32,918 nucleotides of DNA from Hormoscilla sp. Lineage in GTDB: Bacteria > Cyanobacteriota > Cyanobacteriia > Cyanobacteriales > Desertifilaceae. The notes beneath the pieces are model-generated. The model was not told where the DNA came from, ran no database searches, and saw only the letters and a list, made by a program, of their open reading frames with translations. Position 1 is the stretch's first letter. Each line of letters opens with the position of its first letter. The translations under genes and the position numbers were made by a program. The stretch lies in assembly GCA_051439505.1 (NCBI GenBank), contig JBFRWI010000130.1:1-32918 (forward strand). Reading direction: 5' to 3'. Below, one piece after another: positions 1 to 32,918 of the stretch.

Positions 1-1260
1 GGTGATTCTAGCTGGAGTTGCACTGACGCTACAGTTGCCTTGCTCCCAAATCTCTACCTTGAGGACGTTTCAGTCTTTTGCTTGGGTGCTGTTGTCGTTT
101 TACCAAACCGAGACAGATTATAGTTAAACAGCTTTTTACCTCTTTACTCTCATACTGTGAACTTGGCTGCTTATCTGCCAGGGGAAGCTTACATGCTTCC
201 TTCATATAACTACCTTAAACCCTGAATGGTTCGTCTGGCAACCCCTTTTAACAATTCTTTACATTTCGACCCTTAAACACACAACAGCACCCGGTTCGCC
301 CGACCTAGTGACTTCCTCTCTACCGGTGATTCTAGCTGGAGTTGCACTGATGAGACAGTTGCCTTGCTCCCCCATCTTTACCTTGAGGACGTTTCGATCT
401 TTTGCTTGGGTGCTGTTGTCGTTTTACCAAACCGAGACAGATTATAGTTAAACAGCGTTTTACCTCTTTACTCTTGACGTGGACTTGGCTGCTTATCTGC
501 CAGGGAAGCTAATGCTTCATGTTTCTACTTTAAACTCCCAAGGGTTTCTCTGCCAACCCCTTGCAACAATTCTTTACATTTCCTGCCCTTAAACACACAA
601 CAGCACCCGGTTCGCCCGACCTAGTGACTTCCTCTCTCTACCGGTGATTCTAGCTGGAGTTGCACTGACGCTACAGTTGCCTTGCTCCCAAATCTCTACC
701 TTGAGGACGTTTCAGTCTTTTGCTTGGGTGCTGTTGTCTTTTTACCAGACCGAGACAGATTATAGTTAAACAGCTTTTTACCTCTTTACTCTCATACTGT
801 GGACTTGGCTGTTTATCTGCCAGGGAAGCTAATGCTTCATGTTTCTACTTTAAACTCCCAAGGGTTTCTCTGCCAACCCCTTGCAACAATTCTTTACATT
901 TACGGACTTTAAACACACAACAGCACCCGGTTCGCCCGACCGATTTTACTCCTCTCTACCGGTGATAATAACTGGAGTTGCACTGATGCTACAGTTGCCT
1001 TGCTCCCCCATCTCTACCTTGAGGACGTTTCAGCCTTTTGCGTGGGTGCTGTTGTGGTTTTACGAGACAGATTATAGTTAAACAGCGTTTTACCTCTTGT
1101 GTGTGATTGTGGACTTGGCTGCTTATCTGCCAGGGAAGCTAAATGCTTCATGTTTCTACCTTAAACCCTGAATGGTTCCTCTGGCAACCCCTTTTAACAA
1201 TTCGTTACATTTCCTGCCCTTAAACACGCAACAGCAGCCGGTTTGCCGTGCCGGGTGCTG
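1..1260. repeat. Tandem array of ~318-324 bp non-coding units (at least 4; starts at window edge)
   Basis: Motif ggtgat(tc/aa)ta(g/a)ctggagttgcactga recurs at 1, 325, 643 and 961. Units align along their length with local substitutions and indels. No ORF is conserved across units. Confidence 0.95.
212..265 (-). promoter_or_regulatory. Putative sigma70 promoter with upstream HLR1 (RpaB)-like direct repeat, present in each array unit
   Basis: Minus strand TTGCCA-N18-TAAGGT (units 1, 4) or TTGGCA-N18-TAAAGT (units 2, 3). Plus strand TTAACAAT-tc-TTTACATT at 248-265, with equivalents at 563-580, 883-900 and 1194-1211, resembles (G/T)TTACA(T/A)(T/A)-N2-(G/T)TTACA(T/A)(T/A). Confidence 0.5.
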
Positions 1261-1300
1261 CCTCTGAGGGTGAAATTATCTGTGGAGATTAACTGACTGA

Positions 1301-1401
1301 CTTAGTGGTGCAAGCGCCCGTTGGTAGTAGCCCTCACCCGTTCCCAGGCAACCGACAGATGGGAGGCCCATAAACGATCAACGGGCGCTTGCACCACACC
1401 C
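1301..1401. mobile_element. MITE-like element, GGGTGTGG-TIR family; may also act as terminator of the adjacent gene
   Basis: Perfect 19-bp inverted repeat at 1305-1323 and 1379-1397. Right end is CCACACCC. Shares gcgcccgttggtagtagccc with the element at 3220. Confidence 0.7.
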
Positions 1402-1408
1402 TTCACGA

Positions 1409-1798
1409 TCAGCAATAGGCCGTGACATCCTCGCCGCATTCATCGGCCAGGTAGCACAGGGCCCGGAAGCGCAGATAAACCACTTCGTTATAGAGGGGGT
1501 TGAGCTTGCAGAGGGGCGGAATGTGCAACAGGGTGCGGCCAAATAGTTTAATGTCCCGTTCAAATGGACATTGGGTGGGAATGTGCCGGCAGATATAATG
1601 GGCCATTTGGGGATTTCTCACTTCCATGCGATCGAGCCATTGCCGTAGGGGACGCAGCAGATCTAAATTAGTCTGCTGTTGCCGGTGGCTGGGGGACAGG
1701 CTGTATGAAACCTGTTTGCGCAGCCATGACCAACCGGTGATGGCAAGATTTTGCATGGTATAATGACAAACACTCATCTTTTTTTCCTTTGTCTCCAT
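1409..1798 (-). CDS. Mo-dependent nitrogenase C-terminal domain-containing protein (function unknown)
   Basis: Signature IPxQCPFERDIKLFGRTLLHIPPLCKLNPLY...LRFRALCYLADECGED of this cyanobacterial family. Start codon uncertain. Confidence 0.88.
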   Translation of the reverse strand: METKEKKMSVCHYTMQNLAITGWSWLRKQVSYSLSPSHRQQQTNLDLLRPLRQWLDRMEVRNPQMAHYICRHIPTQCPFERDIKLFGRTLLHIPPLCKLNPLYNEVVYLRFRALCYLADECGEDVTAYC

Positions 1799-2692
1799 TA
1801 GGTGCTGGTGATATCGGCACCCTGAACGCTGGTTGAGTTACACCCATGAAGGTGAACTTATATTTTGATTGTGGTTTGGTCAGCTTGGTTTTGAGAGGAG
1901 AGATATCACTGGATTAATGTGCGTGTAATTCGTGATTTTCGTGATGTAATTATGACGTAGGTATGATTTGCCTCACAGTAGTCTCTTTGATTCCCTTTGA
2001 CAACCGCTAGCTGGCGGTTGTCTTGGGGTGAGGTGTCTGGTACCCCTGGCGCTAGTGGCACAACGGGGGCCAGACACAGGATCGTGGGCCCGCACTACCC
2101 CTAAGATGTCATGGTCGCACGTGCATGGGAGACATCTATTTTAGGCGTTGCACATTTTGGGGATGATAGTTGTCAGTTGATAGTTGTCAGTTGTCAATTA
2201 TTCGTCACAAGTCATTATTTATTTCGCGCTCCGTGGATGACTTGCTTTCATGGCTCAACCATTATCGGTAGAGTTGTGCAGCATTTTAGATCAATTGAGC
2301 TAAGTTAATCGCGGTTTTTCCCCGTGGTCATGGGTCAGTTGGTGGGCGATGCCCACCCAAATAGATGCAACTACTTTTGAGTCGCACCCGTTTTTTTAGC
2401 AAGTCCAGTGGCTTTGTGGGAATTAATATTATAGTTGAAGTCAGTAGAGCGCTTTTTGAGGGGCGATCGCTTTGGTGTTGGGGGTCTGGGGTGCCGGTTG
2501 TCGCCTATGGGGCTGGGGGTGAGGTTATATATAGTAGGGGAGGTCTGGGGAAGAGGGGCAGTAATTGCGCTTTCTAGGGGCTTCTCCCTGGGCTCCTGGT
2601 GTTGGGGGGGTACTAGAGGAAGGGTTTGGCTCTCCTATGGCTCTCCTAGGGCCCGCTAATGGCTAGACTTGGGCGAGGGTATGGCTCGCGGT

Positions 2693-2734
2693 CTCGGCTC
2701 GGTTACGGCTCGGTTACGGCTCGGTTACGGCTCG
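2693..2734. repeat. 11-bp tandem repeat (ggctcggttac), about 3.5 copies
   Basis: Directly visible: ggctcggttac-ggctcggttac-ggctcggttac-ggctcgg. Confidence 0.85.
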
Positions 2735-2952
2735 GGTATCTATCGTCACAGTATTTGCGTGACTGAAGTCACATACATGGATGGGGTGGGCGGCTATTAT
2801 GGGCTGGCGAGCGGGGGATGATTTCACCCAACCGCTTCAGTTCTTATCTACAAACTGAGGGTACTGTTAGGGATCTAAAAGGCGCGACTGTTGCTTTGTA
2901 ATTTACTACAAAATTGCTTTTTTAGATAAATAAATTAGGTTAAAACTTTCGA

Positions 2953-3110
2953 TCTTGCACCATTCTCGATTAGTCTCGTGATCCGCCGGGGGTTAAAACC
3001 CCACCGCGAGTAGCTTAAGTGGGTTAAAACCCCTGTCCCCATTGTCGAGAAAGCGTTTTCTCCTCCTTCGGTGGCTGCTCTCCTCTGCGGAATGCGCTGC
3101 TTGGGAACGA
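2953..3110. repeat. Composite dispersed palindromic repeat (related copy at 25495-25658)
   Basis: ccgccgggggttaaaacccc...tagcttaagtgggttaaaaccc...cattgtcgagaaagcgtttt matches 25495-25588 over about 95 bp. Confidence 0.85.
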
Positions 3111-3219
3111 GTGAGTTACTAGCTACTTTCTCCCCCACGCTGCCCGAAAAATCGCTCCGGACAAATAGGCCACGAAAATATTTACCACGTCAATGCCGAG
3201 TTCGCTATAGGTGGAAATC

Positions 3220-3364
3220 GGGTGTGGCTCCTGCGCCCGTTGGTAGTAGCCCGAACCCGTTCCCAGGCAGAGCCGTGGGAACGAAGGGCCCGGCTACATG
3301 TTCCATACCCGCCTGCGCGGGCTATATTACATATCAGCTATCAACTCTCTGCATGACCACACCC
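3220..3364. mobile_element. MITE with imperfect ~25-bp TIRs and a 9-bp target-site duplication
   Basis: Ends are GGGTGTGG...GTTGGTAG and CTATCAAC...CCACACCC. GTGGAAATC flanks both sides (3211-3219, 3365-3373). Confidence 0.88.
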
Positions 3365-3519
3365 GTGGAAATCTCGCTCTTCCGCCCGAGGGTGCGGCCA
3401 GAGTGATGCTTGTACTGTTAGGAGGCGGAGTTGAGCAAAGCTTAACCATTTCTCAATCATTAGTTAGCCGACAGCTAATAGGATTGACACAAGATAAGAA
3501 AGATGAACGGGAAGGTCAG

Positions 3520-3758
3520 GGGTGTGGTTAAAACCGGTTGGTAGCAGGCTCCCCGCGCCCCGGGAACTCGATGCCTCGGGGGTCTCGGGATGTCCACGCT
3601 TTGCGCTAATCGTACTACCGGTGGACATCCGGATCGCAAAAGGGGGCCCATGGCCCTCACCCGTGCATGGCCTGGCTAGAAGCAACCTTGCCCGCCTGCG
3701 TGGGCTATATAGATGTATCATTTGTGTACCCGACTATCAACTATTTATGACCACACCC
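3520..3758. mobile_element. MITE of the same family with degenerate 9-bp target duplication
   Basis: TIRs gggtgtggttaaaaccggttggtag and ctatcaactatttatgaccacaccc. Flanks gaaggtcag and gaatgtaag match 7/9. Confidence 0.8.
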
Positions 3759-4253
3759 GAATGTAAGGGTTGATGAGATCTCAAGTTCGGACTAGATAGG
3801 TGGAAATTATGATAATCTAGGGGAAATAGTATGGGTAAATATGCAGAAGCAAAAATAAGCAAAACTGCGGTTTCGCTGGTTTGATATGTGCTATTAGGAT
3901 ATTTGATGAGAGCCGCCGATCGCTAAGGGCAAGCAGTAACCAGAACCAGTACCGTGACGCTAAAAACTGACTCCTAGGCGGGACAAGTCATAAGCTTAGC
4001 AACTAGGAAATCCGATTGAAACTTCATCGAAGGTTTATCAAAGCTTTACCTGGGTGTGCTCAAAACCCGTTGGTTGTTTTTGGTCACACCTGCGGATGGT
4101 GCCCACCCTACCAATATAACTACTGATGCTAACGAGTTTCAGGAAGTAAACGTCGGATTGTCACTTTATGTGAAGCTTTGTACCAGTTTGATAGATCGGC
4201 AATTTGAAAATTTTTGTCCAATACAGAGGCGTCCAATTAATTAGGAGATAGAA

Positions 4254-6305
4254 ATGGCTGCAACAACATTGAATCCAGGTGATATAGCCATTGTTGGCTT
4301 TAATTTTGACGACCCTGACGAATTTGCCTTTACCCCATTAATAGATATTGGTGCGGGTACAGAAATTAAGTTTACCGATAACGGTTGGCAAGCTGCTGGT
4401 ACCTTCAGAGCTAATGAAGGCACTTTTACTTGGACAGCACCCACAGATATTGCTGCTGGAACAATAATTAATCCTACTGTCAGTAGTATTTTATTCTCAG
4501 CTGCTGGCGACCAAATTATTGCTTACCAAGGAGATAGTAGCAACCCCACCTTTATTTACGCCCTCAACAGTGAAGGGAATCCCGGAGTATGGCAGTCTGA
4601 TTCTACCAGTGCCAGTACATCCGCCCTACCCACAGGTTTAGTCAATGGCGAAACGGCAGTAGCTTTAGACGAAGTTGACAATGCCATTTATACTGGTATT
4701 ACTTCTGGTACCCAAGCAGAATTACTAGCAGCGATCGGCGATAAGTCTAATTGGTCTGGCAGCAATAGCGCCAGGCAGACCATGCCAACAAACCCTTTCA
4801 CGGTTAGTGGTGGTAGCAGTGGAACAACCCTGGCGATCGCCCCTACCGATGCCACTAAAGCAGAAGGCAACAGCGGGAACACCACTTTGACTTTCACGGT
4901 GACGCGATCGGGGGATACCAGCGGCACAACTAGCGTGAATTATGCCGTCTCTAGCAGCGCAGCAGATGTCAACGATTTCCATAATGTTTATATGCCTATG
5001 TTCCCTTCAGGGATTGTTAATTTTGCCAGTGGGGAAACTAGCAAGACGATCAATATCTTAGTATTTGGCGACACCGACATTGAACCCGATGAAAACTTCA
5101 CAGTCACGTTGTCCAACCCCTCGGGTGGGGCCAGCATCACCACGGCTAGCGCTGATGGTACCATCCAGAATGATGATGTTGCTGCCCCAGAAATAGACGT
5201 GCAGGGGAACAGCCTTTCCATTACCGATGGGGATACCACTCCCGCGACGGCAGACCACACGGACTTTGGCAGCCAAGATATCGCTTCTGGTACGGTGTCG
5301 CACACCTTCACGATTGAAAATACGGGTAGCGCTACTCTTACCTTACCTGGCAATCCCGTGTCCATCACTGGAGCCAATGCTAGCGATTTCACGGTTACCC
5401 AACCCTCTGAGATCGTCTTGACTCTTTCCCCTGGTGGCAGCTCATTTTTTAGCATTGAGTTCGACCCCGAAGCTACGGGTCTGCGAACTGCGGAGATCTC
5501 TATTGCTAATGATGATTCTGATGAGAATCCCTTTAATTTCACCATTCAAGGGATGGGAACAGCTACCCCGGGAGTAACCATCACACAAACCGATAGCAGC
5601 ACGGATGTAGAGGAAGGGGGTGCCATGGATACCTACATGGTAGTGCTGGATGCTCAACCCACAGGGGATGTCATTGTCAATATCACCCCCGACTCGCAAA
5701 CGACTGTTAATTTGGCAAGTCTCACCTTTAATAGCAGTAACTGGGATACGGCACAGACTGTAACGGTAACTGCTAGTGATGATTCCACAGCAGAAGGCAC
5801 TCATACCAGTACCATCAGCCATGCGATCGACCTCAGCAGCGCCTCGGAATACCGTGCTGTCAGCATTAATAATGTCACGGTTAATATTACAGACAACGAC
5901 GTTAACAATATTACTGGGGGATCTGGAAGCCAAACCTTAACGGGAACTGATGGGCCCGATCGCATTACTGGCGGACTCGGTCGGGACGTGATTACTGGAG
6001 GTGCAGGTAATGACGAATTCGTCTACAGTCAATTACGGGATGTTGGGGACAGGATTATGGACTTTGTCGTTGGCGAAGACAAATTATTGCTCAGGGATCT
6101 GTTTACGAGCTTAAGTCAGAGTATCAGCGATCTGGCAACTGCTAAGAGTCAAGGTTTTATCAGTTTTGTCGATCGCAACCCCCACACCGTGGTCATGCTA
6201 GATCCCGATGGCAGCAGCGGTCTTCGCGGGCGTTACCGACCTTTGGCCGTGATCCTAAATGTAATTGAGAGTGATCTGGACGCTGCCGGTAACTTTATTT
6301 TCTAA
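4254..6305 (+). CDS. Secreted/surface protein with Calx-beta and Ig-like domains and C-terminal RTX-type Ca-binding repeats (likely type I secretion substrate)
   Basis: GGAG RBS. Calx-beta motifs ([23 protein letters not shown].....GD...[12 protein letters not shown]). Ig-like PEIDVQGN...HTFTIENTG domain. [17 protein letters not shown] repeats followed by [13 protein letters not shown]. Confidence 0.88.
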
Positions 6306-6458
6306 TGTAAAAATGCAGTAATTATCTCAGACTTGTAGAGATAATTCCGGCAGGATACTGAAAAAACAAGGAGTATCTACCATGAAGACAAGAACAAAAA
6401 TCGCAAGTGCGATCGGGATAGCGGTAGCGAGTCTATTCTATTATGCAACGCCTGGGTC

Positions 6459-6561
6459 AACGTGAGTTCTCCGTTCGGAGTTCTCCGTTCGGAGTTGGGT
6501 ATCTCTTGAACGCAATCATGGGGGTTTAACGTGAGTTCTCCGTTCGGAGTTCGGAGTTGGG
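6459..6561. repeat. Duplicated short repeat aacgtgagttctccgttcggagtt...ggg
   Basis: Two near-identical copies at ~6459 and ~6527 built from ttcggag-type units. Confidence 0.75.
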
Positions 6562-6740
6562 AAAAACAATTATACAATTACTTTGAACATTATTTTAAGT
6601 GCGGTCAAAACGCAACTTCAGCCTCTAGCCTTTGGGTTTGCAACCCCCGGCGGTCCCTGAGCGAAGCCGAAGGGCGGGTAGAGAGCGAAGTAACTAACTG
6701 TATCATCTAAAAATCGAAATGCTATAAGGTAGATCGATCG

Positions 6741-6905
6741 GGGTTACGGGTACTGTAGTTGATAGCCGGTTGCCTCTGGTGATGCATGTAATATAGCCCG
6801 CCGGTAGGCTTGCGCTCACCCGACCGCCCAGCGGCGCATTCCGGAGCAGGCGTGCTGCCAGCGCCGGTGGCGAGGTCTCCTACCAACGGGCGCAAGACCA
6901 CTCTC
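6741..6905 (-). mobile_element. Degenerate MITE of the GGGTGTGG/GAGAGTGG family, opposite orientation
   Basis: Reverse complement reads gagagtggtcttgcgcccgttggtag ... gcgggctatattacat ... gctatcaact, matching 3220-3364. No target duplication visible. Confidence 0.7.
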
Positions 6906-7020
6906 ACCGTGTTAGGGAACACCGGAACGCCGGTCTAGGGGGTTTGAGGCATTTTCGACCGGAGGAGAAATAAGGGTCCGGAGCATCTGTCGAACTCACG
7001 TTCATCAGAAGAACCACCGA

Positions 7021-7177
7021 CGCTATGGGAGAAGAAATTTTTCCGCTATGGGAGAAGAAATTTTTCTCGGCGATCGAAGATCCTTTTCTCGGCGATCGAA
7101 GATCCTTTCCTCGCCGAGAAAAGATCCTTTCCTCGCCGAGAAAAGAACCTTTTCCGCTATGAGAAAAGAACCTTTTC
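7021..7177. repeat. Degenerate 22-23 bp tandem repeat, about 7 units
   Basis: cgctatgggagaagaaatttttc x2, ctcggcgatcgaagatcctttY x2, ctcgccgagaaaagaWcctttY x2, ccgctatgagaaaagaacctttt. Confidence 0.8.
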
Positions 7178-7338
7178 CCTTGAGGGAGCGGCTTTTTGTC
7201 ATAATTGTCTATTAGAGAGCAATGTTGATTACCTTTTATACCCCGGAACCCCAATACTTCTCGGTTAGGGAGAAGCCACCCCAATACCGACTTCTTAGGC
7301 GCCACAAAATGTGGCGCCGTCATAGCAATTCATAAAAA

Positions 7339-7732
7339 CTTGCTACACATCATGGTCAGGAATTAACCCCCGCTCCTTGCTGCCAAAGACTTTACCCTTG
7401 GCGTGGCGTGGCGCAGCCAGATGCAAGAATAAAGTGATGTGAATTTACCAATTGCTTACATGGCCATTTTTGTACAACTCCACAGGGGGGTATATTAGAC
7501 CGTAAAGGCTGTTTTCCCAAAAGGGCCTTTTTTGTTCTCTCTCTCAAGATCGGAAGGGCCACCCCAACTGAGTAGGGGAGTAGGGAGTGGGGAGTGGCCA
7601 GAGAGAAGTGGAGAGTGGGGAGTGGAATGCTTGCTACACATCCATAGATGAAAGTCACCCCCGCTCCTTGCTCCTAAAGACTTTCCCAGTCATGGCCATT
7701 GAGAAATGCTTGCTACACATCCATAGATGAAG
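7339..7732. repeat. Direct repeats (cttgctacacatc...cccccgctccttgct..aaagacttt) plus ggggagt heptamers upstream of ndhF3
   Basis: cttgctacacatc at ~7339, ~7630 and ~7708. acccccgctccttgct occurs twice. Heptamer run at ~7570-7625. Confidence 0.75.
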
Positions 7733-7925
7733 GTCTACTACATCATCTAATCGGATGCTATTGGTAAATCTTGTTTGTTTTTTCATTAAAAAAACTATAA
7801 TCTGGATCTAGCCATAGACTTTTAGCACCAAAAAAACAACGAAAAAATATATCGTTGGCGATCGGGTTGATCTATGTTGCTAGACTATAGTGAATGTTTC
7901 ACCCCTATGGATGACCCATTCTCAA

Positions 7926-9770
7926 ATGAATACCTTTAGTCAAACCATTTGGTTAGTCCCCCTCTACGCCCTCCTGGGTGCAGTGCTGACGGTGCCCTGG
8001 TCGCCGGGTCTGATTCGCCGCTCTGGCCCCCGGCCAGTGGGCTATGTGAATCTGCTGACGACTTTTGCGGGTTTGGTGCATAGCATCTTTGCCTTACGGG
8101 AAGTTTGGTCGGCACCGCTGCATTTTTCAGTCAATTGGCTCCATGCCGCGAATCTAGATATTGCCTTTGATATAGAAGCGTCGGCCACAACAGTGGGTGC
8201 GTTAGTCGTGATCTTGGGCTTGAATGCCCTGACCCAGATCTATGCGATCGGCTATATGGAAATGGACTGGGGTTGGGCGCGGTTCTACGCCCTCCTGGCC
8301 ATCTTTGAAGCCGGGATGAGCGCCCTGATGCTGGCGAATTCGCTCTTTTTCAGCTACGTGATGCTGGAAATCCTGACTTTGGGAACCTACCTGTTGATTG
8401 GTTTTTGGTTTAATCAATCCCTGGTGGTGACGGGGGCCCGGGATGGCTTCCTCACGAAGCGGGTGGGTGACTTGGTGTTGCTGATGGGAGTGGTGGCCCT
8501 TTATCCACTAGCAGGCACCTGGAACTATGACGAACTGACCGCTTGGGCCAATGTGGTAGAACTGGATCCCACAGTTGCCACCCTTCTGGGTTTAGCCCTC
8601 CTGGCGGGCCCCTTGGGTAAATGCGCCCAATTCCCCCTGCAACTCTGGCTGGATGAAGCGATGGAAGGGCCAATGCCTGCCACGGTGCTGCGGAATGCAG
8701 TGGTGGTTTCAACGGGGGCCTGGGTGCTGATTAAGATGCAGCCCATTCTCGCCCTCTCGCCCCTGGTGGCGAATGCGGAAATTTGGGTCGGTGCCTTTAC
8801 TGCCGTCAGTTGTGCCGCGATCGCCCTGGCCCAGGTTGATATTAAGCGGGTCTTTTCCTATGCCACCAGTGTCTATCTGGGTGTAGTGTTCGTCGCTGTG
8901 GGAACGGGACAGGGTGAAGCGGCCTTGATGTTGCTATTGACCTATGCGATCGCTATGGCCTTGATGCTAATGAGCATCGGTGGTATCATCCTCAACAATA
9001 TTACCCAAGATATTACTCAACTGGGGGGGCTCTGGCAACGTCGCCCCATTTCCGGGATCTGCTTTGTAGTCGGGGCCTTGTCCTTAGTGGCAGTGCCGCC
9101 CCTCGGTTGCTTCTGGGGCCTGGCAACAATTGCCAACGGTTTACCCCCCCTGTTGCTGACCCTGTTGTTACTGGTGAATGGGTTAACCGCGTGCAGTGTG
9201 GCCCGGGTCTTCGGTCAACTCTTTACCGGTCCAGCAACGGATTGGACGCGGCGATCGCCCGAAGGTTTGTGGGCCTTGGTCTTACCGATGACAATATTAC
9301 TCGGTTTAGCCCTCCATCTACCGCAGGTGCTGGCTGTCTTGGGTATATTACCGGATATTGCACTGGTGACGCAACCAGCCACCTTATTACTGATGGGTTC
9401 AACTATCATCGGTGGGGGAGTGGGTCTGTTCCTCTATGCTTTGCCCACAGTGCCAAAACCAATTCGTCTACCGGTACCTGCCGTGCAAGATTTCTTCGCC
9501 TACGACTTATACACGGCGCAACTGTACAAAATAACAGTCATTGCCGTAGTAGGATTTGTGGCTAAGGCGATCGATTGGTGCGATCGCATCCTTGTGGATG
9601 GTGCCGTGAATTTTATCGGACTGTTTACGATGGCCAGCGGTCAAAGCCTGAAATACAACACCACTGGACAGGCGCAGTTCTATGCTCTCTCGATCCTGCT
9701 GGGTACGATCCTGTTTGGGTTGGTACTCTGCTATCCCGTTTTATCTGCTTTGAATCTATCCATCTTGTAA
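7926..9770 (+). CDS. ndhF3: NDH-1 CO2-uptake subunit NdhF3
   Basis: NuoL-like membrane protein (GYMEMDWGWARFY, GKCAQFPLQLWLDEAMEGP); first gene of the operon with cupA. ATG 7926 preferred over GTG 7890 because known homologues start just before the TIWLVP segment. Confidence 0.92.
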   Translation: MNTFSQTIWLVPLYALLGAVLTVPWSPGLIRRSGPRPVGYVNLLTTFAGLVHSIFALREVWSAPLHFSVNWLHAANLDIAFDIEASATTVGALVVILGLNALTQIYAIGYMEMDWGWARFYALLAIFEAGMSALMLANSLFFSYVMLEILTLGTYLLIGFWFNQSLVVTGARDGFLTKRVGDLVLLMGVVALYPLAGTWNYDELTAWANVVELDPTVATLLGLALLAGPLGKCAQFPLQLWLDEAMEGPMPATVLRNAVVVSTGAWVLIKMQPILALSPLVANAEIWVGAFTAVSCAAIALAQVDIKRVFSYATSVYLGVVFVAVGTGQGEAALMLLLTYAIAMALMLMSIGGIILNNITQDITQLGGLWQRRPISGICFVVGALSLVAVPPLGCFWGLATIANGLPPLLLTLLLLVNGLTACSVARVFGQLFTGPATDWTRRSPEGLWALVLPMTILLGLALHLPQVLAVLGILPDIALVTQPATLLLMGSTIIGGGVGLFLYALPTVPKPIRLPVPAVQDFFAYDLYTAQLYKITVIAVVGFVAKAIDWCDRILVDGAVNFIGLFTMASGQSLKYNTTGQAQFYALSILLGTILFGLVLCYPVLSALNLSIL

Positions 9771-9844
9771 ATCAAACCCTTTTAACACCATTAACACAGA
9801 ATAAAATTTTGAATTTCAAATTTTGAAGAAAGAATTGACAACCC

Positions 9845-11398
9845 ATGCTAACGCCATTACTTCTGATTCCCCTGCTGGGCGCCATCGCGATCGTGCTTTA
9901 CCCCAAACCCCAAGCCAGTCGCGCGATCGCGACCATCTTCAGCCTAGCTAGCTTTGGGTGGACGGTCTATCTCCTCAGTCAATTTGACCTTAGCCAAGGC
10001 GGATTCCAGTTTACAGAATTCCATAGCTGGGTAGAGCCCATCGGCCTCAACTACAGCCTGGGGGTCGATGGGATATCCCTCCCCCTGTTGGTTTTAAATA
10101 GCCTCCTGACAGTTATCGCCCTCTACACCAGTGGCGATCGCCGCTCCCGATTCCGCTTCCATGATAGCCTCATCCTGCTGATCAATGGCGGGATTGCCGG
10201 TGTACTTATAGCCCAGAACCTGCTCCTGTTCATCATTTTCTATGAGTTGGAACTGATACCGTTCTACTTGATGATTGCCATTTGGGGCGGTGAAAAACGG
10301 GGCTATGCTTCGACAAAATTTCTGCTGTATACTGCTGTTTCCGGGTTACTCGTAATCGCGGGTTTCTTGGGAATTGCCTTCAGCGGTGAATCCCCCACCT
10401 TTGAATTCGGCGCTATCGATCTGCAAAACCTGGATCTAATTCCCCAACTGCTTTTGCTGACTGCCTTACTGATCGGTTTCGGGATTAAAACGCCCCTGGT
10501 GCCCCTGCATACTTGGATGCCAGATACCTACGTGGAAGCCTCCCCGGGAACGACAATCTTACTCGGTGGGATTTTCGCTAAGTTGGGCACCTACGGTATT
10601 TTACGCTTTGGGTTACAACTGTTCCCCGTCACTTGGCAACTGGTTGCACCTGGTTTAGCCATTATCGGCACGGTGAGTGTCATCTACGGCGCGATGAATG
10701 CGATCGCCCAACGGGACATTAAACGGATGGTGGCCTACAGTTCCATCGGTCACATGGGCTATATTCTCGTGGCCGCAGCGGCGGGAACGGAGTTGAGCGT
10801 GCTGGGTGCGATCGCCCAAATGATTACTCACGGTTTAATCCTGGCCCTGCTATTCTTCTTGGTAGGAACTGTAGAACTTACCACCGGAACCCGGGATCTA
10901 GATATTCTCAACGGGTTAATGAATCCAATTCGCGGCCTGCCCCTCACCAGTGCCTTGCTAATTCTTGCAGGCATGGCCAGCGCGGGAATCCCGGGACTGG
11001 TTGGGTTTGCGGCAGAATTCATCGTTTTCCAAGGCAGTTTCGCCACCTTCCCCATCCCCACCCTCCTCTGTATCCTCTCCTCCGGGTTAACAGCAGTGTA
11101 TTTTGTCATCCTCATTAACCGTACTTGTTTCGGCAGGCTGGACAATGCCCGCGCCTACTACACCCGCGTCACCCTTAACGAACAATGGCCCGCCTTAGTG
11201 ATGACTGCAATCATCCTCTTTTTAGGGGTGCAACCCAACTGGTTGCTGCGCTGGATGGAACCTACTGCTACCAGCCTCGTAGCTGAATTGCATGCTCCGG
11301 CGATCGTTCAAATGTCTCACTTCGCTGTTAGCCCGCCGGGGGTTCAAACCCCCTACGTTCCCAGGCGGGAGCCAGGGAACGAGGCTAAAGTCGGTTAA
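9845..11398 (+). CDS. ndhD3: NDH-1 CO2-uptake subunit NdhD3
   Basis: NuoM-like (FYELELIPFYLMIAIWGG, PLVPLHTW, KRMVAYSSIGHMG, LMNPIRGLP); lies between ndhF3 and cupA. Confidence 0.92.
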   Translation: MLTPLLLIPLLGAIAIVLYPKPQASRAIATIFSLASFGWTVYLLSQFDLSQGGFQFTEFHSWVEPIGLNYSLGVDGISLPLLVLNSLLTVIALYTSGDRRSRFRFHDSLILLINGGIAGVLIAQNLLLFIIFYELELIPFYLMIAIWGGEKRGYASTKFLLYTAVSGLLVIAGFLGIAFSGESPTFEFGAIDLQNLDLIPQLLLLTALLIGFGIKTPLVPLHTWMPDTYVEASPGTTILLGGIFAKLGTYGILRFGLQLFPVTWQLVAPGLAIIGTVSVIYGAMNAIAQRDIKRMVAYSSIGHMGYILVAAAAGTELSVLGAIAQMITHGLILALLFFLVGTVELTTGTRDLDILNGLMNPIRGLPLTSALLILAGMASAGIPGLVGFAAEFIVFQGSFATFPIPTLLCILSSGLTAVYFVILINRTCFGRLDNARAYYTRVTLNEQWPALVMTAIILFLGVQPNWLLRWMEPTATSLVAELHAPAIVQMSHFAVSPPGVQTPYVPRREPGNEAKVG

Positions 11399-11475
11399 AA
11401 TTAAAACCGACTAAGAAGATTGTTTTGAAAAAATGCTATTAGACAACTTGATGCCCCCCTACTCCCAACTTCAAT

Positions 11476-12780
11476 ATGATGTCTGCAACTCTTGATTCGG
11501 CAACCACGCAACTCCCCCCCTCCACTCACAAATACGCCGAGGTAATCCATCGCCTGGAAGCAGGCGGTTCCATGTTACCAGATACGCCAGAAAACTTAAT
11601 GCAAATCATCGGCATTTACAAAGCCTATGCCGTGCCGATGGATTTCTACTGGCGCGATCTGCTCTACATTGCCGAGCGGGTTTTTCTCAATCCTTTACCC
11701 TTCTTTAAATACTTTCTGCCCCAGGAGTATTTAGATCTCCCCAACCATTATGCAGGGGATACTGCAGATTATCGCGTGTGGCAAAAAGGAAAAGCTAGCG
11801 CCCACCCGGAATTACTGGAATTTATGGAAAAGGGAGAGTTACAGAAAAAACTCCCCAAATTGTTTCATCACCTCTGGCACGATCGCATCAACATGGAATT
11901 TGCCGAAGCCTGCATGCGGGCCATGCTCTGGCATCAGGGCATGGGCGGCCAATTCAACGACTACCTGGAAAGCGAAGAATACATCGCTAACGCCGATCGG
12001 GCCATCAAAGCCTATTTCAAATTCAACCCGTTGATGCTGGGACTGTATAAACTATTCCCGGAGATGTTCTATGAAAAGGTCCGGGAACTCTCCTACTATG
12101 CCAACTTGGGGCTGTTTTGGGAAGTGATGGCTCCGGTATTTTTTGAAATGAGCGATCTCTACGATGCCGGGGAATTTAAGACGGTCCCGGATGCCATGAA
12201 TTTTCTAGTCAACGGCATTTTTATCGCCGCAGGACGACCTATCTATCACCATGTTTACATTCGAGGTGAATGTTACGAAATTATCCCCAAATCTAAGGGC
12301 TTTATGTGGCTCTACGAAGCAGCATTACCCTACGTTGAAGCCGTGTTTTATCGGACTGCCCCCTTCCGGGGCACGAAATCCTACAACGCCCAAGCCAAAC
12401 AAGTTCCCGCCGAACAAAAAGATTTCCACTACGGTATTCTCTACGCGGATGTTTTCCCCGTCGGCACCGCTGGCATTCCTCCCACACTGTTAATGCAAGA
12501 TATGCTGCACTTTTTGCCCCCCTATTTAGAGGAATATTACCAACAGTATTGTCGGGGGGAAGATGATATGTTGATCCAGTTGGGCATTACCTTCCAGCGA
12601 TCGATGTATAACGTGACCTCCGCCGTGCTTCAAGCATTGCGGACGGCACTGCTTTATCCCTTAGACGATCCCAACCCGGAACATCGGCTAAAAAATCGCC
12701 AATTTTTTGAAGCCCAACTCGATCGCTTTCTCCGTTCTGAAGCACGGCTTGGTGATATTCAACGCCAAGACTATCGTTAA
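11476..12780 (+). CDS. cupA: CO2 hydration protein CupA (ChpY)
   Basis: 434 aa with IHRLEAGGSMLPDTPENLMQIIGIYKAYA and GIPPTLLMQDM. Length and the downstream fasciclin gene indicate CupA rather than CupB. Confidence 0.93.
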   Translation: MMSATLDSATTQLPPSTHKYAEVIHRLEAGGSMLPDTPENLMQIIGIYKAYAVPMDFYWRDLLYIAERVFLNPLPFFKYFLPQEYLDLPNHYAGDTADYRVWQKGKASAHPELLEFMEKGELQKKLPKLFHHLWHDRINMEFAEACMRAMLWHQGMGGQFNDYLESEEYIANADRAIKAYFKFNPLMLGLYKLFPEMFYEKVRELSYYANLGLFWEVMAPVFFEMSDLYDAGEFKTVPDAMNFLVNGIFIAAGRPIYHHVYIRGECYEIIPKSKGFMWLYEAALPYVEAVFYRTAPFRGTKSYNAQAKQVPAEQKDFHYGILYADVFPVGTAGIPPTLLMQDMLHFLPPYLEEYYQQYCRGEDDMLIQLGITFQRSMYNVTSAVLQALRTALLYPLDDPNPEHRLKNRQFFEAQLDRFLRSEARLGDIQRQDYR

Positions 12781-12781
12781 T

Positions 12782-12862
12782 CGGGTGCATCTCTATGCAA
12801 GTAATCTAGCCCGCGTAGGCGGGCTTTGTTCATGTAGCCGGACCCTTTAGGGTTCGGGCGGC
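12782..12862. repeat. Small dispersed palindromic repeat between cupA and cupS
   Basis: agcccgcgtaggcgggct...gtagccggaccctttagggttcgggc; its reverse complement matches the interior of the MITE at 3220-3364. Confidence 0.75.
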
Positions 12863-12906
12863 TTATCATTTTCTGTGGTCAAGATAAATAAATTCAGGTG
12901 GAGGCT

Positions 12907-13308
12907 ATGCCCAATATTGTAGAAATTGCTGTCAATAATGATGCGTTTCAAACATTGGTAACGGCGGTGAAAGTGGCAGGATTAGTGGAAGCATTACAGC
13001 AGCCAGGGCCATTCACCGTTTTTGCTCCCAATGATGATGCCTTTGGGAAGTTATTACCCGGAACAGTGGATACATTAGTGCAGAATGTGCCCCAACTCCA
13101 GCGCATTTTAACATATCACGTTGTCGCGGGTCGTTATACAACCGCAGAATTGCAGGATGTAGGGATGTTAACATCCCTGGAAGGTTCGCCAATACCGATT
13201 CGCTGTGGCGAACCCTTTGAAGTGAAAAATGCCACAGTGGTGGCTGCCGATATTGAGGCGAGTAATGGCATAATTCATGTAATCGATACGGTGATTTTGA
13301 TGGGCTAG
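12907..13308 (+). CDS. cupS: Fasciclin-domain protein CupS
   Basis: FAS1 motifs [33 protein letters not shown] precedes ATG 12907. Directly follows cupA. Confidence 0.9.
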
Positions 13309-13419
13309 TGCCGCTGCGCGGAATTCAAAATTCTTGCATGAGCGCAATTCTCTATGCTTTGGGAGAAAGGCTTTGAGCCACTATCCATCTGGTGCAGTAT
13401 TTCCCCAGCGCGGCACTAG
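13305..13419. mobile_element. 115-bp MITE-like element with ctagtgccgc/gcggcactag ends
   Basis: Perfect 10-bp terminal inverted repeat. The cupS TAG stop lies in its left end. Followed by a gaaaccgagttt...aaactcggtttc palindrome (~13429-13494). Confidence 0.65.
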
Positions 13420-13518
13420 AACGTCGCTGAAACCGAGTTTCTTTGGTCTGGGTTCCTAGATCTCGTCGATCGCGGCACCAAAAACTCGGTTTCTAGCTTC
13501 CAATGATGAGTGAAGAAG

Positions 13519-14100
13519 TCACTCTGGCGCCTTGATACTTTCGGGATACAAATATTCCGTAGTTTCTTCTTCAATAGCTGGACGCAGGGTCTGAACCACA
13601 AAGGGTAGATCGGCGCCCTCCAGGCCGCGTTTAATTCGTTCCGGTGTTTCTGCGAACACCACAAACAAAGGAAATATCTCCTCAGACCCGTCACCGAAAA
13701 TATGTTTATAGCGAGGAGGCATCAACCACTCATAGCCCCGATCCAACCATACCTGGGTATGACGCCAGCGACCTAATAGGTCGGAAAAATCTTCATCAGG
13801 ACGATGAATAAACACAAAAATCTCCGTCCCCGTTTTAATTTTCCACTCCGGATCGCACATCAAAATTCCCACCTCGCACGGCAGACATGTCAACCCCAGA
13901 GGAGTCTGATTAGATCCTTGATGGTCGCCAGGGCGGATGCGCACCACGGGCATCGGAATTGTAATTACGCTTTCGTCCGAGCGGCGCATACTGGGAATCA
14001 TTTCCAAGTATGGTCGGTACTGCTTCAAGAGTTCGATCGTCGCTTCCGTGTTACTATATTCTGCCAGTAACGCTTCGTAATGAATTTTTTTTACCGCCAT
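13519..14100 (-). CDS. Conserved hypothetical cyanobacterial protein downstream of pilC
   Basis: 193-aa ORF co-oriented with the pil genes; normal protein composition (YEALLAEYSN, LMCDPEWKIKTG). Confidence 0.8.
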   Translation of the reverse strand: MAVKKIHYEALLAEYSNTEATIELLKQYRPYLEMIPSMRRSDESVITIPMPVVRIRPGDHQGSNQTPLGLTCLPCEVGILMCDPEWKIKTGTEIFVFIHRPDEDFSDLLGRWRHTQVWLDRGYEWLMPPRYKHIFGDGSEEIFPLFVVFAETPERIKRGLEGADLPFVVQTLRPAIEEETTEYLYPESIKAPE

Positions 14101-14140
14101 TTTTCTGACTTAGCTCCGATAATCCTACTTGCTTCATAGT

Positions 14141-14208
14141 GAATTGAGCAATTGAGAATTGACTATTAAACAATTGCTCAATTCTCAATTAACAATTGCT
14201 CAATTCTC
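14141..14208. repeat. Heptamer (STRR-like) inverted cluster aattgag/ctcaatt
   Basis: gaattgagcaattgagaattg ... caattgctcaattctcaatt. Confidence 0.7.
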
Positions 14209-14213
14209 CACTT

Positions 14214-15449
14214 TTACAGTGATTCAAACACCTTAAACATGGGCAGATACATCGACAGCAAAATCGAACCTACCATTCCACCAATCACCACAATCATCAC
14301 TGGTTCCAGCATACTGGTAAGTCCTTTGACAGCTTGTTCAACTTCATCCTCATAGAAGTCAGCCACTTTCATCAGCATTTGGTCTATCTGCCCCGTTTCC
14401 TCACCAATCTTCATCATCGCGATCGCCAGGGCTGGAAATATTTTATCTCTTTCCAAAGCTATACTGATCATACCCCCACCCTGAATTTCATTGCGGGCCG
14501 ATTCCACCGAATTTGATATTGCCTGATTCCCCGCCGTATCACGGACAATTTCCAAAGAAGTTAGGATTGGCACTCCCGCGCGAGATAACGTCCCAAAGGT
14601 GCGGCAAAAACGGGCCGTCGCTGTTTTCGATATCAGTTCTCCAAACAATGGTAGCTTCAGGAATATTTTATCCATCATCAACCTCCCAGGCGGAGTTTTG
14701 TACCATTGATCGTAAATTACTTTGAAAACAACTAGGGCTATCACTACTGGGACTGATTTTTTCGGACTTACCAGAAAGTCACTAATCTGCAGCATGAACA
14801 CCGTGAACGCTGGCAGTTCTACGCCAATGTCTGCAAAAATACCCGAAAAGGTAGGCAGCAGAAAAACACACAGTGCCACAAAGATTATCACTGCCAACGA
14901 GCCTACCGTAGTTGGGTAGGACATAGCTGACTTCATCTCGTTGTCCAACCTTGCCGCATCTTCTAGCAACTTTGCCAGACGGTTGAGCACCTCATCTAGT
15001 ACCCCCCCTACTTCCCCTGCCGAGACCATCGCCACGTATAGATCGCTAAAGCAAGTCGGATGTTTGCCCATTGCCTCCGAGAGATTTGTACCCTCTTGCA
15101 CCTCGCCCGAAATTTTCTTCAGAGCATGTTTCAGCTTAGGATTTTCACATTCTTCTGTTAACACCCCCAGGCATCTAACCATCCCCACCCCCGCATTTAC
15201 CATCGCCGCAAATTGACGCGAAAATACAGCTACATCCTTAACTGTGACAGTAGCTGTCGCAACGGTAAATGCTTCATTTAGTTCGTCTAAGTCAATGTCG
15301 CTCAGGTTGAAGCCTGCTTTCTTGATGTCCTGCACCGACAGACCCTTATTGATCAGAACTGTTCTTGCCGCCTGAATATTGTCTGCCGTTACCTGTTCTG
15401 TTTTTGACTGTCCAGTTGCATCCCTAATTTTAGCTTTATACTTTGGCAT
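14214..15449 (-). CDS. pilC: Type IV pilus platform protein PilC (T2SS F family)
   Basis: FSRQFAAMVNAGV, AGEVGGVLDEVLNRLA, IGEETG, LEP motifs; in pilB-pilT-pilC order. Confidence 0.95.
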   Translation of the reverse strand: MPKYKAKIRDATGQSKTEQVTADNIQAARTVLINKGLSVQDIKKAGFNLSDIDLDELNEAFTVATATVTVKDVAVFSRQFAAMVNAGVGMVRCLGVLTEECENPKLKHALKKISGEVQEGTNLSEAMGKHPTCFSDLYVAMVSAGEVGGVLDEVLNRLAKLLEDAARLDNEMKSAMSYPTTVGSLAVIIFVALCVFLLPTFSGIFADIGVELPAFTVFMLQISDFLVSPKKSVPVVIALVVFKVIYDQWYKTPPGRLMMDKIFLKLPLFGELISKTATARFCRTFGTLSRAGVPILTSLEIVRDTAGNQAISNSVESARNEIQGGGMISIALERDKIFPALAIAMMKIGEETGQIDQMLMKVADFYEDEVEQAVKGLTSMLEPVMIVVIGGMVGSILLSMYLPMFKVFESL

Positions 15450-15566
15450 GGCTATTCTTTGTTATTTTGTTAGTTGCGTAGGACTTGTCCCGCCTGTCCG
15501 GAGGTGGTCAGTTGTTAGTTGACCACAGACAACTAACAACTGTCATCCCTTTCTAGCCCGCGCTAG

Positions 15567-16655
15567 CTACTTTTTGGCCCCTGCTTTTGCCCCTGGTGTA
15601 ATAAGACGCTCTAGCTCATCTATTTTATTGCACTTGCCGATCGCGTCTTCATAGGTTACCTTGTTTTCCTGTACCAGTCTTGCTAAAGCCATTTCCATCG
15701 TCTGCATGCCCATCTTTGCTCCGGTTTGGATGGCCGAGTAAATTTGAGTAGTTTTACCTTCACGAATCAAGTTCCCGATCGCCGGAGTATTCACCATAAT
15801 TTCCTGAGCTGCACACCGACCGCCGCCGATTTTCTTGACCAGGTTCTGACTACAGACCCCTACCATAGAACTTGACATTTGGGCCCTGATTTGGGGTTGT
15901 TGAATCGGTGGGAACACATCCAGCAAGCGGTCGATCGTCCCTGCTGCATTGTTTGTGTGCATCGTGCCAAATACCAAGTGACCCGTTTCTGCTGCCGACA
16001 CCGCCAGAGAGATCGTCTCCAAGTCGCGCATTTCTCCCACTAGGATTATATCCGGGTCTTCCCGCAGGGCTGCCTTCAGGGCATTACTAAAGCTCTTCGT
16101 ATCTTCCCCCCTTTGCCGTTGGTGAAACAGGCTTTTAATGTTAGGGAAAACATATTCGATCGGGTCTTCCACCGTGAGGACATGCTCCGATCGAGTGCGG
16201 TTGATCAGATCCAGGACCGCCGCCATGGTCGTCGTCTTCCCAGAACCCGTCTGACCAGTAATCAACACCATCCCGCGAGGTCGTTCTGAGAGTTCCCGCA
16301 TGATCTCTGGCACTCCCAGCTTCTCGAAATTAGGAATTTTCGACGCCAAGGCCCGCAAGCACGCCGCAAAGCAACCACGTTCCCGGTATACATTTACCCG
16401 GAAGCGAGACAATCCTTTTACCCCATAAGCACAGTCTAGCTCCCAGTTTTGCTCCAGATCCTTCCGCTGGTTGTTATTGAGCATACTGAATATCAGCCGC
16501 TGACAATCTTGAGCATTAAATTCTTCGCCAAATTGGGGCTGAGGAGTCAATTTCCCACTGATCCGGAAGTAGATCGGCGCACCTGCCTGGATATGCATGT
16601 CCGACCCACCCTGCTCGATCAGAGACTCCATTACGTCTTCGATCATTAAATCCAT
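15567..16655 (-). CDS. pilT: Type IV pilus retraction ATPase PilT
   Basis: Walker A GQTGSGKTT, EDPIE, ALREDPDIILVGEMRD, AIGNLIRE, GMQT. Confidence 0.96.
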   Translation of the reverse strand: MDLMIEDVMESLIEQGGSDMHIQAGAPIYFRISGKLTPQPQFGEEFNAQDCQRLIFSMLNNNQRKDLEQNWELDCAYGVKGLSRFRVNVYRERGCFAACLRALASKIPNFEKLGVPEIMRELSERPRGMVLITGQTGSGKTTTMAAVLDLINRTRSEHVLTVEDPIEYVFPNIKSLFHQRQRGEDTKSFSNALKAALREDPDIILVGEMRDLETISLAVSAAETGHLVFGTMHTNNAAGTIDRLLDVFPPIQQPQIRAQMSSSMVGVCSQNLVKKIGGGRCAAQEIMVNTPAIGNLIREGKTTQIYSAIQTGAKMGMQTMEMALARLVQENKVTYEDAIGKCNKIDELERLITPGAKAGAKK

Positions 16656-16689
16656 AGCCCTGTCTCCTTATCTAGTCACATCAAAACTG

Positions 16690-18693
16690 TTAATCTGTAA
16701 AGCGAGGTGTCATGCAGTATGGACATTCTAGCCACTCCTGCTGGAGTCCCGCACCGCAAGTTTTACAGGTCAGACCTACCTTCCGTTTGGCTTTCAGTTC
16801 TGCTTCCAGACCCGTATCCGTATAGGTCACGCGCTCCACTTCTTCCAAAGTGGTCGAACCTTCCCGTACCAGGTTTAAGCTATAGGCCAGCAATGTGACC
16901 ATTCCCTCTTCGACCGCTGCTTCCTTAATTCGCTCCGTGGGGGCCCCTGAATTGATCAGCACTTGGAGGTTTTCTGTCACTTGCAGTAATTCATAGACCC
17001 CGCAACGACCCTTGTAGCCCACCCCACTACATTTGGGGCAGAGTTCGCCTTTTTCTTTCAGTTCCGCCCGGTCTTCAAGGGGTATGGTGTTGGCTTTATA
17101 GAAGGTGACTCCGGCTTCTTTGGATGCTGACATGCCGTAGCGGGCCAGTTCTTCAGGCGTGGGGGTATAGGCAATGCGGCATTCGCTACAAACCCGCCGC
17201 ATCAAGCGTTGGGCCACCACACCCAGCAATGCCCCGGAGACCATGAATGGTTCTACCCCCATTTCGTCCAAGCGGGCGATCGCCCCAGCAGCGTCATTCG
17301 TGTGTAGAGTCGTCAGCACCAAGTGTCCCGTCAACGCCGCCTCAATTGCCGTTTTTGCCGTTTCCTTATCCCGCGTCTCACCCACCAGAATTATATCCGG
17401 GTCTTGCCGCAGGAACGCCCGCAGAATCGAGGAAAAGTCCATATTTTTTTCCCGAATCACCTGCACCTGATTAATCCCGGGTAACGCATACTCGATCGGG
17501 TCTTCGGCAGTGCTGATATTCACCCCCGGATCGTTTCTTTCTGCCAAGACCGAATACAGGGTTGTAGACTTACCCGAACCCGTTGGTCCCGTCACCAAAA
17601 TCAGTCCAAAGGGACGCGACGACATTTCCCGGACTTGACTGAGGGTCTCTTGACTTGTGATTAACTTATCCAACCCCAGCTGGGTTGACGAGTTATCCAA
17701 GATCCGCAGCACGATCTTCTCCCCGTAGCGTGCTGGCAGAGTATTCACCCGGAAGTCCACCTTGCGTCCTTGGAATATCCTGCGGATACGACCATCCTGG
17801 GGTTTCCGTCGTTCAGCGATATCCAAATTCGAGATAATTTTGAAGCGAGAGGTCAGGGCGTTGACAATTGACTTCGGGAATCTCGGAAAAGGCTCTTGCA
17901 GCACCCCATCCTTGCGGAAGCGCACCCGCAAATCTTCTTCCTGAGGTTCCACATGGATATCCGACACCCCCTCTGTCAGTGCCTTGGCCAATATTGTATT
18001 CACCCATTTTATTACTGGGGCACTTTCGGCATCTTTTAATTGCTTACCCAGGTCATCCTCTGCCGATTCATCGTCCACCTCCTCCATATTGTTGTCGAGA
18101 TGGGTTAGATCTATCTCTAGGTCAAGTTTTTCATCGATTTTCTTTGGCTTCTGCTGTTTTTGGACTTCTTCGTCCAGATACTTGGAAATAGTTTGCTGGT
18201 AATCTTCTTGGGTAATCACCATCCGCTGCATTTCCAAACCTTGGGGGCGCAGTACCCGCTTCAGGTCGTCCAGCGCTGTCAGATTATCTGGATCCACCAT
18301 TGCCACCAATACAGAAGGCGGATTAGCTTTTTTCGACAGTGGCACCAATTGATAGCGACGACATATATCTATCGGGATGAGGGTGTCAATCAGTTCGTTT
18401 ACCTGGGTCGTGTCTATCTTAGATATTTCCGGATCTAGAGAATCTACCCCATATAATATCTTCAGTTCAAACAGCTGTTGTTTCTTGTACTGGCGAATTA
18501 AATCTGGGGGCAGTTGCTTACCTGTCAGGCTTTCTAGCACCTGCGTCAGTGGCTTCCTTGACTTGCGGCTTTCTATTAAAGCCTGCTGCATCTGGTCACT
18601 ATTGACATACCCTGACCTGACCACTTTGTTGCCAAAGGGAGAAAGGTTATTTTGTACAATAAGCGCACGCCGCGCTGTTGAAGATTTCGTCAT
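16690..18693 (-). CDS. pilB: Type IV pilus assembly ATPase PilB with C-terminal Cys4 zinc-ribbon extension
   Basis: GPTGSGKSTT, LRQDPDIILVGETRD, tetracysteine motif, C-terminal CKTC...CPYC typical of cyanobacterial PilB1. Confidence 0.96.
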   Translation of the reverse strand: MTKSSTARRALIVQNNLSPFGNKVVRSGYVNSDQMQQALIESRKSRKPLTQVLESLTGKQLPPDLIRQYKKQQLFELKILYGVDSLDPEISKIDTTQVNELIDTLIPIDICRRYQLVPLSKKANPPSVLVAMVDPDNLTALDDLKRVLRPQGLEMQRMVITQEDYQQTISKYLDEEVQKQQKPKKIDEKLDLEIDLTHLDNNMEEVDDESAEDDLGKQLKDAESAPVIKWVNTILAKALTEGVSDIHVEPQEEDLRVRFRKDGVLQEPFPRFPKSIVNALTSRFKIISNLDIAERRKPQDGRIRRIFQGRKVDFRVNTLPARYGEKIVLRILDNSSTQLGLDKLITSQETLSQVREMSSRPFGLILVTGPTGSGKSTTLYSVLAERNDPGVNISTAEDPIEYALPGINQVQVIREKNMDFSSILRAFLRQDPDIILVGETRDKETAKTAIEAALTGHLVLTTLHTNDAAGAIARLDEMGVEPFMVSGALLGVVAQRLMRRVCSECRIAYTPTPEELARYGMSASKEAGVTFYKANTIPLEDRAELKEKGELCPKCSGVGYKGRCGVYELLQVTENLQVLINSGAPTERIKEAAVEEGMVTLLAYSLNLVREGSTTLEEVERVTYTDTGLEAELKAKRKVGLTCKTCGAGLQQEWLECPYCMTPRFTD

Positions 18694-19640
18694 GATTTGC
18701 GTATTTTTGCTGATTTAGATCGCTAATTTCGTCATGCACAGCTTCTGATCCGACTAATCTGCCGCGCAGTCTACTTTCTACTATTATTACTCAAGACCTA
18801 TAGGAAAAAACATCCCCTTTTCTCCCGAGCTGGGGGAGCAAAAACTCTGGCACTGCCCGTCTTCTGCGATAATCGATCGGTCATTTCCAAGCGCATCTCC
18901 AAAGCGATCCTCCAATAGTAGCGGGGGCCTATTGTGATTGAGTGGTTCTTCTCCCGATCGCCATCTATCCATTGAGGTATTTTTCTGACTGTTGGAAAGA
19001 TCTTTGACAGCTAAAGGACCAGAAGGACAATCTTGCAGGTGGCGTCCCCGCCTGCGCTCGGCTTAGCTGTGTCATGACCGGAGGCAGTTGGATGGCAGTC
19101 CTCTCAACTTCGGGAGAACTGTCTATAGAAATTGGTTACTAACCTAATATATCACAATGTCTTGCCTGCCAGCTAGTGGCTGCTCCCAGACAATGGCCGG
19201 GACAGGGGATAATGATGAGTTCAGATCAAAACAGCTTTTGGTGTGGTAAATTATTGATATGATCGCCGGTATGTACTAAGTGCAGCCCTTAACCTAGCTT
19301 CCGGCAGCGCTGGGGATGAGGCCCGAAATGCAGCAGCATCCAGACTGGTGTTGCACCAACTCACCGGATGATGGTTGCTCAAGATGATTGTCAGCTGTTA
19401 GTTGTCAACTGCGCTTGAGGGGCATCAGGGGAGTCGGCTGTCACAGCTCGCCGGTACAAAGGCTAGTACGTGGTCAACATACATCCCGTCGTTGTGCAAC
19501 GCCAAAAGCTAAAATCAAAAAGTTGTATAAAAAAGGGATGTCCAGAAGCTAGGCTAAAAGCTTAGGGGTCTCAAGGAAAACAGTCCTATCCGGTCTAACC
19601 GGCTTCTAGGGGTAGTCTTGCAGTGTAGAGTAAGAGTACA

Positions 19641-20420
19641 ATGATCGACGAGTCAAAGCAGTTAGAGAATACGACGAGGGATTCCCAGGGGGAGATGTCA
19701 GAGGAAATGCAAGAGGAGACAAGGTCGGCTGAAAATATAGCAGCTCAAGTGGATTCCGAAGCAAGTAGCCCCACCGCAGGGCCCGAGCAGACAGAGTCAT
19801 TAGAGGCTATGGGTTCAGAACAGTCGGCAGCATCAGGACCGTCAGCACCGGAAGCAACGGTTCCCGAAGCACTGTTGATAGAATTGGCGACCAAGGAGGC
19901 CGAACTAGAAGCTCTCAAAAATCAGCTCAAAGAGGTAACTAACCAATCAGTGCGGATAGCTGCCGACTTTGATAACTTTCGCAAGCGCACTCACAAGGAA
20001 AAGGAGGAAATGGAGCAGCGCATCAAGTGTACGACAATCAAAGAGCTGCTGCCGGTGGTGGATAACTTCGAGCGGGCCCGCTCGCAGATCAAACCGCAGA
20101 CGGACGGGGAAAAGAACATCCACAAAAGCTACCAAGGGGTATACAAGCAATTGGTAGACTGTCTAAAAGGCCTCGGAGTGTCGGCGATGCGTTGTGAAGA
20201 GCAAGAGTTTGACCCGAACCTCCATGAAGCGGTGATGCGGGAACAAACGGACCAATATCCAGAAGGAACGGTGATAGAAGAATTGATGCGGGGGTATATG
20301 CTGGGCGATCGGGTGCTGCGCCACGCTATGGTAAAAGTAGCAGCAGCGCCAGAACCGGTGGAAGAATCAGTAACTATAGCGTCCGAGAGTGAGGAGAGTA
20401 ATGAAAGTATTGAAAATTAA
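19641..20420 (+). CDS. grpE: Nucleotide exchange factor GrpE
   Basis: [48 protein letters not shown]. Confidence 0.96.
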
Positions 20421-20937
20421 AGGGGTTGATTACCGTTAACCATAAACTGTAGAAAATGTTATAGAATGGTAGAGCAAGCAAAAACCAAGCTTAAAAACTT
20501 AACGGTAGACCAACCGGAACAAGACTCTCAAGAGTGGGAGAGCTGTAACAAGGCATCTGGGTATATCCAGATCCGGTTAAATTTCCTGAAAATAGCTCAG
20601 TAGAGTAGCAAAGCAGTCAAATTCATTGTATCAGAAGTTTTGAAAGATGATCGATGAGTTTTGTTTGATAAGCGGGCGAGTTGCGCCCGATTTTAAGCCT
20701 GTGGACAGAGTGCTGCCGACAGTTCTGGTTAAAGCAGGAAGCGAACTCTCTATTCTTCGGAGTAGTTAAAGTAGAACCAATTTTCTACAGTTTCGTACAA
20801 CGGTATAGTAAATATAGGTAAGTCCACCAGGCGCGGGAGGCGTCTGGTACTTGCTTAAATAATTGCAGGCGCAGAGTAGGCGCGAGCGTAAAATAGCGAT
20901 CGTAATCGCATATTGTCAACATTAACCGCCGCTAGCT

Positions 20938-22902
20938 ATGGGAAAAGTCATTGGTATAGACTTAGGGACAACCAATAGTTGTGTTGCTGTATTAGAGGGC
21001 GGTCAACCAGTCGTCATCTCTAACTCGGAAGGTGGACGTACTACCCCGAGTATGGTGGGCTTTGGGAAGGCAGGGGAACGCTTGGTAGGTCAACTAGCAA
21101 AGCGACAAGCAGTCACTAATGCAGAAAATACCATATTCAGCATCAAAAGATTTATAGGTAGACGCTGGGAGGATACGGAAGTAGAAAGGTCTCGCGTCCC
21201 CTATAATTGTGTAACAGGTCGCGATGAGACAGTAGATGTCCAAATTAGAGGTCGCAATTACACGCCGCAAGAAATATCAGCCATGATCCTGCAAAAACTA
21301 AAGCAGGATGCTGAGAATTATCTGGGAGAACCGGTGAGTGAAGCGGTGATCACGGTGCCAGCTTACTTCACGGACGCCCAGCGGCAAGCGACAAAAGATG
21401 CTGGCACGATCGCTGGTCTAGAAGTGCAGCGGATTATTAACGAACCGACGGCAGCTTCATTATCCTACGGATTAGATAAGCAAGAGACAGAGCAGCTGGT
21501 GCTAGTGTTTGACTTGGGAGGAGGTACCTTCGATGTCTCAATTCTGCAACTAGGGGATGGCATATTTGAGGTGCAGGCAACCTCGGGCAACAACCATCTG
21601 GGGGGAGATGACTTTGATAACTGTATAGTCAACTGGATGATCGAAAGCTTCCGAGAACAGGAAGGAATTGACCTGTCGGCGGACAAAATGGCCCTGCAAC
21701 GCCTGCGAGAGGGGGCGGAAAAGGCAAAAATTGAGTTGTCTAACATGGTGACGACATCAATTAACCTGCCGTTCATTACGGCAGATGAAACGGGACCGAA
21801 ACATCTGGAAATGGAGTTGAGCAGGGCAAAATTTGAAGAACTGAGTAAAGACCTGATTGAAGGAACCCTGAGTCCGATGACTCAGGCGCTCAAGGACTGC
21901 GACAGGAAAAAGGAGGATATAGACCGGATAATTATGGTGGGTGGGTCTACCAGGATACCGGCAGTGCAAGAGGCAATTAAAGATTACTTTGGTGGCAAGG
22001 CACCCGATCGCTCGGTAAATCCAGATGAAGCGGTGGCCCTGGGGGCAGCAATTCAAGGAGGGGTAATCGGTGGCGAGGTGAAAGACCTGCTGCTACTAGA
22101 TGTGACGCCCTTATCCCTAGGAATAGAAACCTTGGGAGAGGTGTTTACCAAAATAATCGAACGCAATACGACGATTCCAACAAGCAAAACCCAGTCCTTT
22201 TCGACGGCAACAGATGGACAAACATCGGTGGAAATTCACGTACTGCAAGGGGAAAGGGCTCTGGCGAGAGACAATAAGAGTCTGGGGAAATTTGAACTCA
22301 CGGGCATTCCGCCAGCACCGCGAGGGGTGCCCCAGATAGAGGTGTCTTTTGAGATAGATGCTAATGGGATTCTGAAAGTATCGGCGCGAGATAAGGGAAC
22401 GGGGTCCGAACAGAGTATTGAAATCAGCAACACGGGAGGATTGAGTACCACTGAAGTGGAAAAAATGCGGATGGAGGCGGAAGTATACGCCGATGAAGAC
22501 CGCAGGCGTAAGCAGCTAGTAGAACTGAAAAACCAGGCAGATAGTCTATTCTATAGTTATCAATCGACGCTGAAAAAACAGGAAAAAGATATCAGCTCAG
22601 ATATGAAAGCTCAGGCAAAGCAAAAGGTGACGGAGATCAGAGCAGCTTTTGCGAATCCAGCAATCAAAGTAGAGGAGGTAAAGGGAAAGATAGATGCCCT
22701 GCAACAACTCTTATTTGAGATTGGCACCTATGTCTACGAACAAGGTGATAGCGAGCAGGAGGAAACAGTGCCAAGTGTTGCAAGCCCGGAATTATCAACT
22801 ATAGATGCAGAGGAAGATTCGGCGTCGTCCCCAGACTCCGAAGATGACTTCAGTTTTGATGATTCGGAAACGGTCACGGCTGACTACGAAGCGATCGAAT
22901 AG
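20938..22902 (+). CDS. dnaK: Chaperone DnaK (Hsp70)
   Basis: [34 protein letters not shown]; acidic C-terminal tail. Confidence 0.98.
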
Positions 22903-23067
22903 AAAAACGTTCTTCATGTCAAGTTTTCCAGAAGGCTAATGAAAAATGGAAAAGGAAGAGTCTTTATTCATGTCCACTGGCAATTTTTCATTGGCAAAAA
23001 TGCTTTCATGGACATGATCTCTAGAAAAACAGCTCCTAATTGCACAAGTAGCAGAAAATAGCGATAT

Positions 23068-24201
23068 ATGGCCGATTATTATCAAGTTCTAGGTGTCTCC
23101 CGGGATGCAGACAAGGAAGAAATTAAGCGTGCCTACCGTCGCTTGGCCCGCAAGTATCACCCGGACGTAAATAAAGAACAGGGGGCGGAGGAACGATTTA
23201 AGGAGATAAATCGCGCCTACGAAGTCCTATCAGAACCGGAGATGAAGGCCCGTTATGACCGATTCGGCGAAGCTGGAGTGAGTGGTGCCGGTATGGGAGC
23301 CGGTGGATTCCAGGATTTCGGCGATATGGGAGGGTTTGGAGATATATTGGAAAGCTTCTTTAGTGGGTTTTCCGGCGGAATGGGGGGTCAAACGGCGGCT
23401 CGCCGAAGGGGACCGGTGCGTGGGGACGACCTGCGGCTGGACCTGAAGCTGGAATTCACCGAAGCGGTGTTTGGTGGGACTCAGGAAATTCGCATCAACC
23501 ACCTGGAAACCTGTGGAACCTGTAACGGGACGGGTGCGAAGCCAGGAACAAAGCCTAAAACTTGCCAGACTTGTGGCGGTTCGGGCCAAGTACGGCGGGC
23601 CACGCGGACGCCTTTTGGCAGCTTTACCCAAGTGTCGGTCTGTCCTTCTTGTAATGGGACGGGGCAGGTGATTGAGGAAAAGTGTCAGACCTGTGGTGGC
23701 AGTGGCAATAAGCAGGTGACGAAAAAGCTGAAAATTACGATCCCAGCAGGGGTGGATAATGGCACGAGGTTGCGGGTCTCAGGAGAAGGAGATGCGGGTG
23801 GACGCGGGGGGCCGCCGGGGGACCTGTACGTGTATTTGTTTGTCAATGAAAACCCGGATTTCCGGCGAGATGGCATCAATGTGCTGTCAGAGTTGAAGAT
23901 TAGCTATCTGGAAGCGATTCTGGGAAGTCGCCGAGAAATAAAGACTGTAGATGGCACGTCGGAGTTGGTGATTCCAGCAGGAACCCAGCCAAATACAGTT
24001 CTAACTTTGGAAAGTCGTGGGGTGCCGCGACTGGGAAATCCGGTATCGCGAGGGGATCACTTGATTACGGTGTTGGTGGAGATTCCCACGCGCATTAGTG
24101 GCGAAGAACGACAGCATCTGGAGGAGTTGGCGACGATTCGCGGGCGTAGCATTGGCAAAGGTGGGATTGAAGGTTTCTTGGGAGGGCTGTTTAACAAATG
24201 A
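23068..24201 (+). CDS. dnaJ: Chaperone DnaJ
   Basis: J-domain HPD, G/F-rich region, four CxxCxGxG motifs. Confidence 0.98.
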
Positions 24202-24431
24202 AGCCTGATGCCGAGATGGATCTGCGGGGTACTCCCTGCCCGATTAATTTTGTCAGAACTAAACTGCGGCTAGAGCAAATGGCACCGGGCTCTCTGCTGG
24301 AGGTGTGGCTGGACCCGGGGGAGCCCATTGAACAGGTGCCCGATAGTTTGGCGATGGAGGGTTACGGGATCGAACAAATAGAGGATCGGGCCGGGTTTTT
24401 TGCGCTGCAAGTGCGGCGTCCTCTGTCTTGA
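24198..24431 (+). CDS. TusA/SirA-family sulfur carrier protein
   Basis: [16 protein letters not shown] motif; ATGA overlap with dnaJ. Confidence 0.9.
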
Positions 24432-25483
24432 TGGGATCTAAACCGGTGCAGTTGCTGGGGACGGTGATGGCTGTGCAAGCGAATTTCTATCGGGTTCGCC
24501 TAAAAGATTCTCTCCGAACCTGTTCCTCTCTACTATGTACTAGACGATCGCGCTTGAAAAAAATCGGTCAGCAGGTGATGGTGGGCGATCGGGTGGTGAT
24601 TGATGAACCGGACTGGGAAGGCGGACGGGGGGCGATCGCTTCTGTTTTACCCCGGACGACGGAACTCGATCGCCCACCTGTGGCCAATGCCGATCAAATC
24701 TTGCTGGTTTTTGCTCTGGCAGAACCAACTTTAGACCCTTACCAGTTGAGTCGATTTCTGGTGAAGGCGGAATCGACTGGTTTAAATGTCTGTTTGTGCT
24801 TGAATAAATGCGATCTGGTCGCGCCCGATCGCATGCGCGAATGGGATGAGAGGTTGCAAGATTGGGGCTACAAAGGGATATTTATAAGTGTTTCTACCCT
24901 TGAGAATATTAGAGAAGTGAGTGAGAGGCTGCGCGATCGCATCGCGGTTGTGGCCGGGCCTTCTGGGGTGGGGAAGTCGAGTTTGATTAACCAGTTGATT
25001 CCCACGGCTTGCTTGCGAGTGGGATCCGTTTCTGGAAAGCTGGGTAGGGGACGCCATACTACTCGCCATGTGGAATTATTTGAGTTACCTACTGGGGGAT
25101 TGTTAGCAGATACTCCTGGTTTTAATCAGCCTCAGCTTGATTGTACGCCCCTAGAATTGGTGGAGTATTTCCCAGAAGCTTCGATAAGGTTAGAGAGGGG
25201 TAGCTGTCAGTTTAGTGACTGTTTGCATAGAGATGAGCCTAATTGCGTGGTGAGAGGAGATTGGGAACGCTACGAGTATTATTTGGATTATTTGTCAAAG
25301 GCGATCGCTTATCAAGAGCAATTAAATCAACAAGCAGATCCAGAATCAACTGTAAAGCGTAAAAGTAAAGGAAAAGGGAAGAGTGAATACGAACCTCGAC
25401 TAGAGGCGAAGAAGTACCGTCGGAGTTCGCGTCGTACTCAACAGCAGTCCCTGGTAGAATTGTATGATGATGCTGATATTTGA
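24431..25483 (+). CDS. rsgA: Small ribosomal subunit biogenesis GTPase RsgA
   Basis: Circularly permuted GTPase motifs NKCD, GPSGVGKSS, GRHTT, DTPG; Zn site CQFSDCLHRDEPNC. Confidence 0.95.
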   Translation: MGSKPVQLLGTVMAVQANFYRVRLKDSLRTCSSLLCTRRSRLKKIGQQVMVGDRVVIDEPDWEGGRGAIASVLPRTTELDRPPVANADQILLVFALAEPTLDPYQLSRFLVKAESTGLNVCLCLNKCDLVAPDRMREWDERLQDWGYKGIFISVSTLENIREVSERLRDRIAVVAGPSGVGKSSLINQLIPTACLRVGSVSGKLGRGRHTTRHVELFELPTGGLLADTPGFNQPQLDCTPLELVEYFPEASIRLERGSCQFSDCLHRDEPNCVVRGDWERYEYYLDYLSKAIAYQEQLNQQADPESTVKRKSKGKGKSEYEPRLEAKKYRRSSRRTQQQSLVELYDDADI

Positions 25484-25494
25484 TGGCTGAAAAG

Positions 25495-25658
25495 TCGATT
25501 GGTCTCCTGGCCCGCCGGGGGTTCAAACCCCCGGCTAATAGCTTAAGTGGGTTAAAACCCACTCTCTACATTGTCTAGAAAGCGTTTTTACCTCGTTCCC
25601 TGGCTCCGCCAGGGAACGAGGTATAGAGGCTCTGCCTCTAGTTGACAATGGTGCAAGA
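25495..25658. repeat. Composite palindromic repeat between convergent genes; likely bidirectional terminator
   Basis: Hairpins gccgggggttcaaacccccggc, agtgggttaaaacccact, ctcgttccctggctccgccagggaacgag, tagaggctctgcctcta. Confidence 0.8.
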
Positions 25659-25678
25659 GAAAATGCTATAAGTTATTG

Positions 25679-27016
25679 TCAATTGCCTAAGGATTCTAAA
25701 AAGGTTTGCACGGTGCCATTGGGATTGAGCACTACCCGAATTGTCGGTTGCAGTTCTCCTTCAATCGGGGATACAAATTCTTCGCCCCACAGCGGCATTT
25801 TTGTGCGATCGAGATAGTTTTCTGCTGCTACTGACAGAGGCGTTACCTGTTTCACTGTCCCATCCCGTGCGATCGCCAAACGGTATTCTATACTGATGTC
25901 TAGAGTTTCTGGAGGATCCCAGCGCTTTTGGAAATATGCTTTCACTTCTGCTACTTGCGGAATATCTTTGATATCCTCAGTATCTGTAGCAGGGGTATTT
26001 CTTAATTCAACTGGAGGTTTGTTGATCGGAGGGTTAGAGGCGATCGCGCCACTGTCTGTCTCTGCTGGCGGTAGTGGTTCGACAGCAACGTCTCGCTTCA
26101 AAGAAATTTGAGGTGGCGGTGGCGGTGGGGCGATCGCGCGTTGTCTTCTAGCTATACTAGCATCATCTGCTGCGATAGGTGGCAATGGCACGATCGGACT
26201 GGGGGGACTAGGAACTGATGGCGTAGTAGTTAGGGGAGTCTGGATCTCGGCATTCACTTCCTCTGATGGCATTGTGTCTGCTTGCGAGGGTGATGGCATA
26301 GGGGGCGAGGTAGGGATCGCTATTTCTTGAGACTCTGGCGGGCTAATTTTTTGGCCAACTGTAGTGATGCTGGGCGGTTGACTGGAGTAAAATTTATTTA
26401 GCAGTTGGAGGCTGTAGGCGGTTAAACCCAATGCGATCGTGATACTGGCAGCAACGCGGAATGAGTCGGAAAATAGCAGTGATGGTTTTTTCTCTAGCGC
26501 CGGGAATGCGATCGCATCCAGAACATATTCATCCATGACTGTAACCAGGTCAAATAATTGCAACGTACTCAGATGAATGACTGAACTTCTAGATGTGGTG
26601 GATAATTTATTTCCCATAAATAATTCATGGTTTTTCATCCCTTTTGCTTGCAGATAAATAGCTTTTCGCGATTTTTTATTTTTGCTATTTGCTTTATTTT
26701 TGGGTTGTGTTTCCCCTGTCTTTAGAGATGAATTGGCAGTCTTGAGTCTTGATAAAGTTTGGGCATTAATTAGATCGTGAGACTGAGTTAGTAACCCCTG
26801 GACATAGGATTCTACCGCTAACCGCAAGGCTTCTAACTGCGCCCGATCGCCCCTAATTTCCCGATGTTTTTCTGCTGACTGTTCCTGTCCTTCCAACTGC
26901 AATCTAAATTGAATATTTTTGATAACTGGTTGCCCCGCCCAAGGGGACAAAGCAGAACTTTTGCCCAGGATCTCCAAGGTACATGTAGGTGATGTGTATT
27001 TTCGCAAAACTGACAT
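25679..27016 (-). CDS. DUF4335-like membrane-anchored protein with Pro-rich linker
   Basis: N-terminal LRKYTSPTCTLEI and LSTLQLFDL motifs, one TM segment, Pro-rich linker, C-terminal YFQKRWDPP...IEYRL domain. Confidence 0.75.
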   Translation of the reverse strand: MSVLRKYTSPTCTLEILGKSSALSPWAGQPVIKNIQFRLQLEGQEQSAEKHREIRGDRAQLEALRLAVESYVQGLLTQSHDLINAQTLSRLKTANSSLKTGETQPKNKANSKNKKSRKAIYLQAKGMKNHELFMGNKLSTTSRSSVIHLSTLQLFDLVTVMDEYVLDAIAFPALEKKPSLLFSDSFRVAASITIALGLTAYSLQLLNKFYSSQPPSITTVGQKISPPESQEIAIPTSPPMPSPSQADTMPSEEVNAEIQTPLTTTPSVPSPPSPIVPLPPIAADDASIARRQRAIAPPPPPPQISLKRDVAVEPLPPAETDSGAIASNPPINKPPVELRNTPATDTEDIKDIPQVAEVKAYFQKRWDPPETLDISIEYRLAIARDGTVKQVTPLSVAAENYLDRTKMPLWGEEFVSPIEGELQPTIRVVLNPNGTVQTFLESLGN

Positions 27017-27082
27017 GATTTAATTTTTCATAGTTCATGGTTAATTGTTCATTGTTCATGGTATCACAACAATTAGCAATTC

Positions 27083-27148
27083 GCCATTAACCATTAGCCA
27101 TTAACCATTAGCCATTAACCATTAACCATTAGCCATTAGCCATTAGCC
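27083..27148. repeat. Heptamer tandem repeat (ccattaR), about 9 copies, overlapping the Kir channel stop codon
   Basis: gccattaaccattagccattaaccattagcc... directly visible. Confidence 0.9.
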
Positions 27149-28032
27149 AAAGCTGTGACATCGTGAAAGTGATTGTAATCGATATGCCGATCGCCATCCT
27201 TACCCCTATACAAAATATCCACAAACCGCACATTCCAAAGAATATCGGAGGCTTCATACAAATGACGCGCATGGATAGTCTGGGAAACAGTTTCATCCAT
27301 ACCAGTCATGATGGCGATAATCTCCGGGTTCCACTCAGTTAAATTCTCCTCTGTCACCCCATAAAGAGGACTTGTTTCGTCAATCTCATGCATCGCCATC
27401 CAACTGATAGTAAGAATGGGTGTCTCAGAACGAACTAGCTTAAGATCGCACAGCCGACGCAAAGAATGTCCCTCCGGCGTGACTTCCTCAGGCAGTATCA
27501 TAGTAACTCTCAGTTGGGCTTCCAAGATCCAATTATTGCGCTGGTTAGCTATCCGAAACATTAGAGTAGGTACGCCATTGTAAGGACAAATAACTGCCAC
27601 CCGACTGAATAACACTCTCGCTGAAGGCGTAGAAAACCGGGCAAACATCAGCCCCGTAGCATTCGCGAACCCTAGCAGACCGAACAATGCCTCGATCGTT
27701 ACCAATAAATGCGTGTAGGGTGTGGTAGGATACATAGAACCGTAACCGATCGTTGCCATAGTCTGGATACTAAAAAAGAAAGCATCCTTAAAGTTCCCCG
27801 GTTCGGCATTGGCTATCCCATCCCCCCCAGCCAAGTAAGCAAGGGCAAACAGAATGTTCGTTACCAAATAAAATAGGCCGATTAGCCCCAAAAACTTTAA
27901 CCAGGAAATACTCAGCAGCCAATGGTACAGATCCCCCCAGTGGAAGTGGGGTAACCCCAGCCGCACGAACTGAACCGACTTCATCCCCTTCATCACACTC
28001 CGACGTTGGCGCTGTCTTGTCTTCCTATTCAT
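27136..28032 (-). CDS. Inward-rectifier (KirBac-like) potassium channel
   Basis: DLYHWLL slide helix, two TM helices, filter FFFSIQTMATIGYG, PTLMFRIANQR, HEIDETSPLYG. Confidence 0.93.
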   Translation of the reverse strand: MNRKTRQRQRRSVMKGMKSVQFVRLGLPHFHWGDLYHWLLSISWLKFLGLIGLFYLVTNILFALAYLAGGDGIANAEPGNFKDAFFFSIQTMATIGYGSMYPTTPYTHLLVTIEALFGLLGFANATGLMFARFSTPSARVLFSRVAVICPYNGVPTLMFRIANQRNNWILEAQLRVTMILPEEVTPEGHSLRRLCDLKLVRSETPILTISWMAMHEIDETSPLYGVTEENLTEWNPEIIAIMTGMDETVSQTIHARHLYEASDILWNVRFVDILYRGKDGDRHIDYNHFHDVTALANG

Positions 28033-28128
28033 CCTCAGTTATGTAAATCGATCATTACTTTTGGGGGTATAAAATTAGGCTATAATAAATTACTTTCTCA
28101 GGGGATAGCAGTTCGTCTTGCGGAATAC

Positions 28129-28416
28129 TCAATTGGCAATTGACAATTTCCTAGAAGCAATTGACGATTGGCTATAGGCAGCTGCCCGGAGACTGATCCA
28201 GGTAGCATATCGATCGTCGGAAGCAGTTATCACCACCGGCGTTCCCTGTTCTGCCAGTTCGCAGGCGATTTGATACCCTTTAAGCCGGTGAGATTCGGGA
28301 AACTCGCGAGCCAAGCCATATAGTTCATTATCGTACCACATCCCCTCACGGATACTCCCATCCATGTAGAACTTAAACAAATTCACCAGATTTTCACTCA
28401 AGACAACCGGCAGCAT
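28129..28416 (-). CDS. Conserved hypothetical cyanobacterial protein (~95 aa)
   Basis: ORF MLPVVLSENLVNLFKFYMDGSIREGM...WISLR. ATG 28416 preferred because the upstream extension covers a palindromic AT-rich site. Confidence 0.7.
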   Translation of the reverse strand: MLPVVLSENLVNLFKFYMDGSIREGMWYDNELYGLAREFPESHRLKGYQIACELAEQGTPVVITASDDRYATWISLRAAAYSQSSIASRKLSIAN

Positions 28417-28436
28417 AGGGTTAACTGTCAACTTTT

Positions 28437-28463
28437 TGTTACATTTCTTATCATAATGTAACA
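28437..28463. promoter_or_regulatory. Perfect palindrome TGTTACATT-N9-AATGTAACA in a divergent promoter region
   Basis: 9-bp arms with a 9-bp spacer, between the divergent hypothetical and Hpt genes. Confidence 0.45.
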
Positions 28464-28705
28464 TTACCCCTCGGCAGCATCATACTTTAGGCAGAATTGC
28501 TCAGGACCAAAACAGCTAAAGATAGGTAAAATTACATAAGGCAGGGGGGATAGCCCAGCAAGGCGATCGCCCATCAGACTTCAAACTGTATGTAGTATCT
28601 AAAAATCAAATAAATCAGAACATTAAACTAGAAAGAGGGGAGTCGGTATAGGACTGAGACTTAACCCGATTAGTAGTCTAAATCATCAATTGGAGGCTTA
28701 CTACC

Positions 28706-29635
28706 ATGGTTTCTGGGAATCAGCAGATTTTGGGTTATTTCATTGAGGAGGCGAAGGAACACCTGGAGACGATCGAACAAGGACTGTCGGATCTACAGTC
28801 CACCATGAAAGACGCCGAAAGCATGAACGAAATGTTTCGCGCTGCCCATTCGGTTAAAGGGGGTGCGGCAATGTTGGGCTTTGGTAGCATTCAAAAAACA
28901 GCCCACCGCTTAGAAGATGGCTTCAAGGTGCTTAAAGAAAGCCAGAATATTAAGATAGATCAAAAGCTGGAGTCATTATTTTTCAAGTGCTTTGATACCA
29001 TGCGGGACTTACTCGATCGCCTGCAAGGACCGTTTGGTTTGCGAGATGAAGAAGCGAATCAAGTGATGCTGGAAGCGGAGCCCATCTTTGGCCAACTCCA
29101 GGCTTATTTAGAGAGTTTAACGGGTGGGGGTGGCGAAGCACCAAGCGCCTCGGAAAAACAGCAAATCAAAGCCGATCCTGCGCCACCTAAACCAGATTTT
29201 GTGGCTCAGGTAACGGCGGTACTCAGACAGATGTTGCAGCTGTTTAAGGAAAAAGCTAATCCCGCTAATCGTCAACAGCTCGAACAGTTATGTAACAGTC
29301 TCCTCAATCTGGGGGAAGATACCGAAAGCTGGCAAAATCTAGTACAAACGGCTCAGACTGCTATTGCTAATCCTAATTGTCCCTATGTCACCCTGGCTCC
29401 CCTGGTGATTGGGGAACTCAAGCAGGCAAGCGAACAGCTGAAGGCTGGTAAAGCTAGCCAAATCGCTCCTTCTAAAAACTTGCAACGCATAGCGGATAAT
29501 TCTCCTTCCAAGCGGATTATCCTAGTTGTCGAACCAAAGGCTGCCGCAGAAACTCTGGTCAAGACTTTTAACAAAAAGCAGCTATCACAATTGATGAAGG
29601 CGCTACAAACAACCGCTAAAACCGCAGCTAAGTAG
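28706..29635 (+). CDS. Hpt (CheA P1-like) domain protein without kinase domain
   Basis: FIEEAKEHL...FRAAHSVKGGAAMLG...AHRLED; GGAGG RBS; no HATPase domain. Confidence 0.9.
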   Translation: MVSGNQQILGYFIEEAKEHLETIEQGLSDLQSTMKDAESMNEMFRAAHSVKGGAAMLGFGSIQKTAHRLEDGFKVLKESQNIKIDQKLESLFFKCFDTMRDLLDRLQGPFGLRDEEANQVMLEAEPIFGQLQAYLESLTGGGGEAPSASEKQQIKADPAPPKPDFVAQVTAVLRQMLQLFKEKANPANRQQLEQLCNSLLNLGEDTESWQNLVQTAQTAIANPNCPYVTLAPLVIGELKQASEQLKAGKASQIAPSKNLQRIADNSPSKRIILVVEPKAAAETLVKTFNKKQLSQLMKALQTTAKTAAK

Positions 29636-29639
29636 TAGG

Positions 29640-30193
29640 GTGGTCTGTGGCGATAAAGTCAATTACCCCATCTAGCAAGGCTTGCCACAGGATTTGGTTG
29701 TCCTGGGGGGTGCGCAAAGGGGGATTCATTTGAGCTAAGGTGCCAATCTGTTCGTAAGCGCTACTATTGAGTAGTAGGTGTTGGGGCGTTACTTCTGCTG
29801 TCACCCAGCTGGGCTTGTCCTGACGCAGTAATTCTGCTTCGACACCGGTAGACAGATGGAGAATATGCAGGCGTCGCTGGTCTATTGTCAGGGGGCGTGT
29901 ATTGGGCATCTCCAAAAATGAAGTCACGCCCCCCTTAGCACAAGCACAGCTAGCTGTCAAGAGGTCTTCTTTATGTTCTAGACCTGGTTCTGGGAAATGC
30001 ACTTGGGGTCTATTACTCCTGGCAACAATGTTAAACCCTCGGCGTCGAGAATCTCTTGTGCGGTGGAGTTGAGTTCGGGGGCGACCTGGACAATCTCGCG
30101 ATCGCGGATCCCGACATCCCCGACCAGGAAATCACCAGTGGGTAACAGAATCCGTGCCTGACGAATCAACAAGCTAAAAGGAGTGGTTGACAT
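29640..30193 (-). pseudogene. pyrC: Dihydroorotase (pyrC-like) pseudogene
   Basis: LLPGVIDP-(Q)VHF is broken by a -1 frameshift at ~30005-30008. EMPNTRPLT is joined directly to QRRLHILH (large internal deletion). The sequence stops right after IATDH. Confidence 0.88.
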
Positions 30194-30284
30194 AGGAGAA
30201 GGTATTGCTCAAAAATTTTCCGTTAATTTACTATACAAGATCTGTCAATAATTGTCAAACTTACTGGAAATACCCCGATCGAAC

Positions 30285-30959
30285 ATGAATTCTGTGAATA
30301 AGCAAGATATGCAGGACAAGCAGGCGAACAATAGTGAAAACCCTTGGATAGAGGGAATAAAGACGATCGTCATGAGTGGGATTTTGGCTTTTGGGATTAG
30401 AACTTTTATAGCGGAAGCCCGTTATATTCCTTCGGGGTCGATGTTGCCAACTCTCCAGATCAACGATCGCCTGATTATCGATAAAATAGGTTATCGCTTC
30501 CGGGATCCGGAACGGGGAGATATTGTGGTATTTAACCCGACAGATGGACTGCTTGAGGACAATCCCAATCTGAAGGATGCTTTTATTAAGCGGGTGGTAG
30601 GTTTACCGGGAGAAAAGGTGGAGTTGCGCCAGGGAAAGGTCTATGTAAACGATCGCCCGTTGGCGGAAAAATATGTAGCTTCTGATTTTGACCCGACGGC
30701 ACGGGTGACGGCCTCATCGACACATCAGCGGACGCAAATAAATGTCTGCCCGCCGGATAAGCGGTTCCTCTCCCAACCAGTCACGGTGCCTGCTAATTCC
30801 TATCTGGTGATGGGCGATAACCGCAATAATAGTTATGATAGCCGCTGCTGGGGGTTAGTACCCCGCGATCGGATTATCGGTAGGGCGATCGTCCGGTTCT
30901 GGCCGTTTAATCACTTCGGTCAACTGGATGAGTCCCCGATCTATCCCACTGAAAAGTAA
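30285..30959 (+). CDS. lepB: Signal peptidase I
   Basis: [10 protein letters not shown] (Ser), [10 protein letters not shown] (Lys), [12 protein letters not shown]. Confidence 0.95.
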
Positions 30960-30970
30960 AATACTGAGTG

Positions 30971-30991
30971 GTAGGGTGGGCACTGCCCACC
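30971..30991 (+). repeat. GTAG-family REP palindrome
   Basis: GTAG-GGTGGGCAC-TGCCCACC; related copies near 2341-2359 and 4091-4111. Confidence 0.75.
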
Positions 30992-31207
30992 AAGTTATTT
31001 AATAATAGCACTGCCCACAGAGGCGGTATTTTGATTTGAGGCGAGAGTGCGATCGCCCCAATACCAGAAAAAGCGATCGCCTCCCGGTTGGGTTTCCTAG
31101 AGGAACCCAACCGACTTTTGTTTATGGGAGGTGACTCTCCTAGATGGGAGACCCGGTTGGTTTATAATTAGAAGCGACCACGAGACAGCTTCCTCAAGGG
31201 ATAAAAG

Positions 31208-31717
31208 ATGCAAAAACTTTTAATTGGAACAGTACCTCAACAGGAGATCGCCGCAGCGAAAAAAGTTATCTCTGAACTCCAGGATTACAAAAACAGGTAC
31301 TGGGCGATCGGCCTCAATGGCGATACGCTGCAACCAGACGGGTTTCTCCGGTTCTTCAACGCCCGAAACTTGCCATTCCAGCATTTTGTCCGCAGTCAGG
31401 GTGTGGCAGTGGGCGAACAATCAGCTTACGATGATAACATTGCTACTTTGAATCAGTATATCAAACAGGTACGCGACCAGGAGATTTCTGCGGTCGAAGG
31501 AACAATTAATGAGCTGCTTACTTACCAAAACCGGTACTGGGCGATCGGCCTCAATGGCGATACATTGGAACCAGACGGGTTTGTCCGGTTCTTCAACGCC
31601 CGAAACTTGCCATTCCAGTATTTTGTCCGCAGTCAGGGTTTGGCATTGGGCGAACAATCTGCCTATGATGAGAATATCGCTACCCTGAGGAGATACATTG
31701 AGTCGCTCTCTGATTAG
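31208..31717 (+). CDS. Hypothetical protein made of two ~79-aa repeats
   Basis: NRYWAIGLNGDTLxPDGFxRFFNARNLPFQxFVRSQGxAxGEQSAYDxNIATL occurs twice; DNA offset 237 bp with third-position differences. Confidence 0.85.
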   Translation: MQKLLIGTVPQQEIAAAKKVISELQDYKNRYWAIGLNGDTLQPDGFLRFFNARNLPFQHFVRSQGVAVGEQSAYDDNIATLNQYIKQVRDQEISAVEGTINELLTYQNRYWAIGLNGDTLEPDGFVRFFNARNLPFQYFVRSQGLALGEQSAYDENIATLRRYIESLSD

Positions 31718-31771
31718 AGGGCGATCACCCTTGGGTTTCATAGTTTGGTCCCAGGGGCGATCGTTCTGTAA

Positions 31772-31960
31772 CTGCCTGCAACCATTGCGCCGCTGCCTGC
31801 AACCATTGCGCCGCTGCCTGCAACCATTGCGCCGCTGCCTGCAACCATTGCGCCGCTGCCTGCAACCATTGCGCCGCTGTCTGCAACCATTGCGCCGCTG
31901 CCTGCAACCATTGCGCCGCTGCCTGCAACCATTGCGCCGCTGCCTGCAACCATTGCGCCG
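31772..31960. repeat. Tandem repeat 9 x 21 bp (ctgcctgcaaccattgcgccg)
   Basis: Nine contiguous copies; a single C>T variant in copy 6 (31880). Confidence 0.97.
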
Positions 31961-32007
31961 CAGAATAAAGTGTAAAGTAAAGAAGTACGTGATTGTTTGA
32001 TCTGACT

Positions 32008-32667
32008 ATGTCCTTATCCTTACCAGAAAGTATCGAAGATTTTCTCAATTCCGCTCAAGTCGCCATTGACAACGCCTTGAACAATGCCGAAGTACAGAAC
32101 TACTTGAGCGAACTCGGCTACACCCCCGAACGCATTCAAGAAGGCAAAACCCTCTATGAAGCCGCCGTAGCAGCCCAAAGCCAGCGCACCTCGGAATATG
32201 CGGACCAACTGGGGGCAACGGCAGATTTGGAGGAAGCTTGGATAAAAGCCAATAAAACCTATATGCGTTTTTTGAGAATTGCTCGCGTCGCCTTCAAGAA
32301 TGATGTCAGTGCCACCAGTGCCTTAAAAATGAATGGCGATCGCAAAAGGAGCCTCTCGGGTTGGCTTCTGCAAGCTGGGGAATTTTACGACCAAGCCCTC
32401 AGCCGACCGGAAATTCTGAATCGACTGGCAGAATACAACATTACTGCGGAGAAACTGGAAGCAGGTAAGGCGGAAGTAAACGCTGTTAAAGCCGCTAATA
32501 CTGCTCAGGAAACGGAAAAATCTGAGGCGCAAGAAGCTACCCAACTGCGCGATCGGGCCCTGGATGCTTTGGATGATTGGCTGAGTGATTTTCTTGCCAT
32601 TGCCAAAGTTGCCCTGGAAGAGAGTCCCCAACTTGCAGAAAGTTTAGGTCTCTTGGCCCGGTCTTAA
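32008..32667 (+). CDS. Hypothetical all-helical protein with internal two-fold repeat
   Basis: Halves align: DNALNNAEVQNYLSELGYTPERIQEGK / DQALSRPEILNRLAEYNITAEKLEAGK and RIARVAFKND / AIAKVALEES. ATG 32008 preferred. Confidence 0.85.
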   Translation: MSLSLPESIEDFLNSAQVAIDNALNNAEVQNYLSELGYTPERIQEGKTLYEAAVAAQSQRTSEYADQLGATADLEEAWIKANKTYMRFLRIARVAFKNDVSATSALKMNGDRKRSLSGWLLQAGEFYDQALSRPEILNRLAEYNITAEKLEAGKAEVNAVKAANTAQETEKSEAQEATQLRDRALDALDDWLSDFLAIAKVALEESPQLAESLGLLARS

Positions 32668-32729
32668 AGTATCCTGGCGATCGGGGACTGTTACTTGTCC
32701 CCGATCGTTCATCATCTCTAGTGACTAGG

Positions 32730-32782
32730 GGTTGGGTTTCATCCTTCAACCCAACCTACATCCAACCTACATCCAACTTACA
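32730..32782 (-). repeat. GTAG-family REP plus two 11-bp tail duplications
   Basis: Minus strand GTAG-GTTGGGTTGAAGGATGAAACCCAACC; plus strand continues atccaacctac, atccaacttac. A similar palindrome lies at 31086-31112. Confidence 0.75.
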
Positions 32783-32918
32783 TTAGATTTTGTTGGCATT
32801 GTGCAAAAACATAATTAAGTAAGCCCAGAATTTGGGCGATCGTCCCCAAGGCATAAGGAAGACTTTCGTAAACTTGCCCTTCTGGAGTAAGCTTGTAAAA
32901 GTTCCAAGTGCTGCCATT

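Follow-up and report, generated by a model that had tools for sequence, protein, structure and literature searches.

Tandem copies of the PmgR1 RNA gene in Hormoscilla sp. and their possible role as an RNA polymerase decoy

The window analysed here, a stretch of 32,918 nucleotides from a Hormoscilla sp. assembly of 6.47 Mb in 232 contigs, starts at the end of contig C130, and its positions 1–1260 hold four head-to-tail units that are spaced 311–324 bp apart and are 86–94% identical in pairwise comparison. Read on the minus strand, each unit consists of a predicted promoter and a gene for a structured RNA. Copy D (1–205; family HMM E 1e-36; model R1 at 110–201) has its predicted start at 205 and is truncated at the 3′ side where the contig stops. 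Copy C (276–520) is 245 nt long, with domain 1 at 520–433 and the rod of domain 2 at 418–282, as placed by HMM and structural alignment; the HMM also delimits copy B (592–840, 249 nt) and copy A (912–1151, 240 nt). The predicted promoters, likewise on the minus strand, occupy 206–275 for copy D (−10 TAAGGT at 217–212, −35 TTGCCA at 241–236 and an HLR1-like direct repeat at 248–265; from sequence and the family promoter profile), 521–590 for copy C (TTGGCA-18-TAAAGT, 556..527; from a promoter site scan), 841–910 for copy B (876..847; from the same scan) and 1152–1221 for copy A (−10 TAAGGT at 1163–1158, −35 TTGCCA at 1187–1182; from sequence). The remains of one more copy, a decayed 3′ half (1217–1333, minus strand; E 1e-5), lie where the related genome G002 has a full but diverged copy. 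Outside the array, the upstream neighbour encodes a Mo-nitro_C (PF06967) protein (1409–1798, minus strand), as it does at two other loci (L005 and L008). The window also contains a 21-nt tandem repeat of about 10 copies (31730–31982) with an adjoining 220-nt direct duplication (31232–31688, 81%), and short dispersed repeats at 1305–1400 and 3224–3269 and at 2966–3076 and 25495–25605, which are also matched on other contigs and are likely to be REP/MITE-like elements.

An earlier note on this DNA had described at least four tandem units of about 320 bp without a conserved ORF, which agrees with the spacing given above and with the lack of any ORF common to the units. It had also proposed inspecting the sequence left of position 1 for the unit count. 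There the array continues with a fifth copy, at the end of contig C61, so that at least five copies stand back to back, flanked by the Mo-nitro_C gene on one side and by a conserved gene for a 256-amino-acid protein, followed by mltA, on the other. The reverse transcriptase, recombinase or nuclease partner that the note had imagined to the left is not there; the neighbour is the 256-amino-acid gene, whose product has a TIR/nucleoside deoxyribosyltransferase (NDT) fold. Nor did the units turn out to be a MITE scattered through the genome, a possibility that the note had raised: a search of the whole assembly found no other full copy, and all full matches fall at one locus. Unit-to-unit junctions are present in contigs of runs X1 and X2 (from which the assembly may have been made), and three copies stand at the same locus in two of four same-genus genomes; for these two reasons we do not regard the array as an assembly artefact. 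Array pieces in X1 and X2 reach a depth 6–8 times that of single-copy sequence, which is not itself a copy number and is a hint of more than five copies. The RNA run X7 yielded only contigs that are about 90% alike and come from a relative, with no sign of expression. Site patterns among the five copies are mutually incompatible, which would fit unequal exchange, and assembly chimerism could contribute. In four assembled copies the promoter and all of the helices are intact.

Ncr0700/DsiR1 (PmgR1) sequences from two Synechocystis strains are printed in the supplement of PMC6596454; read on the minus strand, every unit tracks the printed Ncr0700 motif by motif. Searching 89 genomes with a 25-nt motif of the printed RNA located five loci; locus L143 equals the printed Ncr0700 letter for letter in a comparison by eye. 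An HMM made only from the five copies of this array found all five of these loci with E values of 1e-9 to 1e-12 in 15 kb (2.5e-10 for L143 and 1.4e-12 for L144, over model positions 14–250), and copy C is identical to L143 at 142 of 246 aligned positions (58%). Given these HMM matches and the identity of copy C to a locus with a published sequence, the array almost certainly consists of tandem copies of the PmgR1 gene. Homology extends over both domains, and strand, 5′ end and promoter layout are the same. Where the earlier note recognised no known family, there is thus a known RNA. Its picture of a multi-copy non-coding RNA with a promoter, here a predicted one, for each unit is supported, on the minus strand, and the starts that it placed near 205, 520, 840 and 1150 fall at 205, 520, 840 and 1151, matching the published 5′ end of Ncr0700. 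The Infernal search against Rfam that it suggested returned nothing: no model in Rfam 15, including those for 6S and Ms1, matches the array RNA.

Two other identities were rejected. The printed sequence of PsrR1 differs, and a 6S gene on the plus strand is contradicted by the canonical 6S gene of this genome at C208:21339–21522 and by the lack of an Rfam match at the array. With four motifs, no PmgR1 homologue was found in the sRNA table of Nostoc PCC 7120, and the plasmids searched gave no PmgR1 match. PmgR1 and its wide range were already known (PMC12873609 mentions 34 homology hits), and the tandem array is a variant of this known RNA; in PCC 6714, PmgR1 is described as the most abundant transcript, maximal in darkness (PMC5386190). 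Neither tandem arrays of PmgR1 nor a 6S-like function for it came up in the literature searched, which did not extend to the 2016 paper by de Porcellinis or to the supplementary material of PMC12873609.

The HLR1-like site and −35/−10 pair that the earlier note had seen on the minus strand of each unit are present, as an HLR1-like direct repeat (HLR1 being the RpaB site), a −35 TTG(C/G)CA and a −10 TAA(G/A)GT; the promoters themselves are predicted. The promoter site scan lists the sites of two of the four units, those of copies C and B, and its overall count of 4 against 1.9 ± 1.2 in shuffles is weak when taken alone. Across the family, a TA...T −10 box occurs at −15 to −3 in 66 of 70 homologues and an upstream motif, AAAGTAAAGTTTAGTT, near −50 in 55 of 70. 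In this genome the motif corresponds to the HLR1-like repeat, and family-wide only one of its half-sites is well conserved. A link of the motif to RpaA, based on a resemblance, found no support in the literature search. The AACC-ctgaat-GGTT element, which the note had read as a kept stem, lies in the −35/−10 spacer outside the predicted RNA and is not conserved in same-genus relatives, and is therefore no evidence of RNA structure.

We derived a secondary structure from an alignment of 54 homologues (A2), which came from 70 non-redundant sequences among 140 full-length copies. The RNA, 240–250 nt in the window copies and not about 210 nt as first estimated, folds into two domains. Domain 1 (about 90 nt) comprises a 5′ hairpin and two nested stems together with a loop whose last nucleotides are AGAGGUAAAA, and its helices 1–3 are conserved mostly in sequence, not by covariation. 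Domain 2 (134–176 nt) is a rod with an 11-bp closing stem, stems of 4 and 6 bp and a central bubble of about 14/19 nt, topped by a GGAG/CUCC stem and an apical hairpin that varies. As quoted in the note, the sequence contains the GAAGC..GCTTC and CACTG..CAGT hairpins with their loop variants. In A2, 94% of 2528 cells are paired and 28 of 47 pairs are compensatory, with changes on both sides, so that the covariation proposed as a check does exist, read with the caveat that kin are not independent and that the structure was drawn from the same alignment. None of 500 shuffles reached any of the measures, slid controls were 39–52% paired, and RNAalifold recovered 32 of the 47 pairs at the same or an adjacent position. 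A helix extension towards the bubble hexamer discussed below had no covariation. The earlier note had left the strand open, holding that the promoter favours minus and several G-U pairs favour plus; the former holds and the latter does not, since 172 G-U cells against 34 A-C cells, read as the minus strand, favour that strand. A same-genus genome carries a copy with an intact domain 2 and a damaged domain 1 that the model does not match (L007, G001:C2).

BLAST detected PmgR1 relatives in 28 of 61 related genomes, and a motif scan of named genomes gave at least 119 loci (about 340 estimated), of which 117 had HMM support; the other two, titled non-cyanobacterial, had none and were dropped as chance matches. 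The titles of the motif loci name Nostoc, Fischerella, Leptolyngbya, Crocosphaera, Acaryochloris and others. With a domain-1 model, whose strict filters make the count a lower bound, 52 of 151 class genomes gave a match. PmgR1 is mostly single-copy, with a single match in 47 of the 52 positive class genomes (5 multi-copy) and one copy in 72 of 77 cases among the named loci (5 multi-copy), yet 11 of 14 genomes of the window's family have 2–5 copies. Next to the 256-amino-acid gene stand three copies each in G002 and G004 and two copies each in G005 and G007, and tandem arrays occur in other lineages as well (L017, L020, L049, L088 and L093). On these counts, the copy expansion probably represents dosage amplification of PmgR1. 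Two further observations were made during these searches. A complete genome with two separate PmgR1 loci has as its only 6S match one that lies below the cut-off (G023:C1:673888–674099, 35 bits). Two other non-coding units, spaced 375 bp and 64% alike, with a partial third copy (L196; G000:C35:5720–6460 and 8695–8837), share the promoter layout of the PmgR1 copies and have a strong hairpin at the end; these units are not PmgR1, have no Rfam match and were found only in the four same-genus genomes among 30 searched.

The 256-amino-acid protein (L001:364–1134, contig C61) is conserved in cyanobacteria, with homologues in 107 of 151 class genomes, and belongs to no Pfam or NCBIfam family. Its structure model (pLDDT 74) has a C-terminal TIR/NDT-like fold resembling DNPH1/MilB/TIR (Foldseek E about 2e-4, TM 0.5–0.6 by target; Atlas lead PF10137 at 0.88); Asp168 and Glu192 are invariant, and the protein is predicted to be an N-glycosidase. 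On the same strand and within 450 nt, the gene follows 57 of the 103 terminal copies that left room to look. It also occurs in families without an RNA match; in five RNA-positive genomes (G020, G044, G261, G267 and G289) it was not found. RNA and protein thus do not co-occur obligately, as they would in a type III toxin–antitoxin or retron-like system, and a PADLOC search gave no meaningful match. As strict co-occurrence is lacking, we treat the gene as ancestral synteny or read-through and not as an obligate partner.

What remains is the question of what the RNA does. The best explanation, to which we give a probability of roughly 40%, is that at least five copies of PmgR1 were expanded for the dose of a protein-binding RNA, most likely a decoy of the RNA polymerase holoenzyme. 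That PmgR1 acts as such a decoy, through a 6S-like mimic of an open promoter, is itself a tentative proposal, and we advance with somewhat greater reserve the idea that it is a second, cyanobacteria-specific 6S-type RNA, diverged but retaining a 6S motif and with a true −10 element in its bubble, that sequesters a sigma-factor-specific polymerase at night and is tuned over evolution by tandem dosage of up to five or more copies. Each array promoter would fire under the same dark and stationary-phase control as in Synechocystis; the 3′ rod would dock in the polymerase with its UAnnnU hexamer as the non-template −10 element; and the docked rod would hold back the holoenzyme once light-driven transcription stops. 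Unequal crossing-over would have made the copies and would continue to shuffle them.

The proposal starts from a long irregular rod with a central bubble, which domain 2 has in common with 6S RNA. On the 3′ strand of the bubble, 3 nt after the upper stem, is a −10-like hexamer with the profile T.83 A.84 G.57 A.58 A.76 T.85 (UAGAAU at 329–334 in copy C), and TA...T occupies this place in 88 of 129 parsed copies (of 140) against a mean of 15 and a maximum of 25 in shuffled bubbles. Where the downstream gene is missing, 25 of 42 copies retain both A(−11) and T(−7), as do 22 of 25 internal copies. From what is known of 6S RNA (PMC5721685), the non-template −10 element of an open-promoter mimic sits at the matching place. 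The 5′ bubble strand is about 14 nt and leads into GGGAG in PmgR1, and is 14–17 nt and leads into GGGAA in cyanobacterial 6S. The only 7–8-mers found in half of both families derive from GAGGUAAAA (19 of 22 6S, 56 of 70 PmgR1), a motif located at 458–466 in copy C; in PmgR1 the 5′ loop of domain 1 carries it as GAGGUAA(A/G)A, and in the cyanobacterial 6S RNAs (L166–L195) GAGGUAA(A/G)AC is in the 3′ strand of the closing stem in 19 of 22. GAGGUAAAA resembles a ribosome-binding site, and its sharing with 6S could be convergent.

Several results weigh against the decoy proposal. The 6S covariance model RF00013 does not match PmgR1, HMM cross-searches with cyanobacterial 6S RNAs detected no homology, and cyanobacterial 6S RNAs have no −10-like hexamer in the 3′ bubble and carry the GAGGUAA motif in the closing stem instead of a loop. 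A full TA...T is kept in 36 of 55 copies where the 256-amino-acid gene follows and in 16 of 42 where it is absent (p 0.008, kin not independent), for which reason the hexamer may be an internal DNA promoter of that gene; an earlier test of hexamer context, comparing same-strand with convergent neighbours, gave p 0.17. For the sedimentation evidence, we take the sll1787 protein to be RpoB. In the Grad-seq data of PMC8136920, ncr0700 peaks in fractions F6–F7 (0.22 and 0.29), like an ordinary mRNA, with a shoulder of 0.095 at F10, whereas the sll1787 protein peaks in F8–F9 and 6S in F10–F11. The RNA thus travels with bulk RNA, its main peak apart from both and overlapping them in part. Should PmgR1 nonetheless prove to be another RNA of the 6S type, it would regulate night-time transcription globally in a large part of the cyanobacteria; it dominates the Synechocystis small-RNA pool in darkness and is reportedly needed to grow in light with glucose, and the recurrence of tandem amplification suggests that it acts by titration.

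Titration could also concern a different protein. PmgR1 might sequester it through domain 1, where near-invariant stems present a loop (AGAGGUAAAA) similar to a ribosome-binding site; the RNA would then be a CsrB-type sponge, or a decoy for the 30S subunit or an RNA-binding protein. In favour of this, what is conserved in domain 1 is mostly the sequence itself and not covarying pairs; GAGGTAAA is enriched near start codons (30 against 6.3 expected in 4223 ORFs of this genome, a count that 5 of 200 permutations reach); PmgR1 sediments in fractions 5–12 with a peak at 8–9, according to PMC12475003; and dosage amplification suits any titrating RNA. We nevertheless consider this reading unlikely, as each RNA has a single such loop, and the fixed bubble geometry and the hexamer of domain 2 would be left unexplained.

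More doubtful still is a classical base-pairing sRNA, whose seed, released or exposed by RNase E, would pair with mRNAs for sugar and glycogen metabolism. Deletion of pmgR1 reportedly affects photomixotrophy and glycogen, going by the title of the 2016 paper by de Porcellinis. PmgR1 is cut by RNase E both in vivo and in vitro (PMC8682795, PMC10939160), but the direct targets and mechanism are stated as unknown (PMC8682795), the RNA is heavily paired and very abundant, and the loop complement occurs at start codons 0–4 times against 4–8 expected, a count from one genome with crude ORF calls and one candidate seed.

That PmgR1 is a cis module for the TIR/NDT-fold gene, an actuaton or RNA-antitoxin-like leader with the hexamer as the DNA promoter of that gene, is improbable. 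Ncr0700 is a published actuaton (PMC5386190), the gene often follows terminal copies on the same strand, where the hexamer is better kept, and its product has the DNPH1/MilB/TIR-like fold; however, the gene is present in families without an RNA match and was not found in the RNA-positive genomes listed above, Ncr0700 stands free in PCC 6714, and internal array copies have no gene behind them. This reading may account for the hexamer without accounting for the RNA. Neutral duplication, a MITE or an assembly artefact is the least probable explanation: the array does break two contigs, the mosaic copies could be assembly chimeras and one copy is decayed, but no dispersed copies, transposase or terminal repeat were seen in the genome, the same locus recurs in relatives on long contigs (G002 and G005), and the four assembled copies mentioned above have stayed intact in helices and promoters. 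The extra copies may still be neutral in origin.

Tandem arrays of individually transcribed non-coding RNAs have been described in cyanobacteria for NsiR1 and for a seven-repeat RNA of Trichodesmium (PMC6596454, PMC4143802). The NsiR1 array resembles the present one, with its individual predicted promoters, in layout but is unrelated in sequence, and no NsiR1 was found in the Rfam scan of the window. The Trichodesmium array is similarly a tandem non-coding RNA array but was rejected as the same family, because homology is lacking: the probe locus matches neither the PmgR1 HMM nor the model. The published Trichodesmium probe was not found in 90 genomes or in metagenome contigs and occurred seven times in one of 401 genomes; there (L165, G571:C1:103766–109770) the seven-copy array encodes an RNA that folds as a long rod plus terminator, and a search of the whole genome gave no domain-1 match.

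Compared with 6S RNA (SsrS/SsaA, RF00013), PmgR1 has a similar rod, in which a closing stem and an apical stem flank a central bubble, a GGGA stem at the bubble edge and the GAGGUAA(A/G)A motif, and in Synechocystis it is abundant in the dark and in stationary phase; it differs in its extra 90-nt 5′ domain, in lacking a covariance-model or HMM match, in the separate location of the canonical 6S gene in this genome and in its Grad-seq peak. Ms1 RNA of Actinobacteria, about 300 nt long, is likewise abundant in stationary phase. It binds the core enzyme of the polymerase and has a structure related to that of 6S (PMC9130861), but PmgR1 has no Rfam match, and its −10-like hexamer would point to the holoenzyme, not the core. 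Relative to PmgR1 of Synechocystis PCC 6803/6714, the predicted array RNA is about 40 nt shorter, is encoded upstream of the TIR/NDT-fold gene and is present in at least five tandem copies as opposed to one, and it is homologous over its length, with the same 5′ end, promoter layout and helices.
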